Shown piece by piece: positions 1 to 64,000 of a stretch of 64,000 nucleotides of DNA; the stretch's first letter is position 1, and the number at the start of each line of letters is the position of its first letter. The notes beneath the pieces were generated by a model. It saw only the letters and a program-made list of their open reading frames with translations. It had not been told where the DNA came from and did not search any database. This stretch comes from Lachnospiraceae bacterium (GTDB lineage Bacteria; Bacillota; Clostridia; Lachnospirales; Lachnospiraceae), in assembly GCA_045627305.1 (NCBI GenBank), contig JAZQNM010000037.1, positions 16,962 to 80,961 of the forward strand, read 5' to 3'. The position numbers and the translations under genes were made by a program.

Positions 1-14
1 AGGAAAGGTATCAG

Positions 15-1259
15 ATGGCGATTAATCAGATAACCTTGGGACATAATTATTGTGATCCTTGTGTGAAAGCATTTGAAGAAGTGTTTGTCGGATTAGGGGA
101 TTATAAGGAAGCGCCTACATATGCGAAATACACGGAAGCCCTGTATCTTTATGAAAGTACATTATCAGCACAGATAAACATCCCGATTGTTTCTGTGGAA
201 ATCCAGGATGTGGAAGATGGATTAAAGATTTTTGAGTCGCTTGGCAGTTTTCTTGATTCTGCTAATAAAGCATATGATCTTAGTTATATTAGGGCAGAAT
301 ACTATAGATTTTATGGTTCCGAGCTAAACAGTTATGACAAAGCAATTTCTCTATATACAGACTTATTGAAAGACGCAACAAAGGAGGAGCTTGAAGTTGA
401 TCTTTACAAGCCCTATTCCTTCATAGAGGAAAAGATTAAAGAAACCAAATACGAAAAGGCAATGTATTTTGTAGATAAGGGGCTTTATGATGATGCCCTG
501 GTGATTCTGAATGAAATCAAGGATTATTCCAATATGGAAGAACACATTGCGCAGATTCAATTCATAAAAGCACAGACATTTGCAGCGGAAGGGCAATATG
601 CTGAAGCAGTAAAATGTCTTGAGACAATCGGACAGATTTCCGATATGCGTGATGTTTCGGAACTGATTGCTTTCTATAGCAAATTGAGAGACGGTATTTC
701 TGTAAAGGATGAGGAGAATCCTTACAAGAAAGCATATCAGGATGAAATCGCAGCAATTGCTACAGCGAAGCCGGGAGATTTTGTCTCTTACGGTAATTAC
801 TTTGGAGAAACGGAATGGGTTCTTTTAGAAAAACAGAATGGAAAAGCTCTTCTTATTATGAAGTTTTGTCTTTATGACAGAACGGCTAATGATTTGTGGT
901 ATTCCTATGTTTGGAACAATTCTTTGGCTCGTGAATATTTAAATCGTACATTCCTTTATGCAGCATTCACAAATGAAGAAAGAAAAGGTGTTCTTACAAC
1001 TAAACTGAAAAACTCGGACAAGTACGTAGAAACTATGCTTGAAGATACGACAGACCGTGTATTCATATTGACCAGCGAAGATGTCAATAAGTATAAGGAA
1101 GAAGGTGTACGGTTTGGCTATGATGAGGAGGAAAACTATTATGTCGGATACTGGATGCTGAGAGATGGTGAGATAGCTCTTTCTGACTTTGTTGCGAATA
1201 CTCTTAATGGTGATGGAGCATGGATTCGTCCGGCTATTTGGGTTACCATATCAGAGTAA
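15..1259 (+). CDS. Hypothetical protein: N-terminal TPR-like helical repeats plus C-terminal DUF6273-like domain
   Basis: Complete 414-aa ORF with a purine-rich RBS before the ATG. The N half is helical-repeat-like (AMYFVDKGLYDDALVIL, AEGQYAEAVKCL). The C half (EWVLLEKQNGKALLI, WNNSLAREYLN, DRVFILTSEDV, YWMLRDG, IRPAIWV) matches my memory of the DUF6273 pattern. Confidence 0.5.
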   Translation: MAINQITLGHNYCDPCVKAFEEVFVGLGDYKEAPTYAKYTEALYLYESTLSAQINIPIVSVEIQDVEDGLKIFESLGSFLDSANKAYDLSYIRAEYYRFYGSELNSYDKAISLYTDLLKDATKEELEVDLYKPYSFIEEKIKETKYEKAMYFVDKGLYDDALVILNEIKDYSNMEEHIAQIQFIKAQTFAAEGQYAEAVKCLETIGQISDMRDVSELIAFYSKLRDGISVKDEENPYKKAYQDEIAAIATAKPGDFVSYGNYFGETEWVLLEKQNGKALLIMKFCLYDRTANDLWYSYVWNNSLAREYLNRTFLYAAFTNEERKGVLTTKLKNSDKYVETMLEDTTDRVFILTSEDVNKYKEEGVRFGYDEEENYYVGYWMLRDGEIALSDFVANTLNGDGAWIRPAIWVTISE

Positions 1260-1338
1260 TGGGTAATATAGGAGTGACTACTTAGTTTTGAAGAAATTCA
1301 GTATACTATATGGTATAGTTCAGTCAGTTGAAAAATAG

Positions 1339-1366
1339 TTGTATTTTTCTGGCTTTGTGATATAAT
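1339..1366 (+). promoter_or_regulatory. Putative sigma-A promoter of ssrA
   Basis: TTGTAT, 16-nt spacer, TGaTATAAT (extended -10), about 29 nt upstream of the mature tmRNA 5' end. Confidence 0.5.
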
Positions 1367-1394
1367 ACCACTTACAACTCAACCGAGTTTACCC

Positions 1395-1744
1395 GGGCTT
1401 GTACCGGTTTCGACGGGGGTTTTTAAGTTGTGATAGCCATCCATGTGCCGGACACATGTAAAAAACCGGAAACTTAAATATAAACGCAGATAATAATCTT
1501 GCATTTGCTGCCTAATGGCAGCTGTCAGACAGAGTGCACCTACGCATTCTGACCCTGGCATCGATTTCGTAGGAAACGACGTACGGAAAGCTTTGACCGT
1601 GTGGGCGTATTATGAAGCTACTGATGACGAAAGCCCGTTTATCGGCTGAGTCGGAGGGAATGGCGCAAGCATGTAGGTAAACTGTGATGGGAGAGGTTGC
1701 AATGGCGAGGCTTTCGGACAGGGGTTCGACTCCCCTCAGGTCCA
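1395..1744 (+). ncRNA. ssrA: tmRNA (SsrA)
   Basis: 5' GGGCTTG pairs with 3' CAGGTCC, including the G3:U pair. The GGTTTCGACGGGGG 5' motif is present. The T-arm GGGGTTCGACTCCCC is followed by the acceptor strand and discriminator A; CCA is not encoded. The tag reading frame GCA GAT AAT AAT CTT GCA TTT GCT GCC TAA (1486-1515) gives ADNNLAFAA. Confidence 0.88.
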
Positions 1745-1755
1745 TAATGTGACCA

Positions 1756-1786
1756 CGCAGGTTCTTCGGAACCTGCGTTTTTTTTT
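1756..1786 (+). terminator. Intrinsic terminator after ssrA
   Basis: CGCAGGTTC-TTCG-GAACCTGCG stem-loop followed by T9. Confidence 0.85.
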
Positions 1787-1942
1787 GCTCTTTGGCATTA
1801 TCCTTTTGTGCAAACCTTACAGGAAAATGCCATGAATTTATCCTTTACATTTTTCCCCTTCGTTGTTACACTATATATATAACAGACGAGATAGAAAACG
1901 TTTTTTTATATCGTGTTTTATACATTGTAGGAGGTGGCTTGC

Positions 1943-2341
1943 TTGCTGGTAAGAATTGATTATAACAGTGATGAGGCATTTTATGTGCAGTTGAAGAACC
2001 AGATTATTATGGGCATCGCCACATCTGAAATTCAGGAAGGGGAGAGTCTTCCAAGTGTTCGGGATTTGGCTGATTTGATTGGAATCAATATGCATACGGT
2101 TAATAAGGCATATTCCATTCTTCGACAGGAAGGGTATCTGAAGCTCGATCGAAGAAAAGGAGCAGTCGTATCCCTAACCCCTGACAGAGAACGTGCGATT
2201 GAGGAAATCAGGTTTCTCCTAAAGAGTGTTGTGGCAAGAGCATTATGCAGAGATTTGAACAAAGCAGAAATACATGCTATTTTGGATGAAGTCTTGTGTG
2301 AATTCGATGATATTCGTTCCTCGACTTATGAAAAGCAATAA
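1943..2341 (+). CDS. Small GntR-family (YtrA-like) transcriptional regulator
   Basis: Winged-HTH signature LPSVRDLADLIGINMHTVNKAYSILRQEGYLKLDRRKGAVV. The protein is about 130 aa with a short helical C-terminus and no large effector domain. The in-frame TTG at 1943 sits 8 nt after AGGAGG; the ORF track starts at GTG 1934. Confidence 0.8.
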   Translation: MLVRIDYNSDEAFYVQLKNQIIMGIATSEIQEGESLPSVRDLADLIGINMHTVNKAYSILRQEGYLKLDRRKGAVVSLTPDRERAIEEIRFLLKSVVARALCRDLNKAEIHAILDEVLCEFDDIRSSTYEKQ

Positions 2342-2376
2342 CAATATAAGTATTAATTTATGTAAGGACATTGACT

Positions 2377-4788
2377 ATGAGACAATATACGGATAAAGCG
2401 GAACAGGTTTTGGATTATGCGGAAATGTATGCGAAAAGCAAACATTCCGGCTATATTGGAACAGAACATCTTCTTTATGGCCTGTTTAGCATTAAATCAA
2501 CAGTCAGTACACTGCTTGAGAACTGTTTTGATGAGGAAGCACTTGAACTGCTCCTTGATTCCATGGTGAACACAGAATCCAGAAAGCGTAAGATTACACG
2601 TACGCCTGAATTGGAGGAAGTGCTGGAAGAGGCTGAACAGATTGCTTCCGGAATGCATATGGAACGGATTGGAACGGACCATCTCATGCTTGCACTGCTT
2701 CTTCGCAAGGATTGTATTGCGGTTCGTCTTTTGAATTCGCTTCACGTCAATCCGGCTAAGATGTATAAGGAAATCCTTACGGATATGAATTTGAGTAAGG
2801 ATGAGATTAAGGAGCAGGTTGCCATTGTTAAGAACGCAAGAAAGGGACAGTCGGCGGCTTTAGAGTTCTGTAACGATTTGACGGAAAAGGCGAAGGATGG
2901 TCTTTTGGATCCTGTTATCGGGCGCCTTCCGGAAATGGAACGTGTGATTCGAATTCTGAGTCGTAGAACGAAGAATAATCCATGTATGGTCGGAGAACCG
3001 GGAGTCGGTAAAACTGCTGTTGTGGAAGGGCTTGCGCAGCGTATTGTTAACGGAACCGTCCCGGAGCAGTTGAAGAATAAACGAATCTTTACGCTTAATC
3101 TGTCCTCCATGGTTGCCGGGGCAAAGTATCGCGGTGAATTTGAGGAGAGAATTCGTCAGGTCATTGATGAGGTGACCAGTGACGGAAATATTATCCTGTT
3201 TATTGATGAATTACATACCATAATCGGTGCAGGAAGTGCCGAGGGGTCTTTGGATGCAGCCAATATCCTAAAACCGGCTCTCTCAAGAGGTGGTCTTCAG
3301 ATTATCGGTGCAACCACAATGGATGAATATCGTAAGCATATCGAAAAGGATGCGGCTTTGGAACGCCGTTTCCAGCCTGTTACTGTGGAAGAGCCGAGTG
3401 AAGAGGAAACTGTTGATATCCTGAAAGGATTGCGTGAAAGATATGAGAAGCACCATAATGTGCGAATCAGTGATGATGCGCTTAAGGCTGCAGCTTCCTT
3501 ATCCAAACGTTTTATCAGTGACCGTTTTCTTCCGGATAAAGCCATTGATGTTATGGATGAGGCGGCAAGTCTTTTACATCTCTCCGGTGATTCTGCACTG
3601 AAGGCACAGCTTTCTTTGCAGGATGAGATTCGTCGGTTAGCTGAACAGAAGGAATTGCAGTTTGCTTCAGGACATATGGAAGAGGCAAAAAAACTTTCCG
3701 CAAAACAATCCCGTCTTCAGAAGAAGTTTGATGCCATGCAGAATACAAAGGGTTCGGAACTTCCGACTGTTACCGAGAAAGAAGTATCTGAAGTGATTTC
3801 CTCATGGACGAAGATTCCGTTACAGAAGGTTACCGAAACGGAAGGAGAACGCCTGATGCATTTGGAGGAGGAACTCCATAAGCGTATCATCGGACAGGAT
3901 GAGGCTGTTCGTGTGATTTCAAAGGCAGTCCGCAGAGGGCGTGTCGGATTAAAAGATCCGAAACGTCCTGTTGGTTCGTTCTTATTCCTTGGTCCGACAG
4001 GTGTCGGAAAGACCGAACTTTGCAAGGCTTTGGCTGAAGTCCTGTTTGGGAACGAGGATGCAATGATACGTGTTGATATGTCCGAATATATGGAGAAGCA
4101 CAGTGTTTCCAAAATGATTGGAAGCCCTCCCGGTTATGTCGGATTTGACGAAGGCGGACAATTATCCGACCGCGTCAGAAGAAAGCCTTATTCGGTTGTT
4201 CTCTTTGATGAAATTGAAAAGGCACATGCCGATGTGTTCAATATTCTTTTACAGGTGTTGGATGACGGAAGAATTACGGACTCAACAGGTCGTGTTATAG
4301 ATTTCAAGAATACCGTTATTATTATGACCAGTAACGCCGGCGCACAGTCCATTATAGAACCGAAGCGTTTGGGATTTGGCGGTAATGATAACAGTGATGC
4401 AGATTATAAGCTGATGAAGGATTCTGTGATGGAAGAGGTTAAGAGACTATTCCGTCCGGAGTTTTTAAACCGAATTGATGATACGATTGTATTCCGTACA
4501 TTGAACGATGCGGAGCTGCGAGAGATTGTAGGACTGCAGACTAAGACGCTGATTGACCGCTGTAAAGAGAACTTTGGTATTCGGTTGACTCTTGATGAAT
4601 CTGTTCTGTCGCATATAGCGGTACGAGGACATGATCCGAAATACGGAGCAAGACCGATTCGCAGAGCCATTCAGGAGGATTTGGAGGATATGCTTGCAGA
4701 GGCTATTCTTTCCGGAAGCATTCAGCGTAACAGTTCGATTGTATTAACCTATAGTGAAGACAAAGGATATACATATGGCGAAAGATAA
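2377..4788 (+). CDS. clpC: ATP-dependent Clp protease ATP-binding subunit ClpC
   Basis: Two Clp_N repeats ([18 protein letters not shown]), two AAA+ modules ([16 protein letters not shown]), a UVR-like middle linker, and sensor motifs (GARPIRR). Confidence 0.93.
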
Positions 4789-6145
4789 ATCATTATTTTT
4801 CTGTAAGGAATGCGGAACCGAATCGGCAAAATGGTTTGGTCAGTGCCCGGCCTGTAAGGCATGGGATTCCATGGTAGAGGCACCGAAGGAACGAACAAAA
4901 TCCGTTACTCGTGTTAATTCTTTTCGCAGAAATACGCCTGTGGCGCTTGGGAAGATTTCTACCGAGGATGAAAAACGGACTGGTACCGATATGAAGGAAC
5001 TGGACAGAGTACTTGGCGGAGGAATTGTTTCCGGTTCATTGGTGCTTGCTTCCGGTGATCCCGGTATCGGTAAATCCACACTGTTACTTCAGATGTGCAG
5101 AAATCTCAGTGACAGGAATATTCCTGTTTTATATGTATCCGGTGAGGAATCCTTAAGACAGGTAAAGCTTAGGGCCAATCGAATCGGAGAGTTCTCTGAC
5201 AGCCTTTTGTTTTTAGCGGACAGTAATATGGACTCGGTTCGGGAAAGTATTATGGACACGCATCCGGAGGTTGTGATTATTGATTCCATTCAGACGATGG
5301 TTCTTCCTGAATTGGATTCTCCTTCCGGCAGTGTTTCTCAGGTTAAGGAGATTACGTCTTTTCTTCTGCGTCTGGCAAAGGAAGAGGAAATCAGTATATT
5401 TATTGTCGGTCATGTAACAAAGGAAGGTTCTGTTGCCGGACCGAGAATGCTTGAACATATGGTGGATACCGTGCTATACTTTGAGGGAGATACGACAACG
5501 CCGTACCGTATCCTTCGTGCAGTGAAAAACCGATTCGGTTCTACCAATGAAATCGGTGTATTTTCCATGGAAAGAACCGGTCTTGTGGAGGTGGAGAATC
5601 CTTCCGAGCATATGCTTTCGGGAATGCCGGTGGATGAGCCTGGGTCGATTGTAACTGTTACGCTTGAAGGGACTCGGCCTATTCTTGTGGAAGTGCAGGC
5701 GCTTGTATGCAGAACGAATTTTAATCTGCCGAGACGTACTGCAGCAGGGACCGATTTTAACCGTGTGAATCTGCTACTTGCCGTTTTGGAGAAAAGGCTT
5801 GGCATTGGTCTTTCGGGCTGTGATGCCTATATCAATGTCGCAGGTGGCATGAGAGTTACGGAACCGGCTCTTGATATGGGAATTGTGCTTTCCGTACTTT
5901 CCGGGTATACCAATCAGCCACTTCCTGCGAAGACTGTGGCATTTGGCGAGATTGGTTTGATTGGGGAAATTCGTTCCGTACCTCAGGCTCTGGCCAGAGT
6001 GAATGAAGCGGCAAAACTTGGGTATCGGTTGTGTATTATGCCGAAGAGTGATGCGGACCGCATTGGGTCGCAGGCACCCTCCGGAATCAGAATAATCGGG
6101 GTTTCGAATGTTCGTGATTTAAAAAGATTTATGACGGAAGGATAA
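4775..6145 (+). CDS. radA: DNA repair protein RadA/Sms
   Basis: C4 zinc ribbon CKECGTESAKWFGQCPACKAW, Walker A GDPGIGKST, KNRFG motif, Lon-protease-like C-terminal domain. The ATG at 4775 overlaps the clpC stop. Confidence 0.93.
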   Translation: MAKDKSLFFCKECGTESAKWFGQCPACKAWDSMVEAPKERTKSVTRVNSFRRNTPVALGKISTEDEKRTGTDMKELDRVLGGGIVSGSLVLASGDPGIGKSTLLLQMCRNLSDRNIPVLYVSGEESLRQVKLRANRIGEFSDSLLFLADSNMDSVRESIMDTHPEVVIIDSIQTMVLPELDSPSGSVSQVKEITSFLLRLAKEEEISIFIVGHVTKEGSVAGPRMLEHMVDTVLYFEGDTTTPYRILRAVKNRFGSTNEIGVFSMERTGLVEVENPSEHMLSGMPVDEPGSIVTVTLEGTRPILVEVQALVCRTNFNLPRRTAAGTDFNRVNLLLAVLEKRLGIGLSGCDAYINVAGGMRVTEPALDMGIVLSVLSGYTNQPLPAKTVAFGEIGLIGEIRSVPQALARVNEAAKLGYRLCIMPKSDADRIGSQAPSGIRIIGVSNVRDLKRFMTEG

Positions 6146-6170
6146 CGGATAACCGTAAAGGATTAATGGA

Positions 6171-7556
6171 ATGATGAATAAGACCGTGCATAGATTGATT
6201 TCACTTATGCTGATGTGTATTCTTCTTACCGGATGTACTTCATCCAAGAAGAAGGATAAGCGTGAGGATTTTGCTTATTGTGAGCATATTGTTACTCTGG
6301 AGTCTGTATCAGCGGAAGATCCTTCCGTATCTGAACTGAGGGATGAAGAAGGGTTTCTTCATGTGAATGATATTGTCTATGTCAATACAGATACAATTAA
6401 TATTCGTGAAGCTGCCAATGCAGAATCGGAACTTGTAGATGTTGCGGAATTTGGAACACAGCTAAATCGGACAGGCATTGGACAGGATGGTTGGGATCGA
6501 ATTTCTTACGAGGATGGCTCGTGTTATGTAAGTCATGAGCTCGTCACGGTTGTTCCAATCAGCGCCAATAAGAGTTTTGAATACTCTGCAGCAGTACTTA
6601 CGGTTGTAGACTCTAAACATAAACAGTATAGCTACGATGATATGGTTCTTGATTTAAAGGAACTTCGTGAAACATATCCGGATAAGATGAAGTTAAATGT
6701 TATCGGTACCAGTGTGGATAATCGTAATATTTTTGAAGTGGTTATCGGTTCTGAAAAGGCGAAGAAAGATATATATCTTGTTTCGGGTCTTTGCGGAGCA
6801 GAGTATATGTCCAGTCTTGTTCTGATGAAACAGATTGAGTATTATCTCCATTATTATGAGGCGGGATATTATGAAGGATATGCTTTCTCTGATTTGTTTG
6901 ATAATGTACGTGTACATATTGTTCCGATGTTGAATCCGGACAGTGTTGAAATCAGCCAGCATTATCTGGCGGGAATGCATTCAGAAAAGATTGTAATGCA
7001 TCTGAAGGAATGGTTTGACCGGGATCAGATGAATGGTGGAATTAATTCTAATTTGGACAATTACCTGATGTTCTTCTTTGCCAATGCTCAGGGTGTTGAC
7101 CTGCGTAAGAATTTTCCTTATCAGTGGGATGCTACTGGCTCTGCATTACAGCCCGGTGCAAATGGTTATCGTGGCAATTCAGCAGGAAGCGAAGCAGAAA
7201 CAAAGGCTATTATGCATGCACTTTCTGAAGTTAAGCCGGATCTTTTGGTTGTGTATCATACAACCGGAAGCAGAATCTATTTCAATTACGGTCAATCCGA
7301 TGATATTCTGGCTAAGACAAGGTCATACGGAAGTTATCTCAGCAGGATGATGACCTATGAGTTGAACGATAAGAAATTAACAGAAGATGCTTGCGGTTCT
7401 CTTGCGGGATACAGCAACAATATTCTTCAGATTCCTTCCCTTACTGTGCATCTTGGAAACGGTTCCGCACCGTTGTCTCCGAATGAATTTAATGCTATTT
7501 GGAATGCTTGCCGCGATTCATGGGCTGCACTTCAGGTAAATATGATAGAGTGGTAA
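6171..7556 (+). CDS. Lipoprotein with SH3b-like domain and M14 carboxypeptidase-like domain (active-site substitutions)
   Basis: Lipobox LLTGC. SH3b-like segment VNTDTINIREAANAESELV..GWDRISY..CYVSHELV. The M14 scaffold is present (VPMLNPDSV, GVDLRKNF, VYHTTGS), but the HxxE motif reads CGAE and the TxELG-type catalytic Glu position reads TVHLG. Confidence 0.7.
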   Translation: MMNKTVHRLISLMLMCILLTGCTSSKKKDKREDFAYCEHIVTLESVSAEDPSVSELRDEEGFLHVNDIVYVNTDTINIREAANAESELVDVAEFGTQLNRTGIGQDGWDRISYEDGSCYVSHELVTVVPISANKSFEYSAAVLTVVDSKHKQYSYDDMVLDLKELRETYPDKMKLNVIGTSVDNRNIFEVVIGSEKAKKDIYLVSGLCGAEYMSSLVLMKQIEYYLHYYEAGYYEGYAFSDLFDNVRVHIVPMLNPDSVEISQHYLAGMHSEKIVMHLKEWFDRDQMNGGINSNLDNYLMFFFANAQGVDLRKNFPYQWDATGSALQPGANGYRGNSAGSEAETKAIMHALSEVKPDLLVVYHTTGSRIYFNYGQSDDILAKTRSYGSYLSRMMTYELNDKKLTEDACGSLAGYSNNILQIPSLTVHLGNGSAPLSPNEFNAIWNACRDSWAALQVNMIEW

Positions 7557-7577
7557 ATGCTATTTCGTATTTTTCTA

Positions 7578-7606
7578 TTGACATTCACTTTCTTGTATTG
7601 TAGTAT
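7578..7606 (+). promoter_or_regulatory. Putative sigma-A promoter of the T-box leader
   Basis: TTGACA, 17-nt spacer, TAGTAT. Confidence 0.6.
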
Positions 7607-7628
7607 TTGATTCAGTTATAAATAAAAT

Positions 7629-7885
7629 GCTATGAAGAGGAATAGTATCGGATGGTCCGGTTTCAGAAAGCTGTCGGTTGATGCGAGACAGTCGAGGAGC
7701 ATTGGAGAACTCGCCTTGGAGCAGCGGCTTGAAGACCGTAAGGTTGTGTAGATGCCGCCGGAAGCCCGCCGTTATTTGGGAAGAGCATCGAATGATTTCT
7801 GTGCTTATTGAGTGCATGTTTATCATGAAGTAGAGTGGTACCACGTTAATAACGCCTCTATTCCTTAGGGAATAGAGGATTTTTG
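7629..7885 (+). promoter_or_regulatory. T-box riboswitch leader, predicted Leu (CUC) specifier
   Basis: Stem I spans 7629-7725. It has a K-turn base (GCUAUGAAGAGG / CCUUGGAGCAGC), AGUA (7644-7647) and GAGAA S-turn elements, CUC at 7710-7712 followed by purine G and a 4-bp lower helix, an AG bay CAGAAAG (7664-7670), and a distal loop (7671-7691). The T-box sequence AAGUAGAGUGGUACCACG is at 7828-7845. The terminator CCTCTATTCC-TTAG-GGAATAGAGG plus T-run is at 7855-7885, and its 5' strand overlaps the antiterminator 3' strand. Confidence 0.85.
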
Positions 7886-7901
7886 TATGATGGAGGATAA
7901 T

Positions 7902-10424
7902 ATGAAAATCAGTTTTTCCACACTGGGATGTCCCGATTATTCTTGGACCGATATTTATACCATGGCTAAAGACCTTGGTTATCATGGCATTGAGATTCGT
8001 GGACTTGGAGAGAAAATCAGTGCATATAAGGCTAAGCCTTTTGCGGATGAGAACATTGATGCGACAGCAGCCAAACTGCGTGAAATCGGTCTTGAGATTT
8101 CCTGCTTTTCATCCGGATGCCCTTTGAAGTATGCGGATCGTCTTGAACGTTCCATAGAAGAACTTACTGCCTATGCGAAATTGGCAAATAAGCTTGGAAC
8201 CTGTTATATTCGTATTCTTGCGGACGAGAATCCTAAGCCCGAGGGCGATGTTTCGGACGAACAGATTATTGCCGCATTAAAGAGACTTGAACCTGTTGCC
8301 GAAGAATACAATGTTACGATGTGCGTGGAAACAAACGGAGTATATTCCGATACCAAACGTTTGAGAAAGGTTTTGGATGCAGTTGGGAACCGTAAGATTG
8401 CTGCGCTTTGGGATATTCATCATCCTTATCGTAACTGTGGCGAAACTCCGGAAGAAACCGTTTCCAATCTCGGAGAATATATCAAATATGTTCATGTTAA
8501 GGATTCTCTTGTTAAGGATGGGATGGTTTCCTATCAGATGATGGGATATGGAGATATGCCGATTAAAGAGGCTTTTGCTGCTCTTGAGAGCATACATTAT
8601 ACCGGATATGTTTCTCTTGAGTGGGTAAAACGCTGGAGCCGTGAACTTGCGGATGCATGGGTAGTATTCCCGCAGTTTGCCAATTATATGGCTCCTTATA
8701 AGACAAAGCATAAGAATCCGTTGCAAACTGACCAGAGAGGAACGGGAAATTACATCTGGCCGAAGAATCATTTGATTCCTTATACATTCCCGGATATTTT
8801 GGACCGTATCTGCGAGGTATTTCCGACACAGTATGCTTTCCGTTATACCGAACTGGATTATACAAGAACCTATCCGGAATTTCGTGATGATGTCGACAAT
8901 TTTGCACGTGCGCTGATTGCACTTGGCGTGAATAAGGGTGACCATGTGGCAATCTGGGCTACCAATATTCCCGCGTGGTATATTACCTTCTGGGCTACGA
9001 CGAAGATTGGTGCCGTTTTAGTTACGGTTAATACTGCGTATAAGATTCATGAGATTGAGTATCTGCTCCGTCAGTCCGATACCCATACGCTCGTTATGAT
9101 TGACCAGTATAAGGACAGCAATTATGTGGAGATTATGAAAGAAATCTGTCCGGAACTGGAAACCTGTGAGCCCGGTAAATTGAATGCACAGCGTCTTCCT
9201 TTCTTAAAGAATATCATAAATGTTGAAAGCAAACAGAATGGATGTTTTACATGGGATGAGGCTATTGAACTCGGGACTTCCGTTCCTGTAACTGAAGTTG
9301 AGAACCGTCGTAAGCTTGTTGATAAGGATGATGTATGCAATATGCAGTATACCTCCGGAACCACAGGTTTTCCGAAGGGTGTTATGCTCACACATTACAA
9401 TGTAGTCAATAACGGAAAGGCAATCGGAGACTGTATGGACCTTTCAACCGCAGATCGTATGATGATTCAGGTTCCGATGTTCCATTGTTTTGGTATGGTA
9501 CTTGCGATGACCGCTTCCATGACGCATGGTGTTACGATGAGCCCAATTCCTGCATTTTCCCCGAGAAAAGGCTTGAAGTGCATCAATCAGGAGAAGATTA
9601 CATGTTTCCATGGTGTTCCGACTATGTTTATCGCAATGCTGGGACACGAGGATTTCGATAAGACAGATTTCTCCCATATGCGTACCGGTATTATGGCGGG
9701 AAGTCCTTGCCCGATAAAGGCTATGCAGGATGTTATTGAGAAAATGCATATGCCGGAGATTTGTATTACATATGGTCAGACTGAGGCTTCACCTGCAACT
9801 ACAATGAGTAAGACAACCGATTCCATCGAAACACGTGTCAATACGGTTGGTGGTCCCATTTACGGTGTGGATTGTAAGATTGTCGATCCTGAGACAGGAG
9901 CTGATCTTCCGGACAATGTAGATGGTGAATTTGTTGCACGTGGCTACAATATTATGAAGGGCTATTATAAGATGCCTGAGGCTACTGCTGCAGCAATTGA
10001 CGAGAAGGGGTGGCTGCATACCGGAGATTTGGCACGCAGACTTCCGGACGGTAATTTCAAGATTACAGGTCGAATCAAGGATATGATTATTCGCGGAGGC
10101 GAGAATATTTACCCTAAGGAAATAGAAGACTTCCTGTATTCCTATCCGAAGGTAAATGATGTACAGGTTATCGGTGTGCCGGATAAGGATTACGGCGAGG
10201 AGATAATGGCTTGCATCATATTGAAACAAGGCGAAGAGGCCACAGAGGATGAAATAAAGCAGTATGTACGTGATCACATGGCTAAGCATAAGGTGCCGAG
10301 ATATGTTGATTTTGTTGATTCATTCCCGATGAATGCTGCCGGAAAGATTCTGAAATACAAGATGCGTGAAGAGGCTGTGGAGCGTCATAGTCTTCAGCAG
10401 GCTAATAGGATTGAAACTGCCTGA
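7902..10424 (+). CDS. Fusion protein: xylose-isomerase-like TIM barrel (N) plus AMP-dependent acyl-CoA synthetase/ligase (C)
   Basis: Residues ~1-275 (MKISFSTLGCPDY..GYHGIEIRG..VHVKD..SLEW) look like a sugar-phosphate isomerase/epimerase TIM barrel. Residues ~330-840 carry AMP-binding motifs (YTSGTTGFPKGVMLTH, GYGQTE-like ITYGQTE, GWLHTGD, RIKDMIIRGGENIYP, GKILK). The ATG at 7902 follows GGAGGA. Confidence 0.85.
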   Translation: MKISFSTLGCPDYSWTDIYTMAKDLGYHGIEIRGLGEKISAYKAKPFADENIDATAAKLREIGLEISCFSSGCPLKYADRLERSIEELTAYAKLANKLGTCYIRILADENPKPEGDVSDEQIIAALKRLEPVAEEYNVTMCVETNGVYSDTKRLRKVLDAVGNRKIAALWDIHHPYRNCGETPEETVSNLGEYIKYVHVKDSLVKDGMVSYQMMGYGDMPIKEAFAALESIHYTGYVSLEWVKRWSRELADAWVVFPQFANYMAPYKTKHKNPLQTDQRGTGNYIWPKNHLIPYTFPDILDRICEVFPTQYAFRYTELDYTRTYPEFRDDVDNFARALIALGVNKGDHVAIWATNIPAWYITFWATTKIGAVLVTVNTAYKIHEIEYLLRQSDTHTLVMIDQYKDSNYVEIMKEICPELETCEPGKLNAQRLPFLKNIINVESKQNGCFTWDEAIELGTSVPVTEVENRRKLVDKDDVCNMQYTSGTTGFPKGVMLTHYNVVNNGKAIGDCMDLSTADRMMIQVPMFHCFGMVLAMTASMTHGVTMSPIPAFSPRKGLKCINQEKITCFHGVPTMFIAMLGHEDFDKTDFSHMRTGIMAGSPCPIKAMQDVIEKMHMPEICITYGQTEASPATTMSKTTDSIETRVNTVGGPIYGVDCKIVDPETGADLPDNVDGEFVARGYNIMKGYYKMPEATAAAIDEKGWLHTGDLARRLPDGNFKITGRIKDMIIRGGENIYPKEIEDFLYSYPKVNDVQVIGVPDKDYGEEIMACIILKQGEEATEDEIKQYVRDHMAKHKVPRYVDFVDSFPMNAAGKILKYKMREEAVERHSLQQANRIETA

Positions 10425-10502
10425 TTGCGTCCAATTTAATGTTGACAATTCGGGTTATCTGTTGTAATATATGAAAGCGGTTGTGAAAACCGCAACATAT
10501 AT

Positions 10503-10575
10503 AGGGGTATAGTTCAGCTGGTAGAATAACGGTCTCCAAAACCGCAGGTCGTGGGTTCGAATCCTACTGCCCCTG
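10503..10575 (+). tRNA. trnW: tRNA-Trp (CCA anticodon)
   Basis: Cloverleaf by eye: acceptor AGGGGTA/TGCCCCT, anticodon loop CU-CCA-AA, T-arm GTGGG-TTCGAAT-CCTAC, discriminator G. 3' CCA is not encoded. Confidence 0.9.
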
Positions 10576-10587
10576 GCATTATAAATG

Positions 10588-10621
10588 CACTTCCGTCTAC
10601 CGATGGGAGTGTATTTTTTTG
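10588..10621 (+). terminator. Intrinsic terminator after tRNA-Trp
   Basis: CACTTCC...GGGAGTG stem followed by a T-run. Confidence 0.75.
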
Positions 10622-10741
10622 TAAACAAATCTGATTTTGCCATTAATCAGTGAACAGATTGTGTAATATGTTGTTATTTGAAAAGAAAAATGATATAATG
10701 TTGCTGTTGATTTGATGTCAACGAAAAGGAGACTTATTGTG

Positions 10742-11935
10742 ATGAAGAGAAGTAGAAATCGTTTTGTAAGTAATTTCATGTTATTAGTTTTGATTGTATT
10801 TTCCGCTTGTGCATTTGTTGCTTGTGGCAAAGACAAGAAGAATACAACGAAAGGAGATATTTCTAATACGCAGGCGGCAACCACGTCACCTACGACAACT
10901 CCTACGGCTGTTACAACACCCGATACGACACCGGATGTGACACCTACCGTAGATTCAACACCTACCCCTACACCGGTTTCTCATGAAGGTATGGTACGCA
11001 GTTCCTTAACCAATGAGTGGATTTCGGAAGAAATCGCTAATCAACGTCCGATTGCCGTTATGATGAATAATCTTGGCGGTCCGAATCCCAAAAACAGCGG
11101 TACACCGCAGTCCGGTATCAGTGCTGCCGGAGTTGTTTATGAATGTAAGGTTGAAGGTAATATTACCAGATTACTTTCTATTATTGAGGATTGGGAAGAC
11201 CTTCCCAAAATCGGTTCCGTTCGTAGTGTTAGAAAATATTATGTTTTCTGGGCTTTGGAATGGGATTCCATTTTGATGCATTACGGCGGTCCCGTTATTT
11301 ATGTACAGGATACCTTGAACCGTAAGGATGTAGATAATTTGGACGGTCAGGTTTTAGAGGGAAAAGCATATTACCGTATTTCAGAACGTGTTGCTCCGCA
11401 TAATGCATACGGCTCCGGTGAAGGTGTACTTAAAGGACTGGAAATCAAGAAATACTCCAGAACGCATACAGATCGTTATGCCGGACCTGATCATTTCAAG
11501 TTTGCTTCCGATGATGCACCTACCGTTCTTTCCAGTGGCATTGATGCAAGAATTGTTCGTCCGGGATATGAGGAGAACAAGCCTTGGTTTGAATACAATG
11601 CAGACGAGGATTTGTATTATCGTTACCAGTATGGTAAGGAGCAGATAGATGATACGAATAATGAGCATCTTTCCTGCAAGAATATTATCATCCAGTTTGC
11701 ACAGTCCAGTTCTTATGAGGACGGTTATAAGCAGTTTACCACTAACGACAGCGGTAAGGGCGGATACTTCATTACAGGTGGTAAGGCTGTGCCGATTACA
11801 TGGAAGAAGGAAAGTGATTACGCACCGACCAAGTTCTATTATGAGAACGGTGAGGAGATTCAATTGAATACCGGCAAAACCTGGATTTGTGTTGTAAGAC
11901 TTCAGGATAAGAATTCGGTTAAGATTGAGAAATAA
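10742..11935 (+). CDS. DUF3048 (YerB-like) lipoprotein with Thr/Pro-rich linker
   Basis: Signal peptide plus lipobox FVACG, TTSPTTTPTAVTTPDTTPDVTPT linker, and a DUF3048-like core (RPIAVMMNN, AAGVVYECKVEGNITRLLSI). Confidence 0.7.
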   Translation: MKRSRNRFVSNFMLLVLIVFSACAFVACGKDKKNTTKGDISNTQAATTSPTTTPTAVTTPDTTPDVTPTVDSTPTPTPVSHEGMVRSSLTNEWISEEIANQRPIAVMMNNLGGPNPKNSGTPQSGISAAGVVYECKVEGNITRLLSIIEDWEDLPKIGSVRSVRKYYVFWALEWDSILMHYGGPVIYVQDTLNRKDVDNLDGQVLEGKAYYRISERVAPHNAYGSGEGVLKGLEIKKYSRTHTDRYAGPDHFKFASDDAPTVLSSGIDARIVRPGYEENKPWFEYNADEDLYYRYQYGKEQIDDTNNEHLSCKNIIIQFAQSSSYEDGYKQFTTNDSGKGGYFITGGKAVPITWKKESDYAPTKFYYENGEEIQLNTGKTWICVVRLQDKNSVKIEK

Positions 11936-11963
11936 TATTTTTATGTTTAACAAGGAGGAAGCT

Positions 11964-12323
11964 ATGAAGGAAACAGTGGTTCAAGAACCTGTGAATGATT
12001 CGGTTAAAGAAGCTCAGTTGGCACATGATATGGCAATGGCGGCTGCAGAGAATGAAAATAGGGCTGTTGACGAATCTTTGCAGTTGATTCGCGAAGTATC
12101 CGAAGCAATGCCTGAGAATAATCATAGTACTTCAGTTGAGCGTACGACCGGTGACAATGTATTTCGTGGTATGCTTATCGGCGGGCTCCTTGTTGCCGGC
12201 TTGATTATGATCATCATTGCTTTATTATCCGAGGATAATAAGGATTTAATCATTGGTGGCGTTTTATTTTCCGGCTTTGGCTTGCTTTTGGAATGGCTGT
12301 CGCAAGCCATAAAGAAGGATTAG
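11964..12323 (+). CDS. Hypothetical small membrane protein
   Basis: ATG after AAGGAGG. Acidic N-terminus followed by two predicted TM helices (MLIGGLLVAGLIMIIIALL, IIGGVLFSGFGLLLEWL). Confidence 0.55.
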   Translation: MKETVVQEPVNDSVKEAQLAHDMAMAAAENENRAVDESLQLIREVSEAMPENNHSTSVERTTGDNVFRGMLIGGLLVAGLIMIIIALLSEDNKDLIIGGVLFSGFGLLLEWLSQAIKKD

Positions 12324-12343
12324 TGTTTTGAGGAAGTTAGTTT

Positions 12344-13324
12344 ATGAAGTCTGAGTTTAGTGACCTCGTTAATCTTTTAAAGGGTCATACAGTTTATGTG
12401 CAGATGCATGATTTTCCGGACCCGGATGCCATTGCATCGGCATGTGGTTTACAGGCTCTTTTAAAGTGGAAGGGTATTGATTCAACGATTGTGTATTTTG
12501 GATTGATCGATAAAATCAATACCAAAACCATTGTGAATATGATGGACATCCGTCTGTACTCGATTGATGAGATACGGGACAGTATGGTAAGCGATTATGT
12601 TGTTACGATAGACGGACAGAAAGGAAACTCCAATTTCTCCGATCTGATCGGAGAGGAAGTGGCTTGTATTGACCATCATCCGTTAACTTCCAAATATCGT
12701 TATTGTTTTATGAAGCATCAGATAACCGGGGCGTGTTCAACCATCATTACGAAGTGGATTATGGAGGAGCATATGCCTCTTTCCGAGCAGATTGCAACAC
12801 TTCTTTTGTATGGTATCAAGATGGATACGCGCAATTTTATGACCGGATTTACCAATGATGACATTGAGGCATTTGCATTTCTAAATGACTATGCTGACAA
12901 CAGTCTGATTTATCAGCTTGATAACAGTGTTTTGGAGCTTTCGGATTTGCGTGCATATTCTGCAGCAATTGAGAATATAACGATATACAATGAGGTGGGT
13001 TTTTCCTATATTCCGTTTGAATGTTCGGATGGTCTGCTTGCTTCTGTAACGGAATTCATTCTTTCTCTTGCATCCGTGAATGTTTCAATTGTATATGCAT
13101 ATCGAAGCGAAGGATTGAAGTTTTCGGTGCGTTCAGAGCTGCCCTCCATAGATTGCGGAAATCTGATACAGATAGCTTTGAAGGGCATAGGAAGCGGCGG
13201 CGGTCATTATTCCATGGCCGGTGGATTTGTTCCGTATGATTCTCTTGAACAGATTGAAGACGATAAGCTGAGAAACCGGTATCTTCAGGAAAGCTTCATA
13301 ATAGCACTGGAGAAGAAAAATTAG
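12344..13324 (+). CDS. DHH-family phosphoesterase (NrnA-like)
   Basis: DHH motifs DFPDPDAIAS, VTIDG, CIDHHP, GIKMDT, and the DHHA1 motif GGGHYSMAGG. Confidence 0.8.
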   Translation: MKSEFSDLVNLLKGHTVYVQMHDFPDPDAIASACGLQALLKWKGIDSTIVYFGLIDKINTKTIVNMMDIRLYSIDEIRDSMVSDYVVTIDGQKGNSNFSDLIGEEVACIDHHPLTSKYRYCFMKHQITGACSTIITKWIMEEHMPLSEQIATLLLYGIKMDTRNFMTGFTNDDIEAFAFLNDYADNSLIYQLDNSVLELSDLRAYSAAIENITIYNEVGFSYIPFECSDGLLASVTEFILSLASVNVSIVYAYRSEGLKFSVRSELPSIDCGNLIQIALKGIGSGGGHYSMAGGFVPYDSLEQIEDDKLRNRYLQESFIIALEKKN

Positions 13325-13343
13325 GTCTCCATAAGGAGTTACA

Positions 13344-14477
13344 ATGTACAGATTATTACATACTGACGGAAATGCAAAACGCGGTGAACTTGTTACGGTT
13401 CACGGTACGGTTCAGACACCGGTTTTTATGAATGTCGGTACGGTTGCCGCTATCAAAGGAGCCGTATCTTCAATCGACCTTAAGGGAATCGGTACGCAGA
13501 TTGAGCTTTGCAATACCTATCATCTGCATGTGCGTCCGGGAGATGAACTGGTTGCTCAGATGGGAGGATTAAATCCTTTTATGAGTTGGAACGGGCCGAC
13601 ACTTACGGATTCGGGCGGCTTCCAGGTTTTCTCACTTGCCAAGCTTCGTAAGATTAAAGAAGAGGGCGTTACCTTTCATTCTCATGTGGATGGCAGGATT
13701 ATTTTTATGGGACCGGAGCAGAGTATGCAGATTCAATCGCATCTGGCATCCACAATTGCCATGGCATTTGACGAATGTCCCTCCAGTGTTGCCGAAAAAT
13801 CCTACATACAACAGTCTGTCGACCGTACGACAAGATGGCTGAACCGCTGCAAAGCGGAGATGACCAGACTGAACGGACTTCCGGAAACCATTAATAAGCA
13901 GCAGATGCTTTTCGGCATCAATCAGGGCGGAATTTATGAGGATATCCGTATTGAACACGCCAAGCAGATTCGGGAACTAGATCTTGATGGATATGCGATT
14001 GGCGGTCTGGCTGTCGGAGAGAGCCATGAGGATATGTATCGGATTCTCGATTGTACGGTTCCTTATCTTCCAAAGGACAGACCGGTATATCTGATGGGTG
14101 TCGGTACACCTGCCAATATTCTGGAAGGCGTAGAACGCGGTGTGGATTTCTTCGACTGTGTATATCCGTCCCGAAATGGAAGGCATGGACACGCGTATAC
14201 CAATCACGGTAAGATTAATCTTCGGAATGAAAAATACAAAACGGATGACCGACCGATTGAGATTGGGTGTGACTGTCCCGCATGCAGGAATCATTCCAGA
14301 GCATACATCAGACATTTACTTGTATCAGGGGAAATGCTCGGACTTCGTTTAATGGTCTTGCATAATTTGCGTTTTTATAATAGAATGATGGAAGAAATTC
14401 GGGAAGCCATTGAGCAGGACCGTTTTCAAGAATATAAAAAGATGCGACTCGAAGGCTTTGCCGCCGGTGAAGAGTAG
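13344..14477 (+). CDS. tgt: tRNA-guanosine(34) transglycosylase (queuine tRNA-ribosyltransferase)
   Basis: Full-length Tgt pattern: TPVFMNVGT, LTDSGGFQV, GINQGG, GYAIGGLAVGE, LMGVG, and zinc site CDCPAC..H. Confidence 0.93.
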   Translation: MYRLLHTDGNAKRGELVTVHGTVQTPVFMNVGTVAAIKGAVSSIDLKGIGTQIELCNTYHLHVRPGDELVAQMGGLNPFMSWNGPTLTDSGGFQVFSLAKLRKIKEEGVTFHSHVDGRIIFMGPEQSMQIQSHLASTIAMAFDECPSSVAEKSYIQQSVDRTTRWLNRCKAEMTRLNGLPETINKQQMLFGINQGGIYEDIRIEHAKQIRELDLDGYAIGGLAVGESHEDMYRILDCTVPYLPKDRPVYLMGVGTPANILEGVERGVDFFDCVYPSRNGRHGHAYTNHGKINLRNEKYKTDDRPIEIGCDCPACRNHSRAYIRHLLVSGEMLGLRLMVLHNLRFYNRMMEEIREAIEQDRFQEYKKMRLEGFAAGEE

Positions 14478-14498
14478 TATAATGAAAGGAGTTTTCAA

Positions 14499-14837
14499 AT
14501 GGCATTTTTGAATTTTTGTACAGAAACTGCCGCAGAAGCAGGACAGGGTGGAGGTTGGATTTCGATTATAATCTATGTAGCTTTCTTTGCCATTCTGATT
14601 GGTTTCTTTTACTTTTCTGCAATTCGTCCGCAAAAGAAGGAAGAAGCTAAGCGTAAGGCTTTACTTGAAACCATTGCGGTAGGCGACAGTGTTGTAACGA
14701 CTGCAGGATTTTATGGCGTTGTTATCAATATGATTGATGATCAGGGTATTGTTGTAGTAGAGTTTGGTAATAACCGTAACTGCCGTATCCCGATGAAGAA
14801 ATCTGCAATTGTTGAAGTTGAAAAAGCCGTTATTTAA
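14499..14837 (+). CDS. yajC: Preprotein translocase subunit YajC
   Basis: Single TM helix then RPQKK..L..L..GD.V.T.GG..G motif. Position after tgt is conserved. Confidence 0.85.
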   Translation: MAFLNFCTETAAEAGQGGGWISIIIYVAFFAILIGFFYFSAIRPQKKEEAKRKALLETIAVGDSVVTTAGFYGVVINMIDDQGIVVVEFGNNRNCRIPMKKSAIVEVEKAVI

Positions 14838-14870
14838 GTTTTTTACAAGATTTTGCATAGTATTTAATAT

Positions 14871-14908
14871 AAGCAGGTCAATCGGTTTCGGTTGACCTGC
14901 TTTATTTT
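14871..14908 (+). terminator. Intrinsic terminator after yajC
   Basis: AAGCAGGTCAA...TTGACCTGCTT 11-bp stem then a T-rich tail. Confidence 0.8.
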
Positions 14909-15044
14909 ATATAGTATTAAGAAATAGAAAACTCAAATTTCCTTGAGATTATTCATAATTCAATTTGCACATTTCCCATACTTGACCGAATATAAGAAAA
15001 AATATATAATATTTACATTCAAAATTTTGCTTTGGGAGGGCATT

Positions 15045-18000
15045 ATGCGAAAGAGATTATCATTGTTGTTTGTTGCTTTTCTGACATGTTTATTCTTAAT
15101 GACCGTCAAAAGTTTGGCAGGAGAAGTACCGGATTTTGAGATTGATGAAAACGGTGTTCTTGTATCCTATAACGGAAATGCTGAAAATGTTGTAATTCCT
15201 GATAATGTATGCCGTATCGGAGATCGCGCATTTATCGATAAGAGAATAAAGTCCGTAGTGATGGGAAGCAATGTGAAGGAAATTGGCGAAGAGGCCTTTT
15301 TGTATTGCGTTGATCTACTTTATGTAACTGCTCCCGGAATCGTTGCGATTGAAGATAAAGCCTTCTATGAGTGCTGGAAAATGGTATCGTTTGACTTGCC
15401 GGATACCGTGGCCCACATTGGATCCTATGCATTCTATCATTGTCAGAACCTGAGACTTGATTCCGACTCTTTGCCGGTGGCTTTGGTTACGATTGGAGAC
15501 TCTGCTTTTAATGATTGTCCATTTACTAAGGTAATTCTCCATGAGAATGTTCAATCTATCGGTATCAATCCGTTTGAGGATTGCGATAACGTTATATTCG
15601 AAGTATCTTCTGAGAATAGTAGGTATGCTGATTGGGGGAATGCATTGGTTGATTCGGTTAGTAAAACACTCATTTCGGCATCTTTAAGAACAAGTATTAA
15701 TTCTGAATTGACAACAATAGGTGCCCATGCATTTGCGAATCTTCCAATCAGTTCGGTTGAGATTCCTTCTAACATTACTATGGTTCAGGAAGGTGCTTTT
15801 TATCAATGTCTCGATTTGACAACAGTCACCTGGCCGCATAATTGTCAGGAGATTCCCAAGGAAGCATTTTATAATTGCCGCAAACTGAACAGTATCGTCT
15901 TTACACAGGGATATGCAATTACAAAGATTGGTGAACGCGCATTTCTTAATTGTTTAGAGTTGGAATCGTTTGTATTCTGTGAATGCACCGCATCCGTTGA
16001 TGATTATGCATTTAGTGGTTCAGGATTGACGGAAATTGATGTCTACAGTACAACGGTTACTTTGGGAAATGAGGTATTCTTGGGTGCCCCGGCAGAGATG
16101 ATTATGTACGGATACCTGGATTCTACGGCAGAACAGTATGCAAAGAAAACTAAGATCTTCTTTGTTCCTTTTGATGAGGAGGATGTATTCGTTATTCAGG
16201 ACGGTATTCTGGTTGATTATATCGGTATGGGCGGAAACATTGTGATTCCGGAAGGTGTATCGGCAATTGCTGTCGATGCTTTTCAAGGACGCAGTGACAT
16301 AACCGGCGTACTCCTGCCGAACTCCCTTACCGAACTGTATCCGGAGGCTTTTGCTCCATGCACGCTTGATATGATAAAAGTAAAATCGAACAATCCGTAT
16401 TTTTATTCTCCGTGTGATGAATACGGAATAACAGGTCTTTATGCCCGACATGGTATATATAGCAAAGAAGGAAATATTCTTCTTCGTGGAACCAATGACG
16501 GAATAGTATTATATGAGGCAAATGGAATTGCTTCGTATGCATTTTCCGGAAGCAATTTTGAACAAATTACAATCAATACGGAGAATTCGATTTCGATTGG
16601 AGCCAATGCTTTTGAAGGTTGTGAGAAACTTACTCTGATTTTGACGGCGGATAAGATTTCCGGCATACAGGCGAACGCATTTAGCGGTATTCCGGATTAT
16701 GCGGCATTTGTCGGAAGCCCCGGTACTGTTGCTGAGACATATGCCAAGAATAACGGATACCGTTTTGTTGAACTTCAGGCAGATGAATTATTCAGTTATG
16801 AGATTCAGGTTGATGAATATGATGTTACATTAGTGAAATTATACGGATATACTGATTGTATTGTAATTCCAAACGGTATTACGCGAATTGCAACGGATGC
16901 TTTAGTTGAGGATATCTCTTTTGATACTTCGATTAAAGAGATTGTCCTTCCCGAAACGATTCATGTCCTGGAAGACAATGCATTTATAGATTGTAAAGAT
17001 TTAGTAAAGATTAACGTCCCAAGCAGTGTTACCGTTATAAAGGGAAATCCTTTCTTAACTATATCTAAATCTCAACTTGTTCTTTATGTAGACGAGGATT
17101 CCATAGCAGAGGAGTTTGCCATTGCAAATGGATATCAATATGAGTATGTGACACATACAGATTACTTTCCTTTGTTAGGTAATAAGATGTCTTTGTCACA
17201 GAACATTACGCTCACATATGTGTTTGATCCGGAATATCTTACGCATGCCAAGGTGACATCAAATCACATTAAGGCAAGGATTGTTTTGGAAGATGGAACA
17301 ATCCTCGATAATCAGGAACTTACTACAATATTGTATGACGGAACGACCCGAGCAGAAGCAGTTCAATGTCAGATACCCGCTAAGGAAATGAATGACAGCT
17401 TTACGATTCAGCTCTACAATTCGGAAACCTATCACGCACTCAGTAAACCGTATTCGTACAGTGTTGCGGAGTATTGCAACAAATATAAAACGCTTTATGA
17501 AGCCGGGTTGCAATCTGGAGAACCGTTTGGTTCAGAAAATGAGCTTGAACTGGTGGATGTTCTTATGAATTACGGAAAGTATGCGCAGATATTCTTTGAT
17601 TACAAAGCAGATGACATTCAGCCTGATGAAGAAGCATTATCTTCAGAATCAGAAGTACTGGTTGCTGTTACAGAACTGGATGAGACTTATGTGAGCGGGG
17701 ATATTCCGGAAGGATTGGTTAGAGTTGGTGTATCCCTTGTATTGGAATCCGAGATTGAATACCGGTGCTATTTCATGGTAACCGATGCAGATCTGGCAGA
17801 ACCGTATATGGATGAGTTAACACCCGCACAGAACGGATTATATTATGTATCGAAATATGTTCGTATTTGTGATTTGGGGGATAATCAGATTTTCGGGCTG
17901 AATGAATATAATTATGAGTTTTTCAGTACTCCGCTGTATTACATCAGACTTTGCCTGAATTCCTCCGAGGACCGGAATCTGAGAAAACTTTGCTGTGCTT

Positions 18001-18047
18001 TGTATGATTATTATGCTGCAGCAGAAGCAGTCGCCTATGGAAAGTAA
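15045..18047 (+). CDS. BspA-type leucine-rich-repeat surface protein
   Basis: ATG at 15045 after GGGAGGG. Signal peptide MRKRLSLLFVAFLTCLFLMTVKSLA. More than 20 repeats of the I.IP..V..IG..AF..C..L type. The C-terminal ~300 aa are non-repeat. I saw no LPXTG motif. Confidence 0.8.
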   Translation: MRKRLSLLFVAFLTCLFLMTVKSLAGEVPDFEIDENGVLVSYNGNAENVVIPDNVCRIGDRAFIDKRIKSVVMGSNVKEIGEEAFLYCVDLLYVTAPGIVAIEDKAFYECWKMVSFDLPDTVAHIGSYAFYHCQNLRLDSDSLPVALVTIGDSAFNDCPFTKVILHENVQSIGINPFEDCDNVIFEVSSENSRYADWGNALVDSVSKTLISASLRTSINSELTTIGAHAFANLPISSVEIPSNITMVQEGAFYQCLDLTTVTWPHNCQEIPKEAFYNCRKLNSIVFTQGYAITKIGERAFLNCLELESFVFCECTASVDDYAFSGSGLTEIDVYSTTVTLGNEVFLGAPAEMIMYGYLDSTAEQYAKKTKIFFVPFDEEDVFVIQDGILVDYIGMGGNIVIPEGVSAIAVDAFQGRSDITGVLLPNSLTELYPEAFAPCTLDMIKVKSNNPYFYSPCDEYGITGLYARHGIYSKEGNILLRGTNDGIVLYEANGIASYAFSGSNFEQITINTENSISIGANAFEGCEKLTLILTADKISGIQANAFSGIPDYAAFVGSPGTVAETYAKNNGYRFVELQADELFSYEIQVDEYDVTLVKLYGYTDCIVIPNGITRIATDALVEDISFDTSIKEIVLPETIHVLEDNAFIDCKDLVKINVPSSVTVIKGNPFLTISKSQLVLYVDEDSIAEEFAIANGYQYEYVTHTDYFPLLGNKMSLSQNITLTYVFDPEYLTHAKVTSNHIKARIVLEDGTILDNQELTTILYDGTTRAEAVQCQIPAKEMNDSFTIQLYNSETYHALSKPYSYSVAEYCNKYKTLYEAGLQSGEPFGSENELELVDVLMNYGKYAQIFFDYKADDIQPDEEALSSESEVLVAVTELDETYVSGDIPEGLVRVGVSLVLESEIEYRCYFMVTDADLAEPYMDELTPAQNGLYYVSKYVRICDLGDNQIFGLNEYNYEFFSTPLYYIRLCLNSSEDRNLRKLCCALYDYYAAAEAVAYGK

Positions 18048-18063
18048 ATAGAAGGATAATACA

Positions 18064-18095
18064 AATGCCACCCGAGAGTTATTTCGGGTGGCATT
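18064..18095. terminator. Bidirectional terminator hairpin between convergent genes
   Basis: Perfect 12-bp stem AATGCCACCCGA / TCGGGTGGCATT with an 8-nt loop. Confidence 0.7.
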
Positions 18096-18159
18096 ATTCA
18101 TGTATATCAGGAAATTGCTCTGCATTCCGGTTATACAAACTTGAGTTCACTATATTGAT

Positions 18160-19038
18160 TTACAATACTGTTACATCCTCCGGTTGTATCTTCCAATCAT
18201 TTCCGTATCCGGTTCCAAGAGATAGACCTGGCTTAACAGTACCATGGTAATCAGAGCCTCCGGAACGCTTCAGACTATATCGGAGTGCAAGAGAGCGGAG
18301 ATACATTTCCTCCTCGTTTCCATATGCGGAATACTTGGTTTCCATGGCATCCAGTCCATAGGAACAGAAGAATTCAATCATATTGCGAAGTTTCTCCGGG
18401 GAATAGCGGTATTGAAGCGGATGGGCCAGAACAGCAATCCCTCCGGCATTATGTATGGTTTCCAAAACAGTTTCCGGTTCCGAATAAGTCCTGTTTACAT
18501 AGAAAGGACAATTGTCTCCGACAAAGCGTGCAAAGGCATCCGAGAAATCCTTTGCGTAATGCTTTTCAACGAGTACACGTGCGAAATGAGCTCTTGTAAT
18601 CTCAGTATCGGATGAGAGCGAGAGTAGGTCCTCATAACTGATATCGTACCCCTTTTTCTGAAACCGTTTTATCATTTCACGATTGCGGTTTTCTCTTGAA
18701 TGAGTCGCCTGCTCCAAAAGGTCAAGTAATTGTATATTTTTGTTGTCTAAAAATAAACCAAGCACGTGAATATCCCTGTTACAATACGAAACAGAAAATT
18801 CACATCCGGGGATAAGTTTCAGATTAATTCCTGAGGCTTGCAAGGTAAGTATTTCCTTACTTGCCTCGTCAATTCCTGACACGGTATCATGGTCTGTAAC
18901 TGCGATGGTACTGAGACCGATTTCCGCTGCTTTTCGCATCAGTTCCGTCGGAGAGTCTGTACCGTCTGAAGCGGTAGAGTGGGTATGCAAATCGAAGCAG
19001 TTTTCGCATTCCTTTTGTATTTCAGCAAATTCTGTCAT
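18160..19038 (-). CDS. PHP-domain phosphoesterase (TrpH/YciV-like)
   Basis: DLHTHSTASDG, AVTDHD, HPL, GGSDYHG motifs. The ATG at 19038 has a G-rich RBS. Confidence 0.8.
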   Translation of the reverse strand: MTEFAEIQKECENCFDLHTHSTASDGTDSPTELMRKAAEIGLSTIAVTDHDTVSGIDEASKEILTLQASGINLKLIPGCEFSVSYCNRDIHVLGLFLDNKNIQLLDLLEQATHSRENRNREMIKRFQKKGYDISYEDLLSLSSDTEITRAHFARVLVEKHYAKDFSDAFARFVGDNCPFYVNRTYSEPETVLETIHNAGGIAVLAHPLQYRYSPEKLRNMIEFFCSYGLDAMETKYSAYGNEEEMYLRSLALRYSLKRSGGSDYHGTVKPGLSLGTGYGNDWKIQPEDVTVL

Positions 19039-19107
19039 TTTGCCCCTGCCTTTCACTATTTCTGAGCGTATTATAGCATTTTCCTTATGTGCAGGCAAAT
19101 GTTTTCG

Positions 19108-19136
19108 TTGCAGACATGCATGGAATTGAGTATAAT
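19108..19136 (+). promoter_or_regulatory. Near-consensus sigma-A promoter of the candidate sRNA
   Basis: TTGCAG, 17-nt spacer, TATAAT. Confidence 0.65.
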
Positions 19137-19142
19137 AACATT

Positions 19143-19368
19143 AAAGAAAATGATTCCTGGGGTGTGCGACAACTCCTGTATTTTTGAACCTACAACTTTT
19201 AAAAGGGATTCCTATATCGGTAAGTGGATGTCAGGCCTCCTTCGAGTGGAAGGCAGTAAGCTTACTTGCGGTCACCCACCTAGCTTGTGCTAGGAGTCAA
19301 GAAACAGGAAACGGCATTCTGGGAATTATGTGTGTATACCATACTTCGCAGTTTTGCGGAGTTTTTTT
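19143..19368 (+). ncRNA. Candidate structured small RNA (~225 nt, 6S-like rod architecture), identity unconfirmed
   Basis: It is bounded by the promoter above and the terminator CTTCGC-AGTTTT-GCGGAG plus T7 (19344-19368). The 5' arm 19153-19187 pairs with the 3' arm 19297-19326 (ATTCC/GGAAT, TCCTGT/ACAGGA, TTTTTGA/TCAAGAA). There is an internal bubble with the perfect hairpin CCTAGC-TTGT-GCTAGG (19279-19294) and an apical stem around 19218-19270. No ORF with an RBS is present. Confidence 0.5.
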
Positions 19369-19460
19369 GTATCATAAGAAAAGTAGTACATTTCCTATGA
19401 TATACAATGCTCTGCAAGGAAACACACGCCTGTGCAGAGGAATTTTATCGCAAACGATTG
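19369..19460 (+). repeat. Degenerate third copy of the three-hairpin intergenic element
   Basis: TTGTATCAT...CATTTCCTATGATA matches hairpin 1 of the 51.5-kb copy almost exactly. The core GCTCTGCAAGGAAACACAC resembles GCTCCGCTAAGGATGCACAC, and here it is closed by CTCTGCA/TGCAGAG. ATCG-CAAA-CGAT resembles hairpin 3. Confidence 0.4.
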
Positions 19461-19486
19461 TTCTATAACAGCAGTTGGAGGAGAGT

Positions 19487-22400
19487 ATGGCAGTCCATTT
19501 TATCATTGGAAGTGAAGGAAGCGGGAAGACGGAATATATGTACCGTGAGATGCTTTCACTTTGCGAAAAGAACAATGACCAATCAATCTATTATCTTGTT
19601 CCTGACCAGGCTACATTACAGGCCCAGAAGGAACTTGTTGCCATGCAGGAAAATGGCTGTGTTATGAACATTGATATTCTCAGTTTCAGTCGTCTTAAGT
19701 ATCGTCTCACAGAAGAACTCGGAGATTGCTTTCCGACTGTTCTTGATGATATCGGCAAGAGTATGATGCTTAAGAAAGTTCTTTTAGAACATGACAGTGA
19801 ACTGACTGTATATGGTTTAAAGCATAAAAAACAAGGCTTTGTCGATGAGATGAAATCCATGCTTTCCGAACTGCAGAGATATCTTGTGGATGCTGACCGT
19901 CTTAAGGATTTGAGTGCACAAAGTGACGACAATATTCTTTCCGGCAAGCTTGCGGATCTTTCTTTGATTCTTAAGGAGTTCAGAAAGCTTCTCGGAGATC
20001 GTTTCCTTACCGAAGAGGATGTTTATTCTGCAATGTGTGGTCCTGTGGAAAGGTCCCAAAAGCTGAAGAATTCTGCCATTTATCTGAATGGCTTTACCGG
20101 TTTTACTCCGTCTCAGTTTTTGCTGTTAAGAAGCTTAATGCGTGTAAGTGGGGATATCACATTTGCCTTAACTATGGATGCGGAGCAGTTCGGGAAGACC
20201 ATTCCTTCAACATCCATATTTCATATGACAGCGAAAACGATAGCGGGAATTCAAAAGATAGCAGACGAGGAAGGAATTCCTGTTGATAATGCAACCGTTC
20301 TGTTAAAGAATCCGGAAGAACCGGGGGCCCTTTCATTTTTAAAGAATAATCTGTTTCGCAGAAATGGTCGCATCTATCGTGAAAAATCTGATAATGTTGC
20401 CATTCGTTCCTTTGCAAACCGTTCCGAAGAGATTCGTGCGCTTATCGTGGAAATTGAACGGCTGATTCGTAAGGAGGGTTTAAGGTATCGTGAAATTGCG
20501 GTAATTTGCGGTGATGTTCCGGCATATTCGCAGGATATGATAGAAATGATGGAGGCGGCGGAAATACCTTTCTTTATAGACTATAAGACAGATGTAATGA
20601 ACAATCCGCTGATTGATTTCATTCGCAGTGCACTGCGGGTATTGGTAACGGATTTTCGAATGGACACAGTCACCCATTATACTAAGAATTGTCTTTCCGG
20701 ATATGATTATCTGACCGCCTGTCTTTTGGATAATTATATGCTTGCGAAAGGCGTTCGGGGTGCAGGAGCTTTTACTAAGGAGTTTCAATATCGTTACGAT
20801 ACCAGGCACGCTGACCCGCTTCCTAAGGTCAATGCGATTCGGGAACAGCTTGTTCAGGATTTGATGCCTCTGAAGGAAGCTTTTCATAATGCGGAAAATG
20901 TTTCGGAATATGTCCGTATCTTATATGATTTTGTTAAGAAACATAATTGCTATGGACAGTTGCAACTTCTTTCCGAACAGGTCGGAAAAGGAGAGCATCG
21001 TATTGCAGAAAGAAAGAGTGAAGAGTACCGCCGTATTTATGAAGTGGTAATGACTCTTTTCGATACTTTGAATGATTTGCTTGGACCGGTGGGACTGACG
21101 CTTTCTGAATTTGCCGAAGTATTGGATGCGGGTTTTCGGGAGTATCAGATGAGTATGATTCCATTGGGACAGGATTGTGTTCTTATTGGAGATGTAAAAC
21201 GTTCCCGCTTGAATGGGATTAAACATTTGTTCTTTCTTGGGGTAAATGACGGTGCGGTTCCTAGTAAGGGCAGTTCCTCGAAAATCCTTACCGACAAGGA
21301 AAGAGAACAGTTGAAAGAAGCTTCATTGGAACTTTCCGAGTTACCTAAAGACAGTGTTCCTACGGAGGAATTTTATCTTTATCTTGCATGCGCGAAACCG
21401 TCAGACGGACTTTCGATTTCTTATCGAAGAACGGACGGGAACGGTAAAGAAACTAAGCCTTCTTATATGGTTTATCGGATTTTGAATTTGCTTCCGGAAT
21501 TGAAGATTGGAAATGAATATACGGATGCATCCTTATTCAGTGAGATTGCATCCGATAAGGGGCGTAGAAGTGCTCTTAGGGCATTGCTTGGAGAAGGAGA
21601 TGTTACCGATTTCGCAAAAGAAATTCTAATGTGGTTTCAGTCCGAAGAAGGAAAAGAATATGTTCCATTTGCTTCGGAAGCAGTTGAAACAGCAAAAAAC
21701 TATCGGTTGATACCGACACAGATATCTCCCGATATTGTAAAAGCTCTTTATGGATATTGCCTAAAGGGTTCTGTTACTATGCTTGAGAACTATGCGGAAT
21801 GCGGTTTTAAAATGTTCCTCGGGAAAGGCCTGTCGTTAGAGGAAAGAGCAGAGTTTACGCCAAGCTTTTTGAAGATTGGAAATGCCATGCATGAAGCAAT
21901 CTGTGAGTACTCAAACGCTGTTATTGGCAGTGGAACGAGTTTTCATGAAATAGATTCGGAGCTGGCATTGGGACTTATGAATGCTGCAATCGATAAGGTT
22001 ATGACTAAAGATGAGTATGATGTATTCCGTTCCTCACGAAGAAATGGCTATATTGCCTATTGCCTGAAGAAGACTCTGTTACATTATACCGAGGTGGTTA
22101 AGGAACAGATTGATGGTGGAAATTTCGAACCTTCCGCCTTTGAAAGAGAGTTTCGATTTACCTCGGAGGATATGGAACTGAACGGAAAGATTGACCGTGT
22201 TGACACCTGTAATCATGATGGCAGAAATTATATAAAAATCGTTGATTATAAATCCTCGGATAAGGACATTGATTTCGGTAAGATTTTCCTTGGTATGCAG
22301 TTACAGCTTCCGGTATATATGGGGGAGATTATTCGTGAGAATGGCGATGCTACAGTGCCTGCTGCAATGTTTTATGCGCTGATTGGTAATCCTTATGTCG

Positions 22401-22861
22401 ATATCAGTGGAATAAAGAAGGAAGATATTGAGGATTTTGACGAGGCAATTGAATCGGCCAGAAATGAATGCCTGAAGCCTTCCGGGATTGTACTCTCAGA
22501 TGATTATGCACTGACATCATTAGATCATAATCTGCCACATGGAAGGGAAGGCTATCATTCCACAATTGTTCCGTTGGAGATTGATAAAAACGGCCAAATT
22601 CCGGATGTATACAGTGATGAGGAAATTCATTCCATAATACAATTCTGTAATGATAAAATGCATGCTCAGGCGGCGGAGATTATGAACGGCATCATTGAAA
22701 GAACGCCGGTTAAAAGTGGCAGGAGCAGTTCGTCCTGTACATTCTGCCCTTTTAATGATATGTGCAGAAATGTTTCGGAAAATGGAACACTTCCGCTTCG
22801 CGAGATTCCTAAGATGAGCAGAGAAGAGTTTTTCTCTGTAATCGGGAAGGAGGAAGACTGA
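19487..22861 (+). CDS. addB: Helicase-exonuclease AddAB, subunit AddB
   Basis: Degenerate N-terminal P-loop GSEGSGKT, C-terminal RecB-like nuclease (GKIDRVD..DYK), and Fe-S cysteines (C..CTFCPFNDMC). Directly upstream of addA. Confidence 0.9.
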   Translation: MAVHFIIGSEGSGKTEYMYREMLSLCEKNNDQSIYYLVPDQATLQAQKELVAMQENGCVMNIDILSFSRLKYRLTEELGDCFPTVLDDIGKSMMLKKVLLEHDSELTVYGLKHKKQGFVDEMKSMLSELQRYLVDADRLKDLSAQSDDNILSGKLADLSLILKEFRKLLGDRFLTEEDVYSAMCGPVERSQKLKNSAIYLNGFTGFTPSQFLLLRSLMRVSGDITFALTMDAEQFGKTIPSTSIFHMTAKTIAGIQKIADEEGIPVDNATVLLKNPEEPGALSFLKNNLFRRNGRIYREKSDNVAIRSFANRSEEIRALIVEIERLIRKEGLRYREIAVICGDVPAYSQDMIEMMEAAEIPFFIDYKTDVMNNPLIDFIRSALRVLVTDFRMDTVTHYTKNCLSGYDYLTACLLDNYMLAKGVRGAGAFTKEFQYRYDTRHADPLPKVNAIREQLVQDLMPLKEAFHNAENVSEYVRILYDFVKKHNCYGQLQLLSEQVGKGEHRIAERKSEEYRRIYEVVMTLFDTLNDLLGPVGLTLSEFAEVLDAGFREYQMSMIPLGQDCVLIGDVKRSRLNGIKHLFFLGVNDGAVPSKGSSSKILTDKEREQLKEASLELSELPKDSVPTEEFYLYLACAKPSDGLSISYRRTDGNGKETKPSYMVYRILNLLPELKIGNEYTDASLFSEIASDKGRRSALRALLGEGDVTDFAKEILMWFQSEEGKEYVPFASEAVETAKNYRLIPTQISPDIVKALYGYCLKGSVTMLENYAECGFKMFLGKGLSLEERAEFTPSFLKIGNAMHEAICEYSNAVIGSGTSFHEIDSELALGLMNAAIDKVMTKDEYDVFRSSRRNGYIAYCLKKTLLHYTEVVKEQIDGGNFEPSAFEREFRFTSEDMELNGKIDRVDTCNHDGRNYIKIVDYKSSDKDIDFGKIFLGMQLQLPVYMGEIIRENGDATVPAAMFYALIGNPYVDISGIKKEDIEDFDEAIESARNECLKPSGIVLSDDYALTSLDHNLPHGREGYHSTIVPLEIDKNGQIPDVYSDEEIHSIIQFCNDKMHAQAAEIMNGIIERTPVKSGRSSSSCTFCPFNDMCRNVSENGTLPLREIPKMSREEFFSVIGKEED

Positions 22862-22863
22862 TT

Positions 22864-25800
22864 ATGGGAATACAGTTGACAACTGAACAACAGATGGTTG
22901 TAGATGCAAAGACTTCTAATATTTTGGTCGCTGCAGCTGCCGGTTCCGGTAAAACAGCTGTTTTGGTTGAACGTATTATGAAAAAAATATGCGACAGGGA
23001 GCATCCGGTTGATATTGATGAAATACTGATTGTAACATTTACCATAGATGCCGCTTCGCAGATGCGTGACCGAATCCGAAAGGCAATTGATCTAAAACTG
23101 GCAGATAATCCATATGATGACAATTTGCTCCGTCAAAGTGAACGGTTGAATTTTGCATCTATTATGACACTTGATGCATTTTGTGCCGAGGCAGTAAAGC
23201 GGAATTTTCAGGCATTGAATATTGATCCTTCCTTCCGGATTTTAGAGGATGCAGAGGGGAAAATCCTGCGCGAACAGGCGATTGAAGAAGTCATTGAGGA
23301 GTTTCATGAGGCAGGGAATCCTCTGTTTTTTGAGATGCTTGAAATGTATTCCGGTAATCGAAATGATTCGGAATTGCGTGAATTGCTGAAGGATTTGATA
23401 GAATTTGCCAACAGTTCAACTTATCCGAATGAATGGCTTCGTTCTTCCGCAAATCATCTGCTTGCTATCCAAACATATGATGACTTACAGAATTCCGTTT
23501 TCATGAAACATACGCTTGACTCCATCAAAACGCGTCTTCAATCTGCGGTCAATCATATGTCTGATTTATTGGAATTGTGTCATAAGACCGCTGGTCCTTG
23601 GTTTTACGAAGATACATTTACTGATGATATTGCCTTTCTGAATTCTTTGATTAGGGAGCCTTCTTTTGCACAAATCGGAAGAATGATTAAGGAGCATAAA
23701 TTTGCCAGAATTGCTTCCGCACCGAAGAAAGAACCATTTAATCAGGTTTGGAAGGAATATGCGCAGGCACAGAGAGATATAATGAAAAAAACAGTAGCGG
23801 ATATCGAGAAGTCGTTTTTTAAGGACGATGTGGACAGATATGTCTCCGATATTCAGAACTGTGCACCCGTTGTCAGTATGCTTTGTGAGTTGGCTATTGC
23901 TTGCCGAGGCAGAATGCGTCAGAAAATGGATGAGGTCAATGCGTACGATTTTTCCGAAGTGGAGCATATGACATTAGACCTGTTCCTGGAGAATCATGAT
24001 GGTGTGATTGCATATACCGATATTGCAAGGAAATACCGTTCCTTCTTCAAGGAGATTATGGTTGACGAATACCAGGACTCCAACTATGTGCAGGAATTTT
24101 TCTTAAAAGCTGTTTCCGGAGAAGATGACGGAAAGCCGAACATGTTTATGGTAGGCGATATCAAGCAGAGCATATACAGATTCCGTATGGCAAGACCTGA
24201 ACTTTTTGTTGGAAAGTATGATAGTTTTGACAGTGATGAGGGAAGCGCCAACAGGAAGATTTTATTAAATCGAAATTTCCGTAGTCGCAAGATTATTTTG
24301 GATGGCGTAAATCGTGTATTTGCCAAGATTATGATGAAAAGTATCGGCGATGTCGAATATGATGAGAATGCCTTTTTGAAATATCGGAAGGACGAAGGTC
24401 CCGACGATAACGAAGAGCCTTACCATAATGAAATACTGCTTGTCAAACAGGACGAGGTGGAGTCAAAGGGTAATGCCGAAATTGCTGCCATTATCAAAAG
24501 AATTCGTGAACTGACGCATCCGGTTAACGGACTTCGGATTTCAGACGATAACGGCGGGCATACCGCACGCTTCAGTGATATTGCAATTCTTACAAAGACA
24601 AGATCTCCGGAGTATTATTCTCTGATCAATCAGTTGAATGCTTCGGGTATACCCGCATATGCAACCGAATCGAGCGGTTATTTCGAATCTGAAGAAATCA
24701 GCAATGTTCTTGCTTATTTGGAGATTTTGGACAATCCTTTGCAGGACATTCCATTTGCAACTGTTCTCGTAAGCCCGATGGTCGGATTTGATTACGATGA
24801 GCTGGCTCTTCTTCGCGTGTATGCAACGGAAAAGGAGAAGAGTACGCATACCGGCTATTCTTTTACGGTTCTACGCGAACTCTGTAATGCTGAGTACCTG
24901 CAGGAATGTTATTTTGGTATCCGTCAAAAGGGGAAGGCTTTCTTAAGATTTTACGATTCTTTGAAGGAAAAGTCCCTGTACCTTTCTGTTCCGGAACTGA
25001 TTACGGAACTGCTTCGTATGACTGGGTATCTGGACTATGTTTCCGTTATGCCTTCCGGAAGTATTCGGGAGAGGAATCTCAGGATGCTTGTTGAAAAGGC
25101 AAAGGATTTTACAAACGGTATCTTTACGGAATTGAGTGATTTCGTCCGATATATAGGTGATATGAAGAAATATCAAATCAGTCCATCAGGTGAATGTGCT
25201 GATGCAGGCAATGCCGTCCGCATGCTGACCATTCATGGTAGTAAAGGTTTGGAATATCCGATTGTTTTTCTTTTTCAGGCAGATAAATCTCTTCTTGGCG
25301 GTGGAAATGATAAGAAAGACTTTGTATGGGATACCGATCTTGGAATCGGAGCCGTTTCCAGATATGTGGACCGACGAATACAAAGTCATACATTTGCAGA
25401 ATCTTCCATCAATTATAAAGAAAGACTGGATTCCACCGGTGAAGCAGTACGTCTATACTATGTTGCCTTGACAAGAGCCAAGGAGAAACTGATTGTCGTA
25501 GGTGGACTTAAGATATCCGAATGGACGAAATATATCGGTGAATGTGTCGTTAAAAGAAACCGTCTGATATATGAATATATATACGGTGCACCTTCTTTCC
25601 TCAGCCTTTTACTGAGGTCGGTTCTGCCAGAGGCTGACGAGGAAAGTCTTGATAAAGCCAGACCGATAGGAAACCTTTGGTCCGCTTTTCCGGAACTGAT
25701 ATGCAAGGAATGGGTTGTTATACCGCAGGGCAATGAAGTTTTTGAATCATTGAAAACAGCTAAAGAAGATATTTCCAAGCTTTCGCAGGAGGCACAGGAA

Positions 25801-26535
25801 GAATCTATCGGTCTTCTTCGTGAATACTTTAATTATCAGTATCAGCATGTGAGCCAGGATATTCCGATGAAGGTTACCGTATCCGCACTGAAAAAGAGTG
25901 CGATGGAGGAATATGCGGTTGTATATGACCATCCAAATGTTAAAATTGAACATGCTGCTGAGGAAGAACCAATGCCTGCATTTATCAGCAGTTTTTCTGC
26001 AGAAACCAATGTCACGGGAGCAATGACCGGTACCTTTTATCACCGCCTTTTGGAATTGCATGATTACAGACGTGACGGGAGCGTGGAGGATTGTATTAAG
26101 GAGGCAGAGGAACTGGTATCCGGAAAGTATGTGGATAAGGCTGTACTTTCGGCTGTTTCATTTCAAAAGCTTTCGAATTTTTACAAATCTGACATCGGTA
26201 TCCGGCTGAAGAACGCTTATGAAAAGGGAACGCTGAAACGTGAACAGGCATTTGTCATGGATGTACCTGCCAATTTGGTTTCGGAGGAATATGATTGTAA
26301 CGAAAAGGTTTTGGTGCAAGGTATCATTGACGCATTTTTCAGAGAAGATGACGGCATTGTTCTTCTGGATTATAAGACAGACCGTGTTCCCAAGGGAGAG
26401 GACGAGCAGTATTTGATTGCACGTTACAAACTGCAGCTTCGTTATTATGCGGATGCAATTCGTCGTGCAACAGGGGAAAATGTGAAAGAATCATTAATTT
26501 ACAGTTTTGCTCTTCAAAAATTGATTCGTTTGTAG
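22864..26535 (+). CDS. addA: Helicase-exonuclease AddAB, subunit AddA
   Basis: UvrD/Rep helicase motifs (AAAGSGKT, VDEYQDSN, TIHGSKGLE, YVALTRAK) and a C-terminal nuclease (GIIDAF..LLDYKTD). Confidence 0.93.
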   Translation: MGIQLTTEQQMVVDAKTSNILVAAAAGSGKTAVLVERIMKKICDREHPVDIDEILIVTFTIDAASQMRDRIRKAIDLKLADNPYDDNLLRQSERLNFASIMTLDAFCAEAVKRNFQALNIDPSFRILEDAEGKILREQAIEEVIEEFHEAGNPLFFEMLEMYSGNRNDSELRELLKDLIEFANSSTYPNEWLRSSANHLLAIQTYDDLQNSVFMKHTLDSIKTRLQSAVNHMSDLLELCHKTAGPWFYEDTFTDDIAFLNSLIREPSFAQIGRMIKEHKFARIASAPKKEPFNQVWKEYAQAQRDIMKKTVADIEKSFFKDDVDRYVSDIQNCAPVVSMLCELAIACRGRMRQKMDEVNAYDFSEVEHMTLDLFLENHDGVIAYTDIARKYRSFFKEIMVDEYQDSNYVQEFFLKAVSGEDDGKPNMFMVGDIKQSIYRFRMARPELFVGKYDSFDSDEGSANRKILLNRNFRSRKIILDGVNRVFAKIMMKSIGDVEYDENAFLKYRKDEGPDDNEEPYHNEILLVKQDEVESKGNAEIAAIIKRIRELTHPVNGLRISDDNGGHTARFSDIAILTKTRSPEYYSLINQLNASGIPAYATESSGYFESEEISNVLAYLEILDNPLQDIPFATVLVSPMVGFDYDELALLRVYATEKEKSTHTGYSFTVLRELCNAEYLQECYFGIRQKGKAFLRFYDSLKEKSLYLSVPELITELLRMTGYLDYVSVMPSGSIRERNLRMLVEKAKDFTNGIFTELSDFVRYIGDMKKYQISPSGECADAGNAVRMLTIHGSKGLEYPIVFLFQADKSLLGGGNDKKDFVWDTDLGIGAVSRYVDRRIQSHTFAESSINYKERLDSTGEAVRLYYVALTRAKEKLIVVGGLKISEWTKYIGECVVKRNRLIYEYIYGAPSFLSLLLRSVLPEADEESLDKARPIGNLWSAFPELICKEWVVIPQGNEVFESLKTAKEDISKLSQEAQEESIGLLREYFNYQYQHVSQDIPMKVTVSALKKSAMEEYAVVYDHPNVKIEHAAEEEPMPAFISSFSAETNVTGAMTGTFYHRLLELHDYRRDGSVEDCIKEAEELVSGKYVDKAVLSAVSFQKLSNFYKSDIGIRLKNAYEKGTLKREQAFVMDVPANLVSEEYDCNEKVLVQGIIDAFFREDDGIVLLDYKTDRVPKGEDEQYLIARYKLQLRYYADAIRRATGENVKESLIYSFALQKLIRL

Positions 26536-26646
26536 TATATATAGAATGGCAACATTTGAATGGGTTGCAGTAAATAAGTGAAAATTGATTGAAGATAGAC
26601 GGTTGTGGGCAGTATGCAATCAGCAGTTGTTTAGTTGGAGGCTTTT

Positions 26647-27579
26647 ATGCGGGAAAAGATAGTATTTATCTATAATCCGAATGCCGGAAAGAAAAAAATA
26701 CAGGTTAAGTTGAATGATGTCGTTAAGGAACTGGTAGAGGATGATTGTGACCTTGTTCTTTCTCCGACGAAAAAACACGGAGATGCACAGGAGGCAGTCA
26801 AGACATATATCAAAGAGGGAAACTGTAAACGAATCATCTGTTCCGGCGGTGATGGAACACTTCATGAAGTGGTAAACGGTATGCTTTCGAGCAATACGCT
26901 TGGTCAGAAGGTACCCCTTTTGTATCTTCCTGCAGGAAGTACGAATGATTTTGGTAAGTCATTGAAACTTCCCGCTGATATGGTAGAAGGTGCAAAGCTT
27001 GGCAGAGAAGGTATGATTTTCCCTTGCGATATGGCTAAGTTTAATTCCGAGTATTTTGTTTATACGGCTGCATTTGGTGTGTTCACTGAGGTTTCTTATG
27101 CCACAAAACAGAGTATGAAAAATGCACTCGGGCATCTGGCTTATATTCTGAAAGGGGCAGCATCTCTTGGGAAAATCCAACGTTATGATATGAAGATTTC
27201 CTATGATGACCATTATACAGAGGGCAGGTTTGTATACGGTATGGTAGTAAGTTCCGAATCCATAGGCGGATTCAAGGGAATTACCGGAAAGGATGTTTCT
27301 TTGAATGACGGCTTGTATGAAATGCTTTTGGTAAAGGATTTCAATGCTATTGAATTGCCGAATATTATCAGTTGCATTTTGAAGGCGGATTATACACATC
27401 CGAATCTTTTGTATTCCAGAGTTAAGCATGTCAGAATAGAGAGTTCTACGCCGGTTTCCTATACGTTAGACGGAGAGTTCGGTGGAGAATATACGGTTTC
27501 TGATATCAGCGTACAGAATAAAGCTGTGGATTTCCTGATTCCAAAGTCGTTAATCGGTTTATGGGATGATGAATGGTAA
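26647..27579 (+). CDS. Diacylglycerol-kinase-family lipid kinase (YegS/DagK-like)
   Basis: NP.AG..K N-terminus, GGDGTLHEVVNG motif, PAGSTNDF. Confidence 0.8.
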   Translation: MREKIVFIYNPNAGKKKIQVKLNDVVKELVEDDCDLVLSPTKKHGDAQEAVKTYIKEGNCKRIICSGGDGTLHEVVNGMLSSNTLGQKVPLLYLPAGSTNDFGKSLKLPADMVEGAKLGREGMIFPCDMAKFNSEYFVYTAAFGVFTEVSYATKQSMKNALGHLAYILKGAASLGKIQRYDMKISYDDHYTEGRFVYGMVVSSESIGGFKGITGKDVSLNDGLYEMLLVKDFNAIELPNIISCILKADYTHPNLLYSRVKHVRIESSTPVSYTLDGEFGGEYTVSDISVQNKAVDFLIPKSLIGLWDDEW

Positions 27580-27617
27580 AATGTGAGAAAATCACTGTGC
27601 GGAAGTAATCCGTAACC

Positions 27618-27646
27618 TTGACGAAACACAGAAAAATTGGTACAAT
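27618..27646 (+). promoter_or_regulatory. Putative sigma-A promoter of the FGGY kinase gene
   Basis: TTGACG, 17-nt spacer, TACAAT (preceded by TGG). Confidence 0.55.
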
Positions 27647-27703
27647 ATAGTTTGGGTTTTTGCAGGTTGAATCCTGCGATTATAAATATTATGGAGGTTT
27701 CGT

Positions 27704-29185
27704 ATGTTTTATATCGGTGTAGATTTAGGAACGTCATCCGTTAAGCTTTTGATGATGGATGAAAAGGGTGAAATTAAGAATATTGTTTCAAAGGAATATC
27801 CTTTGTATTTTCCGAAGACCGGTTGGTCAGAGCAGAAGCCTGAAGACTGGTGGACACAGATGAAGGCTGGCATTAAAGAACTTGTTGCAGGCTTTGATGC
27901 TTCTAAGGTTGCAGGTATCAGTTTTGGCGGACAGATGCATGGACTTGTTATTCTCGATGAGAAGGATAATGTGCTTCGTCCCGCTATTTTGTGGAATGAC
28001 GGACGTACTCAGGAGGAATGCGATTACCTCAACAATGTAATCGGACGTGAGAAGATTTCTTCTTATACCGCTAATATGGCTTTGACCGGATTTACCGCTC
28101 CGAAGCTTCTCTGGGTTAAGAAGAATGAACCTGAAATTTTTGCTAAAATCTGCAAGATTATGCTCCCGAAGGATTATCTTGCATACCTGCTTTCCGGTGT
28201 ACATTGCACAGATGTTTCCGATGCTTCCGGTATGCTTCTTTTCGATGTAAAGAACAAGTGCTGGTCGAAGGAAATGTGCGAAATCGTTGGTGTTAAGGAA
28301 AGCCAGCTCGCTAAGATTTTTGAAAGCTATGAGGTTGTTGGAACCATTCTTCCTTCCGTTGCTGAGGAACTTGGTCTTCCGAAGACCGTTAAGATTATTG
28401 CTGGTGCAGGCGACAATGCTGCAGGTGCTGTAGGAACCGGTACTCTTGAGAATGGTATGTGCAGTCTTTCCCTTGGAACCTCCGGTACCGTATTCATCGC
28501 TTCCGATGAATTTGCCGTAGACGATAAGAACGCAATGCATTCCTTCGCACATGCTAATGGTAAGTATCATTTCTTGGGATGTATGCTTTCCGCAGCTTCC
28601 TCCAATAAGTGGTGGATGGATGACATCATCGGAACCAAGGATTATGCAGCAGAGCAGAAGAACATCAAAGAGATCGGTAAGAACAACGTTTACTACCTTC
28701 CTTACCTGATGGGCGAGCGTACTCCTCATAATAATCCGAATGCAAGAGGTTGCTTCATCGGTCTTTCCCTTGATACAAAGCGTGAGGATATGACCCTTGC
28801 TGTTATGGAAGGTGTTACCTATGCACTTCGTGATGCCGTTGAAATCGCCCGTTCTTTCGGTGTAAAGATTGAGCGTGTTCGTGCTATCGGTGGTGGCGCA
28901 AAGAGCCCGCTTTGGTGCAAGGTTATCGCTAACATCATGGATGTTAAGGTTGATAAGATTAATTGCGAAGAGGGTCCCGGATACGGTGCTGCAATTCTTG
29001 CTGCTGTAGGTTGTGGTGAATATGCATCTGTAGAAGAGGCTGCAGGCAAGTTGATTCGTGTCGTTGATACGATTGAGCAGGATCCTGCAATTGTTGCAGA
29101 GTATGAGAAGCGTTATCAGATTTTCCGTGGTTTGTATCCTGCTTTGGTTCCTTCCTTTGCTGATATGGCCAAGCTGAACGACTAA
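27704..29185 (+). CDS. xylB: FGGY-family carbohydrate kinase, xylulokinase-like
   Basis: YIGVDLGTSSVK, GWSEQKPEDWW, GQMHG, ILWNDGRT, GAGDNAAGAVG, IGGGAKS. There is no adjacent xylA, so substrate specificity is not certain. Confidence 0.75.
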   Translation: MFYIGVDLGTSSVKLLMMDEKGEIKNIVSKEYPLYFPKTGWSEQKPEDWWTQMKAGIKELVAGFDASKVAGISFGGQMHGLVILDEKDNVLRPAILWNDGRTQEECDYLNNVIGREKISSYTANMALTGFTAPKLLWVKKNEPEIFAKICKIMLPKDYLAYLLSGVHCTDVSDASGMLLFDVKNKCWSKEMCEIVGVKESQLAKIFESYEVVGTILPSVAEELGLPKTVKIIAGAGDNAAGAVGTGTLENGMCSLSLGTSGTVFIASDEFAVDDKNAMHSFAHANGKYHFLGCMLSAASSNKWWMDDIIGTKDYAAEQKNIKEIGKNNVYYLPYLMGERTPHNNPNARGCFIGLSLDTKREDMTLAVMEGVTYALRDAVEIARSFGVKIERVRAIGGGAKSPLWCKVIANIMDVKVDKINCEEGPGYGAAILAAVGCGEYASVEEAAGKLIRVVDTIEQDPAIVAEYEKRYQIFRGLYPALVPSFADMAKLND

Positions 29186-29211
29186 TCTTTTGATAATTTA
29201 AGATACGATAT

Positions 29212-29237
29212 GGCGGACCCTTGTATTAGGGTTCGCC
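29212..29237 (+). terminator. Possible terminator hairpin after the FGGY kinase gene
   Basis: GGCGGACCC-TTGTATTA-GGGTTCGCC stem with one G:T pair. The T-tail is weak. Confidence 0.4.
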
Positions 29238-29283
29238 TTATGCCGTTTTATTACGGGTATATGAATTGGAGAGTAATTCGCAT

Positions 29284-30084
29284 ATGGACGCCTATACCGG
29301 CTTTGCAGAAATCTATGATATGTGTATGGATAACATCCCCTATGATGACTGGGCGGGTGAAATCTGCCGTATTCTTCGGGTACATGGAATTAATGACGGA
29401 CTTGTGTGTGAACTCGGTTGCGGAACCGGTGAAATCACGGAAAGACTCCTCAATTCCGGCTACGATATGATTGGAATAGACTGCTCGGAAGAAATGCTGA
29501 TGGAGGCACGTGAGAAGCAGTATGAGAGAACCGATGAAACAAGCCCTCAGATTCTATACCTGTTGCAGGATATGCGTGAGTTTGAACTTTATGGTACGGT
29601 TCGAGCTTTTGTAAGTGTTTGTGATTCCGTGAATTATCTTCTTACCGAGGATGATTTGCGTAAGACTTTCTGCCTTGTAAATAATTATCTGGATAAGGAT
29701 GGAATCTTTGTATTTGATATGAAAACAGCGGCCTGCTTTGCCGCACTTGGTGATGAAACGAGAGTGGAACAGTATCGCGATGCTACGCTTATATGGGAGA
29801 ATTCCTACATGAAGCGTAAAAAGAGGAATGTATATCGCCTGACTATTTTTGAGAAGGAATATGACGATATGTTTCGCAAGATGTCGGAAACACATATTCA
29901 GCAAACCTATTCCGTTGATACGGTTATTCGCCTTTTGAAAGAAGCAGGAATGCAGTTTATTGAGTGCTTTGATGCGGATTCCAAGGGCGCAGTCAGTGCA
30001 GATACGCAAAGAATTGTTTTTATTGCGAAAGAAGGGTATCAGGAGGGCAAATGCTACACACCTTCTGGGGAGCAGAGTATATGA
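29284..30084 (+). CDS. Class I SAM-dependent methyltransferase
   Basis: Motif I VCELGCGTGEIT and an acidic post-I loop (GIDCSEEML). The ATG at 29284 follows GGAGAG. Confidence 0.75.
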   Translation: MDAYTGFAEIYDMCMDNIPYDDWAGEICRILRVHGINDGLVCELGCGTGEITERLLNSGYDMIGIDCSEEMLMEAREKQYERTDETSPQILYLLQDMREFELYGTVRAFVSVCDSVNYLLTEDDLRKTFCLVNNYLDKDGIFVFDMKTAACFAALGDETRVEQYRDATLIWENSYMKRKKRNVYRLTIFEKEYDDMFRKMSETHIQQTYSVDTVIRLLKEAGMQFIECFDADSKGAVSADTQRIVFIAKEGYQEGKCYTPSGEQSI

Positions 30085-30977
30085 GTGATAGAATTGTTAG
30101 GGCTACGGCAGCCGACGGATTTATCCGGGCATTTGCCGCATCCACGAAGGAAATTGTAGAATATGCGCGTAAAGCACATAATACAAGTCCGGTTTGTACG
30201 GCGGCACTTGGAAGATTGCTTACTGCGGGCTCGATGATGGGCTCGATGATGAAGAGTAAAGCCGATATTCTTACTTTAAAGATAGGTTGCGATGGTCCGA
30301 TTGGCGGTATATGCGTTACGGCAGATGTCTTTGGTAATGTAAAGGGCTTTGTGAAGAATACAGATGTTATGCTCCCTGCGAAACCGAATCATCATTTTGA
30401 TGTTGGCGGGGCAGTGGGAAATGGTATTCTTTCTGTTATTCGCGACTTGGGGCTGAAGGATCCGTATGTTGGTGAAGTGGAACTACAGACCGGTGAGATT
30501 GCAGAGGATTTAACTTACTATTTTGCTTCCTCCGAACAGACACCGTCCGCTGTTGGACTTGGTGTTTTATTAACAAAGGAGAACGAGGTTTCCGAGGCTG
30601 GCGGCTTTATTGTACAATTGATGCCCGACTGTCCGGACGAGGTTATTTCCATCTTAGAGAATGATCTGAAGACATTACCGAGTGTTACGGAGATGCTTTC
30701 CGCCGGAATGACGCCTGAGGAAGTACTTGAGAAAGTTCTTGCGGGCGTAGATATTGAGATTACGGATTCACTTAGTCCTGCTTATGTATGTAACTGCTCT
30801 AAGGAACGCTATACGAAGGGTCTTTTGAGCTTGGGTGTGCAGGAACTGGAATCGTTAATTCAGAACGATGAGAGACTTGAAGTTGTGTGTCAGTTCTGTA
30901 AAAAGAAGTATTATTTTACGGTAGAAGAACTGAAGGATATGGTCGCTTTTTTGAAAGGAAGTAAATCAAATGGCTGA
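30081..30977 (+). CDS. hslO: Redox-regulated chaperone Hsp33
   Basis: Hsp33 N-domain pattern (RA.A..G.IR.FA) and C-terminal zinc centre CNCS...CQFC. Confidence 0.9.
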   Translation: MSDRIVRATAADGFIRAFAASTKEIVEYARKAHNTSPVCTAALGRLLTAGSMMGSMMKSKADILTLKIGCDGPIGGICVTADVFGNVKGFVKNTDVMLPAKPNHHFDVGGAVGNGILSVIRDLGLKDPYVGEVELQTGEIAEDLTYYFASSEQTPSAVGLGVLLTKENEVSEAGGFIVQLMPDCPDEVISILENDLKTLPSVTEMLSAGMTPEEVLEKVLAGVDIEITDSLSPAYVCNCSKERYTKGLLSLGVQELESLIQNDERLEVVCQFCKKKYYFTVEELKDMVAFLKGSKSNG

Positions 30978-32391
30978 TAAAAAGACTGTTGAAGAGAAAG
31001 ATTCCAAGGCGAAGAAGAACGTAAGAAATACCGATAATGCCTGGTTGAAATACAATAAATCCGAGTTTGTTTCCGTTATGGAATTTGCAGAGGAATACCG
31101 CAACTTCTTAAGTTCCAATAAGACGGAACGCGAGTGTGCGGATACTATGATTGCAAAAGCAAAAAGCCTTGGTTTCAAGGATTTGATGTCAGTTAAAAAG
31201 GTTAAGGCCGGGGATAAGCTCTATGCTTCTCTTATGGGTAAGGCTGTTGCCCTGTTTCTTGTCGGTGAGAAGCCGCTTGAGGAAGGTATGAAGATTCTTG
31301 GAGCACATATTGATTCCCCGAGACTTGATTTGAAACAGGTTCCGCTTTATGAGGATACCGAGATAGCACTTCTTGATACCCATTATTATGGCGGCATCAA
31401 GAAGTATCAGTGGGTTACCACTCCAATGGCTATTCATGGTGTTGTATGCAAAAAGGATGGAAGCGTTGTAAAAATCAGTCTTGGCGACCAGCCGGGAGAT
31501 CCGGTATTCGGTATCAGCGACCTTCTGATTCACCTTGGTGCAGATCAGCTTGCTAAAAAAGGAGCCAATGTTGTTGAAGGTGAGGCACTCGATGTAACAT
31601 TTGCCTCTATTCCCCTTAAGAGTGCGAAGAAACATGCAGTTAAGGAAACTGCATTAAATCTACTTAAGTCACAGTATGGGATTGAAGAAGATGATTTCCT
31701 TTCAGCAGAGTTAGAAATTGTACCTGCCGGCGATGCACGTGACATGGGTATCGACAGTTCCCTTATTATGGGGTATGGCCACGATGACAGAGTATGTGCA
31801 TATCCTTCTGCGGAAGCCTTATTCCGCCTTACAAAAACCGACCGGACTGCCGTATGTCTTTTAGTAGATAAAGAGGAAATCGGCAGTGTAGGTGCAACCG
31901 GAATGCACTCCAGATTCTTTGAGAATTGTGTGGCAGAGCTAATTGCACGTAAGGAGGATTATTCTGAACTGAAGGTCCGCAGAGCACTCCAGAATTCTGT
32001 TATGCTTTCCTCCGATGTCAGTGCTGCATTTGACCCGAATTACGATTCTGTCAGTGAGAAAAAGAACTGTGCATATTTTGGGCATGGTCTAGTATTCAAT
32101 AAATACACCGGCGCAAGAGGTAAGAGTGGTTCCAATGATGCGAGTCCGGAGTATTTTGCAAGAATTCGCGATGTATTCGACCGTGAAGGTATCAGTTATC
32201 AGACAGCTGAACTGGGTAAGGTTGATCAGGGCGGCGGTGGTACCATTGCTTACATTATGGGCAATTATGGCATGAATGTAATTGACAGTGGTATTGCAGT
32301 ACAGAATATGCATGCACCTTATGAGGTAATCAGCAAGGCTGATTTGTATGAGGCTTTGCAGGGCTATATGGCATTTTATAAAGGAATGTGA
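30970..32391 (+). CDS. M18-family aminopeptidase
   Basis: GAHIDSPRLDLK, GYGHDDRVC and EEIGS motifs are typical of the M18/M42 dinuclear aminopeptidase fold. Length is 473 aa. Confidence 0.75.
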   Translation: MADKKTVEEKDSKAKKNVRNTDNAWLKYNKSEFVSVMEFAEEYRNFLSSNKTERECADTMIAKAKSLGFKDLMSVKKVKAGDKLYASLMGKAVALFLVGEKPLEEGMKILGAHIDSPRLDLKQVPLYEDTEIALLDTHYYGGIKKYQWVTTPMAIHGVVCKKDGSVVKISLGDQPGDPVFGISDLLIHLGADQLAKKGANVVEGEALDVTFASIPLKSAKKHAVKETALNLLKSQYGIEEDDFLSAELEIVPAGDARDMGIDSSLIMGYGHDDRVCAYPSAEALFRLTKTDRTAVCLLVDKEEIGSVGATGMHSRFFENCVAELIARKEDYSELKVRRALQNSVMLSSDVSAAFDPNYDSVSEKKNCAYFGHGLVFNKYTGARGKSGSNDASPEYFARIRDVFDREGISYQTAELGKVDQGGGGTIAYIMGNYGMNVIDSGIAVQNMHAPYEVISKADLYEALQGYMAFYKGM

Positions 32392-32398
32392 GGTTTCC

Positions 32399-32833
32399 AT
32401 GGTTCCGATTAAGATTCGTTATATCAGTAAGGAAATAGAAAAGCTTCGCTACATTGACGGCAAATCCGATTGGATTGACCTTAGGTGTGCTGAGGATGTT
32501 GATTTGAAGGCAGGAGAGTCCCGTTTGATTCGACTTGGAATCTGTGTGGAACTTCCGGAGGGCTATGAGGCACATATTGTTCCTAGAAGCAGCACCTTCA
32601 AAAATTTTGGGATTATTCAGACCAATCATATGGGTGTTGTTGATCACAGCTATTGTGGAGATGAGGATGAGTGGAAATATCCTGTTCTTGCAATGCGTGA
32701 TACGCATCTTTCGGTTAATGACCGTATCTGCCAGTTCCGTATTATGGAGAATCAGCCCGTTCTTTTCTTCGAGGAAGTTGAGCATTTGACCAAAAAATCC
32801 CGAGGCGGATTTGGCACTACGGGAGTGCAGTAG
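32399..32833 (+). CDS. dut: dUTP diphosphatase
   Basis: 144 aa. Motifs RSS, G.VD..Y.G and the C-terminal RGGFGTTG. Confidence 0.85.
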   Translation: MVPIKIRYISKEIEKLRYIDGKSDWIDLRCAEDVDLKAGESRLIRLGICVELPEGYEAHIVPRSSTFKNFGIIQTNHMGVVDHSYCGDEDEWKYPVLAMRDTHLSVNDRICQFRIMENQPVLFFEEVEHLTKKSRGGFGTTGVQ

Positions 32834-32920
32834 AGGATTCCTCCCATTTGTTTTTGTAACAAAGTTCCCTATAGGAATTTTCGACGCGATTGCGCCAATA
32901 TATAAGATGAGGTGATAGAT

Positions 32921-34060
32921 ATGAATAAAATTGATATTTTCTCCGGCTTTTTAGGAGCAGGAAAGACAACTCTGATTAAGAAACTTCTTGCAGATGGTTA
33001 CAAGGGTGAAAAGGTTGTTTTGATTGAGAACGAATTTGGTGAAATCGGTATCGACGGTGGCTTTTTGAAGGAGGCTGGAGTGGAGATTACCGAGATGAAT
33101 TCCGGCTGTATCTGCTGTTCTCTTGTCGGTGATTTTGGTGAGGCATTGGTAAAGGTTAAGGAGCAATTCAAGCCTGACCGTATTATTATCGAACCTTCCG
33201 GTGTCGGAAAGCTTTCCGATGTAGAACGTGCCGTTGAGAAAATTGAGGACCCTGATTTCGTCATCTGTGGTCTTACTACGGTTGTTGATGCAGGAAAATG
33301 TCGTATTTACATGAAGAACTTTGGTGAGTTCTTTAACAATCAGGTTGAATATGCACATACAATTCTTTTGAGCCGCTCCCAGAATGTTTCCGAAGAAAAG
33401 CTTCAGGCATGCGTTGCACTTCTTCGTGAGAAGAATGCAGAGGCTGTAATTGTTACTACACCTTGGGATGATTTGACTGGTGCCCAGATTCTTGCGGCTA
33501 TGGATACTAAGGTTGACCTTGCAAAACAGCTTTTAGAGGAAGAGGATATATGCCCGTGCTGCGGACATCATCATGAAGATGGTGCTGAATGTGACCATGA
33601 ACATCACCATCATCATGACCATGATGACGATGATGAGGAGTGTTGCTGTCACCATCACCATGATGACGATGATGACGATGACGACGATCATGAATGCCAC
33701 CATCATCACGATGACGACGATGACCACGAGTGCTGCCATCATGATCATGACCATGGGCATCACCACCATCATCATCACCATGCAGATGAGGTATTTACGA
33801 GCTGGGGTAAGGAAACTCCTAAGAAATTTGACCGCACAGTACTTCAGGACATTCTCGAAAAACTTGCTAATTCAGAAGATTACGGTATGATTCTTCGAGC
33901 AAAGGGAATTGTTCCGTCAACCGATGGTGCTTGGCTTCATTTTGATCTGACTCCCGGTGAGTTTGAGATTCGTGAAGGTGCCTCAGATATTATTGGTCGT
34001 CTTTGCGTAATCGGAAGTAAATTGAATGAAGAGGCAATTGCATATTTGTTTGAAGTTTAA
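32921..34060 (+). CDS. COG0523 (CobW/HypB/UreG-type) putative metallochaperone GTPase with His/Asp/Cys-rich insert
   Basis: P-loop GFLGAGKTT, CICCS (CxCC) metal motif, EPSGVG switch, and a CobW_C-like C-terminus (ILRAKGIV..WLHFD). An ~80-aa tract made almost only of H, D, C and E lies between the domains (nt 33551-33790). Confidence 0.85.
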   Translation: MNKIDIFSGFLGAGKTTLIKKLLADGYKGEKVVLIENEFGEIGIDGGFLKEAGVEITEMNSGCICCSLVGDFGEALVKVKEQFKPDRIIIEPSGVGKLSDVERAVEKIEDPDFVICGLTTVVDAGKCRIYMKNFGEFFNNQVEYAHTILLSRSQNVSEEKLQACVALLREKNAEAVIVTTPWDDLTGAQILAAMDTKVDLAKQLLEEEDICPCCGHHHEDGAECDHEHHHHHDHDDDDEECCCHHHHDDDDDDDDDHECHHHHDDDDDHECCHHDHDHGHHHHHHHHADEVFTSWGKETPKKFDRTVLQDILEKLANSEDYGMILRAKGIVPSTDGAWLHFDLTPGEFEIREGASDIIGRLCVIGSKLNEEAIAYLFEV

Positions 34061-34086
34061 TTTTTGATACTTGGAAGGATGATATT

Positions 34087-35037
34087 ATGGAAAAGCCGGT
34101 ATTTATTATAAACGGATTTCTGGATAGCGGTAAGACATCGTTTATCAAGGATACTTTGAATGACCCGCAGTTCCTTGAGGGTGGAAGACTTCTGATTATT
34201 CTTTGTGAAGAGGGTGAAGAAGAATATGATGAGGTTGCTCTGCAGAAGAAGGGTGTTTCCATTATTACCGTGGAAGAACAGTCTCAGTTGACAGGACAGT
34301 TTTTGAACGGTCTTGAGTTATATTATAATCCGAATATGATTATGTTCGAGATGAACGGAATGTGGAATATGGATGAAATGATGGAGATGGATTTCCCGGA
34401 GAACTGGGTTCCTTCACAGATTATTTCCCTGATTGACGGTTCCAGTATCGAAGGTTACCTGACCAATATGAAGAAAATGGTACTGGATCTTGTTCGTTAT
34501 TCCGATATCATCATTGTGAACCGTTGCGATGATAATACGAATAAATCTTTGATTCGCAGAAGCATCAAGCCTGTTAACCGTAAGGCACAGTTGGTTTATG
34601 AGCGTGCCGACGGACGGGATGCGGGAGCTGAAGAAGAGGAACTTCCTTATGATATGAGCCAGCCTTTTTTGGAGATTACCGATGAGGATTACGGAATCTG
34701 GTACATGGACTGCATGGACAAGCCGCGGGAATACGAAGGAAAGACGGTTCACTTTCTCGGAATGCTTTATCTTTCAGACAAATTGCCGAAAGGCTATTGT
34801 GTACCGGGACGTATGGCTATGACCTGTTGTGTGCAGGATATCGCATTTATCGGTCTTCTTACGAAGTTGCCGCCGGTAGTCGATAAGTCTTTATTGAAGA
34901 ACCGTCAGTGGGTTTATGTAACCGCTAAAATTCAGGTTGAGTATCAGAAAGAATATAAAGGCAAAGGTCCTGTTCTGTATGCTACGAAGTTTGAACCGGC
35001 GAAAGAGCCTGCCGAGAAGACGGTTTATTTTACCTGA
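34087..35037 (+). CDS. COG0523-like NTPase lacking CxCC, fused to a YcgQ/DUF1980-like C-terminal domain
   Basis: Walker A GFLDSGKTS, FEMNGM switch-like segment, VNRCD (NKxD-like). The C-terminal ~120 aa carry GKTVHFLGMLY...PGRMAMTCCVQDIAFIG. From memory this resembles the MTCCxxD motif of the TIGR03943/DUF1980 C-terminal domain. Confidence 0.65.
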   Translation: MEKPVFIINGFLDSGKTSFIKDTLNDPQFLEGGRLLIILCEEGEEEYDEVALQKKGVSIITVEEQSQLTGQFLNGLELYYNPNMIMFEMNGMWNMDEMMEMDFPENWVPSQIISLIDGSSIEGYLTNMKKMVLDLVRYSDIIIVNRCDDNTNKSLIRRSIKPVNRKAQLVYERADGRDAGAEEEELPYDMSQPFLEITDEDYGIWYMDCMDKPREYEGKTVHFLGMLYLSDKLPKGYCVPGRMAMTCCVQDIAFIGLLTKLPPVVDKSLLKNRQWVYVTAKIQVEYQKEYKGKGPVLYATKFEPAKEPAEKTVYFT

Positions 35038-35096
35038 TAAGGTAAAGAATATATCTGTGTGGGGCAGATACAGTTTTTTTGAAAGGAGATTATTGT

Positions 35097-36146
35097 ATGA
35101 AATTTAGCGAATCGAATAAACTTATTCTATTTGCAGGTGTTCCGTGTGCTGTGGTTGCTGTTGTATGTACTGTTCTGCTGGCGGTCAATAAGAAACCGTC
35201 AAAGAACAATGCGATTGATGCCACACCATCTGTTACTGTTGTAACGGATATACCTTCGCCAAGTGATATTCCAACCGAAGAAGTCACGCCTACAGAGAAT
35301 CCGAATATTCCGTCAGATACTCCGACACCGACATTTACGGCTAGCCCCTTTGTTACGCAGGAACCGACGAAGGAAGCGGAACCTTCCGTAACGCCTGCAG
35401 GTGTTACGGGTACACCTACTGTAACACCGACGGGAACACCTTCGGTAACGCCGGAGAATTCCACGCCTACCCCGACCGCTACTAAGGAGCCAACCAATAC
35501 ACCAACCAATATTCCAACCAATATACCAACCAATATACCATCAAAGGCTCCTACGGGCAGTATTACGCCCTCGGGGAATGAGCTTCCGCTTATTATTCCG
35601 GATGTAAGCCCCACACAGGTTCCTGCTTCGCCGACTCCGGTTCCTACAAAGGCACCGACGGAGTGTGTAACACCTTCTGTTACCCCGACTGAACAGGCGC
35701 AGGATAAGGATGGAACAATCCGCTATGTTGCACATTATGATGGTGTGCTGTTCTCTGCTCCATGGAATAACGCTTCTACGGATTCCTATGAAATTGTCGG
35801 TCATCTTGAATATGGTACGAAAATTCAAATCGAAGAGGTGAATGAGTTTGAGAACTTCTATTCGCTGATTATAGATGGTAAGAAGTATTATATTTTGAAA
35901 AAGAATACTTCTGATGAATTGCCGAAGGATGCTGCGGAGAAGGAACCGAACATAAAGTCTGATTGGATTACGCCTACGCCGACGCCAATCGGCTTCGTTC
36001 CGACACCAACAACGAAGCCTACCGCAACTCCTACACCGATTGCCACGCCGACGCCGAAGCCTACCGCAACTCCTACACCGACAACAGGCGGATCACCTTC
36101 GCCTACTCCGAAAGCCATTCAGTTGCCGTTTATTCCAATCAATTGA
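35097..36146 (+). CDS. Membrane-anchored Pro/Thr-rich protein with SH3b-like domain
   Basis: N-terminal TM helix LILFAGVPCAVVAVVCTVLLAV. Long PT-rich tracts, including the PTNIPTNIPTNIP tandem repeat. A central globular segment (IRYVAHYDGVLFSAPW..YEIVGHLEYGTKIQIEEV..YYILKKN). A second PT tract at the C-terminus. Confidence 0.65.
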   Translation: MKFSESNKLILFAGVPCAVVAVVCTVLLAVNKKPSKNNAIDATPSVTVVTDIPSPSDIPTEEVTPTENPNIPSDTPTPTFTASPFVTQEPTKEAEPSVTPAGVTGTPTVTPTGTPSVTPENSTPTPTATKEPTNTPTNIPTNIPTNIPSKAPTGSITPSGNELPLIIPDVSPTQVPASPTPVPTKAPTECVTPSVTPTEQAQDKDGTIRYVAHYDGVLFSAPWNNASTDSYEIVGHLEYGTKIQIEEVNEFENFYSLIIDGKKYYILKKNTSDELPKDAAEKEPNIKSDWITPTPTPIGFVPTPTTKPTATPTPIATPTPKPTATPTPTTGGSPSPTPKAIQLPFIPIN

Positions 36147-36233
36147 TTTTATAGCGTGGTTTTCGCCACGCTATAACTAAGTATAGAGTGCATTGGGGAA
36201 TACACATTTTACTAGGGAGGAGAACAACCTTAT

Positions 36234-38240
36234 ATGTCATTTTTACAGTTGAAGGATATAGGTAAAATCTATGTCTCTGAAAACAATGTTTCTGTGGGAA
36301 TCAGAAATGTTAATCTATCCTTTGATAAGGGTGAATTTGTTGCAATTACCGGTGCTTCAGGTTCCGGTAAATCCACACTTCTGAATGTTATCAGCGGTAT
36401 GGATACCTACGAGGAAGGAGAACTCTATATAGAGGGGAATCCTACTTCACATTTTGTTCAATCCGATTGGGAACAGTATCGGGAGAACTATATTTCTTTT
36501 ATTTTCCAGGATTATAATATCATAGAGAGTTTTACTGTGTTACAGAATGTAGAGCTTGCTCTGATGAATATTACCAATCCCGTTGAAAGACGCCAAAGGG
36601 CAATGGAACTGCTTGAAAGAGTCGGCTTAACGAAATTCCTTCGTCAGAAGGGCAGTAAGTTATCCGGCGGTCAGAAGCAGCGATGCGTTATTGCCCGTGC
36701 ACTTGCGAAGGACAGCCCGATTATTCTTGCTGATGAGCCTACCGGAAATCTTGATGCACAGTCATCCAGGGAGATTATTGCATTACTTCGTGAAGTATCT
36801 GCCGATAAGCTTTTGATTATGGTTACGCATAACTTCGATGAGGTCGAAGAGTATGCCACAAGACAGATTCGTGTATTCGACGGGGCAGTGGAAGTAGACC
36901 ATGTTCTTCGTGACAATAGTGTCGATGTTATTATGACTCCCGAGACGGAATCCAAGAAGACGAATGTATCTCAACGTCGAATTGATTTCAGCAACGGATA
37001 CATTCTTGGTAAATCTACATTTTTCTCAAAACCCAAACTGACAATTTTCGTATGTCTGATTCTTTTAATCGGTACATTGGGTGCTACCATTGCATCCGGT
37101 TTACTTGGTAATGTTTTGGATTTGTTTAAGCCTTTTTATATGTTTACGCATGTGGAAGGTCGTGTTGTTGTATGCCATCGTGAAGCTCAGGCATTTGATC
37201 AAGAAGAAATCAATTCACTTGTCGAGAAATATGATGCTGAATATGCAATGCAGTATGATGCGATACTGGATGCAGAAGTAATCAATAAATATGATTTTGA
37301 TTATTATTTTGAGCGCTTCGGTAAGGAAAAATTTGAATATGCAACGCTTGATTTTCATGTAACAAAGGATAAACTCGGGTCTCCCAGTATCGGTGATTAT
37401 CCGAAGGACGATGATGAGGTTTTGCTGTATATTCCTATTAAGTACAGGGAACATTTCGGAAAGAATTCTATAGAGAAAAAGAATATTAAGGTTGGCACAC
37501 AGTTATTCGATGTTGTCGGAATTAAGTATTACTACGATAATACGAAACAGCCGCTTCTTGTTGTAAGTGAGGATTGTTACGATGATTTCTGTAAGCTTGT
37601 AGCGAGAAACTGGAAGGATTATCGGAATAAACGCCGTCAGTCTGCTGCAAATTCCATCTTTACCACGGTTTATATGATAACTGATTATATGAATGCTGAT
37701 GATAAGATTTATAACCAAACATCTTTATTCTTTAAAAATGACAGACAGGCACAGAAGGCAGCGAAGAAGCTTCTTGAAGACGGTTATCTGGCATGTACTT
37801 CTAAAGAAAAGTACAGTCCGAATATTGAAGATATGATTGAGCGTCTTCTTGAATACGGTCTCAGATTTATCTTCTGGGTATTGATTATCGTATTCCTGTC
37901 TTTCTTCGTGAATATGTGTACACACCGTTCATTGGATGTTATGAAGAACGACCTTGCCATTCTTCGTTCTATGGGAATTTCGGTTCGTGTCATTAAGATC
38001 AGTATGTATATGAGAATGTATCTTTCGATGATTCCCGGACTTATTCTTACCGGAATAGGCTGTACCATCATCTTTTTAACTCCGAGCCTGAACGGAATGT
38101 TGAAATTTATTCATTTTGGACAGTACCTTCTTATATTCATCGGTGTATTTATTATTACTACATTGGTTACAAGAAAGCAGGTTCGTCGTCTGTTCGAAGG
38201 CAGTGTTAAGAAGACTTTGAAAGGAGGTTCAGAAGCATGA
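36234..38240 (+). CDS. Fused ABC ATPase / FtsX-type permease (MacB-like topology)
   Basis: NBD (GASGSGKST, LSGGQKQR, IILADEPT), then TM1, a ~235-aa extracytoplasmic domain, and 3 C-terminal TM helices. Confidence 0.85.
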   Translation: MSFLQLKDIGKIYVSENNVSVGIRNVNLSFDKGEFVAITGASGSGKSTLLNVISGMDTYEEGELYIEGNPTSHFVQSDWEQYRENYISFIFQDYNIIESFTVLQNVELALMNITNPVERRQRAMELLERVGLTKFLRQKGSKLSGGQKQRCVIARALAKDSPIILADEPTGNLDAQSSREIIALLREVSADKLLIMVTHNFDEVEEYATRQIRVFDGAVEVDHVLRDNSVDVIMTPETESKKTNVSQRRIDFSNGYILGKSTFFSKPKLTIFVCLILLIGTLGATIASGLLGNVLDLFKPFYMFTHVEGRVVVCHREAQAFDQEEINSLVEKYDAEYAMQYDAILDAEVINKYDFDYYFERFGKEKFEYATLDFHVTKDKLGSPSIGDYPKDDDEVLLYIPIKYREHFGKNSIEKKNIKVGTQLFDVVGIKYYYDNTKQPLLVVSEDCYDDFCKLVARNWKDYRNKRRQSAANSIFTTVYMITDYMNADDKIYNQTSLFFKNDRQAQKAAKKLLEDGYLACTSKEKYSPNIEDMIERLLEYGLRFIFWVLIIVFLSFFVNMCTHRSLDVMKNDLAILRSMGISVRVIKISMYMRMYLSMIPGLILTGIGCTIIFLTPSLNGMLKFIHFGQYLLIFIGVFIITTLVTRKQVRRLFEGSVKKTLKGGSEA

Positions 38241-40645
38241 TTAAACTGGAATCCTTACATAAGTATTTTAATAAAGGCAAATCTAACGAAATCCATGTAA
38301 TCAATGATATTTCCTTTGATTTCCCAGAAAAGGGAATGGTTGCACTGTTCGGCCGCAGTGGTTGCGGAAAGACTACGCTTTTGAATGTTATCGGAGGGTT
38401 GGATAAGGTTCAGGGAGGTAGTATATTCATTGGCGGGCAGAAGATGAGTGCTTCAAAAGATGAACTCAGAAACAAATATATCGGTTATATTTTCCAGAAC
38501 TATTGTCTCAATATGACCGATTCCTGCTATGAAAATGTTGCGACAGCACTTAAACTTTGCGGAATGCGTGACAATGAAGAAATTCGTCCCAGAGTTATGA
38601 AGGCTCTGGAGATTGTTGGAATGCAGCAGTATGAAAAGCGTACACCCGATACGCTTTCTGGAGGACAACAGCAGAGAATTGCCATCGCACGTGCATTGGT
38701 GAAGAATGCACCCGTTATTCTTGCCGATGAGCCTACCGGCAATCTGGATGAGGCCAATACCGTTATGATTATGGATATCCTGAAGCAGATATCCAAGGAA
38801 CATCTTGTCATATTGGTTACACACGAAGAGAAGCTTGTAGATTATTATTGCGATTATGTGATTGAACTTTCCGATGGTAAGATTGTCGGAGTGAAAGAGA
38901 ATGAACAAACCGGTGGATATATTGCAAAGAATAAGAATGTAATCTATCTTGGTGAATATGAGAAGCAGGATACTAATAATGCAATGATTGATATGCAGTA
39001 TTACGGTGAGATGCCTGCGGAACCTGTTAAGGCTAGATTGATTAACCGTAATGGTGTACTGTATCTGAAGGTAGATTCCCCGAATGTGCATATACTCGAT
39101 GAAACGAGTGAAGTTCATCTTGAAGAAGGCAGTTTTGAAGAGAAACTGAAGGCTTCAGAGACTGTGAATGCAATTGATATGTCTGAGCTTACTTCTTTCG
39201 AAGGGAAGAATTACGGTAATCTTTATACTTTTAAGGATGGTATCAAATCCGGATTCCGTCTTACTTCGGACCGCTTAAAGAAGAAGGGAGCAAAGCGACT
39301 TAAAAGAGTGCTTATTCTTTTAGGTCTGATTTCTGTATTTATGATAGCAAGTTCCGCAGTGGACTTGAAAAATTATATGGATGCAAAGAAAGAAGCGGCT
39401 TCGAATTTTGTTAAAGTTACTTCTGATTATGAGCTTGGTCAGTATACCATAAATGAGATTCAGAAACTGGTTGACGATTCGGAAAATTCCGGCATTCTTT
39501 CGGCTGTCTATATTAATGGTTATAGCGGGTCGGATTCGGATGTAAATGGAGCAAGTGTTGAGATTGATATGGGAACATTTGAAACATATCGTGCCACATC
39601 TATTTTTTCTTTCTCCAGCAATGAAGGGTATAACATCTTTCCGCTTCCGATGTCAGACCTTGGTTCTCTGAAGATCAAAGCAGGTAAGAAAACCGATAAC
39701 AAAACGGACATTCTGATTTCATCTAAACTTGCGGATGAAATTCTTGAGAATAAACCATTCCGTTTTATTAATGACTATGATGATTTAGTTGGCCTGACAT
39801 TTGCTTCGGATGAGTTGTTCTATGAGGAAAATGGAATACTATTCGACAGTGAACAGGATTTCTATGATTATGAGTATGAACATGATCTCAATTTTTATAG
39901 TATATATTTTAAGGAAGACGGTTCCGTTTATGTGTATCAGGGAAATCCGGTTTCTTTCCGTATAAGTGGAATTGTAAACAGTGACGAGAAGATTGCTTTT
40001 TTTGATGATTCCTGGTTCCTGCCGAAAGAGATTTCTGAAGAGAAACAAAAAGTATTAGATGATGCATCAGTAGAATACTATGGTAGTTTTGTCATTAATC
40101 CCGTAGAAGGAAGTAATATTACGGGATGCCTGATTCATTGTTCAGATGTGGAAAAGGCTAAAAAATCCCTGGAAAATATTGGTGGTATTACTTCCGTTCA
40201 TGATTCCAAAGAGCAATACAAACGTGACATGGAAAAGGCGAAAATATATATGACATCCAATATGATGACGCTTCTTGTATGGGTTGGTTTGATCTGCCTT
40301 TGCATGTTCTTTGTTATGCGTTCGGTATATATGGGGCGTGTGAAGGAAATAGGTATTGCACGTGCTATAGGTGTTTCCAAGAAGAATATTCTTAGACGGA
40401 CTTATGTGGAAACCGGTGTTATGGCAATGGTCAGTGTAATTATCGGATACATTCTTGCAACTGGTTTCATTCAGTATCTGCAGACATTTTCCTCTAAGAC
40501 AAGTAGTATATTCTTCTACCCGTGGTATTTAAAGATTGCAGTATTGATATTACTTTTGGTAATCAGTATTTTAAGCGGTTCCATTTCTGCATTTCTGATT
40601 CTTCGCAAGACTCCGGCACAGATTATGTCGAAATATGATATTTAG
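38237..40645 (+). CDS. Fused ABC ATPase / FtsX-type permease (MacB-like topology), paralog 2
   Basis: NBD ([25 protein letters not shown]), TM1, a ~300-aa extracytoplasmic domain, and 3 C-terminal TM helices. A 4-nt overlap with the upstream paralog implies translational coupling. Confidence 0.85.
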
Positions 40646-40653
40646 TTTAGAAT

Positions 40654-40683
40654 CCCTGATGTCTTAGACATCAGGGGTTTTTT
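40654..40683 (+). terminator. Intrinsic terminator after the ABC gene pair
   Basis: CCCTGATGTC-TTAG-GACATCAGGG followed by T6. Confidence 0.85.
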
Positions 40684-40815
40684 ATATAACCGGAAATGCA
40701 AAGCAATTTTCGGTTATATAGAAATGCTCCGCTAAGGATGCACACTCGCGCACAAGGTAGAAAGTTACTTCGTAACATGCGCTCGGCGCGAGCATATCGC
40801 AAGCGATATGTTTTG
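40683..40815 (+). repeat. Three-hairpin intergenic repeat element, copy 1
   Basis: Hairpin 1 is TATATAACCGGAAA...TTTTCGGTTATATA. The conserved core GCTCCGCTAAGGATGCACACTCGCG is at 40726-40750. A 29-nt insert contains GTTAC-TTC-GTAAC. GCTCGGCGCG is at 40781-40790. Hairpin 3 is CATATCG-CAAG-CGATATG (40793-40810). It shares this architecture with 51472-51574. Confidence 0.65.
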
Positions 40816-40865
40816 TCATAGAACAGGAAAGTGCTCTGCATTTGCAAACGATATGCTTTGCTCTA

Positions 40866-40894
40866 TTGACAAAAGTGTTGCAAAGCGCTATACT
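40866..40894 (+). promoter_or_regulatory. Sigma-A promoter of the nrtR-pncA-pncB operon
   Basis: TTGACA, 17-nt spacer, TATACT. Confidence 0.65.
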
Positions 40895-40901
40895 TTGATT
40901 A

Positions 40902-40918
40902 AGTAGTAATTTACTACT
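40902..40918 (+). promoter_or_regulatory. Candidate NrtR operator (17-bp palindrome)
   Basis: AGTAGTAA-T-TTACTACT, perfect 8-bp arms, located between the -10 box and the RBS of the NrtR-like gene. Confidence 0.5.
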
Positions 40919-40947
40919 ATGAATGACTCTAATATGGTGGGAGTAGA

Positions 40948-41772
40948 ATGAAAAGAGTATTAAATGACAAAGGAATCACTGAGGAAGAGTTTCTCGCTAC
41001 ATTTGACAAAAAAGAATACGATTGCCCGGCAGTTACTGTGGATGTATTGCTTCTTCGTATGAAAGAAGATCTTTCCTGTATGCAGACACTTTTGATTAAG
41101 CGTAAGGAACACCCGTTTTTAGATTACTGGTCGCTCCCCGGTGGGTTCCTTGATATGAAAGAATCTGCCTATGACAGTGCGTGCCGTGTGCTGAAAGAGA
41201 AGACCGGTATTGATGGAATTTATCTGGAACAGCTTTATACGATGAATCAGCCGGAGCGTGACCCGCGAATGCGTGTGATTGATGTTTCTTATATCGGGTT
41301 GATTCCTTATTCAGAACGTGCAAATGCTTCAGAGAATGCTTTGGATGATACCGCCTGGTTTGATATTTCATATACAAAGCGAGGGATAACGCTTTCCAAT
41401 ATAGAACATTCGGAGCGCATCAGCTATACTTTGGAGGAGAGAGTTTTCCCGAATGGTATTATTTCCGTAAAAAACTATGTGCCTAAGATTGCTTCGGAAT
41501 CGGCACTGGCATTTGACCATTCCGAAATCGTATTGGAGGGACTTTCCAAACTTAGGAATAAAGTGCTTCTTTCCGATACTGCATTTAATCTGGTACCTGC
41601 AGAATTCACGCTTCCTGATTTGCAGAAGGTATATGAGGTTATTCTTGGAATAGAGCTTTATAAGGCTAATTTCCGTGATAAAATGGCCAATAAAATAGTA
41701 TCAATGGAACGACGTGAGAAACCCATATCCGGTAATCGGATTGCAGGTGTATATAAATATAAAAAACATTAG
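40948..41772 (+). CDS. nrtR: NrtR-like Nudix-domain transcriptional regulator of NAD metabolism
   Basis: Nudix box GGFLDMKESAYDSACRVLKEKTGI plus a C-terminal winged-helix-like domain (AFDHSEIVLEGLSKLRNKV, FTLPDLQKVYEVILG). Located directly upstream of pncA and pncB. Confidence 0.7.
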   Translation: MKRVLNDKGITEEEFLATFDKKEYDCPAVTVDVLLLRMKEDLSCMQTLLIKRKEHPFLDYWSLPGGFLDMKESAYDSACRVLKEKTGIDGIYLEQLYTMNQPERDPRMRVIDVSYIGLIPYSERANASENALDDTAWFDISYTKRGITLSNIEHSERISYTLEERVFPNGIISVKNYVPKIASESALAFDHSEIVLEGLSKLRNKVLLSDTAFNLVPAEFTLPDLQKVYEVILGIELYKANFRDKMANKIVSMERREKPISGNRIAGVYKYKKH

Positions 41773-41860
41773 AACGATGCGAAAGTCCACAAGCCATAAT
41801 ATATGGCTCTGGGAGATGATTTTTAGTTGATCTTCGATGTGAAAGAAAGGAAGGATAACT

Positions 41861-42388
41861 ATGAAAAAACTTTTGGTTGTCGTAGATATGCAAAATGATT
41901 TTGTTACAGGTGCTTTGGCGAATGAGAATGCGCAGGCAATCGTAGCAGATATGGTGTCGTATCTCGACGAATGGAAGGAGGATATCGTATTTACCCGTGA
42001 TACGCATACGGATGATTATATGAATACACTTGAAGGAAGGAAACTTCCCGTGAAACACTGCGTGAAAGGTACGGAGGGGTGGGAAGTGATTGAATCGTTG
42101 AAACCTTTTGTGGAAGCAATTGTGGAAAGAGGCGGTCAGGCATATATCGATAAGCCTGTATTTGGCGCAACGGAACTTGGAATATTTGTTAAGGAAAATG
42201 GCTATGAAGAGGTTACTTTGATTGGCGTTTGTACCGGAATCTGCGTTATAAACAATGCTATGATTGTCCGTACGATGAATCCCGAAACTAATGTTAAAGT
42301 TGTGGAACATCTGTGTGCATGCATTACGAAGGAAACACATGATACTGCAATTGCGGCAATGAAAACATTTCAGGTAGATATTGTTTAA
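41861..42388 (+). CDS. pncA: Nicotinamidase / cysteine hydrolase (isochorismatase family)
   Basis: VVDMQNDF, the K residue in the DKPVFG context, catalytic Cys in GVCTGICV. 175 aa. Adjacent to pncB. Confidence 0.8.
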   Translation: MKKLLVVVDMQNDFVTGALANENAQAIVADMVSYLDEWKEDIVFTRDTHTDDYMNTLEGRKLPVKHCVKGTEGWEVIESLKPFVEAIVERGGQAYIDKPVFGATELGIFVKENGYEEVTLIGVCTGICVINNAMIVRTMNPETNVKVVEHLCACITKETHDTAIAAMKTFQVDIV

Positions 42389-42436
42389 AAAAATATAGAT
42401 TTATTCGGCATATGGAAGCCGGGAAAGAGGTATGTT

Positions 42437-43672
42437 ATGAAATTAAAACGTATTGTAAATTCTTTGCTGGAAACGGATCTTTACAAATTCTCCATGGGTC
42501 AGGCAATCTATCATCAGTTCAGCGATTACAAGACAACGTGGTCCTTTAAATGCCGGAATAACGATGTGCATTTTACGGATGAAATGGTACAGGAGATTAA
42601 GGACCAGATTCGTGCTTATTGCGAGCTTCGTTTCACGGAGGACGAACTGGAGTATCTTCATAAAATCAAATGGCTGAAGGGTTCTTATGTGGATTTCCTC
42701 CGGCTGTGGAGACCGCGTTACGAGGATTTTGAGATTACAACCGATGCGGAATGCGGACTTGGTATTGAAACAAAGGGCACCTGGTTGAATACATCTATGT
42801 ACGAGATTCCTACGTTAAGCATCGTTAATGAAGTGTATTTTCGTATGAATTACGATTATGACAAGCTGATAAAGAGCTTTGAAAAGCGTCTGATTGCAAA
42901 GGCTAAGGGAGTCAGCGACGGTACTTATATTCTTGGGAATTATTCCGAGTTCGGTTTGCGAAGAAGATTATCGTCTGAAGCGCAGGAGATGGCTGTTCGT
43001 ATGCTGGCTGAGACGACTGCAGCCAAATCCCATTTCGTCGGTACTTCGAATGTATATCTTGCAAAGAAATACAATCTTGTTCCGGTCGGTACGATGGCAC
43101 ACGAATGGATTATGTGTGTCGGTCAGGGCAATCACAGACACAATCCCGCCTACTCCAATTATTATGCTTTGGATGCATGGGTTAAGGAATACGGTGTTTT
43201 AAACGGTACCGCACTTACCGATGCGATTACAACGGATTGCTTCCTTCGGGATTTCAATCTGACATTTGCCACTTTGTTCAGTGGTGTGCGCCATGACAGC
43301 GGAGATCCGTTCGTATGGGGCGATAAGATGCTTGAACACTACAGAAAGCTTGGAATTGACGGCAGTCAGAAGACACTTTTGTTCAGTGACAGTCTTGATT
43401 TCGAGAGAGCCGATAAATTGTATCGTTATTTTGAAGGAAGGGCGAAAGTTGCATTTGGAATCGGTACATTTATCTCCAATGATACCGAAGTGGAGCCACT
43501 CAATATTGTTATGAAGACGACCGCCTGCAACGGAAATGATGTGGCTAAGATATCCGATGTAGAAGGAAAGGGAATGTGCAAGAATCCGGAATATGTCGAT
43601 TATCTTCAGAGAAGTATTGATTGGAGAATGGTGCACGAGAGCAAGCCGGTTACGGAGATATTGGAGTCATAG
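42437..43672 (+). CDS. pncB: Nicotinate phosphoribosyltransferase
   Basis: N-terminal LLETDLYKFSMGQA, EFGLRRR, GTSN, GVRHDSGDP, GIGT motifs typical of the ~400-aa PncB class. Confidence 0.88.
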   Translation: MKLKRIVNSLLETDLYKFSMGQAIYHQFSDYKTTWSFKCRNNDVHFTDEMVQEIKDQIRAYCELRFTEDELEYLHKIKWLKGSYVDFLRLWRPRYEDFEITTDAECGLGIETKGTWLNTSMYEIPTLSIVNEVYFRMNYDYDKLIKSFEKRLIAKAKGVSDGTYILGNYSEFGLRRRLSSEAQEMAVRMLAETTAAKSHFVGTSNVYLAKKYNLVPVGTMAHEWIMCVGQGNHRHNPAYSNYYALDAWVKEYGVLNGTALTDAITTDCFLRDFNLTFATLFSGVRHDSGDPFVWGDKMLEHYRKLGIDGSQKTLLFSDSLDFERADKLYRYFEGRAKVAFGIGTFISNDTEVEPLNIVMKTTACNGNDVAKISDVEGKGMCKNPEYVDYLQRSIDWRMVHESKPVTEILES

Positions 43673-43709
43673 AGAAAGATTAGAGAAATAATAGAACACG
43701 CTAAACTAA

Positions 43710-43750
43710 AAACCCGCCTGGAGGATATTGAAAATCCTTTTGGCGGGTTT
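43710..43750. terminator. Bidirectional terminator between pncB and icd
   Basis: AAACCCGCC...GGCGGGTTT outer stem with an inner AGGAT/ATCCT stem. A/T runs on both sides. Confidence 0.75.
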
Positions 43751-43773
43751 ATATTTTTACATCTTGTATAAGC

Positions 43774-44985
43774 TTACATTATAGCTTCAAGTCTTTCACG
43801 AATCGCTTTTATGAAATCGGAAGAATTTACTGCGGTTGCTGAGTATTCAGCAGAAACCAGACCGGCAAGGTCTTTCGTCATAATACCGTCGTTCAACGTT
43901 TTCAGAACTGCGGCTTCCAAATTGTCTGCATATTTCACAAGATCCTGAAGACCATCCTTCTCACCACGTTTACGGAATGCACCGGACCATGCGAAGATGG
44001 TAGCTACAGGGTTCGTAGAGGTTTCCTCACCCTTTAAGTAACGATAGTAATGACGTGTTACGGTTCCGTGCGCAGCCTCGTACTCATAGTTCCCGTCCGG
44101 GCTTACGAGAACACTGGTCATCATGGCAAGAGAACCGAAAGCGGTGCTGACCATATCACTCATAACGTCTCCGTCGTAGTTCTTGCAGGCCCAGATAAAT
44201 CCGCCTTTGGAACGGATAACACGGGCTACGGCATCATCAATCAGTGTGTAGAAGTAAGTAATGCCTGCTTCTTCAAAACGGGACTTGTATTCGTTATCGT
44301 AAAGTTCCTGGAAGACATCCTTGAAACGATGGTCGTATTTCTTGGAAATGGTATCCTTTGTGGAGAACCAGAGATCCTGCTTTACGGAAAGTGCATACTC
44401 GAAGCAGCTTCTTGCGTAGGACTCGATAGAAGAGTCTTTGTTGTACATGCCCTGCAGAACACCGGGACATTCGAAATCATAAATTGTCTCACGCATCTGT
44501 GTGCCATCCTCACCGGAGAACAGAAGTTCAGCCTTACCGGGGCAAGGAATGCGGAATTCGGTATTCTTATAAACGTCACCATAGGCATGTCTGGCAATCG
44601 TAATCGGCTTCTCCCATGTGCGAACGTTAGGTTTGATGGATTCAATCATGATGGGAGCACGGAACACGGTACCGTCGAGAATGGCACGAATCGTTCCGTT
44701 GGGACTTTTCCACATCTTAGAAAGTTTGTATTCCTCAACACGCTGTGCATTCGGGGTAATGGTTGCACATTTGACTGCAACACCATATTTCTTTGCTGCA
44801 TAGCTTGCATCTAATGTAACCTGGTCCTTCGTACGCTCACGCTCCGGAAGACCGAGATCAAAGTACTCGGATTTTAAATCAACAAAAGGAAGAATCAGTT
44901 CATCTTTAATCATCTTCCAAAGGATTCGGGTCATCTCATCGCCATCCATCTCAACGAGAGGAGTGGTCATCTGAATTTTAGCCAT
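43774..44985 (-). CDS. icd: NADP-dependent isocitrate dehydrogenase (eukaryote-like homodimeric type)
   Basis: 403 aa with VEMDGDEMTRI.W, TITPN, GTVFR, NYDGDV.SD and EAAHGTVTRHY motifs. Confidence 0.9.
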   Translation of the reverse strand: MAKIQMTTPLVEMDGDEMTRILWKMIKDELILPFVDLKSEYFDLGLPERERTKDQVTLDASYAAKKYGVAVKCATITPNAQRVEEYKLSKMWKSPNGTIRAILDGTVFRAPIMIESIKPNVRTWEKPITIARHAYGDVYKNTEFRIPCPGKAELLFSGEDGTQMRETIYDFECPGVLQGMYNKDSSIESYARSCFEYALSVKQDLWFSTKDTISKKYDHRFKDVFQELYDNEYKSRFEEAGITYFYTLIDDAVARVIRSKGGFIWACKNYDGDVMSDMVSTAFGSLAMMTSVLVSPDGNYEYEAAHGTVTRHYYRYLKGEETSTNPVATIFAWSGAFRKRGEKDGLQDLVKYADNLEAAVLKTLNDGIMTKDLAGLVSAEYSATAVNSSDFIKAIRERLEAIM

Positions 44986-45020
44986 AGTTTATATCTCCTT
45001 AAAATTCATTTCAGATATGT

Positions 45021-47264
45021 TTACTGCTTGTTCTGTTCTGCGTAGTAGTTAATCAGGCAACCGTCGAGGATGATTGTCTTTTCGTCGTTGGTAAGACCTT
45101 TGACATAAAGCTTAATCTCATCGATGGAACCGTCCGCCTTCAAAACCTTGGCAAGGAATTCTTCCTGACCATTCTTGATGCCTTCGCGAACGTTCGGAAC
45201 GAATACGTAATCGCCTTCACTGTAAGGGAATTCAGCACCCTCTGGAAGGGTGAACGGAAGAATACCCCAGTTGATGCAGTTACTTCTGTAACGCTTGGTG
45301 GCATATTCGTAGCAGATATTTGCATAACCGCCGAGAACCTTCTGGCATGATGCGGCCTGCTCACGTGCTGAACCGTCACCGGGCTTATTGGCAAACACGC
45401 AGGAACCATACTGCGTGTTCTTAAGTAATTCGCCTGCATTACCGAAGTTCGAAAGTACCTTTACGAGTTCCTCCGGAGCTTTGCCGTCTCTTCTTTCCAA
45501 ATCCAGTGCATGAATTGCCTTGCTGCGGCCTACGTATTCGGGAACACGGCGGGAAAGGGCAAATTCGGAAAGACGAAGTGGATTGGAACGATAGGAACTT
45601 GTCTCACCGGAAGGAATCAGCTCATCGGTTGTCGTAACCGGATCACGGATTACTGCAGCAAGCTTAACAAGAAGGTTGTCGGTAAGTGCTTCCATCTTAG
45701 GCCAGTCGGTAATGTTCGGTCCGAGAATCAACTCGGCATCCTTATCGGCCTTGCCGTAGCCGTAGTAGAGACGGTTACGATATACAGACTTATCAAAATG
45801 ATACTCATGTGCGGGTACTTCATAATCAATATCGGTTGCAGCGGTAATGACACCACCGTTTGCTGCGGTTGCAGCTATGCTTCTGGCATCCATCAGTGCT
45901 ACGCCGCAAAGCTGACCGTCACTCGGTTTACTTCCTTCACGGTTCGGGAAGTTTCTCGTTGTATGACGAAGAGAAAGACCGTCATTGGCAGGAACGTCTC
46001 CGGCACCGAAGCAGGGACCACAGAAGGAAGGCTTAATAACGGCACCGGCCTTCAAAAGCTCAGCGGTCGCACCAACCTTGGTAAGTTCCAAACTAACCGG
46101 AACACTTGTCGGATATACGTTCAAAGAGAAATAACCGTTGCCGCAGCTCTTATCCTTCAAAATGGAAGCGGCTTCATCGATGTTGTCGAAAAGACCGCCT
46201 GCACAGCCTGCGATTACACCCTGATCGGCGTAAACCTTTCCGTCCTTAACCTTATCGGTGAGATGATAGGTAACACCCTTGAACTTTGTTGCAGCTTCCT
46301 TCTCGACGGACTCGAGAATCTCCTTCGCATTTGCCACGAACTCATGAATGGTGTAAGCGTTAGAAGGATGGAAGGGAAGAGCAATCATGGACTCAGCCTT
46401 ATCAAGATCAAGTTCGATGAAACGGTCATAGTAAGCACCATTCTTGGGCTCAAGTCTCTTATAGCACTCTGCACGCTCGTGTGTCTTATAGAAACCTTCG
46501 GTAATCTCATCGGTTTCCCAGATGGAACTCAGGCAGGTCGTCTCGGTTGTCATAACGTCGATACCGTTACGGAAATCAATCGGAAGATTCTTGATGCCGG
46601 GTCCTACGAACTCGAGTACACGGTTCTTTACAAAACCGTTGGCAAACGTTGCCTTTACCAAAGAAAGAGCGATGTCATGAGGTCCGATACCGCGCTTCGG
46701 CTTGCCGGTAACATAAACAAGAACAACCTCAGGCATATCAAGATCCCATGTGTTCTTAAGAAGCTGTTTTACAAGCTCGGGACCGCCTTCGCCGACACCC
46801 ATGGTACCAAGCGCACCATAACGGGTATGGGAATCAGAGCCGAGAATCATATTGCCGCATTGTGCAAGTTCTTCACGTGCATAAGAGTGGATGACACTCT
46901 GATTGGCAGGTACGTAGATACCGCCGAATTTCTTCGCTGCGGAAAGACCGAATACATGGTCATCCTCGTTGATGGTGCCGCCAACAGCACATAAAGAGTT
47001 GTGGCAGTTCGTCATCGCATAGGGAAGCGGAAACTCGGTAAGTCCGCTGGCACGTGCGGTCTGGATGATGCCGACATAAGTGATGTCGTGGCTGACCATG
47101 GCGTCAAACTTTATTTTTAATTTGTCCGGATTGCCGGAAGTGTTGTGAGCATTCAAAATAGAATAAGCGATTGTATTCTTGCGTGCTTCTGCAGGACTTA
47201 GGTTACAGTCCGTAACCGGTACACCATTATTCAGAAATACACCGCCTTCGTGCAATGTAATCAT
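45021..47264 (-). CDS. acn: Aconitate hydratase (~750-aa mitochondrial-like type)
   Basis: Fe-S ligand contexts (GSDSHT, CGPCFG, C..C) and a swivel domain at the C-terminus. The ATG at 47264 is preceded by AGGAGA. The longer ORF-track start lies upstream of the predicted promoter and TSS, so it cannot be used. Confidence 0.88.
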   Translation of the reverse strand: MITLHEGGVFLNNGVPVTDCNLSPAEARKNTIAYSILNAHNTSGNPDKLKIKFDAMVSHDITYVGIIQTARASGLTEFPLPYAMTNCHNSLCAVGGTINEDDHVFGLSAAKKFGGIYVPANQSVIHSYAREELAQCGNMILGSDSHTRYGALGTMGVGEGGPELVKQLLKNTWDLDMPEVVLVYVTGKPKRGIGPHDIALSLVKATFANGFVKNRVLEFVGPGIKNLPIDFRNGIDVMTTETTCLSSIWETDEITEGFYKTHERAECYKRLEPKNGAYYDRFIELDLDKAESMIALPFHPSNAYTIHEFVANAKEILESVEKEAATKFKGVTYHLTDKVKDGKVYADQGVIAGCAGGLFDNIDEAASILKDKSCGNGYFSLNVYPTSVPVSLELTKVGATAELLKAGAVIKPSFCGPCFGAGDVPANDGLSLRHTTRNFPNREGSKPSDGQLCGVALMDARSIAATAANGGVITAATDIDYEVPAHEYHFDKSVYRNRLYYGYGKADKDAELILGPNITDWPKMEALTDNLLVKLAAVIRDPVTTTDELIPSGETSSYRSNPLRLSEFALSRRVPEYVGRSKAIHALDLERRDGKAPEELVKVLSNFGNAGELLKNTQYGSCVFANKPGDGSAREQAASCQKVLGGYANICYEYATKRYRSNCINWGILPFTLPEGAEFPYSEGDYVFVPNVREGIKNGQEEFLAKVLKADGSIDEIKLYVKGLTNDEKTIILDGCLINYYAEQNKQ

Positions 47265-47307
47265 AGGAAATCTCCTTACTGTTCTTATTTTTTCGCATAC
47301 ATAATTT

Positions 47308-47336
47308 ATTATAGAAAATTCGGCTGTTTCTGTCAA
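47308..47336 (-). promoter_or_regulatory. Perfect-consensus sigma-A promoter of acn-icd
   Basis: On the minus strand: TTGACA, 17-nt spacer, TATAAT. Confidence 0.75.
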
Positions 47337-47489
47337 TATGTGCGGGAGACCGGATGGCATTTTTCGGAAACTTCTTTTATTGTATTTTGCAGTTGGATAC
47401 TAAGTCTTTTCTGTTCTTGTGCATAACATATAAATATATGGCAAACTTTCTCTGTTTTTAACAATTTTTTGTGAATTTGAAAAAAGAAA

Positions 47490-47518
47490 ATGACAAAGTA
47501 CAAAAAGTATGATATAGT
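47490..47518 (+). promoter_or_regulatory. Putative promoter of the membrane-protein / WYL::HAD operon
   Basis: ATGACA, 17-nt spacer, TGaTATAGT (extended -10). Confidence 0.5.
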
Positions 47519-47532
47519 CTATTTGTGTGATG

Positions 47533-47554
47533 AAACTACAAAATGTTGTAGTTT
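47533..47554 (+). promoter_or_regulatory. Perfect 9-bp inverted repeat just downstream of the promoter (candidate operator or 5' stem-loop)
   Basis: AAACTACAA-AATG-TTGTAGTTT, about +8 to +30 relative to the predicted TSS. Confidence 0.45.
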
Positions 47555-47624
47555 AAGGACATTTTCTTTTTAGAAGAGAATCGATTATTTTCGAATGAAG
47601 TATTGTTATTTTGGAGGATTGGTC

Positions 47625-48422
47625 ATGAGTGTGAATTCGGTGGTAAAACATTCTGTTATGCCGAAGGATATGTATCTGGCTAAGATGTGGAAGAGCGAGA
47701 AGGTTTATATTGGGGAATCCGAATATGAACTTGTGATTTCTCCTGCTGCAAGAAAGAACGGAGCAATTCAGTACCATATTGGTGCTTTTCAAGAAGGTAA
47801 GGTTGTTACCTTTCAGGATTTGAATCAATCTCTGTATGAAGTTACTGTTCAGAAATATATTGATGAGTTGAATGCGAGATTGGCGTCTCTGATTAATCAG
47901 CATGTAAGATGGGTGAATACCGGTAATCATGATATTTATGTTTCCTATGGTACACTGGAGCAGTGGACAGAAGGGAATTCCTTAAAGACTACAGGTATTC
48001 GTATCATTCTTATGGTGAAGAATGTTGAGAATCTTCCTGATACGGAAGAGGTTCTTTTACGGAAACTGATTAAAGGTGAATTGATTGAGTGGATGGAAAC
48101 GGTCCTGAATGATAAGCCGGCGATTACTAAGACGAAAGAGGATTATGCGCATGATATTGTAAGGGTGATGGATACCTCTATGATTCCGCATACGGACCAA
48201 GCCTTTAATTCCCTTCCGATTATGACAATCCTTGCAATGGTTGCATGCGGTCTTGCATTGATTAATATGAAACTGATTTTGTGTCAGATTATTTCCATGG
48301 TTATCAGTGCATATGCCGCTTATCGTGCCTATAAGAAGGATGAGAAACCTTATTTGTATGTAAATCTTGGAATTATGTTGATTTCCGTATATCTGATTTA
48401 TTACGGTACATCCATACAGTAA
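47625..48422 (+). CDS. Hypothetical membrane protein (soluble ~195-aa N-domain plus 3 C-terminal TM helices)
   Basis: ATG after GGAGG. I recognise no family. TM helices are LPIMTILAMVACGLALINM, LILCQIISMVISAYAAYRAY and YLYVNLGIMLISVYLIYYG. A 9-nt gap separates it from the next gene. Confidence 0.6.
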   Translation: MSVNSVVKHSVMPKDMYLAKMWKSEKVYIGESEYELVISPAARKNGAIQYHIGAFQEGKVVTFQDLNQSLYEVTVQKYIDELNARLASLINQHVRWVNTGNHDIYVSYGTLEQWTEGNSLKTTGIRIILMVKNVENLPDTEEVLLRKLIKGELIEWMETVLNDKPAITKTKEDYAHDIVRVMDTSMIPHTDQAFNSLPIMTILAMVACGLALINMKLILCQIISMVISAYAAYRAYKKDEKPYLYVNLGIMLISVYLIYYGTSIQ

Positions 48423-48431
48423 GCTGATTTT

Positions 48432-50036
48432 ATGGCTAAGTCTATCTATCAAAAACTGAAAATATTATATCTCCTTAAGATTTTATGGGAATATACGGAT
48501 GAGAATCATGGTGTCGGTATGGCTGAAATCATTGATAGACTCGCCGAATTCGGAATTGAGGCCGAGCGGAAGAGTATCTACGATGATTTTGAGATGTTGG
48601 ACCATTTTGGATTTGAAGTTTCCAAGAACTATGACGGTCATCGTGTTGTATACTCCCTGATTTCAAGGAATTTTTCTGTCGGGGAGCTGAAACTGCTTGT
48701 AGATGCGGTTCAGTCTTCCCGTTTTTTAACGAGAAAACGTTCTGAGGAATTAACGGAAAAGCTCACGACTCTTCTTAGTGTCTACGACGCATCGGAACTG
48801 GAACGTCAGGTTCAGGTTTCCGGTCGTGTAAAGATGATGAATGAGAACATTTTTGTATGCATTGATACGATTCATGCCGCAATTTCTCAAAATCATCCGA
48901 TTGCATTTGATTATATGGAATGGAATGATAAGCGTCAGCTTACTAAACGCGCAGACGGTAGCAAAAAGCATATCAGCCCGTTTGCACTTGTATGGGACAA
49001 TGAATTCTATTATTTAGTTGCATTTGACCCATTGAAGAATGACCTCAGACATTACCGCGTGGATAAGATGCAGCATGTGGAAATTGAAGACGGCGTTCGG
49101 GAAGGCAGAAATCTTTTGGAAGAGGCTGAAATAGAGACCTATGTTGAACAACGGTTTTCTATGTTCGCCGGAAAGAAACAGGCGATTACGGTAGAGTGCA
49201 CAAAGCCTTTTCTGGGGCCGTTTATCGATCGTTTTGGAGATGATTTACATATTCGAAAGAATGGAGATTTATACCGTCTTAATTTTCATGTGGCGGTTAC
49301 AGAGGTTTTTCTTGGTTGGATTGCCGGGCTTTCTGATAATGTCAGAATAGTGGAACCGCAGTCAGTTGTTGATTCCATGGCGAGTTTCGCGGCGAAACTA
49401 TGTAAGAGGCATGCAAATCGCAGAATTCGAGCTGTGATTCTGGACCTCGGTATGGTTTTGGTTAATTTTCGTTATATGGATTTTATGAAGGAACTCGGTT
49501 TTGATGATGAAACAGCTGGATTCTTTCGGACAAATATCATTCTTTCTGAACTATGGCGTGGACTGGATCGTGCTAAATATACGCAGGATGAGTTGTCTTT
49601 GATTCTGCAGACACAGTATCCGCAATATAAATATGAGATTTCACATTTTTTTGAAGAGATTGAATGGATTGTCGAGGAATACCCGGATGCGGAGAGAATT
49701 GTACGAGAACTGAAGGATAAGGGGTATGAGGTATATATTCTGACGAATTATCCTGAACATATGTATCGGATTCAGAGCCCGAAATGGAAGTTCCTTCCCT
49801 TTACGGACGGAGCGGTTGTTTCTGCGTTTGAGAAAATGTCAAAGCCATCAGAAGCATTTTACCGGTGCCTTCTAAATCGTTACGGTCTGAATCCGGAAGA
49901 ATGTGTTTTTGTAGATGATAGTACGGATAATGTGGAAGCGGCGCAATCAATAGGAATCCACGGTATTGTTGCAGACCATCGCGAAGAAGCCTTCCGGACG
50001 CTTTTCGAGTATCTTCGAATTTGTGGGAAGGAGTGA
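48432..50036 (+). CDS. Fusion: HTH-WYL-WCX transcriptional regulator plus HAD-IA (YihX-like) phosphatase domain
   Basis: N-terminal wHTH (LKILYLLKILWEYTDENHGVGMAEIIDRL), WYL domain (PIAFDY..ISPFALVWDNEFYYLVAF..LRHYRVDKM), and WCX-like segment (VFLGWIAGLSDNVRIVEP). HAD motifs follow: I LDLGMVLV, II ILTN, III SKPS, IV FVDDSTDN. Confidence 0.75.
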   Translation: MAKSIYQKLKILYLLKILWEYTDENHGVGMAEIIDRLAEFGIEAERKSIYDDFEMLDHFGFEVSKNYDGHRVVYSLISRNFSVGELKLLVDAVQSSRFLTRKRSEELTEKLTTLLSVYDASELERQVQVSGRVKMMNENIFVCIDTIHAAISQNHPIAFDYMEWNDKRQLTKRADGSKKHISPFALVWDNEFYYLVAFDPLKNDLRHYRVDKMQHVEIEDGVREGRNLLEEAEIETYVEQRFSMFAGKKQAITVECTKPFLGPFIDRFGDDLHIRKNGDLYRLNFHVAVTEVFLGWIAGLSDNVRIVEPQSVVDSMASFAAKLCKRHANRRIRAVILDLGMVLVNFRYMDFMKELGFDDETAGFFRTNIILSELWRGLDRAKYTQDELSLILQTQYPQYKYEISHFFEEIEWIVEEYPDAERIVRELKDKGYEVYILTNYPEHMYRIQSPKWKFLPFTDGAVVSAFEKMSKPSEAFYRCLLNRYGLNPEECVFVDDSTDNVEAAQSIGIHGIVADHREEAFRTLFEYLRICGKE

Positions 50037-50789
50037 AAAACCGTTCTTTTTTGCCACGGCTACAGATGCCGGATTTTCCCGACTGATGATTGCGAGTATG
50101 GGAGTTTCCCCGATATAAGGTAGCATTCTTGACAGAAATGCTTTTAATGCAGCGGTCATCATCCCTTTGTTTCGATACTTGGGAACAATATAATAGGAGA
50201 TATTGATTGCCATATCAGTAAGTTCGGAATGCTCCAAAGCAATCTGGCCAATGATTTCATCGGTTTCTTTTATACTGAAGCCGTATACAGTATACAGCGG
50301 ATTCATTCGGGCATTTTCCATGTCATAGCAATAGCGCTTATGGAGTTCCTCTTCACTTAGATTTTGCAGACTTTTCGGTAGCAGATATGGCTCTTCCTGC
50401 TGAAGAGCATAAAGCCTTTTATAATCGGCAAATCCTAATCGCATATAGTCGAATTCTCCTGAGAAAAAGGCATAATGTGTTGTCTCGGTTGCATAGTCTG
50501 CGATATCGGATACATCCTCGGGATAAAGTTCCTCAATATCGGTTACCAGTTCTTTGGCTTGCAAATGATTTCCGTTATATTCATAGCCGACAGAACAGCC
50601 TCCTTGCTGTTCCCAAAGCGTCAGAACCTCCTGTACATCACTGAACAGAAGAGTTCCGGGTTCAGAAACTTCCATTCCTTCTTTGTAAGGGAACAGAAGA
50701 AATTCTCCGTCGAGCATATTTTCCTTAAAGAGATTTACAGAATCGGAATCCTTAACCGATTCGCTGAAATGATAAAATATTTTAAGCAT
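49947..50789 (-). CDS. GNAT-family N-acetyltransferase with ~120-aa N-terminal extension
   Basis: GNAT core (IGQIALEH, YYIVPKYRNKGMMTAALKAFL, AKKNGFSL). The 3' end overlaps the convergent WYL::HAD gene by 90 nt. Confidence 0.7.
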   Translation of the reverse strand: MLKIFYHFSESVKDSDSVNLFKENMLDGEFLLFPYKEGMEVSEPGTLLFSDVQEVLTLWEQQGGCSVGYEYNGNHLQAKELVTDIEELYPEDVSDIADYATETTHYAFFSGEFDYMRLGFADYKRLYALQQEEPYLLPKSLQNLSEEELHKRYCYDMENARMNPLYTVYGFSIKETDEIIGQIALEHSELTDMAINISYYIVPKYRNKGMMTAALKAFLSRMLPYIGETPILAIISRENPASVAVAKKNGFSLLPTNSKILEKRPEGFFAMVCNNTVDSY

Positions 50790-50867
50790 ACTTTTTTACT
50801 CCTTTGACAAGCTATAAACTATCACATTTTCCTATTATAAACAAGATGGAATATGGAGGATTATGAT

Positions 50868-51404
50868 ATGGAAATCGAAAGAAAATTTTTGCTGAATTCC
50901 CTACCGGATGATTTTGACACCTATGATTGCTGGGAAATGGAACAGGGATATCTGATAACGGAAGGATGTACGCTTCGCATTCGAAAGGCGAATGAAGACT
51001 GTTTTTTGACATTGAAGCAGAAGAAACCGGTACAGATTGGAAGCGTTGCAATAGAAAATGAGGAATTTGAAACCGAGATTCCAATTGAATCATACGAGGC
51101 ACTGAAAAAGCTTGCGGTTGGCGATTTTATTCAGAAGACAAGAACCCGTATACCTTACCTTACCAATCATGTAATTGAAGTTGATGTATTCCATGGAAAG
51201 TTGGAGGGACTTGTATTTGCCGAGATTGAGTATACGGACGAAGATGATGCTTTGAATCTTCCGATTCCGACTTGGTTTTCAAAAGATGTTTCCATGGATT
51301 CCAGATTCCGAAATGGAAAGTTAAAGAATATGGAACCTAAGGAAATAGAGGCATTTTTAGAGGAAATCAAGACGGTTGCATTGGTGCTTGACGATAAGGA
51401 GTGA
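50868..51404 (+). CDS. CYTH-domain protein (triphosphate tunnel metalloenzyme family)
   Basis: N-terminal EIERKFLL signature, alternating charged beta-strand pattern (LRIRK, TLKQK, EFETEI, VFAEIEY). 178 aa. The ATG at 50868 follows GGAGGA. Confidence 0.75.
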   Translation: MEIERKFLLNSLPDDFDTYDCWEMEQGYLITEGCTLRIRKANEDCFLTLKQKKPVQIGSVAIENEEFETEIPIESYEALKKLAVGDFIQKTRTRIPYLTNHVIEVDVFHGKLEGLVFAEIEYTDEDDALNLPIPTWFSKDVSMDSRFRNGKLKNMEPKEIEAFLEEIKTVALVLDDKE

Positions 51405-51445
51405 AGTAACACATTAAAGAGGTAGCAAGGTTTTATACGTTAGGG

Positions 51446-51472
51446 GCGGTTGATAATCAATCGCTCTTTTTT
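51446..51472 (+). terminator. Intrinsic terminator after the CYTH gene
   Basis: GCGGTTGA-TAA-TCAATCGC stem (one G:T pair) then TCTTTTTT. Confidence 0.6.
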
Positions 51473-51574
51473 GTATCATCGGAAATTGCGTCGCATTTCC
51501 TATGATACAAAAAACGCTCCGCTAAGGATGCACACTCACGAGCTCGGCGCGTAGAGTTTCACAAGCGAAACTCT
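51472..51574 (+). repeat. Three-hairpin intergenic repeat element, copy 2
   Basis: Hairpin 1 is TGTATCATCGGAAAT...ATTTCCTATGATACA. The core GCTCCGCTAAGGATGCACACTCACG is at 51516-51540. GCTCGGCGCG is at 51542-51551. Hairpin 3 is AGAGTTTC-ACAAGC-GAAACTCT (51553-51574). Confidence 0.65.
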
Positions 51575-51733
51575 TTATTCTTCGATATATTATTGCACGC
51601 TAAAATTTCTTGAATTATTTGTATTTTCGATTTTGTCAAGTACGAGTTTTTCACCCTATATGCAATTTTGACACTTGAACACACTTTATACATCCTTCTA
51701 TAATCGAATCACTATTTATTTATCGGAGGTACT

Positions 51734-52654
51734 ATGATGATTATTTCATTTTGGTCACCGGTGAAGAACGAGTATGTAAGTAGTATAACTGTACTTACAG
51801 CAATGGCGGGGTGTTCTGATTTTCTATGTAAAGTCGTCCTGGCTGAAAATTATGTGGGGGCTGACAATATCGGGCACTGTCTGTTCGGCGACACGTTCAA
51901 CCGGTTAAGGCGGGATTATGACCGCTATCAGTCAGAGTATTTTGAGTATGGAGATTCTTTTCTGAAATTCCTTAAAAAGGAGACCGGAAAGCAGATTTTT
52001 CAAAGCAGAACATTGGAGGTGATGCAAGAGCATCTGTATTTTATGCCAATGAATCAAAGTCTGAGACCGGATAGTTATGAGTTCGGTTTCGATTCAGAGT
52101 TTGAGGATATAAAAGAATTCTGTAATGCAAGGTTTGATTTTCTGTTTCTGAATGCTGCGAGTTCCGGTAACTTGAGTACGAAGACAATCTTACACTGTTC
52201 GGATCAGGTTGTGATCTGTCTGCCAACCGCCGAATGGGTTCTTGATGTAGTCATGGAGCGATATTCTTCGCTGCTTTCCAAATCTGTTATTTTATTTCAT
52301 GGTGAACCTGATTCAGGTTTTTTACGGAGAATGCGTAGAAAGTATCCGGCACTTCGTGAAAGAATGTTATTTCTTCCGGTAACCGAGGAGATGAAAGAGT
52401 CTATCCGTGAAGGAAGGATAATTGATTTTGGATATCGGCTTCGCAAGAAGAACCGTAAAGAAAAAGCTGACCCTGCCATGCAGAAAATCAGCTATCTTGC
52501 ATTTAGTATTTTGCGTAAGGAAAAGCATGAAACCAGACTAAAATATGAGGAAATGCGTGACCTGTTTGTAACAAGGAATACAGATGTATCAACACAGAGC
52601 AATTACTTTATACCGACAGATTATTCTTATGTCGCAGAACAGCGGAATTTCTAA
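51734..52654 (+). CDS. Hypothetical protein, degenerate ParA/MinD-like fold lacking a Walker A motif
   Basis: IISFWSP beta-strand, but the P-loop position reads VKNEYVSS. ParA-like later segments are present (VVLAEN, LYFMP, FDFLFLNAASSGNLSTKTILHCSDQVVICLP). C-terminal tail is basic. Confidence 0.5.
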   Translation: MMIISFWSPVKNEYVSSITVLTAMAGCSDFLCKVVLAENYVGADNIGHCLFGDTFNRLRRDYDRYQSEYFEYGDSFLKFLKKETGKQIFQSRTLEVMQEHLYFMPMNQSLRPDSYEFGFDSEFEDIKEFCNARFDFLFLNAASSGNLSTKTILHCSDQVVICLPTAEWVLDVVMERYSSLLSKSVILFHGEPDSGFLRRMRRKYPALRERMLFLPVTEEMKESIREGRIIDFGYRLRKKNRKEKADPAMQKISYLAFSILRKEKHETRLKYEEMRDLFVTRNTDVSTQSNYFIPTDYSYVAEQRNF

Positions 52655-53517
52655 AAGTCTTTGTTTCCAAAATAGAAGAGTGCAACTGTGCCGGGACCGG
52701 AATGGGATCCAATAGCGGGCCCGATAAAGTTGTATGTAATATCATTAATGCCGAATTTCTCGGTGATTAATCTGCCAATGTATTCAGCATCTTCTATACA
52801 ATCGCCATGTGATATGAATACTCGGTTATATGCAGAATCCATATTGGCTGTCATATTGTCAACTAAATCCAGCAAAGCCTTCTTACGTCCGCGTAGATTG
52901 TGCAAGGATACAAGATGACCTTCTCTGTCCATATGAAGAACGGGTTTAATATTCATCACATTACCCAAAAGTGCAGTTGTTTTGGAAATTCTTCCGCCAT
53001 TTCGCAGCGTTGCCAGATTATCCACGGTAAAATCAGCACATATTCTATAACGATATTCTTCCAATAAGCAGACCATTTCCTCATAGGAAAGTCCTTCTGA
53101 TTGCTTGGTAAGAGCAAAATCAACCAATAATCCCTGCCCCAAAGATGCAAGAAGGGAATCCACTACATGTATCTTTCGCTCCGGGTATTCCTCTGAAAGA
53201 ATTTTAGAGGCAAGTATCGCATTATTGCACGAACTGCTTAACGCACCGGAAAATGCTATATGGATTATGTCTTTACCATGATCTAACTGTGTACGAAAAA
53301 TGGTTAGAATGGTATCCAGATTACTGGCCATGGTTTTGGGAAAGTTTCCGTTTCGCATATTCGCATAGAACTCGCAAATAGGTAAATCTTGTTCCTCTCC
53401 ATAGATTTCCTTATCATCAAAGGAATAATAAAGAGGTACCTTGATGAGACTTTCATTTTTAAAATATTCTTCCGGCAGGTCGCAGGAAGCTTCGGTTGTA
53501 AATACATATTCGCTCAT
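52651..53517 (-). CDS. degV: DegV-family fatty-acid-binding protein
   Basis: 288 aa. Typical DegV N-terminus (FTTEASCDLPEEY), P.T.A.N, SG.LS.S, and the C-terminal GPAIGSHSGPG motif. Confidence 0.85.
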   Translation of the reverse strand: MSEYVFTTEASCDLPEEYFKNESLIKVPLYYSFDDKEIYGEEQDLPICEFYANMRNGNFPKTMASNLDTILTIFRTQLDHGKDIIHIAFSGALSSSCNNAILASKILSEEYPERKIHVVDSLLASLGQGLLVDFALTKQSEGLSYEEMVCLLEEYRYRICADFTVDNLATLRNGGRISKTTALLGNVMNIKPVLHMDREGHLVSLHNLRGRKKALLDLVDNMTANMDSAYNRVFISHGDCIEDAEYIGRLITEKFGINDITYNFIGPAIGSHSGPGTVALFYFGNKDF

Positions 53518-53802
53518 ATTTGCCTCAAACAGATAATGTGAAAACTTGTTATATGGGTTAGAAAACAACATTCAGTTAGCAAAGGAATCCGTACATTGTG
53601 GTATGATAAATTGTTACACATAGTTTTCAAAACCACATATACATTAACACAGTTTTTTTTTGAATGCAAGAAAAATGTTAAAAAGATTGAATTTCATATG
53701 GGTTTTCGTTGCTTTATAATTCGACATAATCGTTTTAATGAAGGAATCTGTCATCTGTTTGAAAGATGCGATGCCAAATTACTCTTTTCTGTTAAAAAAA
53801 AC

Positions 53803-53831
53803 TTTGCACACAGTAAACTTTGTGGTATAAT
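53803..53831 (+). promoter_or_regulatory. Putative sigma-A promoter of secDF-recJ
   Basis: TTTGCA, 17-nt spacer, TGgTATAAT (extended -10). Confidence 0.6.
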
Positions 53832-53902
53832 GCTTTTCAGTTAGTGCGCAGTATCCGGACATATTTCGGATACCAGCATATGTTTTGAGAGGAATACTGA
53901 TT

Positions 53903-56167
53903 ATGAGTAGTTTACGTAAGACTGAAAAGAACAAAGCAATATGGTCTCTTGTAGGCATTATTGCAATTCTTGGATTGATTGCTTTTTGGATTGGAATGAG
54001 TATCGGTTATGATTTCAAGTTCCAACCACAGCATATCAAGCGTGGCCTTGATTTGAGTGGTGGCGTCAGCATCACCTATGAGGTGGTGAATAAGGATGAA
54101 CTTACCGATTCCAAGATGGCTGATACGGTTGCCAAGTTCCAGAAGAGAGCGGAAGCGTTCTCAACAGAATCCAGTGTTTATAAGGAAGGTCAGTACCGTA
54201 TTAATATTGACATTCCCGGTGCTAATGATGCACAGCAGGTACTTGATAAGCTTGGTTCAGCAGGTAAGATTTCCTTTATTTATGCACAGGGAAAGAGTGG
54301 TACGACCAATGTTGTTTCCACAGGAACCAATTACATTCTTGCACGTTCCCTTGATGAGATTATTGCTGCCGGAGACCTCGTATTAGATGGTTCCAGTGTT
54401 TCCAATGCATATGCAGACCTTTCTGAAAACAGCCAGGGTGTTTCACAGAATGTTGTATGTCTTGAGTTTGATGCAAATGGTACCAATGCTTTCCGTGATG
54501 CAACAACCTGGTGTTGCTCGCAGTCCGGTTATGCAAACATGATTGCTATTGTTTACGACGGTGAGATTGTAAGTTGCCCTAGTGTTAACTCCGTTATTGA
54601 CAGTGGTAAGGCTCAGATTGAAGGCAGCATGTCATTTGATGAAGCAAGTGATCTTTCCACGATTATTCGTATCGGTGCACTTCCGATTGAAGTTACTCCG
54701 ATTCGTTCCAACATTGTAGGTGCTACACTCGGTAGCCGTGCATTGGATACCAGCATTCTTGCAGGTTTGATTGGATTTGCACTTGTTTGTATTTTTATGA
54801 TTGTAATTTACCGCCTGCCCGGTGTTGCAGCAAGCCTTAGCTTGATTATGTATATCGGTATCACTTTGGCACTTCTTATTATCTTTGAAGTAACCCTTAC
54901 CTTGCCCGGTATTGCAGGTATCATTCTTTCGGTAGGTATGGCTGTAGATGCCAATGTTATTATCTTTACACGTATTCGTGAGGAACTTGCTACCGGAAAG
55001 ACTGTTCGTTCTGCCATGAAGCTTGGTTATCATAAAGCTACCGCAGCGATTGTAGATGGTAATATTACTACTTTGATTGCAGCTGTTGTTTTGTATCTGT
55101 TCGGATCCGGTGTTATTAAGGGCTTCGCTATTACACTTGGTATCGGTATTGTGGTATCCATGTTCAGCGGACTTCTTTTGACACGTTGGATTATGAACTG
55201 CTTCTATGGACTTGGAGCTGAGAATCCGAAACTGTATGGTACGGAAACACACAAGAAGAATTTGAAGGTAGTTCAGAATTGGAAGAAGTATGTTGCAATT
55301 TCCGGTACAATCTTTGTTCTTTGCATCGTAATGCTCTTTGTGAATCGGGCTAAAAACGGAGATGCTTTGAATTACGGACTTGATTTCGTTGGAGGTTCCT
55401 CCGTTCAGGTTAATTTTGATGGAAGCGTTCCGGAGAAGAGTGAAGTAGAAATGCTTGTAAAATCCTCCATTGGTGAGACAAGCTCAATTTCTGAGGTAAG
55501 AGGTGAGAATGCTCTTATTATTAAAACTAAGGCATTCCTTGATGATAACGATAAGCTTCAGACTTTGAAGGATGCATTAAGAAATAAGTATAATGTTTCA
55601 GAGCAGAGTATTGAAACAGAAACTATAAGTGGAACCATTTCAGGCGAGATGAAGAGAGATGCAATTGTTGCTGTTATCATTGCCACAGTATGTATGCTTC
55701 TTTACATCTGGATTCGATTCAAGAATATTGCATTTGCATCCAGTGCCGTTATTGCATTGGTTCATGATGTCATCGCAGTATTCACATTGTATGTAGTATT
55801 CAGAATCACTGTTGATACTTCCTTTATTGCTTGTATGCTTACCCTTGTCGGATACAGTATCAATGCAACAATTGTTATCTTTGACAGAATTCGTGAGAAT
55901 ATGAAGGCTGTATCCCGTAAGGATGATCTTGCCGATGTTGTAAACAAGAGTATTTCCGAAACCTTTACGAGAAGTATTAACACCACGATTACAACATTGC
56001 TTACAGTTGTTGTATTGATTATCCTTGGTGTTGATTCCATTAGAATCTTTGCTATTCCGCTTGCAGTAGGCTTGCTATGCGGTACCTATTCTTCCGTATG
56101 TATCACCGGTACATTGTGGTATGCATTTAAGAAAAAGGCTTTGAAGAAGGCTACACAGAAGAAGTAA
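53903..56167 (+). CDS. secDF: Protein translocase subunit SecDF (fused)
   Basis: SecD half (GLDLSGG, periplasmic P1, GLIGFALV..DANVIIFTRIREE) followed by the SecF half (GLDFVGG, VHDV, FDRIREN). 12 TM helices predicted by eye. Confidence 0.9.
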   Translation: MSSLRKTEKNKAIWSLVGIIAILGLIAFWIGMSIGYDFKFQPQHIKRGLDLSGGVSITYEVVNKDELTDSKMADTVAKFQKRAEAFSTESSVYKEGQYRINIDIPGANDAQQVLDKLGSAGKISFIYAQGKSGTTNVVSTGTNYILARSLDEIIAAGDLVLDGSSVSNAYADLSENSQGVSQNVVCLEFDANGTNAFRDATTWCCSQSGYANMIAIVYDGEIVSCPSVNSVIDSGKAQIEGSMSFDEASDLSTIIRIGALPIEVTPIRSNIVGATLGSRALDTSILAGLIGFALVCIFMIVIYRLPGVAASLSLIMYIGITLALLIIFEVTLTLPGIAGIILSVGMAVDANVIIFTRIREELATGKTVRSAMKLGYHKATAAIVDGNITTLIAAVVLYLFGSGVIKGFAITLGIGIVVSMFSGLLLTRWIMNCFYGLGAENPKLYGTETHKKNLKVVQNWKKYVAISGTIFVLCIVMLFVNRAKNGDALNYGLDFVGGSSVQVNFDGSVPEKSEVEMLVKSSIGETSSISEVRGENALIIKTKAFLDDNDKLQTLKDALRNKYNVSEQSIETETISGTISGEMKRDAIVAVIIATVCMLLYIWIRFKNIAFASSAVIALVHDVIAVFTLYVVFRITVDTSFIACMLTLVGYSINATIVIFDRIRENMKAVSRKDDLADVVNKSISETFTRSINTTITTLLTVVVLIILGVDSIRIFAIPLAVGLLCGTYSSVCITGTLWYAFKKKALKKATQKK

Positions 56168-56194
56168 TTGATTAAGTCATCGGATGAACTGACT

Positions 56195-57943
56195 ATGATT
56201 GAGAAAAAAGAACAATGGGTTATAAAAAGGCGCGGCGGGACCATGGAAGACATGGTCTCAAAGCTCGGCATTACACCGGCATTTGCCAGAATTCTCTGCG
56301 GTAGAGGTTATGATACTGCAGAGAAGGCAGCCGCCTTTTTATTCCCGGAAAGCGCAGAACTTACTCCTGCAGAGGCTTTGCCGGATGCAGAGAAGTTCTG
56401 TTTTTTTATTGCAGAAGCTAAAAAAAATGCACAGAAGGTGCGTATCATAGGAGATTATGACGCAGACGGTGTGACGGCAACCTATCTTATGTTAAAGGGG
56501 TTGCGTCGTTATGGATTATCTGTTGATTATCGAATTCCGAATCGAATTACCGACGGATATGGAATCAGTGTATCTATGGTACAGGAGGCAATTGATGACG
56601 GTATCGGTGTGATTGTAACCGTGGATAACGGAATCGTTGCTGTTGAGCAGACTGAAATTGCGAAAAATGCCGGTCTTACTGTTCTTATCACGGATCATCA
56701 TGAACCGCAGGGCGTGCTTCCAAAGGCTGATGCAGTCGTTGATTTTAAGATTCTTCCTGATTATTCCGGAACGCAGGTATGCGGCGCTGTTGTAGCAGGG
56801 AAGTTGATGGATTTGCTTCTTTCTAAGGACGGTATGGATGGGTTCTTCAGAGAGCATATTGAAGTACTTGCACTAGCTACGGTCGCTGATGTAATGGAAC
56901 TTAAAGGAGAAAACCGCATTATCGTTCGAAATGGTTTGGCCAAGCCGCTATCCGAATGGAATTTGGGTCTTAGAATGCTGGCAGAATGCAATCATTTAAA
57001 GACTGCACCGACATCATATTCCCTCGGTTTCGTATTTGCCCCTTGCATTAATGCACTAGGACGCTTGGATATTGCTGACCCCGGTGTTGAGCTTTTGTTG
57101 GAAGATGATGAAAAGAAAGCATCCGTTCTTGCCGGGAAAATGGTAGAGGCCAACATTGTGCGTAAGGACCTTACAGTGCAGGCTGTAGAGAAAGCTTCTA
57201 AAGAACTGGATGCTCTTATGGTTACGGAACGTCTCCCAATTGTATATGTTTCTGATGATTGTCACGAGAGTATTGCCGGTATAGTTGCTGGTAAGTTGCG
57301 CGAAAGGTATTATCTACCGGCGATTGTATTGTGTAAAAGCAGTGAGAATCCTAAACTTTTAAAAGGTTCCGGTCGTAGTATTGAAAGTTATTCGATCTTT
57401 GAGGGATTGCAGTCATGTGGGGAGTTGCTTGAAAAGTTCGGCGGGCACTCACAAGCATGTGGTTTGAGTGTTTTGGCAGATAAAGCGGATGCGTTTCGTG
57501 ATGCACTTGGCAATCATTACCGTCAATGTGAGACGGATGAGGCGGAAAAGGTTATGATTGACCTTGTGGTGAATTTCAATGACCTGACAGAAAAGATGAT
57601 TTCAGAAATCGGTCGTATGGAGCCATTTGGAAATGGTAATAAAAAACCAGCCTTTGCAGCCCGTGAGGTTATGATAAACCGAATCAGTCATTTTGGCAAA
57701 ACAACAAAATATACACGTTTTTCCTTGACCGATTCCGTTGGGACGACGATGCAAGCTGTATATTTTGGGAATGCTGACAGTTTCATAGAAAAAGCCGGCA
57801 TTTTCTATGGTGCAAAAGCACTTCAGGAAATGTATGCCGGCCGTGGTCGTTCTAAAATGCATATTATATTTTCCCCGACATTCAGCAACTATAGTCAGCA
57901 AATTGAACTGACGATAGACCATTATCAGTTTGTCGGGGAATGA
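56195..57943 (+). CDS. recJ: Single-stranded-DNA-specific exonuclease RecJ
   Basis: DHH motifs (GDYDADGVT, VTVDNG, ITDHH) and DHHA1 (GGHSQACG). The start is uncertain: ATG 56195 or TTG 56168. Confidence 0.88.
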   Translation: MIEKKEQWVIKRRGGTMEDMVSKLGITPAFARILCGRGYDTAEKAAAFLFPESAELTPAEALPDAEKFCFFIAEAKKNAQKVRIIGDYDADGVTATYLMLKGLRRYGLSVDYRIPNRITDGYGISVSMVQEAIDDGIGVIVTVDNGIVAVEQTEIAKNAGLTVLITDHHEPQGVLPKADAVVDFKILPDYSGTQVCGAVVAGKLMDLLLSKDGMDGFFREHIEVLALATVADVMELKGENRIIVRNGLAKPLSEWNLGLRMLAECNHLKTAPTSYSLGFVFAPCINALGRLDIADPGVELLLEDDEKKASVLAGKMVEANIVRKDLTVQAVEKASKELDALMVTERLPIVYVSDDCHESIAGIVAGKLRERYYLPAIVLCKSSENPKLLKGSGRSIESYSIFEGLQSCGELLEKFGGHSQACGLSVLADKADAFRDALGNHYRQCETDEAEKVMIDLVVNFNDLTEKMISEIGRMEPFGNGNKKPAFAAREVMINRISHFGKTTKYTRFSLTDSVGTTMQAVYFGNADSFIEKAGIFYGAKALQEMYAGRGRSKMHIIFSPTFSNYSQQIELTIDHYQFVGE

Positions 57944-57953
57944 GAATTTGCGA

Positions 57954-58511
57954 TTATTCCGTTGCCATATTTCGGATTCGTTCCAGTGCCTGTTTTACAG
58001 GTGGGAGTGCAAGAATGACAAGTGTGATAGCCATTTCAATCAACAGATACAGATAATTGTAGAATATCGGGTATAGTGCAACTATCTTGAATTTTTTTAT
58101 AAACTCTTCCGGAACATAGTCCATATAGAAGAGATAGCCGCCGAGTGTATGAAAGGCACCGCGGAACAAAACACCAATAATATATCCGACAATCATTCCT
58201 TTGTAACCTTTTTTATGGAAGAAGCCTGCAAGTCCAAGAGCGGTAAATGCAAGAAAATAGTCACAGCACAACTGTAACAAATTCAGAATATAAGCGCCCT
58301 GCCAGAATTGCAAAAGGCCGTATATGGCTCCGCAAATCAGTCCGGCAGTTGGACCGAAACAATAGCCGGCATAGCAGATAAAAAACATACTGCAAAGTGT
58401 GACAGAACCCGAATAGGGAAGAGAGAAGATACGTACATAGGAAAGGGCAAAGGCGAGCGCAATACATACGCCACAGCATACGAGTTCCTTTGCTGACATC
58501 ATTTTTTTCAT
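57954..58511 (-). CDS. thiT: Thiamine transporter S-component (ThiT/YuaJ-like)
   Basis: 185-aa protein with 6 TM helices and W/G-rich loops. It sits directly behind a TPP riboswitch. Confidence 0.75.
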   Translation of the reverse strand: MKKMMSAKELVCCGVCIALAFALSYVRIFSLPYSGSVTLCSMFFICYAGYCFGPTAGLICGAIYGLLQFWQGAYILNLLQLCCDYFLAFTALGLAGFFHKKGYKGMIVGYIIGVLFRGAFHTLGGYLFYMDYVPEEFIKKFKIVALYPIFYNYLYLLIEMAITLVILALPPVKQALERIRNMATE

Positions 58512-58514
58512 AAA

Positions 58515-58655
58515 AAAACCTCCTGCAATGAATGCCGGAGGGTGCTTGTGCGGAACGAATTCCGTTGCTTCCTTACACCGGTACTAACCGGATCAAGTAA
58601 TGAGGGTTTCCGAGAATAACTCGGCTCTCAGCGCGATATGCACCCCTAGCAGATA
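58515..58655 (-). promoter_or_regulatory. TPP (THI-box) riboswitch
   Basis: The minus-strand read is CTAGGGGTGC..CTGAGA..ACCCTCATTACTTGATCCGGTTAGTACCGGTGTAAGGAAG, matching the THI element core. The downstream helix CCTCCGG...GGAGG plus T7 can terminate transcription and mask the SD. Confidence 0.88.
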
Positions 58656-58669
58656 TAGTATTTGCCTTC

Positions 58670-58697
58670 AGTATAGCGTATCGGAGGATTTTGTCAA
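58670..58697 (-). promoter_or_regulatory. Putative promoter of the TPP riboswitch-thiT unit
   Basis: On the minus strand: TTGACA, 16-nt spacer, TATACT. Confidence 0.6.
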
Positions 58698-59050
58698 GCG
58701 GATATTTTTGTAATTTTATTAGTGTATTTGTATGAAATAATCTATAAAAGAAATTTATTAGTACACCGGAACTGATGCTTCGAACCGCACAGTGCCTTCC
58801 ACATTGTAAGTGGATTATGTATTCCAATTGCGGACATGATATCGATACGGATTTGATTGAAGAGGCAACGGAAGAGGCTAATCGTTTCCTTAAAAATGTT
58901 GCTGCAACAGGACATTGTTACAGTAAAGTCGTGGAATAACGGCAACATTCTTTTATTGCGGTATTGCTTGAGTTGTGATAAAATATTGAAAGTGTCCGAT
59001 TAGACGATTTCGTCTGAATGGATGTGCTTTGAAAAAGGGAGGAGAAACAT

Positions 59051-60358
59051 ATGTTATTTGAAGGTAGAGTGATTTTGAAGGGCGGTCATGTTGTTGACCC
59101 TGCTACCGGTATTGATGAAGTAATGGATATCCGTATGGATGACGGAATCATTTTGGATGTTGCAAAAGGGCTGACACCCGGTGCCGGTGAAGAACTGATT
59201 ATGTGCGATGACCAGTATATATTCCCCGGATTTGTTGATTTGCATGTGCATTTTCGTGATCCTGGTCTGACCTATAAGGAAACGCTTGCAACCGGCACGA
59301 AGGCTGCTGCAGCAGGTGGCTATACCGCAGTATGTCCGATGCCGAATACGCTCCCTGCAACCGATAATATGAATAAGATTACAATGCTTTTGGAACGTTG
59401 CAAAGAGGAAGCTGCCGTGAATGTGTTCCCGGTTTCTGCAATCACTGTAGATCAGGCGGGTAATCAGCTTGTGGATATACATTCCGTTAAGATGGGCGGT
59501 GCTGTTGCACTTTCTGAAGACGGCAAATCCGTAATGGATATTAAACTTTACGAGAAAGCATTAAAGCTTGCAGCGAAGGAGAATATTCCCGTATTTGCTC
59601 ATTGTGAGGATAAGAACCTTGTCGCAGGCGGTGTTATCAATGCAGGTGCAAAGGCTGAGGAGTTTTCACTTCCCGGTATTTCGAACGCTGTTGAGGATGT
59701 CATTGCTGCAAGAGACATCTTTCTTGCAGGTGAAACAGGTGCGAAACTTCATCTGTGCCATTGTTCAACAAAGGGCAGTGTAGCACTGGTGTTACTTGCC
59801 AAACAGCTTGGTTATAAAGTTACTGCAGAAGCATGCCCGCATCATTTTGCATTATGTGATGAAGATATTAAGGAAAATGATGGGAACTTCAAGATGAATC
59901 CTCCTCTTAGAAGTAAAGAGGATATGGTAGCTATCAGAGAAGGATTAAAGCGTGGCATTATCGATTGTATATCCACCGATCATGCACCTCACTCCGAGGA
60001 CGAAAAATCCGAAGGCTTTATGAAGTCTCCGTTTGGAATTAGCGGACTTGAAACCGCATTTGCCTTAAGTTATACTACGCTGGTTATGGATTGCGGTATG
60101 AAGCTGATGGATTTAATCCGCCTGATGAGCACCAATCCTGCGAAGATGATTGGTTACAAAGGCGGCTCCATTGCAGTCGGCAGACCGGCCGATATTACCG
60201 TATGTTCCTTAGAGGAGTGGACTATCAATAAGAACGCCTTTATTTCAAAGGGACATAACACACCGTTTAACGGACGCAAAGTTTACGGTAAAGTATTACG
60301 TACATTTGTCAGAGGTAAGATGGTTTACCAGAATCCTGACTGTGATATTTTATACTAG
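59051..60358 (+). CDS. pyrC: Dihydroorotase
   Basis: FVDLHVHFRDPG, AAAAGGYT, FAHCED, HLCHCST, STDHAPH motifs. Confidence 0.92.
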   Translation: MLFEGRVILKGGHVVDPATGIDEVMDIRMDDGIILDVAKGLTPGAGEELIMCDDQYIFPGFVDLHVHFRDPGLTYKETLATGTKAAAAGGYTAVCPMPNTLPATDNMNKITMLLERCKEEAAVNVFPVSAITVDQAGNQLVDIHSVKMGGAVALSEDGKSVMDIKLYEKALKLAAKENIPVFAHCEDKNLVAGGVINAGAKAEEFSLPGISNAVEDVIAARDIFLAGETGAKLHLCHCSTKGSVALVLLAKQLGYKVTAEACPHHFALCDEDIKENDGNFKMNPPLRSKEDMVAIREGLKRGIIDCISTDHAPHSEDEKSEGFMKSPFGISGLETAFALSYTTLVMDCGMKLMDLIRLMSTNPAKMIGYKGGSIAVGRPADITVCSLEEWTINKNAFISKGHNTPFNGRKVYGKVLRTFVRGKMVYQNPDCDILY

Positions 60359-60372
60359 AAAGGTATTGTATT

Positions 60373-61299
60373 ATGATTTCAAAACTGGTTGAATCTATTA
60401 CAAAGAAGAACGCACCGATTGTAGTTGGACTTGATCCGACGATGGCATTAATTCCGGAGTGTGTTAAGAAGGATGCGTTTGAACGCTTTGGAGAAACCCT
60501 TGAGGGAGCAGGAGAGGCAATATGGCAGTATAACAAAGCAATTGTTGATGCCACCTATGATTTGATTCCTTCTGTAAAGCCTCAGATTGCAATGTATGAG
60601 CAGTTTGGTATTCCGGGGCTTATTGCTTATCAGAGAACAGTTGATTATTGCAAATCGAAAGGACTCGTTGTTATTGGAGATGTTAAGCGTGGTGATATCG
60701 GTTCCACATCGGCTGCTTATGCAACTGCACATCTCGGTAAGGTTACTGTGGGTTCTAAGAGTTTTGCTTTATTCGATGAGGATATTGCTACGGTTAATCC
60801 GTATTTTGGAATAGATGGTGTAAAGCCTTTTTTGGATGTCTGCAATGAATTTGATAAGGGAATTTTCCTTCTTGTTAAGACATCTAATCCTTCCAGTGGT
60901 GAGTTCCAGGATCGTTTAATCGATGGACGTCCTCTCTATGAGTGGGTTGGCGAGAAGGTAAATGAATGGGGCGAACTCAGTATGGACGGTGCTTACAGCA
61001 ATGTCGGTTGTGTTGTCGGTGCTACTTATCCCGAGATGGGACGAATTCTTCGTAAAGTTATGCCGAAGGCTTATATTTTGGTACCGGGTTACGGTGCACA
61101 GGGCGGTACTGCAGAAGGCTTGAAACCGTATTTTAATGAAGACGGTCTCGGTGCTATTGTGAATTCCTCCCGTGGTATTATTGCTGCCTACAAGAAGGAA
61201 CCTTACCTTTCCCGTTTTGGTGAGAGTGGTTTTGCGGATGCTTCCCGTCAGGCAGTCATTGATATGATAGAAGATATTAACAGCCATGTATTTGGCTGA
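60373..61299 (+). CDS. pyrF: Orotidine-5'-phosphate decarboxylase (long type-2 form)
   Basis: VVGLDP, KPQIAMYE, IGDVKRGDIGST, LVKTSN, PGYGAQGG motifs. 308 aa. Confidence 0.88.
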   Translation: MISKLVESITKKNAPIVVGLDPTMALIPECVKKDAFERFGETLEGAGEAIWQYNKAIVDATYDLIPSVKPQIAMYEQFGIPGLIAYQRTVDYCKSKGLVVIGDVKRGDIGSTSAAYATAHLGKVTVGSKSFALFDEDIATVNPYFGIDGVKPFLDVCNEFDKGIFLLVKTSNPSSGEFQDRLIDGRPLYEWVGEKVNEWGELSMDGAYSNVGCVVGATYPEMGRILRKVMPKAYILVPGYGAQGGTAEGLKPYFNEDGLGAIVNSSRGIIAAYKKEPYLSRFGESGFADASRQAVIDMIEDINSHVFG

Positions 61300-61348
61300 A
61301 TAAACTACTCTGTTATCAGAGATTATAAGAAACTAAAGGAGTTCGGTC

Positions 61349-63781
61349 ATGGGCATTTATGATTACAAGGCCATCGAAGGCAAATGGCAGAAATATTGGG
61401 AAGAAAACCAGACCTTTAAAACGGATGTATGGGATTTTTCCAAGCCTAAATATTATGTTTTGGATATGTTTCCTTATCCGTCAGGCGTAGGTCTTCACGC
61501 AGGACATCCGGAAGGGTATACCGCTACGGATATTATGTCTCGAATGAAGAGAATGCAGGGCTTTAATGTCCTTCATCCGATGGGCTATGATTCCTTTGGT
61601 CTTCCGGCAGAGCAGTATGCTGTAACAACGGGAAATCATCCGAATGGCTTTACTCAGGAGAATATTAAAACCTTCAGTAAACAGCTTCGTGAGTTAGGCT
61701 TTGACTATGACTGGACCAAATTGATTGCGACATCTGACCCAAAATTCTATAAGTGGACGCAGTGGATTTTCAAGCAGCTTTATCTGGATGGATATGCTAA
61801 ATATATTGATATGCCGGTCAACTGGTGTGAAGAACTCGGTACTGTTCTCAGTAACGATGAGGTTATTGATGGTAAGAGTGAGAGAGGCGGATACCCTGTT
61901 GTTCGTAAGAATATGAAACAGTGGGTTATTGACCAGCCTGCATTTGCCGAGAAGCTTCTTGAGGGTCTTGAGGAGATTGATTGGCCTGAATCCACAAAAC
62001 TGATGCAGAAGAACTGGATCGGTAAGTCTACCGGTGTTGAGGTGGAATTTGAGATTGTCGGTGGTGGAAAGTTCAGCATCTTCACGACCTGTATCGAAAC
62101 CATCTACGGTATTACCTTTATGGTTCTTGCTCCCGACGGAGAGATTGTAAATACTTTGATGCCTCGTATTGAAAACAAGGCTGAGGTTGAGGCTTATATT
62201 GCCGAGACACTTAAGAAGAATGATATGGACCGTACCGAACTGAACAAGACGAAGTCCGGCTGCGAACTGAAGGGCGTTACCTGTATCAACCCGGTAAATG
62301 GTAAGGAAGTTCGTATGTTCATCGGCGATTTCGTTCTGGCAAACTACGGTACCGGTGCTGTTATGGCTGTTCCTTCTCACGATCAGCGTGACTTTGAATA
62401 TGCGATTGCACATAATATTGATATGATTCAGGTTATCGACGGTGATGAGAAGCTTGGTCATGTTGATGTCAGCGAGAAGGCATTTGAGAAGTATGATTAT
62501 CTCGGTAAGGGCTATAAGCTGATTAATTCTGAAGAATTTACCGGTCTTACAGTAGAAGAGGCTAAAGAGGCCATTACCTGTAAGCTTGAAAAACTTGGAG
62601 TAGCAAAGAGAACCGTAAATTATCATTTCCGTGAATGGATTTTTGCCCGTCAGCGTTACTGGGGTGAGCCTGTTCCGGTTGTTCACACTGAGGATGGTAT
62701 TTATACGCTTCCTGATGAGGAACTTCCGCTTGTATTGCCTGAACTTGAGGATTACAAGGGTAAGAATGGTAAGGCTCCTTTGGAGAATGCTACAGAGTGG
62801 AAACAGTATAATCAGAATGGCGTAAAGGGACTTCGTGAGACTTCCACAATGCCAGGCTCCGCTGGTTCTTCATGGTATTTCCTTCGTTATATCGATCCTC
62901 AGAATGAGGACGAATTTGCGAATCAGGAGCTTTTGAAACATTGGATGCCGGTTGACCTTTACATTGGAGGACCGGAGCATGCAGTTGGTCATCTGATGTA
63001 TTCGAGAATCTGGAACCGTTATCTTTATGATAAGGGACTTGCACCGACGAAGGAACCTTTTAAGAAGCTTGTTCATCAGGGTATGATTCTTGGTTCCAAT
63101 GGTATCAAGATGGGTAAGCGATTCCCTGAATACGTTGTGAATCCGAGCGATATCATTCGTGATTACGGTGCTGACACCTTGAGACTTTATGAGATGTTTA
63201 TGGGACCGCTTGAGGTCAGCAAACCTTGGAGCAATACCGGTGTTGAGGGTGCCAAGAAATTCCTGAACCGTGTATGGGCTTTCTTTACTGAGTCTGCAAA
63301 CATTAACGATAATGCGAAGAAGGACCTTGAGAAGGTATATCATCAGACTGTTAAGAAGGTTACGTCCGATTTTGAGCAGCTTGGTTTCAATACCGCTATC
63401 AGCCAGATGATGATTTTCGTTAATGCATGTTATAAGGCAGGCAGTTGTCCTAAGGAGTATGCAGAAGGACTGATTAAGATGCTTTCCTGCATCTGCCCGC
63501 ATATTGGTGAAGAAATCTGGAGTATTCTCGGACATGACAATACCATTGCATATGAGCCTTGGCCTGTTTATGATGAAGAGAAGACAAAGGATGACATGAT
63601 TGAGATTGCTGTACAGGTAAATGGCAAGGTACGTGCAAAGGTACTTGTTACTCCCGAAGAGGAACAGGATACGGTTATGGCTAAGGTTATGGAAAGTGAT
63701 GCAGCCAAATTTATCAACGGATTTACCATCGTAAAGCAGATTTATGTAAAGGGTAAGATTTTCAATATTGTTGTTAAATAG
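61349..63781 (+). CDS. leuS: Leucine--tRNA ligase
   Basis: HAGH (HIGH-type) in PYPSGVGLHAGHPEGY, CP1 editing domain, KMGKR (KMSKS-type). 810 aa. Confidence 0.95.
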   Translation: MGIYDYKAIEGKWQKYWEENQTFKTDVWDFSKPKYYVLDMFPYPSGVGLHAGHPEGYTATDIMSRMKRMQGFNVLHPMGYDSFGLPAEQYAVTTGNHPNGFTQENIKTFSKQLRELGFDYDWTKLIATSDPKFYKWTQWIFKQLYLDGYAKYIDMPVNWCEELGTVLSNDEVIDGKSERGGYPVVRKNMKQWVIDQPAFAEKLLEGLEEIDWPESTKLMQKNWIGKSTGVEVEFEIVGGGKFSIFTTCIETIYGITFMVLAPDGEIVNTLMPRIENKAEVEAYIAETLKKNDMDRTELNKTKSGCELKGVTCINPVNGKEVRMFIGDFVLANYGTGAVMAVPSHDQRDFEYAIAHNIDMIQVIDGDEKLGHVDVSEKAFEKYDYLGKGYKLINSEEFTGLTVEEAKEAITCKLEKLGVAKRTVNYHFREWIFARQRYWGEPVPVVHTEDGIYTLPDEELPLVLPELEDYKGKNGKAPLENATEWKQYNQNGVKGLRETSTMPGSAGSSWYFLRYIDPQNEDEFANQELLKHWMPVDLYIGGPEHAVGHLMYSRIWNRYLYDKGLAPTKEPFKKLVHQGMILGSNGIKMGKRFPEYVVNPSDIIRDYGADTLRLYEMFMGPLEVSKPWSNTGVEGAKKFLNRVWAFFTESANINDNAKKDLEKVYHQTVKKVTSDFEQLGFNTAISQMMIFVNACYKAGSCPKEYAEGLIKMLSCICPHIGEEIWSILGHDNTIAYEPWPVYDEEKTKDDMIEIAVQVNGKVRAKVLVTPEEEQDTVMAKVMESDAAKFINGFTIVKQIYVKGKIFNIVVK

Positions 63782-63811
63782 AAAGCTTATTAACAGATGC
63801 AATAAATAGAA

Positions 63812-63848
63812 ACCGGGGAGCAGTTAATCGCTCCCCGGTATTTTTTAT
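63812..63848 (+). terminator. Intrinsic terminator after leuS
   Basis: ACCGGGGAGC...GCTCCCCGGT 10-bp stem followed by ATTTTTT. Confidence 0.85.
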
Positions 63849-63876
63849 ATCACATATCTTATAGAGAATTATTGGT

Positions 63877-64000
63877 TCAGGCTTCCGTTTTAGCTAAACG
63901 GGACAGTTTCTTTGCCTGCTTCTCGGCATACATTATTTTATCGGCTTCTTCAAACATTGTATCCCAGTTACGATCATTTGTCTGATATATGCCAATGCTT
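63877..64000 (-). CDS. C-terminal end of a GGDEF-domain protein (partial, runs off the window)
   Basis: The minus-strand frame gives ..SIGIYQTNDRNWDTMFEEADKIMYAEKQAKKLSRLAKTEA*. The SIG.. and EADxxMYxAK pattern is the typical end of a diguanylate-cyclase domain. Confidence 0.6.
   Translation of the reverse strand, partial: SIGIYQTNDRNWDTMFEEADKIMYAEKQAKKLSRLAKTEA

Follow-up and report, generated by a model that had tools for sequence, protein, structure and literature searches.

The leucine T-boxes of Bacillus subtilis leuS and ilv-leu are the closest described counterparts of the leader reported here, which has the same RF00230 architecture and presumably the same mechanism. The features common to it and the known T-boxes are a Stem I with K-turn and specifier loop, Stem II, a IIA/B region, Stem III, the UGGN bulge and an antiterminator that competes with a terminator. 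Previous surveys found, without exception, specifiers that agreed with what the regulated gene does (PMC2494555). Unlike known T-box targets, the gene regulated here is not an aminoacyl-tRNA synthetase, a known biosynthetic enzyme or a transporter; it encodes an acyl-CoA synthetase (ACS) that is fused to, or in relatives paired with, a TIM-barrel metalloenzyme, and literature searches found no such target.

Like the PRK12583/ACSF2-like ligases of the ANL superfamily, the ACS possesses all of the adenylation and thioester motifs. Unlike them, it scores under the family cut-off, has a TIM barrel at its N-terminus or in an adjacent gene, and is under T-box control. In its proposed function it can be likened to MbcS, the methylbutyryl-CoA synthetase of Staphylococcus aureus, an AMP-forming enzyme which activates external short branched-chain acids (PMC10026030) and so is an analogue of the activity proposed below. 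MbcS differs in its preference for 2-methylbutyrate and isobutyrate and in feeding lipid synthesis; it has no TIM partner and no T-box has been reported for it. A precedent for a xylose-isomerase-like barrel making the acid for an ANL enzyme is found in petrobactin synthesis with AsbF/AsbC, a 3-dehydroshikimate dehydratase and an aryl-acid adenylating enzyme. However, the TIM domain is only 20% identical to AsbF, the ACS resembles fatty-acyl and not aryl-acid ligases, neither a carrier protein nor siderophore genes are encoded in the vicinity, and that pathway would give no reason for leucine control. The isovalerate-carboxylation pathway of rumen bacteria described by Allison belongs to the same habitat and organisms, with Ruminococcus flavefaciens itself carrying the fusion, but no oxidoreductase partner lies in the neighbourhoods and the R. 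flavefaciens orthologues have no T-box.

The features of the locus are as follows, with positions counted in the window, that is, the whole 64-kb stretch of DNA analysed:

7578-7606, + strand: promoter-like site TTGACA-17 nt-TAGTAT (consensus scan, 10/12 matches)
7623-7862, + strand: full-length RF00230 T-box leader with Stem I, Stem II, IIA/B region, Stem III and antiterminator (cmscan)
7629-7722, + strand: Stem I with GA/K-turn base, 4-bp helix GAGG/CCUU, specifier loop AGUA ... GAGAA and distal region (cmscan structure line and sequence)
7710-7712, + strand: specifier CUC (Leu), followed by G7713 (column position in cmscan alignment)
7829-7862, + strand: predicted antiterminator, a weak helix of 7829-7835 with 7856-7862 enclosing the T-box bulge (RNAfold)
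7830-7845, + strand: conserved T-box sequence GUAGAGUGGUACCACG (sequence and cmscan alignment)
7855-7884, + strand: predicted intrinsic terminator with 10-bp stem, UUAG loop, A and UUUUU (terminator scan and RNAfold)
7892-7896, + strand: Shine-Dalgarno sequence GGAGG, 5 nt before the ATG at 7902 (sequence)
7902-10424, + strand: 840-aa fusion, TIM barrel::ACS (ORF and translation, Pfam, full-length orthologues)
7902-8711, + strand: xylose-isomerase-like TIM barrel, residues 1 to about 270 (Pfam PF01261, AF2, Foldseek)
8709-8765, + strand: inter-domain linker, residues 270-288 (pLDDT <50 in the AF2 model of residues 1-290)
8772-10424, + strand: adenylate-forming ACS domain, residues 291-840 (Pfam, NCBIfam, motifs)
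10502-10577, + strand: tRNA-Trp(CCA) (ARAGORN and Rfam)

The T-box leader and its switch

The leader was matched by cmscan over model positions 1-219, the full RF00230 model, at 106.3 bits against a gathering threshold of 93 (E-value 1.8e-22). The basal helix of Stem I is formed by GAGG (7637-7640) pairing with CCUU (7714-7717), and the specifier loop is aligned as GAGAA-CUC-G-CCUU, with the codon and a purine just above this helix. CUC is the specifier in 74% of the leucine T-boxes in TBDB (PMC7778990). The sequence AGUGGUACCACG at 7834-7845 represents the T-box core with its UGGN bulge, inside the antiterminator competing with the intrinsic terminator, and every orthologous leader scored as T-box-positive carries the motif AGUGGUACC[AG]CG. 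The predicted partner of the UGGU bulge (7836-7839) is the ACCA 3′ end of a tRNA. No tRNA-Leu gene was found within the 64-kb window; a tRNA-Leu(UAA) in a related contig (L172) has A73 and CCA, fitting UGGU, and the GAG isoacceptor was not seen. A73 is, however, common to most tRNAs.

The terminator hairpin CCUCUAUUCC-UUAG-GGAAUAGAGG occupies 7855-7878 and is followed by an A and by UUUUU at 7880-7884. Its RNAfold energy is -19.3 kcal/mol (z -3.6), with 0 of 200 shuffles as stable, whereas the antiterminator alone reaches -5.5 kcal/mol, no better than shuffles, as is to be expected because its helix needs tRNA for stabilisation. The 3′ strand of the antiterminator (7856-7862) sits within the 5′ arm of the terminator, and the energetics of the two structures fit a switch. 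The promoter-like site lies 17 nt upstream of the Rfam match, a spacing which suits a leader start; shuffled sequence yields matches of this kind just as often, making the site weak evidence alone. As judged from its sequence, the leader is a canonical transcriptional T-box with a leucine (CUC) specifier, placed between this promoter-like site and a single coding gene. It is the only leucine sensor seen in the 64 kb, the leuS gene of the window (61349-63781) having no T-box.

The first-pass annotation had described the locus (7578-10424) as a T-box with every hallmark, having CUC and a G above the GAGG/CCUU helix, a UGGU bulge predicting A73 and a terminator 5′ strand overlapping the antiterminator 3′ strand, in control of an 840-aa TIM::ACS fusion. 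This description is borne out by the full-model Rfam match, by a covariance alignment that places CUC and not a non-Leu codon in the specifier position, by the A73 and CCA of the related-contig tRNA-Leu, by the 7856-7862 strand common to both structures and by the Pfam domains of the protein. The further claim that the fusion is the only gene that the T-box can regulate stands in part. The fusion gene (ATG 7902, stop at 10424) is the only coding gene behind the leader, but the terminator scan found no terminator between its stop and tRNA-Trp, the next being at 10583-10616, so that read-through from the T-box transcript could reach the tRNA gene. The latter has its own promoter-like site at 10442-10470, with the 10583-10616 terminator beyond it (consensus and terminator scans). 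Beyond the three closest relatives (L001, L043, L070), tRNA-Trp is not syntenic with the fusion gene, which places it outside the conserved module.

The two domains of the fusion protein

Three Pfam domains were identified in the fusion, these being AP_endonuc_2 at residues 22-245 (E-value 2.4e-30), AMP-binding at 302-689 (2.5e-91) and AMP-binding_C at 740-815 (7.8e-20). Orthologues begin at an equivalent MK(I/V)xFST, in agreement with the chosen start.

The TIM domain scores 106.5 bits with PF01261 against a gathering threshold of 31.1, and its AF2 model (pLDDT 92) shows alternating strands and helices. Foldseek places AsbF, IolI and ketose 3-epimerases as the best structural matches (TM 0.7-0.75), with a probability of 1.0 to family members, and AsbF is the best PDB match both by sequence (E-value 1.5e-4; other PDB sequence hits were worse) and by fold (TM 0.75). 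The metal ligands E143, D171, H198 and E240 are kept at ≥94% in 241 fused and stand-alone homologues. Family match, model and residues identify the domain as a member of the xylose isomerase-like barrels with a predicted Glu-Asp-His-Glu metal site. It is at most 20% identical to any solved enzyme, and its structural neighbours catalyse many different reactions. Assignment to a characterised subfamily (FrlC, IolO, Hyi, AsbF and others) was rejected, the best equivalog hit being 37 bits against a cut-off of 305.

The NCBIfam alignment of the ACS begins at residue 291, and the core motifs YTSGTTGFPKG, YGQTE, HTGD, GRIKDMIIRGGENIYP and a C-terminal AAGK lysine can be read from the translation. By its domains and its A3, A5, A7, A8 and A10 motifs, it is predicted to be a complete ANL adenylate-forming enzyme. 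Its best family is NCBIfam NF009233 (PRK12583 fatty acid CoA ligase), with 692.1 bits over residues 291-829; membership is rejected by the NCBI rule, which sets a cut-off of 832, leaving this as the closest family nonetheless, and one without a defined substrate specificity. The domain is 56% identical to an unfused 559-aa ACS. Within motif A5 (YGQTE) there is a Gly at what we take to be the acetate-gating Trp position of acetyl-CoA synthetases (Acs W414). This rule, given low weight, would suggest an ACS substrate larger than acetate.

Conservation of the module and its neighbours

Full-length fused orthologues at 70-90% identity are present in the 80 species genomes listed, from at least 590 matches overall. 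The orthologue sets consisted of these best 80 of the at least 590 genomic fused orthologues and, from metagenomes, 52 unfused ACS and 28 fused orthologues. A T-box motif lies directly upstream in 28 of the 80 closest genomic fused orthologues and precedes 15 of the 52 unfused ACS genes; among the 28 metagenome fusions it is found with 15, in seven cases directly upstream and in eight by way of a LeuA-like first gene. Rfam confirmed 23 orthologous leaders at 94-142 bits. Every readable specifier (about 57 leaders) is a leucine codon, namely CUC, save for CUG in L065, L074 and L161 and CUU in L106, and no Ile or Val codons occur among them. For about two thirds of the orthologues, all R. flavefaciens loci among them, the upstream region gave neither a T-box nor any other Rfam element.

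A TIM-barrel gene follows the ACS in approximately 24 of the 52 unfused loci, mostly directly adjacent, though L090 and L091 have one gene in between, which indicates that the two form one module. As far as genome comparison goes, ACS and TIM make up one conserved two-enzyme module, joined in one protein (TIM::ACS) or encoded side by side (ACS then TIM), and the leucine T-box accompanies the ACS in all three arrangements found, also when it is unfused. The barrel, with its predicted metal site intact, is a conserved ACS partner and no accident. Stand-alone TIM homologues often have no neighbouring ACS, and there are T-box-controlled ACS genes with no adjacent TIM gene (L098, L102, L104, L106, L140, L144, L154). 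Orthologues come from rumen and hindgut Oscillospirales, among them R. flavefaciens 007c (L025), and dozens of Clostridia from gut and rumen share the T-box/ACS wiring. Three points of the first-pass annotation were followed up: the specifier stays CUN in more than 50 leaders, the fusion is spread over at least 590 species genomes, and literature searches found no described acyl-CoA ligase under a leucine T-box, nor any publication tying a T-box of whatever specificity to an acyl-CoA ligase.

Operon composition varies. One operon (L140) is T-box-ACS-leuS, and another type is T-box-LeuA-like-fusion-amidohydrolase-metY-metA. Operons of the form T-box-LeuA-like-fusion-Amidohydro_2 were found in 12 full-length loci, eight in the metagenome set and four by look-up, with L168 and L170 as partial copies. 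An Amidohydro_2 gene often lies behind the module in fused as well as unfused forms, while metY-metA, or a homocysteine S-methyltransferase gene, is downstream of the leucine-controlled genes in two lineages. The LeuA-like protein, of which the window has no copy, has the HMGL-like and LeuA_dimer domains in common with LeuA (2-isopropylmalate synthase); unlike LeuA, it has lost the catalytic motifs and kept the regulatory domain. Its identification as 2-isopropylmalate synthase was rejected (275 versus 532 bits; RDGEQ and HxH not conserved). The 121 family members have [M/S/A/R]-C-[D/E/S/N] in place of HxH and lack RDGEQ or vary in it, and the leucine-regulatory LeuA_dimer domain is the best conserved part, so that the protein is probably a sensor and not a synthase. 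A 2-oxoacid:ferredoxin oxidoreductase was no recurrent neighbour in about 170 loci, and none was found in the approximately 30 Pfam-scanned ORFs of the window (about two thirds of its long ORFs, the rest lying mostly at 40.9-61.3 kb).

Predicted role in leucine supply

Following established T-box biology, the 10-bp terminator would form when tRNA-Leu is charged, and transcription would stop at about 7884. On accumulation of uncharged tRNA-Leu(GAG), its anticodon would pair with the CUC of Stem I and its free ACCA end with UGGU; this pairing would stabilise the weak antiterminator and allow RNA polymerase to read into the fusion gene. The module may boost leucine supply under leucine starvation. 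The likeliest chemistry would be ATP-dependent activation of a carboxylic acid with the leucine skeleton, most plausibly isovalerate, which is abundant in the rumen and gut. Isovaleryl-CoA would then undergo reductive carboxylation to 2-oxoisocaproate by a separately encoded 2-oxoacid:ferredoxin oxidoreductase, with transamination giving leucine; it could also prime iso-odd fatty acids, thus sparing leucine. In some lineages the degenerate LeuA paralogue, translationally coupled to the fusion, would probably add allosteric leucine feedback.

Our best guess for the function, at a probability of about 0.4, is that isovalerate is activated and then reductively carboxylated to leucine. This plausible reading is favoured by the leucine T-box before unfused ACS genes, by the T-box-ACS-leuS operon and by the presence of the gene in R. 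flavefaciens; ruminococci have been described as incorporating isovalerate into leucine (Allison et al. 1962, 1966, as cited in PMC7356843). Against it, an enzyme that simply activates isovalerate would have no use for a TIM barrel, and here the barrel is an obligatory partner that keeps its metal ligands; there is no recurrent oxidoreductase neighbour; the T-box is missing in about two thirds of orthologues; and MbcS, the closest characterised branched-acid ligase, uses isovalerate poorly (PMC10026030). It does not explain the TIM barrel, Amidohydro_2, the degenerate LeuA paralogue or the Met genes.

Several of these features would find a place if TIM and ACS acted in sequence on one metabolite of a leucine-specific pathway, with a substrate other than free isovalerate. 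The TIM domain might isomerise, epimerise or dehydrate a keto compound to yield the carboxylic acid activated by the ACS, by analogy with AsbF/AsbC, and Amidohydro_2 might add a hydrolase, hydratase or decarboxylase step in some lineages. The product of AsbF is adenylated in the petrobactin pathway, and no PDB entry matches the TIM domain better than AsbF in structure or sequence. In hundreds of species the two enzymes are fused or have adjacent genes, in either order; the metal ligands are conserved, Amidohydro_2 recurs beside fused and unfused modules, and the presence of a LeuA-derived regulator in the operon suggests that a committed step is under feedback control. However, the analysis gave no candidate substrate, the TIM domain has low identity to solved enzymes and structural neighbours with many different reactions, stand-alone TIM homologues often lack an ACS beside them, and the T-box-controlled ACS genes listed above have no adjacent TIM gene. 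We regard this possibility as somewhat doubtful.

It is unlikely that the module only spares leucine, with isovalerate or another branched acid being converted to its acyl-CoA so that iso-branched fatty-acid primers come from external acids instead of leucine breakdown. Ruminococci do put branched volatile acids into lipids as well as amino acids. The latter use is described in the Allison series (as cited in PMC7356843), and MbcS of S. aureus is a precedent for an ACS through which external acids enter branched-chain fatty acid synthesis (PMC10026030). But lipid priming predicts Ile and Val specifiers too, whereas all of the approximately 57 that could be read are leucine codons; T-boxes normally control genes raising charged-tRNA supply (PMC2494555), and the genes co-transcribed with the ACS, leuS and the one for a LeuA-derived leucine sensor, point to leucine supply.

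Re-activation of acetate or another small acid, which would supply acyl-CoA for a nearby LeuA-type condensation and for MetA acylation, is very improbable. The fusion does share an operon with LeuA-like and MetA genes, and acetate is a product of MetY, but these neighbours are missing at most loci and the LeuA-like protein is without catalytic residues. The ACS matches fatty/medium-chain ligase families and not Acs, and the Gly at the presumed acetate-gating position also speaks against acetate. Fermentative Clostridia, moreover, are not short of acetyl-CoA. It is scarcely credible that the T-box persists as a relic, taken over perhaps from a leuS leader, and that leucine control of this gene has no functional meaning: the L140 ACS does sit between a leucine T-box and leuS as if inserted, and many orthologues lack the element, but about 60 strongly diverged leaders keep the T-box with intact terminators and leucine specifiers, it is retained across three different gene arrangements, and in the window it serves the fusion alone while leuS elsewhere has none.

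To our knowledge, the isovalerate-activating enzyme needed by the Allison pathway has not been assigned to any gene. A T-box-controlled ACS points to an undescribed leucine-supply route, and if isovalerate activation is indeed its function, the fusion may possibly represent this long-sought step.

The Leucine T-Box and the Gene It Precedes

A covariance search against Rfam (cmscan) gave an RF00230 match at 7623-7862 on the plus strand of the window, with a score of 106.3 bits (E-value 1.8e-22, gathering score 93 bits) and the whole model covered, confirming the T-box leader that the first-pass annotation had proposed from the sequence. The Rfam alignment also gives the specifier the placement that had been claimed for it, namely CUC followed by a purine G above the GAGG/CCUU helix. 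The features of the leader and of the gene behind it are as follows.

Features of the leader and the regulated gene
7578-7606, plus strand: promoter-like site TTGACA-17-TAGTAT, preceding the T-box leader
7637-7640, plus strand: GAGG of the basal helix, paired with the CCUU directly after the specifier CUC-G (Rfam alignment)
7710-7712, plus strand: specifier CUC, within GAGAA-CUC-G on the 3′ side of the specifier loop (Rfam alignment)
7713, plus strand: G, the purine below CUC (Rfam alignment)
7830-7845, plus strand: T-box sequence GUAGAGUGGUACCACG, with the UGGU bulge at 7836-7839
7855-7878, plus strand: terminator stem-loop with a 10-bp stem and UUAG loop, then A and UUUUU (terminator scan, folding)
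7892-7896, plus strand: Shine-Dalgarno sequence GGAGG, upstream of the ATG at 7902
7902-10424, plus strand: ORF of 840 aa from the ATG at 7902, encoding the fusion TIM::ACS (ORF and translation)
Residues 22-245: xylose-isomerase-like TIM barrel (Pfam, 2.4e-30)
Residues 302-689: AMP-binding domain (Pfam, 2.5e-91)
Residues 740-815: AMP-binding_C domain (Pfam, 7.8e-20)

Stem II, the IIA/B region and Stem III are all present in the Rfam alignment and the leader is therefore a full-length T-box, unlike the short glyQS type. Compared with RF00230 the RNA is an ordinary member, showing all the sequence-level features tested. Its UGGU bulge was seen as described, and fits the A73 and CCA of a tRNA-Leu on a related contig (L172), which also carries a 'drum' RNA (RF02958, 4899-5011). 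The terminator has a folding energy of -19.3 kcal/mol (z -3.6), with none of 200 shuffles equally stable, against only -5.5 kcal/mol for the antiterminator by itself. The 3′ strand of the antiterminator (7856-7862) falls within the 5′ arm of the terminator; this is the overlap that had been reported and is the classical arrangement. The promoter-like site is weak evidence, as such matches are equally frequent in shuffles. Given this anatomy and established T-box biology, the leader very probably senses uncharged tRNA-Leu and acts by standard transcription antitermination.

The Pfam search found both domains of the fusion, as had been claimed. The ligase part, an adenylate-forming acyl-CoA synthetase (ACS), possesses the complete set of ANL core motifs. 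Of the NCBIfam models, PRK12583 ('fatty acid CoA ligase family') matches it best (692 bits, under the cut-off of 832), and among solved structures it is closest to fatty-acyl, feruloyl and malonyl-CoA synthetases (E-values of about 1e-77 to 1e-64). The barrel has a Glu-Asp-His-Glu metal site (E143, D171, H198, E240) which is at least 94% conserved in 241 fused and free homologs. In the AF2 model the barrel has a pLDDT of 92 and a disordered linker lies at residues 270-288. This model resembles AsbF, IolI and the ketose 3-epimerases only distantly (TM 0.7-0.75, identity ≤20%), and placement of the barrel in a characterized subfamily was rejected, as NCBIfam, PDB sequence search and Foldseek returned only distant, functionally mixed matches.

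The neighboring genes are housekeeping, with clpC, radA and a carboxypeptidase upstream and tRNA-Trp, DUF3048 and tgt downstream, from which the T-box unit is taken to be monocistronic. The claim that the fusion is the only gene the leader can regulate carries the reservation that read-through could reach tRNA-Trp (10502-10577), since the next terminator lies only at 10583-10616. Synteny of tRNA-Trp with the fusion gene is restricted to the three closest relatives.

The leucyl-tRNA synthetase gene leuS (61349-63781) has no T-box and begins 50 nt after the preceding ORF. No further RF00230 match was found in the 64-kb window, whose sole Leu T-box is the one ahead of the ligase fusion. The window also contains a tmRNA (1395-1747, tag peptide ADNNLAFAA), a 6S RNA (19151-19329) and, on the minus strand, a TPP riboswitch (58553-58657), placed as leader of the minus-strand ORF 57954-58511. 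Also on the minus strand, a gene of the isocitrate/isopropylmalate dehydrogenase family (43774-44985, 403 aa) is adjacent to an aconitase-family gene (45021-47360, 779 aa); judged by size, the pair more likely belongs to the isocitrate branch than to leuB/leuCD.

Conservation of the T-Box With Fused and Unfused Ligases

Relatives of the fusion are encoded in at least 590 GTDB species genomes. The best 80 of these (70-90% identity) come from rumen and gut Oscillospiraceae, Ruminococcus and 'Lachnospiraceae' MAGs, the cultured organisms among them being R. flavefaciens 007c and Ruminococcaceae KHP2. Directly upstream of the fusion, 28 of these best 80 have the T-box motif AGUGGUACC[AG]CG, and the column aligned under the CUC of the window reads CUC in 26 leaders and CUG in two; cmscan confirmed CUG-G in L065 and L074 and CUC in L035. 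Rfam scores of 94-142 bits were obtained for 23 orthologous leaders. Four others (L015, L019, L022 and, before an unfused ligase, L106) carry the motif at scores that do not reach gathering and are probably T-boxes. Two of them, located some 225 nt ahead of 5897 in L015 and of 5867 in L019, have CUC in the specifier column and a Stem II region enlarged by insertions of 40-90 nt.

The T-box is missing from about two thirds of the orthologs, none having been found upstream in the other roughly 52 of the 80 loci, all R. flavefaciens loci included; strain 007c has a plain 230-nt spacer ahead of the fusion gene. In 18 such loci cmscan detected no Rfam element as a substitute regulator. ORF clustering of the 80 genomic loci gave no recurrent protein-coding neighbor of the fusion. 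A 2-oxoacid:ferredoxin oxidoreductase was never among the neighbors, and a carboxylation step therefore gains nothing from guilt by association. In one relative (L161) the stop of the fusion gene is followed after about 100 nt by a cobalamin riboswitch (4744-4933), which precedes the next ORF.

Free homologs of the barrel, of about 270 aa and 33-60% identity, are abundant in Clostridia. The contexts of six of these (L081-L086) showed no T-box and were uninformative except for L082, where the free TIM gene comes after an unfused ACS of 559 aa, which shares 56% identity with the ligase domain of the window. A metagenome scan with this unfused ACS yielded 80 loci, 52 unfused and 28 fused. Of the 52 unfused loci, about 24 have a TIM-barrel gene downstream of the ACS; in most it is directly adjacent, and in L090 and L091 one gene intervenes. 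Here the ACS precedes the TIM gene, opposite to the order in the fusion. The ligase and barrel thus form a conserved pair, for which the fusion serves as a Rosetta stone. A T-box stands directly upstream of 15 of the 52 unfused ACS genes and of seven of the 28 fused ones, with CUC as specifier except for CUG in L161 and CUU in L106. As fused and unfused ACS genes alike possess it, the Leu T-box tracks the ligase; seven T-box-bearing unfused genes (L098, L102, L104, L106, L140, L144, L154) have no adjacent TIM gene. Across about 57 readable leaders in all, the specifier column stays CUN (CUC, CUG, CUU), and none has an Ile, Val or any other non-Leu specifier.

Operons With LeuA-Like, leuS and Methionine Genes

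In some relatives the fusion belongs to a five-gene operon with the order T-box (CUC), LeuA-like, TIM::ACS, Amidohydro_2, metY, metA. This was found full-length at 12 loci, eight from metagenomes and all four of the family members looked up, with partial copies on two short contigs (L168, L170). Gaps are mostly 0-30 nt; in L169 the one preceding metA reaches about 90 nt, and L167 has an additional 73-aa ORF ahead of metA.

Genes of the LeuA-like operon and related loci
LeuA-like: L156 794-2170; L136 720-2138; L167, L169, L171, L172 and L173 from 7001 to about 8389
Amidohydro_2: L048 8545-9336; L087 4770-5570; L088 3562-4341; L089 3237-4028; L100 2058-2918
Methionine genes downstream of Leu-T-box genes, metY/metA lineage: L167 11712-14263; L169 11733-14029; L171 11672-13892; L172 11671-13891; L156 5469-7659
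Methionine gene, homocysteine S-methyltransferase-domain lineage: L102 4013-5398; L104 4804-6132

The LeuA-like proteins (set P0390-P0509), a widespread family, are 455-463 aa long with HMGL-like and LeuA_dimer domains, are annotated as hypothetical by PGAP and score 275 bits against an isopropylmalate synthase cut-off of 532. In every context examined the gene is the first of a Leu T-box operon with the TIM::ACS fusion. Across 121 members the catalytic and metal motifs of LeuA, RDGEQ and HxH, are replaced by variable residues, a loss for which the reading as a genuine isopropylmalate synthase was rejected, whereas conservation is highest in the C-terminal LeuA_dimer regulatory domain (mean top-residue frequency 0.86 vs 0.70 elsewhere). 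We infer from this pattern that the protein is probably a leucine sensor derived from LeuA.

The Amidohydro_2 gene product (259-286 aa, HxH motif intact) recurs beside the ACS/TIM module in both its fused and unfused forms. Assignment of a function to it was attempted and abandoned, the best PDB match being the uncharacterized Bordetella protein BB4693 and no NCBIfam model matching. Neither this gene nor a LeuA-like gene was found within the 64-kb window.

Methionine genes occur downstream of Leu-T-box genes in two lineages. MetY and MetA, above their NCBIfam cut-offs, follow Amidohydro_2 in the Leu-controlled operon, and a gene with a homocysteine S-methyltransferase domain lies 160 nt past the unfused ACS in L102 and L104. 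No SAM riboswitch was found ahead of the downstream methionine genes in the Leu-T-box operons, and no SAM or other riboswitch between the ACS and the homocysteine S-methyltransferase-domain gene in L102 and L104.

On metagenome contig Ga0334898_1000004 (L140) the T-box is followed by an unfused ACS and, 32 nt on, by leuS. Where Stem III would be expected in the Leu T-box leader of this operon (2631-2928), after the IIA/B region and before the antiterminator, there is a complete tRNA-Ala(GGC) with encoded CCA (2801-2875), whose processing would sever the leader.

Proposed Function and Significance

Earlier surveys always found agreement between the T-box specifier and what the regulated gene does (PMC2494555), which suggests that the ACS/TIM module raises leucine supply. 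The ligase would then activate an acid with the leucine skeleton, isovalerate being the obvious candidate. Isovalerate is abundant in the rumen and gut, and the fusion is carried by R. flavefaciens, which counts in favor of this reading; no oxidoreductase partner for the carboxylation was found in the neighborhoods of the module loci. That leucine can be made by carboxylating isovalerate has long been established in rumen physiology (Allison et al., 1962, 1966, as cited in PMC7356843). We put the probability that isovalerate is the substrate, activated toward leucine, at about 0.4.

A somewhat less probable alternative, drawn by analogy with AsbF/AsbC, is that the barrel and ligase act sequentially on another metabolite, with Amidohydro_2 adding a step. 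The obligatory partnership of barrel and ligase and the intact metal site of the barrel speak for it, but no substrate can be named. That the module spares leucine by supplying lipid primers is improbable. In its YGQTE motif the ligase has Gly at what we take to be the position of the acetate-gating Trp of acetyl-CoA synthetases, an observation of low weight from which the substrate should exceed acetate in size, and re-activation of acetate is very improbable. Least probable of all is that the T-box is a relic without meaning.

Beyond the activation of isovalerate by the ligase, it is a tentative possibility that ACS and TIM are the core of an unrecognized leucine-dedicated supply pathway of anaerobic Clostridia with further chemistry and control at two levels. 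The barrel would make or process the metabolite that the ligase activates, and Amidohydro_2 would extend the module in some lineages. Control would be exerted by the Leu T-box together with a LeuA-derived pseudo-enzyme keeping only its leucine-sensing domain. Such a pathway could account genetically for the classical isovalerate-to-leucine route, or it could constitute a new branch bypassing part of the isopropylmalate pathway.

In the full-text literature searched, incomplete in coverage but including the T-box regulon survey and the TBDB paper, no T-box-controlled acyl-CoA ligase was found, nor any gene for isovalerate activation in rumen bacteria; both are an absence of evidence only. A known regulator is here extended to a new conserved enzyme module, the newness lying in target and context and the RNA itself being ordinary. 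What is new is the conserved, Leu-only T-box association of an uncharacterized ligase-barrel pair, with the LeuA-derived putative sensor and the leuS operon as further links to leucine. As T-box specifiers are a reliable guide to gene function, this marks for leucine supply a pair that is widespread in gut and rumen Clostridia (at least 590 species genomes). The degenerate LeuA paralog would exemplify an enzyme reduced to an allosteric sensor. If the chemistry differs from isovalerate activation, the module would represent a new leucine pathway. If the ligase does activate isovalerate, it would supply the gene for one step of the isovalerate-carboxylation route known since the 1960s, which bears on fiber-degrading ruminococci, isoacid feed supplements and gut cross-feeding of branched-chain acids. 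The association also makes a 60-year-old physiological pathway testable at the level of genes.

Follow-up and report, generated by a model that had tools for sequence, protein, structure and literature searches.

A gene-less, multi-hairpin repeat behind intrinsic terminators of Lachnospiraceae, probably a small non-autonomous mobile DNA element

Between the terminator of an ABC-transporter gene and the promoter of nrtR, the genome of a rumen Lachnospiraceae bacterium carries an intergenic segment that folds into several hairpins and recurs nearby. Is this segment a mobile repeat, a structured RNA or a regulator of its neighbours? The analysis covered a stretch of 64,000 nucleotides (the window; contig JAZQNM010000037.1) and other genomes of the family. 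A first-pass annotation, made from the letters alone, had read the segment as REP/MITE-like or as belonging to a family of small structured RNAs. The mobile-repeat part of that description holds, given dispersed copies, insertion polymorphism with exact ends, identical copies elsewhere and a patchy distribution; the RNA part is weakened. The copy in front of nrtR (copy 1) probably belongs to a mobile DNA family of Lachnospiraceae and some sister families whose members are small, gene-free and non-autonomous.

Copies 1 and 2 in the window share an identical 22-nt core, GCTCCGCTAAGGATGCACACTC, at 40726-40747 and 51516-51537, both on the + strand, as the first-pass annotation had reported. With up to three mismatches allowed, this core has no match in 100 shuffles of the window, and 0 are expected by chance. 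Covariance model R1 matches the window at 40680-40818 (119 bits), 51469-51580 (104 bits) and 19365-19507 (33 bits, E 3e-7). In copy 1 as in copy 2, the start coincides with the T-run of a hairpin terminator, and the hairpins first described are present. Their parts, together with those of a neighbouring remnant and of copy 3, are as follows.

40654-40683, + strand: intrinsic terminator of the ABC-transporter gene, a CCCTGATGTC-TTA-GACATCAGGG hairpin with a six-T run; target site, outside the element
40684-40719, + strand: copy 1 hairpin H1, ATATAACCGGAAAT / loop GCAAAGCA / ATTTTCGGTTATAT (from sequence and model alignment)
40720-40725, + strand: copy 1 degenerate A-tract linker AGAAAT (family consensus AAAAAAC)
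40726-40745, + strand: copy 1 conserved core, hairpin P0 (GCUCC-GCUAA-GGAUGC) and then ACAC
40746-40784, + strand: copy 1 P2 5' strand TCGCGCA, purine-rich joiner CAAGGTAGAAA, H2 and P2 3' strand TGCGCTC (from model alignment)
40764-40776, + strand: copy 1 hairpin H2, GTTAC-TTC-GTAAC
40785-40790, + strand: copy 1 conserved GGCGCG, the P1 3' strand
40791-40818, + strand: copy 1 hairpin H3, AGCATATCG-CAAG-CGATATGTT, with T-rich tail TTTTGTCA, a terminator-shaped 3' end (from sequence and model alignment)
about 40818-40864, + strand: remnant of a tandem second copy, internally deleted, with the left half of H1 (CATAGAACAGGAAAGTGCTCTGCATTT) joined to the right half of H3 and the tail (GCAAACGATATGCTTTGCTCT)
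51469-51580, + strand: copy 2, short subfamily without P2/H2 (R1, 104 bits; 6 bases replace 35 model positions)
51467-51472, 51473-51508, 51509-51515 and 51516-51537, + strand: T-tract, H1, A-tract and core of copy 2
about 51546-51551 and 51553-51574, + strand: GGCGCG and H3 of copy 2, the tail running to 51580
about 19365-19456 (real extent), + strand: copy 3, degenerate and 3'-deleted (R1, 33 bits), in the order H1, core GCTCTGCAAGGAAACACAC, P2 5' strand, part of H2, TTGTTCT

The inner stem of H1 in copy 1, CCGGAAA/TTTTCGG, is a variant of the inner stem conserved across the family, ATAGGAAA/TTTCCTAT, and the GC...C bases of the core double as the 5' strand of P1. Judged from the filled and empty sites of a closely related pair, the transposed unit of copy 1 probably starts at about 40685-40686. 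Two earlier readings of this copy change. The supposed 29-nt insertion is the ancestral P2/H2 module, and it is copy 2 that comes from a deletion subfamily; an identical H2 is present in a long variant of about 250 nt. The direct repeats GCAAGCGATATG and GCAAACGATATG do not form a separate repeat, being the 3' end of the second, internally deleted copy. The 3' end of the remnant stops one base short of the nrtR -35 box. Copy 3 immediately follows the 6S RNA terminator (6S RNA at 19151-19329).

The element is about 103-135 nt long, with a long form of about 250 nt, and is modular. Behind the host terminator T-tract come H1, an A-tract, P0, the P1/P2 helices with H2, GGCGCG, and H3 with a TTTGTTC tail. 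The compensatory stem changes first seen between two copies are real and general: every helix but the P0 core shows two-sided changes, with 35 of 41 pairs changing on both sides among 93 copies from other genomes and 32 of 41 in an unbiased set (35 copies, about 27 genera). Paired cells make up 91-94%, against 71-72% in shuffles and 34-51% when the alignment is slid. H1 and H3 reach 97% and 98% of cells paired, P2 and H2 likewise show covariation, and P1 is supported by co-deletion of its strands. The outer pairs of P0 and the P1 helix both fit the data; the co-deletion support belongs to P1. H1 and H3 do not resemble each other, their loops are found in both 'flip' and 'flop' orientations, and the outer stem of H1 is hypervariable with its complementarity kept. 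In almost all copies the A-tract is complementary to the upstream flank, that is, to the target T-tract, and H1 is therefore extended. A short subfamily that lacks P2/H2 has multiplied in its own right, reaching a dozen copies or more. A strongly conserved core inside a scaffold of covarying helices would equally be expected of a functional RNA and, as such, counts against a mobile-DNA reading.

The hairpin P0 has the family form GCUCC-loop-GGANGC. Its stem covaries (for example CCUCC...GGAGG), and in the unbiased sample its loop takes the forms GCUAA, GCGA, GUAA, GCAG, GGG and GUGCA. A tentative link of AAGGAUG to the CsrA consensus fails because this string lies partly in a variable loop and partly in a stem: in the unbiased sample, CUAA belongs to the variable hairpin loop and GGA to the 3' strand of the P0 stem. 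RNAs bound by CsrA/RsmA, by contrast, display conserved A(N)GGA motifs in their hairpin loops.

Covariance-model searching of the source genome (G000; 2.3 Mb), which the first-pass annotation had proposed, finds many further copies and strong covariation. There are about 75 matches to the element and 52-56 to the core. The element is present in 72 of 150 sampled Lachnospiraceae genera and in some sister families, and within the genus of the source genome it occurs in about a quarter to a third. Its distribution across genomes is patchy; carriers are rumen and gut Lachnospiraceae, often with dozens of copies per genome. The element has multiplied recently and independently in separate genomes. 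Near-identical copies occupy unrelated loci: at three or more loci in the source genome they are 98.6-100% identical, and six copies in another genome (G268) are 98.8-100% identical. Butyrivibrio proteoclasticus P18, Eubacterium oxidoreducens DSM 3217 and Ohessyouella blattaphilus PAL227 are examples of cultivable carriers whose copies are nearly identical. Such copies break assemblies, and several contigs of the source genome end in the element. Tandem copies also occur, in which H3 and TTTGTTC(T) of one copy are followed directly by H1 of the next.

Rfam 15 has no match at gathering score at the element sites in the window, and E-value searches up to 10 with copy 1 and one long variant returned chance matches only, far below gathering scores. 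The core sequence was not found in the literature searched, and keyword text searches gave no description of the element. About half of the sampled genera of a major group of gut and rumen bacteria carry a repeat without an Rfam family. No autonomous, ORF-bearing version was found: the variant of about 250 nt has no ORF. Downstream of 5'-only copies the genes are unrelated, with ABC ATPases alone recurring, and no autonomous partner was found there; a loose regular expression built on the H1 palindrome lacked the specificity to point to one.

The insertion site is defined by an intrinsic terminator. A hairpin of -8 kcal/mol or stronger with a T-run lies directly upstream of 39 of 50 copies (13% for random 34-mers), and the upstream gene is co-oriented with the element in 44 of 51 cases. 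Same-genus relatives (G009, G001, G022) lack the element in front of nrtR: there the terminator and T-run are followed by about 22 nt and the nrtR -35 box. In a filled/empty pair of 97% identity, the empty site reads GGAGTCTTTTTA followed directly by TCAAGATG, and the filled site reads GGAGTTTTTTA, then the insert TATCATAGG...CTTTGTTC, then TCAAGATG. The insert, 134-135 nt, sits at the end of the terminator T-tract TTTTTA(T) with 0 target duplication and a 1-nt ambiguity; the exact junction comes from this one high-identity pair, whose T-tracts differ by one base. Five further sites are filled in G198 and empty in G199, two genomes with 39 and 6 copies, respectively. For the source genome itself, an exact NrtR protein look-up retrieved filled sites only, and three other exact-protein look-ups and a metagenome pattern scan found no empty sites at strain level.

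The element integrates in a single orientation at the 3' edge of an intrinsic-terminator T-tract, without target-site duplication. Usable terminators are those of the host or the element's own terminator-shaped 3' end; tandem copies therefore result when a copy inserts behind another. Across three closed genomes, 51 of 55 copies point with the replication fork, a bias that is partly confounded with gene orientation and, at 93%, modestly above the level expected from gene co-orientation. A target rule of 'any hairpin plus T-tract' amounts to a safe-harbour strategy and could serve genetic tools in hard-to-engineer bacteria. Copy 1 inserted behind the terminator of the ABC-transporter gene and in front of the promoter of nrtR, and it is now drifting; there is no sign that it regulates either gene.

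We propose that the moving form of the element is a single, folded DNA strand and that the move takes place at the replication fork, in a manner resembling the IS200/IS605 'peel and paste' process. The hairpins H1, P0, P1/P2 and H3 would serve as recognition structures. The A-tract beside H1 may pair with the target T-tract, so that the outer stem of H1 would form between target and element. Neither the Y1 (IS200/RAYT) transposases nor the reverse transcriptases encoded in a genome can consistently account for movement there. It is conceivable, though we hold the idea only tentatively, that the element represents a distinct class, one that homes to intrinsic terminators, completes its left hairpin by pairing of A-tract and T-tract, and moves as folded single-stranded DNA with the help of an enzyme from outside both the Y1 HUH transposases and the reverse transcriptases. 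The enzyme of such a class could be a host or phage factor that recognises the ATAGGAAA/TTTCCTAT palindrome and the GCUCC...GGAGC core. If so, the variable yet complementary outer stem of H1 and the loop flips might be footprints of hairpin-templated synthesis at each insertion. Homing that proceeds without a recognisable enzyme gene turns the mechanism into a testable question.

Among other explanations, the one that survives best is still unlikely: the element could be a non-autonomous IS200/IS605 derivative (PATE) or REP-like sequence moved in trans by Y1 HUH transposases, namely a RAYT-like Y1+HTH pair in the source genome and IS200 TnpA elsewhere. IS200/IS605 elements and PATEs ('peel and paste', as in IS608 and ISDra2) likewise make no target duplication and insert, always the same way round, on the 3' side of a short specific target, here a T-rich one. 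They and the element share subterminal hairpins at each end and a target complementary to a short segment at the foot of the left hairpin. Orientation with the replication fork is described for IS200/IS605 (PMC5027513); the lagging-strand template likewise holds the top strand of the element, a result in part confounded with the orientation of genes. The autonomous IS200 of two genomes of the same order (G238, G282) uses a like target, directly behind a terminator hairpin and T-tract; its right end is a subterminal hairpin with a T-rich tail, and it abuts an element copy in L360. The only Y1 genes of the source genome code for two RAYT-like proteins, which score 76 and 72 bits with NF047646 (cut-off 80).

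The distribution of the enzymes speaks against this explanation. Any Y1_Tnp gene occurs in 47 of 72 element-bearing and 44 of 78 element-free genomes, and RAYT-like genes in 33 of 150, only 19 of which carry the element. There is no Y1_Tnp (PF01797) match in G268, which is 100% complete and holds the copies of 98.8-100% identity, nor in G307 (copies about 94% identical) or the closed genome G194; all three genomes are complete or nearly so and hold many copies. RAYT-like Y1+HTH genes, which do not co-occur with the element across the 150 genomes, were therefore rejected as mobiliser, as was any Y1 transposase, given the lack of association and the element-bearing genomes without Y1. No IS110-type transposase was found in the source genome. 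The earlier remark that no transposase is associated agrees with this picture: RAYT-like genes, Y1 transposases and reverse transcriptase do not track the element. The structures differ too. The left and right hairpins of the element are unlike each other, whereas the two ends of IS200/IS605 elements are alike, and they are also unlike the hairpins of the G238 IS200. No autonomous IS that matches the element was found, the segment that pairs is on the 3' side of the hairpin and not the 5' side, and the element has a conserved internal multi-helix core and young copies in a genome without Y1.

REP and REPIN sequences are mobilised, where the enzyme is known, by a single-copy Y1 enzyme. Like REP/BIME and REPIN-RAYT systems, the element is an abundant, extragenic, palindromic repeat placed after genes, modular or tandem, in a genome with two RAYT-like proteins. 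Unlike them, it is much longer and multi-hairpin and lacks a GT[AG]G head; the RAYT-like genes sit among housekeeping genes without flanking element copies and occur across genomes independently of the element. With unflanked RAYT-like genes and the element in 19 of the 33 genomes that have them, it does not belong to the REP/REPIN-RAYT systems. Nor is it a classical MITE, a type derived from DDE transposons: its two ends, (T)ATCATAGG... and ...CTTTGTTC, do not form inverted repeats, and insertion makes no duplication.

A reading as RNA is improbable. The element would then be a multicopy structured RNA (an sRNA or 3'-UTR element), read through from the upstream gene and perhaps cut at the long H1 duplex, with P0, P1, P2 and H2 as the functional fold, H3 as its own terminator and spread as a secondary matter. 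The conserved internal core, the covarying flanking helices, the terminator-shaped 3' end, the GNRA-like form of some P0 loops (GCGA, GUAA) and the fixed strand relative to the upstream gene all fit such an RNA. Next to nrtR, the 6S RNA gene or similar neighbours, the element could indeed be mistaken for a regulatory RNA. H3 with its tail has a terminator shape in most copies, and a simple consensus scan flagged no terminator in 40550-40960. The RNA reading is weakened because G-U pairs are rare, the subfamily without P2/H2 multiplied and copy 1 is drifting. Among helix cells, one count gives 61 G-U against 54 A-C, and another 14 G-U against 26 A-C of 1487 cells; at 0.9%, G-U pairs do not exceed A-C mismatches in frequency, nearly all pairing is Watson-Crick, and the helix statistics are DNA-like. 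Within the species, 5 SNPs fall in the roughly 190 nt of copy 1, one of them breaking H3, and 1 falls in the flanks. No convincing internal promoter consensus was found in the element, and the absence of an Rfam match and the 75 copies per genome also count against an RNA.

Homing of a retroelement type is still less probable: here the A-tract of an RNA copy would pair with the terminator T-tract (EBS-IBS pairing in group IIC introns is comparable), and copying by a reverse transcriptase would complete the insertion. Group IIC introns home just past the stem-loop of an intrinsic terminator, in the terminator's orientation, with short base-pairing to a T-rich flank and no duplication (PMC7923331). 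The element shares this target logic and orientation and ends exactly at a terminator-like 3' end, and the source genome has one free-standing group-II-like reverse transcriptase. At 100-135 nt, however, it has no six-domain ribozyme (no domain V), no intron-encoded protein and no Rfam intron match, and its pairing statistics are DNA-like. This reverse transcriptase occurs in 20 of 150 genomes, only 8 of which carry the element; the free-standing group-II-like (Drt3a-like) enzyme was rejected as mobiliser for want of association. Precise, duplication-free and oriented homing to terminator T-tracts has so far been known mainly from group IIC introns, to which the IS200 seen here can be added.

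Hardly credible is a cassette that benefits its host as a two-way terminator or insulator, is maintained by selection and spreads only occasionally by recombination (H3 with its U-tract acting on the top strand, the complement of P0 with UUUUUU on the bottom): a hairpin followed by a T-run on both strands and a constant intergenic position would suit it, but a strong terminator already lies directly upstream at the sites, relatives have the orthologous sites without the element, identical copies come in bursts, and H3 of copy 1 is passed over by the simple terminator scan.

As a mobile DNA element, the repeat resembles other gene-less families in its general plan. Pneumococcal BOX and SPRITE, Bacillus cereus bcr1 and Neisseria Correia elements are modular intergenic repeats of about 100-200 nt from Firmicutes and other bacteria. 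Their folds are conserved and show compensatory changes, a terminator-like form and transcription are seen in some, and the enzyme that mobilises them is at most inferred. BOX, bcr1 and Correia elements have inverted terminal repeats and/or target duplications; others lack a defined target. The Lachnospiraceae element has no sequence relationship to any of these four families and differs from them in having neither inverted terminal repeats nor target duplication and in its precise target, the terminator T-tract.

The gene-less hairpin repeat between the ABC-transporter terminator and nrtR is real: a small, widespread mobile element whose target is unusual and well defined. It is apparently uncatalogued; an Rfam search returned no family that matches it, and its core sequence was not found in the literature searched. 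Two copies in the window share the 22-mer GCTCCGCTAAGGATGCACACTC (40726–40747 and 51516–51537, both + strand), which had no match in 100 shuffles with up to three mismatches allowed. Scores below are from R1, the covariance model of the element.

Copies of the element in the window
40680–40818, + strand: copy 1 (119 bits)
51469–51580, + strand: copy 2, short form (104 bits)
19365 to about 19456, + strand: copy 3, eroded and 3'-deleted (33 bits), directly 3' of the 6S RNA gene terminator
40818–40864: tandem remnant of a further copy, with H1 left half fused to H3 right half plus the tail CTTTGCTCT

A strong hairpin terminator precedes each of copies 1 and 2, which start at its T-run. Copy 3 lies between the 6S RNA gene (Rfam match at 19151–19329), whose terminator directly precedes it, and the next ORF. 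The shared core, T-run start and hairpins described in the first-pass annotation were all seen again in the window sequence. Two of its details are revised. The "direct repeat" is the 3' end of the tandem remnant at 40818–40864, as the fusion of H1 left half to H3 right half explains, and the "29-nt insertion" in copy 1 is ancestral, since copy 1 derives from a long form by deletion.

The genome containing the window (G000; 2.32 Mb, 77 contigs, 44% G+C, 95.5% complete) has rumen Lachnospiraceae MAGs as its closest relatives. It holds 52 core matches with up to three mismatches and 56 with up to four; a reversed-pattern control gave none. The genome-wide covariance-model check proposed earlier was run and found many further copies, about 75 loci at E < 1e-7, or about 0.4% of the genome. 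Several contigs (C9, C26, C28, C64) start or end within a copy. The order is the same in every copy: terminator T-tract, H1, the A-tract AAAAAAC, core, GGCGCG, H3 and the tail CTTTGTTC. Three forms differ between core and GGCGCG: the commonest carries the P2/H2 module there, the short form nothing (a dozen or more copies, copy 2 among them), and the long form a longer structured insert (about 250 nt in total, seven copies, no ORF). The short form multiplied on its own, so P2/H2 is dispensable for the element's spread. The long-form insert, between core and H2, is strongly self-complementary (CTAAGGGGGGACCCGGTTTACCGGGGGGATTCCTTAG..., GCAGAGCC...GGCTCTGC; C2:56659, C13:130595, C38:158110, C38:177644, C62:2552, C75:61576 and C2:21809).

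Copies in G000 have a median identity of 89%, and five copy ends from at least three loci are 98.6–100% identical. In G268, a genome from another family of the order, six 163-nt copies are 98.8–100% identical. These are recent bursts, and the dominant subfamilies differ from genome to genome. The earlier REP/MITE-like reading is supported by the many dispersed copies, the exact-ended insertion and the bursts of near-identical copies. A classical MITE is ruled out, the element having neither terminal inverted repeats nor a target duplication.

The target is the 3' edge of a terminator T-tract. The 34 nt preceding the T-run were folded for 50 G000 copies, and 39 reach −8 kcal/mol or stronger (mean −13.5 vs −4.3 in random 34-mers, 13% of which reach −8). 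The gene 5' of the element is co-oriented with it in 44 of 51 cases, by crude longest-ORF gene calls. In tandem arrangements, H1 of one copy starts immediately after H3 and TTTGTTC(T) of the copy before it, which means that the element also uses its own terminator-shaped end as a target.

Joined flanks of Butyrivibrio copies, queried against sister genomes, yielded one filled/empty locus pair in two MAGs (97% identical, the only high-identity pair found). The empty site reads GGAGTCTTTTTA directly followed by TCAAGATG; the filled site reads GGAGTTTTTTA, then an insert of 134–135 nt from TATCATAGG to CATTCTTTGTTC, then TCAAGATG. Insertion was at the 3' edge of the terminator T-tract, with a junction ambiguous by one T, and this pair shows no target duplication. 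The T-tract of the filled allele is one C shorter, and the exact first base of the insert rests on parsimony. The two MAGs hold 39 and 6 copies, and five further sites (78–85% identity) are filled in the 39-copy genome and empty in the other. At the nrtR locus, relatives from the same genus (nucleotide identity about 75%) show the ABC terminator and T-run without the element, and the nrtR promoter (TTGACA-17-TATAGT) about 22 nt on. Copy 1 occupies the same site in two other assemblies of its species, where about 190 nt of element carry 5 SNPs, one of which breaks an H3 pair, against 1 in the flanks; copy 1 is therefore fixed and drifting. The element at this locus appears to be a passenger, with no sign that it regulates nrtR. 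The tandem remnant ends one base 5' of the nrtR −35 box (40866). Element DNA now lies upstream of this promoter, vs about 22 nt in relatives. Elsewhere in G000, solo H1 hairpins stand behind terminators with the rest of the element absent (C74:24000, C16:828, C62:1058); excision, abortive insertion or deletion could have left them.

Target and element are complementary. In almost every copy, the T-tract plus 0–2 further bases can pair with the A-tract just 3' of H1, and a deviation on one side is often matched on the other: GTATTTT with AAAATAC (locus L207), TTATTTATT with AATAAATAA (L070) and TTTC with GAAA (a copy in G307, another element-bearing genome). In G268, copies that are the same elsewhere have either G or A immediately outside TTTCATAGG, which marks the left boundary in that subfamily. 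IS608 recognises its target with a guide tetranucleotide located at the base of the left hairpin (PMC5027513), and group IIC introns recognise theirs through EBS–IBS pairing beside a terminator stem-loop (PMC7923331). The element would share this target-reading idea in a third geometry, with an A-tract that may select the target or be copied from it and a T-tract that may stem in part from the element.

The fold is conserved across genera. A first alignment comprised 93 copies retrieved by exact core, so core invariance in it is by construction. A second, unbiased set was therefore taken from model hits (35 copies, about 27 genera) and given a hand-drawn structure. There, 94% of helix cells are paired, a figure flattered by fitting the alignment to the model, vs 72% in shuffles (0 of 500 as high) and 36–50% in a slid-partner control. 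Pairing is 97% in H1 (13 bp), 90% in P1 plus P2 (12 bp), 88% in H2 (6 bp) and 98% in H3 (9 bp); P0 has 3–5 bp. Two-sided changes at 32 of 41 pairs bear out the compensatory stem changes first noticed between copies 1 and 2, and the covariation is obvious by eye despite the model-fitted alignment. P2 occurs as UCGCGCG/CGCGC, GCCUGUGC/GCACAGGC, UGCGGCG/CGCCGCA, UUCGGCG/CGCCGAA and GCUUUUGC/GCAAAAGC; support for P1 (GCGC/GCGC around P2) comes from nine sequences in which each strand has lost one matching base. Primary sequence is most conserved in the H1 inner stem (ATAGGAAA...TTTCCTAT), and the outer stem varies between copies with complementarity kept. P0 is (G/C)CUCC-loop-GGA(N)G(C/G) with 3–5 variable loop bases (variant CCUCC-GGG-GGAGG). 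The suggested CsrA link of the core falls away: its GGA is part of the P0 stem, the loop is variable, and the element is not a CsrA sponge.

The helices pair in a DNA-like way. Non-Watson–Crick cells number 61 G-U vs 54 A-C in the 93-copy alignment, and 14 vs 26 among the 1487 cells of the unbiased set. The latter G-U share, 0.9%, is far below that of functional RNA helices and typical of DNA palindromes. Loops occur in both orientations (TTGCGTTGCA vs TGCAACGCAA in H1, CAAG vs CTTG in H3) within elements whose other parts keep one direction. Flip-flop of this kind typically comes with DNA inverted repeats or with hairpin-primed synthesis, and the flip is a DNA-level event. Flipped loops lie at G000 C57:1453 and 1590, C55:71893 and C77:10278, and in H3 of G307 (L361 vs L362).

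Our best guess is that the element would move by single-strand DNA transposition at the replication fork. With fork direction set by locating dnaA in three closed genomes, 51 of 55 copies point with the fork (G238, 36/39; G194, 11/11; G164, 4/5), which places the top strand (T-tract, H1 through H3) on the lagging-strand template. The same strand placement has been reported for IS608 and ISDra2, among other IS200/IS605 members (PMC5027513). The bias is supportive rather than decisive for IS200/IS605-like transposition, since most of the genes that the copies follow run with the fork themselves. G238 also carries a 706-bp IS200 in five identical copies directly behind terminator hairpins and T-tracts, without duplication and oriented with the fork. 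This makes terminator T-tracts a common landing site of single-strand transposons in the order. The right end of the IS200 has a subterminal hairpin and a ATATTTATT tail, and at locus L360 abuts H1 of an element copy; its hairpins (ACCTGC...GCAGGT) are unlike the element's. The IS200 sites are G238:C1:731670–732026 and four others, and G282 (L357–L360).

REP/RAYT and intron identities were both rejected. G000 encodes two Y1 proteins of RAYT-like type (259 and 272 aa; NF047646 scores 76 and 72 bits, cut-off 80), each ending in an HTH domain at the C-terminus, and no element copies flank either gene. They are single-copy paralogues (58% identical) wedged between housekeeping genes (C35:38234–39010, −, L155, beside Era-like GTPase and RecO-like genes; C48:8008–8781, +, L156). 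There is one free-standing group-II-like/Drt3a-like reverse transcriptase; an IS110-type gene was not found in G000. The reverse transcriptase (C72:13102–14325, −, L157, 408 aa) scores best against group II intron RT and Drt3a, with every score below its cut-off. It has no attached intron and may be a defence RT. Among the same 150 family genomes in which R1 was run, RAYT-like genes occur in 33 (19 with the element), the reverse transcriptase in 20 (8) and any Y1_Tnp in 91 (47); 25 element-bearing genomes lack Y1_Tnp. Gene absence from a MAG is weak evidence, and the key counter-examples are 97–100% complete or closed: Y1_Tnp had no match in G268 (100% complete, near-identical copies), G307 (99%, at least 21 copies) or closed G194. 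The genes downstream of 5'-only copies are unrelated. The first-pass remark that no transposase is associated therefore stands, with the RAYT-like genes unflanked and none of the three gene classes matching the element's distribution.

The exact 20-mer core occurs on more than 110 contigs among the matches listed, in genera including Butyrivibrio, Lachnobacterium, Mediterraneibacter, Schaedlerella, Lacrimispora, Coprococcus, Herbinix, Ohessyouella and Hominifimenecus, and in Eubacterium oxidoreducens. R1 detects the element in 72 of 150 family genera (one genome per genus; per-genome counts from 21 up are lower bounds). Each species or genus was sampled by a single genome, and genomes that are related do not count as independent. 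An order-wide sample places it in three or four families besides Lachnospiraceae, with at least 21 copies in each of three genomes of one outside genus; occurrence within its own genus is patchy. Copies also lie on 24 contigs from human faeces that are labelled "Bacteriophage sp." and carry no annotation (GenBank MT835472, MT837746 and 22 others; 74–83% identity to a Butyrivibrio copy), and on 8 IMG/VR contigs. The element is not a phage feature; phages could carry it. A further copy lies at 52721–52840 of a 225-kb plasmid record from goat faeces, NZ_CP119189, whose Clostridium perfringens label is odd for a Lachnospiraceae element. Butyrivibrio MAG G197 has a second repeat family of about 150 bp, unrelated in sequence, with scattered copies 80–95% identical (L127, about 7824–8000, and about 35 other places).

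Follow-up and report, generated by a model that had tools for sequence, protein, structure and literature searches.

What does a transcription regulator do when it carries a phosphatase on its C-terminus and is encoded just behind an orphan membrane protein? This question is raised by one locus of the window, that is, the whole 64,000-nt stretch of Lachnospiraceae DNA that we analysed (contig JAZQNM010000037.1). We addressed it by examining the gene arrangement, the two halves of the fusion protein, the history of the fusion and the leader of the putative operon.

An orphan membrane protein gene precedes the WYL-HAD fusion gene

The locus consists of two genes that follow each other on the same strand:

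47625-48422, + strand: gene for an orphan three-TM membrane protein (265 aa), with GGAGG 8 nt upstream of the start
48432-50036, + strand: WYL-HAD fusion gene (534 aa), a single ORF

An alternative, longer ATG is available for the membrane protein gene at 47595. The two genes are 9 nt apart in the window, and the gap measures 6-17 nt in the fusion loci, in line with the operon arrangement that a preliminary description had put forward. The start codon of the window's WYL-HAD gene has no clear Shine-Dalgarno sequence, which counts against the model proposed below. The locus is flanked by housekeeping genes, with acn-icd on one side and GNAT/CYTH/DegV/SecDF on the other. All fusion-bearing genomes display the same order, acn-icd on the minus strand followed by the membrane protein gene and the WYL-HAD gene, and an ABC plus radical-SAM insert is found downstream in some fusion loci only. 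Since no plasmid match was found for the locus and its chromosomal synteny is conserved, we rejected a plasmid or mobile origin.

According to the AF2 model (pLDDT 81.8), the membrane protein is composed of a cytoplasmic alpha/beta domain of about 185 aa, followed by TM helices at 196-213, 218-237 and 241-264. We found no family for it in Pfam or PADLOC and only a chance-level match in NCBIfam (17 bits vs a cutoff of 334). Fold searches with the soluble domain did not return any significant hit, either in the PDB (best DR_1245, E 0.058, TM 0.37) or in BFVD, where no viral fold matched. The family is tiny, with 30 representative clusters among 1.84 billion, and it diverges fast, its members sharing 27-62% identity where aconitase keeps 80-94%. 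To see the context of its soluble-only homologues (about 160 aa), we searched 399 sampled Clostridia genomes and found none of them. Wherever the context could be seen, that is in 15 loci with the fusion and in 3 from a related lineage, the membrane protein gene lies directly upstream of a WYL gene. The orphan family is thereby defined together with its invariable position, and this constant pairing suggests that Lachnospiraceae of the gut and rumen have a WYL-controlled module that had not been recognised before.

The N-terminal half is a complete HTH-WYL-WCX regulator

Three domains make up the regulator half of the fusion protein:

48444-48659, + strand: winged helix-turn-helix, residues about 5-76 (AF2 secondary structure, Foldseek)
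48861-49085, + strand: WYL domain, residues 144-218 (PF13280, E 2.3e-12, 47.2 bits vs a cutoff of 21.8)
49185-49397, + strand: WCX dimerisation domain, residues 252-322 (PF25583, E 1.9e-7, 31.7 bits vs a cutoff of 23.9)

The WYL and WCX domains were thus recognised by Pfam, and the PADLOC WYL model PDLC01457 spans residues 24-311. No Pfam HTH model matched the fusion protein at E<=0.01; the winged helix was recognised by AF2 and Foldseek, with its elements in the order H-H-H-beta-beta (helices 5-21, 30-39 and 46-58, strands 63-67 and 72-76). With these three domains, the complete HTH-WYL-WCX architecture proposed earlier is confirmed. By searching with Foldseek, we could align the structure model with full-length DriD and PafBC over about 350 columns (E 1.5e-13). 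In a profile alignment, Y192, R204, W206, R207 and Y240 of DriD, which were named as ssDNA-contacting residues (PMC9186387), align with Y194, R206, Y208, R209 and F245 of the fusion protein, F245 being located in a linker. These five positions are invariant or conservatively kept in the alignments of fusions and stand-alone relatives. In the putative recognition helix (46-58, RKSIYDDFEML), R46, K47, Y50 and D52 are invariant in both groups. In the AF2 model, the last WCX helix (310-328) enters the first HAD strand via a linker of about 5 residues.

The C-terminal half keeps the catalytic motifs of a HAD-IA phosphatase

49425-50009, + strand: YihX-type HAD-IA phosphatase domain with a C1 cap, residues about 332-526

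This domain is matched by the Pfam models Hydrolase and HAD_2 at residues about 397-513 (E 1e-14 and 3e-12) and by the NCBIfam model TIGR01509 (HAD-SF-IA-v3; 53 bits vs a cutoff of 29.4). All four catalytic motifs expected from the first inspection of the sequence were found, namely D338-L-G-M-V, with the nucleophile D338 encoded at 49443-49445, T438-N439, K471 and D495-D496. The motifs are kept without change in 16 orthologues (38-79% identity), with T or S at position 438. The C1 cap corresponds to AF2 helices 348-413, between strands 334-346 and 433-438. The resemblance to YihX-type phosphatases also held, in structure (TM 0.73-0.77 over about 206 columns) and in profile comparison (E 1e-18, with the motifs aligned), and motif I of E. 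coli YihX (IFDLGNV) is the same as that of the HAD domain. On the YihX equivalog model NF006991, the domain scored 38 bits vs a cutoff of 295, so that it is not a YihX orthologue and the YihX substrate cannot be transferred to it. Given that every catalytic residue is kept, the fused phosphatase is probably active. We looked for a clue to its substrate in the neighbourhood of stand-alone HAD relatives, which yielded few recurring genes (pilin-like, purA) and no pathway. The AF2 model has a low pTM (0.44) and does not fix how the HAD domain is oriented towards the WYL pocket, which counts against a model coupling the two.

The fusion arose once, after the pairing of the membrane protein and the WYL regulator

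Nineteen protein clusters contain the WYL-HAD fusion in a single ORF, and it is also present in 13 further species-level (GTDB) Lachnospiraceae genomes from independent assemblies, each with one continuous ORF. The carriers are few, all of them uncultured Lachnospiraceae from gut and rumen. The continuity of the ORF rules out a frameshift or assembly artefact, and the two halves belong to one protein, as had been supposed. The fusions form one clade (SH-aLRT 97) and hence arose once. Within this clade, which has diverged to 33-38% identity, we observed no split or loss, and the HAD and regulator halves diverge at similar rates.

In a related lineage with the same synteny, a membrane-protein homologue is followed by a stand-alone WYL gene of 333 aa, and no close HAD was found anywhere in the related-lineage genome. 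Thus, the pairing of the membrane protein with the WYL regulator is older than the fusion, and the HAD domain was added later. The stand-alone WYL relatives of about 330 aa are abundant; they have no recurrent partner genes and no adjoining membrane-protein homologue, and no shared upstream motif emerged from k-mer counts. We found no WYL-HAD fusion described in the searchable literature, which agrees with the earlier impression that a regulator-enzyme fusion of this type had not been reported. The fusion itself is real and conserved, and apparently undescribed.

A conserved promoter and a candidate operator lie in front of the proposed operon

Two elements were found upstream of the membrane protein gene:

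47490-47518, + strand: sigma-70-type promoter (-35 ATGACA at 47490-47495, 17-nt spacer, extended -10 TGaTATAGT at 47510-47518)
47533-47554, no strand assigned: perfect 9-bp inverted repeat, candidate operator (AAACTACAA-aatg-TTGTAGTTT, about +8 to +30)

Both elements are thus present as first described, a predicted promoter and then the repeat. The promoter scan gave 10 of 12 matches to the consensus plus the TG extension and predicts a transcription start near 47525. The pattern ATGACAAA ... TGnTATAnT is kept in 12 orthologous loci, and seven close orthologous promoters show no variation between about -45 and -7. The repeat can be extended to 16-nt arms with 81% complementarity (47526-47561). 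For random sequences composed like this 264-nt spacer, the chance of a perfect repeat with 9-bp arms is about 3.8%. In the seven orthologous leaders, the repeat coincides with a conservation island, (A/T)ACTACAAAAT[GA]T[TG]GTA, at a fixed distance from the -10 element and with diverged flanks, and the 2.3-Mb genome holds one exact copy only. A genome-wide regulon search with the operator returned fewer two-mismatch matches (7) than the reversed-pattern control (18).

As the repeat lies in the transcribed leader, it could also act as RNA, in a 5' stabilising hairpin or another leader structure, instead of being a DNA site bound by a protein. A 9-bp hairpin is indeed present in the minimum-free-energy and centroid structures, and the leader has a z-score of -2.1. 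However, the stem is A/U-rich and weak, and we found no compensatory change in the seven orthologues, all 12 variant cells breaking pairs. Moreover, the comparison of the leader with Rfam gave no meaningful match, and a riboswitch or known RNA was rejected on this ground. We consider an RNA feature unlikely. Together, the conservation island, the uniqueness of the repeat in the genome and the lack of RNA-type covariation make an operator the better reading, so that the earlier proposal of an autoregulatory operator stays plausible. On the other side, the repeat sequence is kept only among the seven closer orthologues, which counts against this reading; the distant fusion loci have other sequences at this position, one of them (L003) with a different palindrome. 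The putative recognition helix, however, is invariant in all these fusion loci, and this fits poorly with changing operators.

A model for the operon and its alternatives

We propose that the locus is an autoregulated, lineage-specific, vertically inherited two-gene operon with a bifunctional sensor-enzyme, restricted to a sub-group of Lachnospiraceae, a reading to which we give about even confidence. The strong extended -10 promoter would drive the orphan three-TM membrane protein, and the DriD/PafBC-like HTH-WYL-WCX factor encoded downstream would probably be translationally coupled to it. This factor most likely forms dimers through WCX and represses its own operon by binding the conserved repeat in the leader (about +8 to +30). 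A phosphate-bearing, nucleic-acid-like ligand that occupies the WYL pocket would lift this repression. The YihX-type HAD-IA phosphatase was joined, in a single ancestor, to the C-terminus of the regulator through the linker of about 5 residues. The HAD domain would then couple hydrolysis of a small phosphomonoester to regulation, either by removing the inducing ligand, as in a self-resetting sensor, or by giving a second metabolic input. In its most specific form, a self-resetting one-component sensor, the HAD domain would hydrolyse the very phosphorylated nucleotide-like molecule that the WYL pocket binds, so that turnover would set how long the membrane effector is induced; we hold this form to be improbable. 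DriD and PafBC, the homologues that have been characterised, activate transcription instead of repressing it, which counts against the repressor part of the model.

It is also conceivable that the phosphatase is a mere passenger, an independent housekeeping-type HAD enzyme joined to the regulator by loss of a stop codon and spacer. The regulator would then work exactly as the unfused one of the related lineage does, and the enzyme would gain only co-expression. Stand-alone HADs of about 200 aa with 33-45% identity are common in Lachnospiraceae and Oscillospiraceae; their neighbours are unrelated and in no case include a WYL or membrane-protein gene. The related lineage has the membrane protein gene and the WYL gene in the absence of any HAD. 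Also, genome G000 has no other close copy of this HAD, and the enzyme may simply be provided by the fused one. Against this stand the single ORF and tight linker kept throughout the clade, the absence of any split or loss and the similar divergence rates of both halves, and we regard a passenger as rather doubtful.

Two further explanations start from what WYL regulators do elsewhere. The product of didA is a small membrane protein. In Caulobacter, didA is a target of DriD and encodes a cell-division inhibitor (PMC9186387). By analogy, the WYL domain here could sense ssDNA and activate the operon, the membrane protein being a damage-induced effector, e.g. a division inhibitor, and the HAD domain cleaning up nucleotides. 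The closest structural relatives are indeed the ssDNA-sensing activators DriD and PafBC, the equivalents of the five DriD contact residues are conserved, and an activator could bind to the invariant block around -45 to -28. However, the sole dyad-symmetric conserved element lies downstream of the -10, a repressor-type position, the membrane protein domain has no similarity to known division inhibitors, and the substrates of C1-capped HADs are small molecules rather than DNA ends. The lack of other operator copies in the genome also speaks against a regulon, and such a DNA-damage module seems to us quite improbable, slightly more so than an RNA feature in the leader. The other explanation is the stress or defence setting in which the preliminary description had placed the locus, with a BrxR/CapW-like WYL repressor holding back a toxic membrane effector until phage infection. 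In its favour, BREX and CBASS operons are under the control of palindrome-binding WYL repressors, and the orphan membrane protein diverges fast relative to aconitase. This framing was not supported, as the locus is vertically inherited beside the aconitase and isocitrate dehydrogenase genes, between these and GNAT/CYTH/DegV/SecDF. The housekeeping synteny is held across the clade, in 13 or more genomes, so that the locus is not a variable island. No neighbour matches a defence family, the PADLOC matches were limited to generic WYL models, with none to the membrane protein or the neighbours, and neither a plasmid nor a viral fold matched. We consider a defence module very improbable.

Although WYL regulators are widespread, ligands have been established for few of them only, namely ssDNA in the case of DriD and PafBC, and c-di-GMP in that of one Lactiplantibacillus protein (PMC11880434). 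An intact phosphatase carried since a single fusion event offers a biochemical handle, with the substrate of the enzyme as a candidate signal or competing input. If the self-resetting sensor were true, this substrate would show that WYL domains in Firmicutes have a ligand class other than ssDNA. In practice the impact is limited, since the clade is small (about 13 species genomes), all its members are uncultured and no phenotype has been linked to it yet.

Comparison with known systems

The closest counterparts of the regulator half are the ssDNA-sensing DriD of Caulobacter and PafBC of actinobacteria, which have the same three-domain N-terminal architecture. The fusion profile aligns with the WYL-WCX part of DriD at E 5e-10, with conserved ligand-contact residues, and DriD binds a 20-bp palindromic site (PMC9186387). 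However, sequence identity to the fusion protein is only about 16-18%, and DriD and PafBC have no enzyme domain whereas the fusion protein has a HAD. Also, both are activators of multi-gene regulons, while here we found a single candidate site, which follows the -10 and has no second copy in the genome. BrxR and CapW correspond to the proposed model, being homodimeric WYL regulators that act on an inverted repeat at their own promoter and are encoded with the genes that they control. They differ in that no defence genes and no PADLOC match to BrxR or CapW were found here, in gene order, the regulator being here the last gene of the operon, and in having no HAD fusion.

DNA binding and catalysis or metabolite binding are joined in one polypeptide in BirA, NadR, PutA and the Nudix-derived NrtR, which report on the pathway of the enzyme or metabolite. 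Their folds are unrelated to those found here, and the genes that they regulate share the pathway of the enzyme, whereas only the orphan membrane protein is in view at this locus. Finally, the HAD half shares the HAD-IA variant 3 fold and the C1 cap with E. coli YihX (HAD4, an alpha-D-glucose-1-phosphate phosphatase), the N-terminal phosphatase of sEH and the HAD domain of fungal drimenol synthase. These proteins have the same set of motifs, including the unusual motif I DLG[NM]V in which the second Asp is absent. Identity to YihX is about 20%, and the HAD domain of the window differs from it in being fused to a transcription factor.

Domain content and distribution of the WYL-HAD fusion

In the window, we located both ORFs of the preliminary description, as well as the promoter followed by a perfect 9-bp inverted repeat:

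47490-47518, + strand: predicted promoter ATGACA-17-TATAGT with a TG extension, 5' of the membrane-protein gene
47533-47554: perfect inverted repeat AAACTACAA-aatg-TTGTAGTTT, at ~+8 to +30 relative to the predicted start
47625-48422, + strand: membrane-protein gene, 265 aa, GGAGG 5' of its start
48432-50036, + strand: WYL-HAD gene, 534 aa, starting 9 nt past the upstream stop

A Pfam scan matched the domains claimed for the 534-aa protein, with WYL at residues 144-218, WCX at 252-322 and Hydrolase, HAD_2 and Hydrolase_like in the C-terminal third. With NCBIfam, the C-terminal part scored over the cutoff for HAD-SF-IA variant 3 and well under that of the YihX glucose-1-phosphatase equivalog (38 vs 295 bits). 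The membrane protein matched no family in Pfam or PADLOC, and its one NCBIfam match was at chance level (17 vs 334 bits, well under cutoff). We also noticed that the 3' end of the WYL-HAD gene overlaps a convergent GNAT gene (49947-50789, minus strand) by 90 nt (49947-50036). Closer orthologous loci share the overlap (L001, 117 nt; L043-L047, ~81-129 nt), so it is a conserved layout rather than the result of a miscalled stop.

By searching 5.8 billion proteins, we found 19 clusters (533-553 aa, identity to the window's protein as low as 37%) with the same WYL, WCX and HAD Pfam set, labelled by NCBI only as "HAD-IA family hydrolase [Lachnospiraceae]". Ranked below them were thousands of stand-alone WYL proteins (~330 aa, ~45% identity over the N-terminal 60%). 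A HAD-part profile run against GTDB, with each species represented by one genome, gave 13 fusion loci, every one in a Lachnospiraceae MAG from rumen or gut, and 67 stand-alone HAD genes (mostly ~200 aa, 33-45% identity), whose neighbours indicated no pathway. The 19 clusters and 13 species-level loci encode the fusion whole, with no split seen, and sequence comparison indicates that it is genuine and old. When 300 Lachnospiraceae genera were sampled (one genome each), the window's genome alone had the full-length protein, and 16 fusions formed one clade (SH-aLRT 97) in a tree built from the WYL part. Together, this rarity and the single clade indicate a single origin and confinement to a small lineage. 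The HAD catalytic motifs, described earlier as intact, are kept in 16/16 aligned fusions (D338, the nucleophile; T/S438-N439; K471; D495-D496), and numerous cap residues are likewise invariant.

Several stand-alone HAD relatives (L062, L064, L067, L068, L074, L084, L103, L111) are lengthened to 347-476 aa by other C-terminal regions, so that this subfamily seems prone to fusion. In a family survey (L014-L042), clearly more than a third of the sampled Lachnospiraceae genera had a ~330-aa stand-alone WYL regulator 40-46% identical to the N-terminal part of the fusion; its near-invariant recognition helix (AERKS.Y.D) and varied neighbours would be in keeping with targets far from its own gene.

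Membrane-protein family and order of events

The membrane-protein family is very small: a word-based search found 14 matches, and a full profile search among 1.84 billion representatives found 30. In the AF2 model (pLDDT 81.8), three TM helices come after an alpha/beta domain, and searches of PDB and BFVD gave no significant fold match (best DR_1245, E 0.058). Soluble ~160-aa proteins homologous to its cytoplasmic domain (P0149-P0158, whose profile recovers the window's gene at E 6.9e-16) occur in metagenomes and were absent from 399 sampled Clostridia genomes.

The gene lies directly 5' of the WYL-HAD gene in 15/15 fusion loci examined, with divergent aconitase and isocitrate dehydrogenase genes upstream of both (n=15). 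Distant homologues (~18-42% identity among themselves) were found on three more Lachnospiraceae contigs, in the order icd-acn (minus strand), Zip transporter, membrane gene, stand-alone 333-334-aa WYL and convergent ABC pair. The WYL protein of this related lineage shares 38-39% identity with the fusion's N-terminal part, and no close YihX-like HAD was found anywhere in the two genomes searched. Same synteny, unfused WYL and no close HAD indicate that the membrane-protein/WYL pair is the older unit and that the HAD was attached to the C-terminal end of the regulator later, in a single descendant lineage. Owing to the long branch on which the related-lineage group sits, the WYL tree does not settle whether it is the immediate sister group of the fusions, and we argue orthology from synteny. 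The common stand-alone WYL relatives in other parts of the family stand among mixed neighbours, with no adjoining membrane-protein homologue.

Two further observations concern the upstream region. At 47265-47360, the aconitase ORF, listed at 779 aa where orthologues are called at 746 aa, probably begins too early: the extension contains a perfect promoter, TTGACA-17-TATAAT (47336-47308, minus strand), and an internal Met ("MITLHEGG") is the likely start. In several more distant fusion loci (L003 4771-5031, L004 4732-4989, also L049-L053), an extra hydrophobic ~85-aa ORF, absent from the window, lies between aconitase and the membrane-protein gene, with the conserved promoter 3' of it.

Promoter and candidate operator

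Twelve orthologous loci have a promoter of the recognisable form ATGACAAA ... TGnTATAnT. Among seven closer orthologues, ~-45 to -7 is invariant, ~12 variable bases follow, and a second conserved block, (A/T)ACTACAAAAT[GA]T[TG]GTA[GT]TT, stands at a fixed distance downstream, past which there is no conservation before the ribosome-binding site. A repeat as good as the one at 47533-47554 arises in ~3.8% of random spacers of the same length and composition, and taken alone would be no more than suggestive. The window's repeat occurs once in the 2.3-Mb genome, and a reversed-pattern control gave more loose matches than it did. When it is read as an RNA helix, there is no compensatory change, each variant cell breaking a pair, and the leader matches no Rfam family; these results point to a DNA site bound by protein, in a position typical of repressors. 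Thus the conserved block, the single genomic copy and the lack of RNA covariation speak for the repeat as the plausible operator proposed before. More distant fusion loci carry unrelated sequence in its place (a different palindrome in L003), whereas the presumed recognition helix is invariant throughout the family, these loci included; an invariant helix fits poorly with changing operators. The promoter and the 9-bp repeat are themselves enclosed by another inverted repeat, whose 12-nt arms (AAAAAGAAAATG / CATTTTCTTTTT, 47481-47492 and 47560-47571) match perfectly and lie 67 nt apart; it is A/T-rich and may have arisen by chance.

Proposed function

We favour, from sequence and predicted structure, an autoregulated operon with an active fused phosphatase. 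A WYL-HAD dimer would bind the 9-bp repeat of its own operon, a ligand in the WYL pocket would modulate this binding, and the phosphatase would be an active enzyme. The latter may act on the ligand, act on a second input or be a mere passenger. The stress or defence framing proposed earlier found no support: PADLOC gives generic WYL models only, housekeeping genes in conserved order flank the locus, and there is neither plasmid nor viral signal, which leaves an anti-phage or stress module a weak candidate. A damage module like DriD-didA is possible, the fold relationship to DriD being its sole argument.

Comparison with DriD, PafBC and YihX

The AF2 model of the fusion protein (mean pLDDT 83) resembles DriD and PafBC over its N-terminal 325 residues (E down to 1.5e-13). 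Over its C-terminal 200 it resembles E. coli YihX (TM 0.73-0.77), as well as the phosphatase part of soluble epoxide hydrolase and the HAD domain found in fungal drimenol synthase. From the final WCX helix (310-328), ~five residues lead to the first HAD strand (334-337), and the HAD orientation is not fixed by the model (pTM 0.44). The proposed likeness to YihX, named alpha-D-glucose-1-phosphate phosphatase in PDB entries, is borne out also by profile alignment (E 1e-18) and by the same motif I (IFDLGNV). Since YihX shares this motif, Gly in place of the usual second Asp is a trait that the two have in common and no sign of decay.

The regulator-part profile aligned with the DriD WYL-WCX region at E 5e-10. 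The DriD residues contacting ssDNA (Y192, R204, W206, R207) and the stacking Y240 (PMC9186387) correspond to Y194, R206, Y208, R209 and F245, which are invariant or conservatively kept in our alignments; the pocket therefore looks fit for a phosphate-bearing, nucleic-acid-like ligand. We found no description of a WYL-HAD regulator-enzyme fusion in the literature searched, in line with the preliminary description. WYL one-component regulators are known as a kind; what is new is one that has a small-molecule phosphatase fused to it and an orphan membrane protein as its partner.
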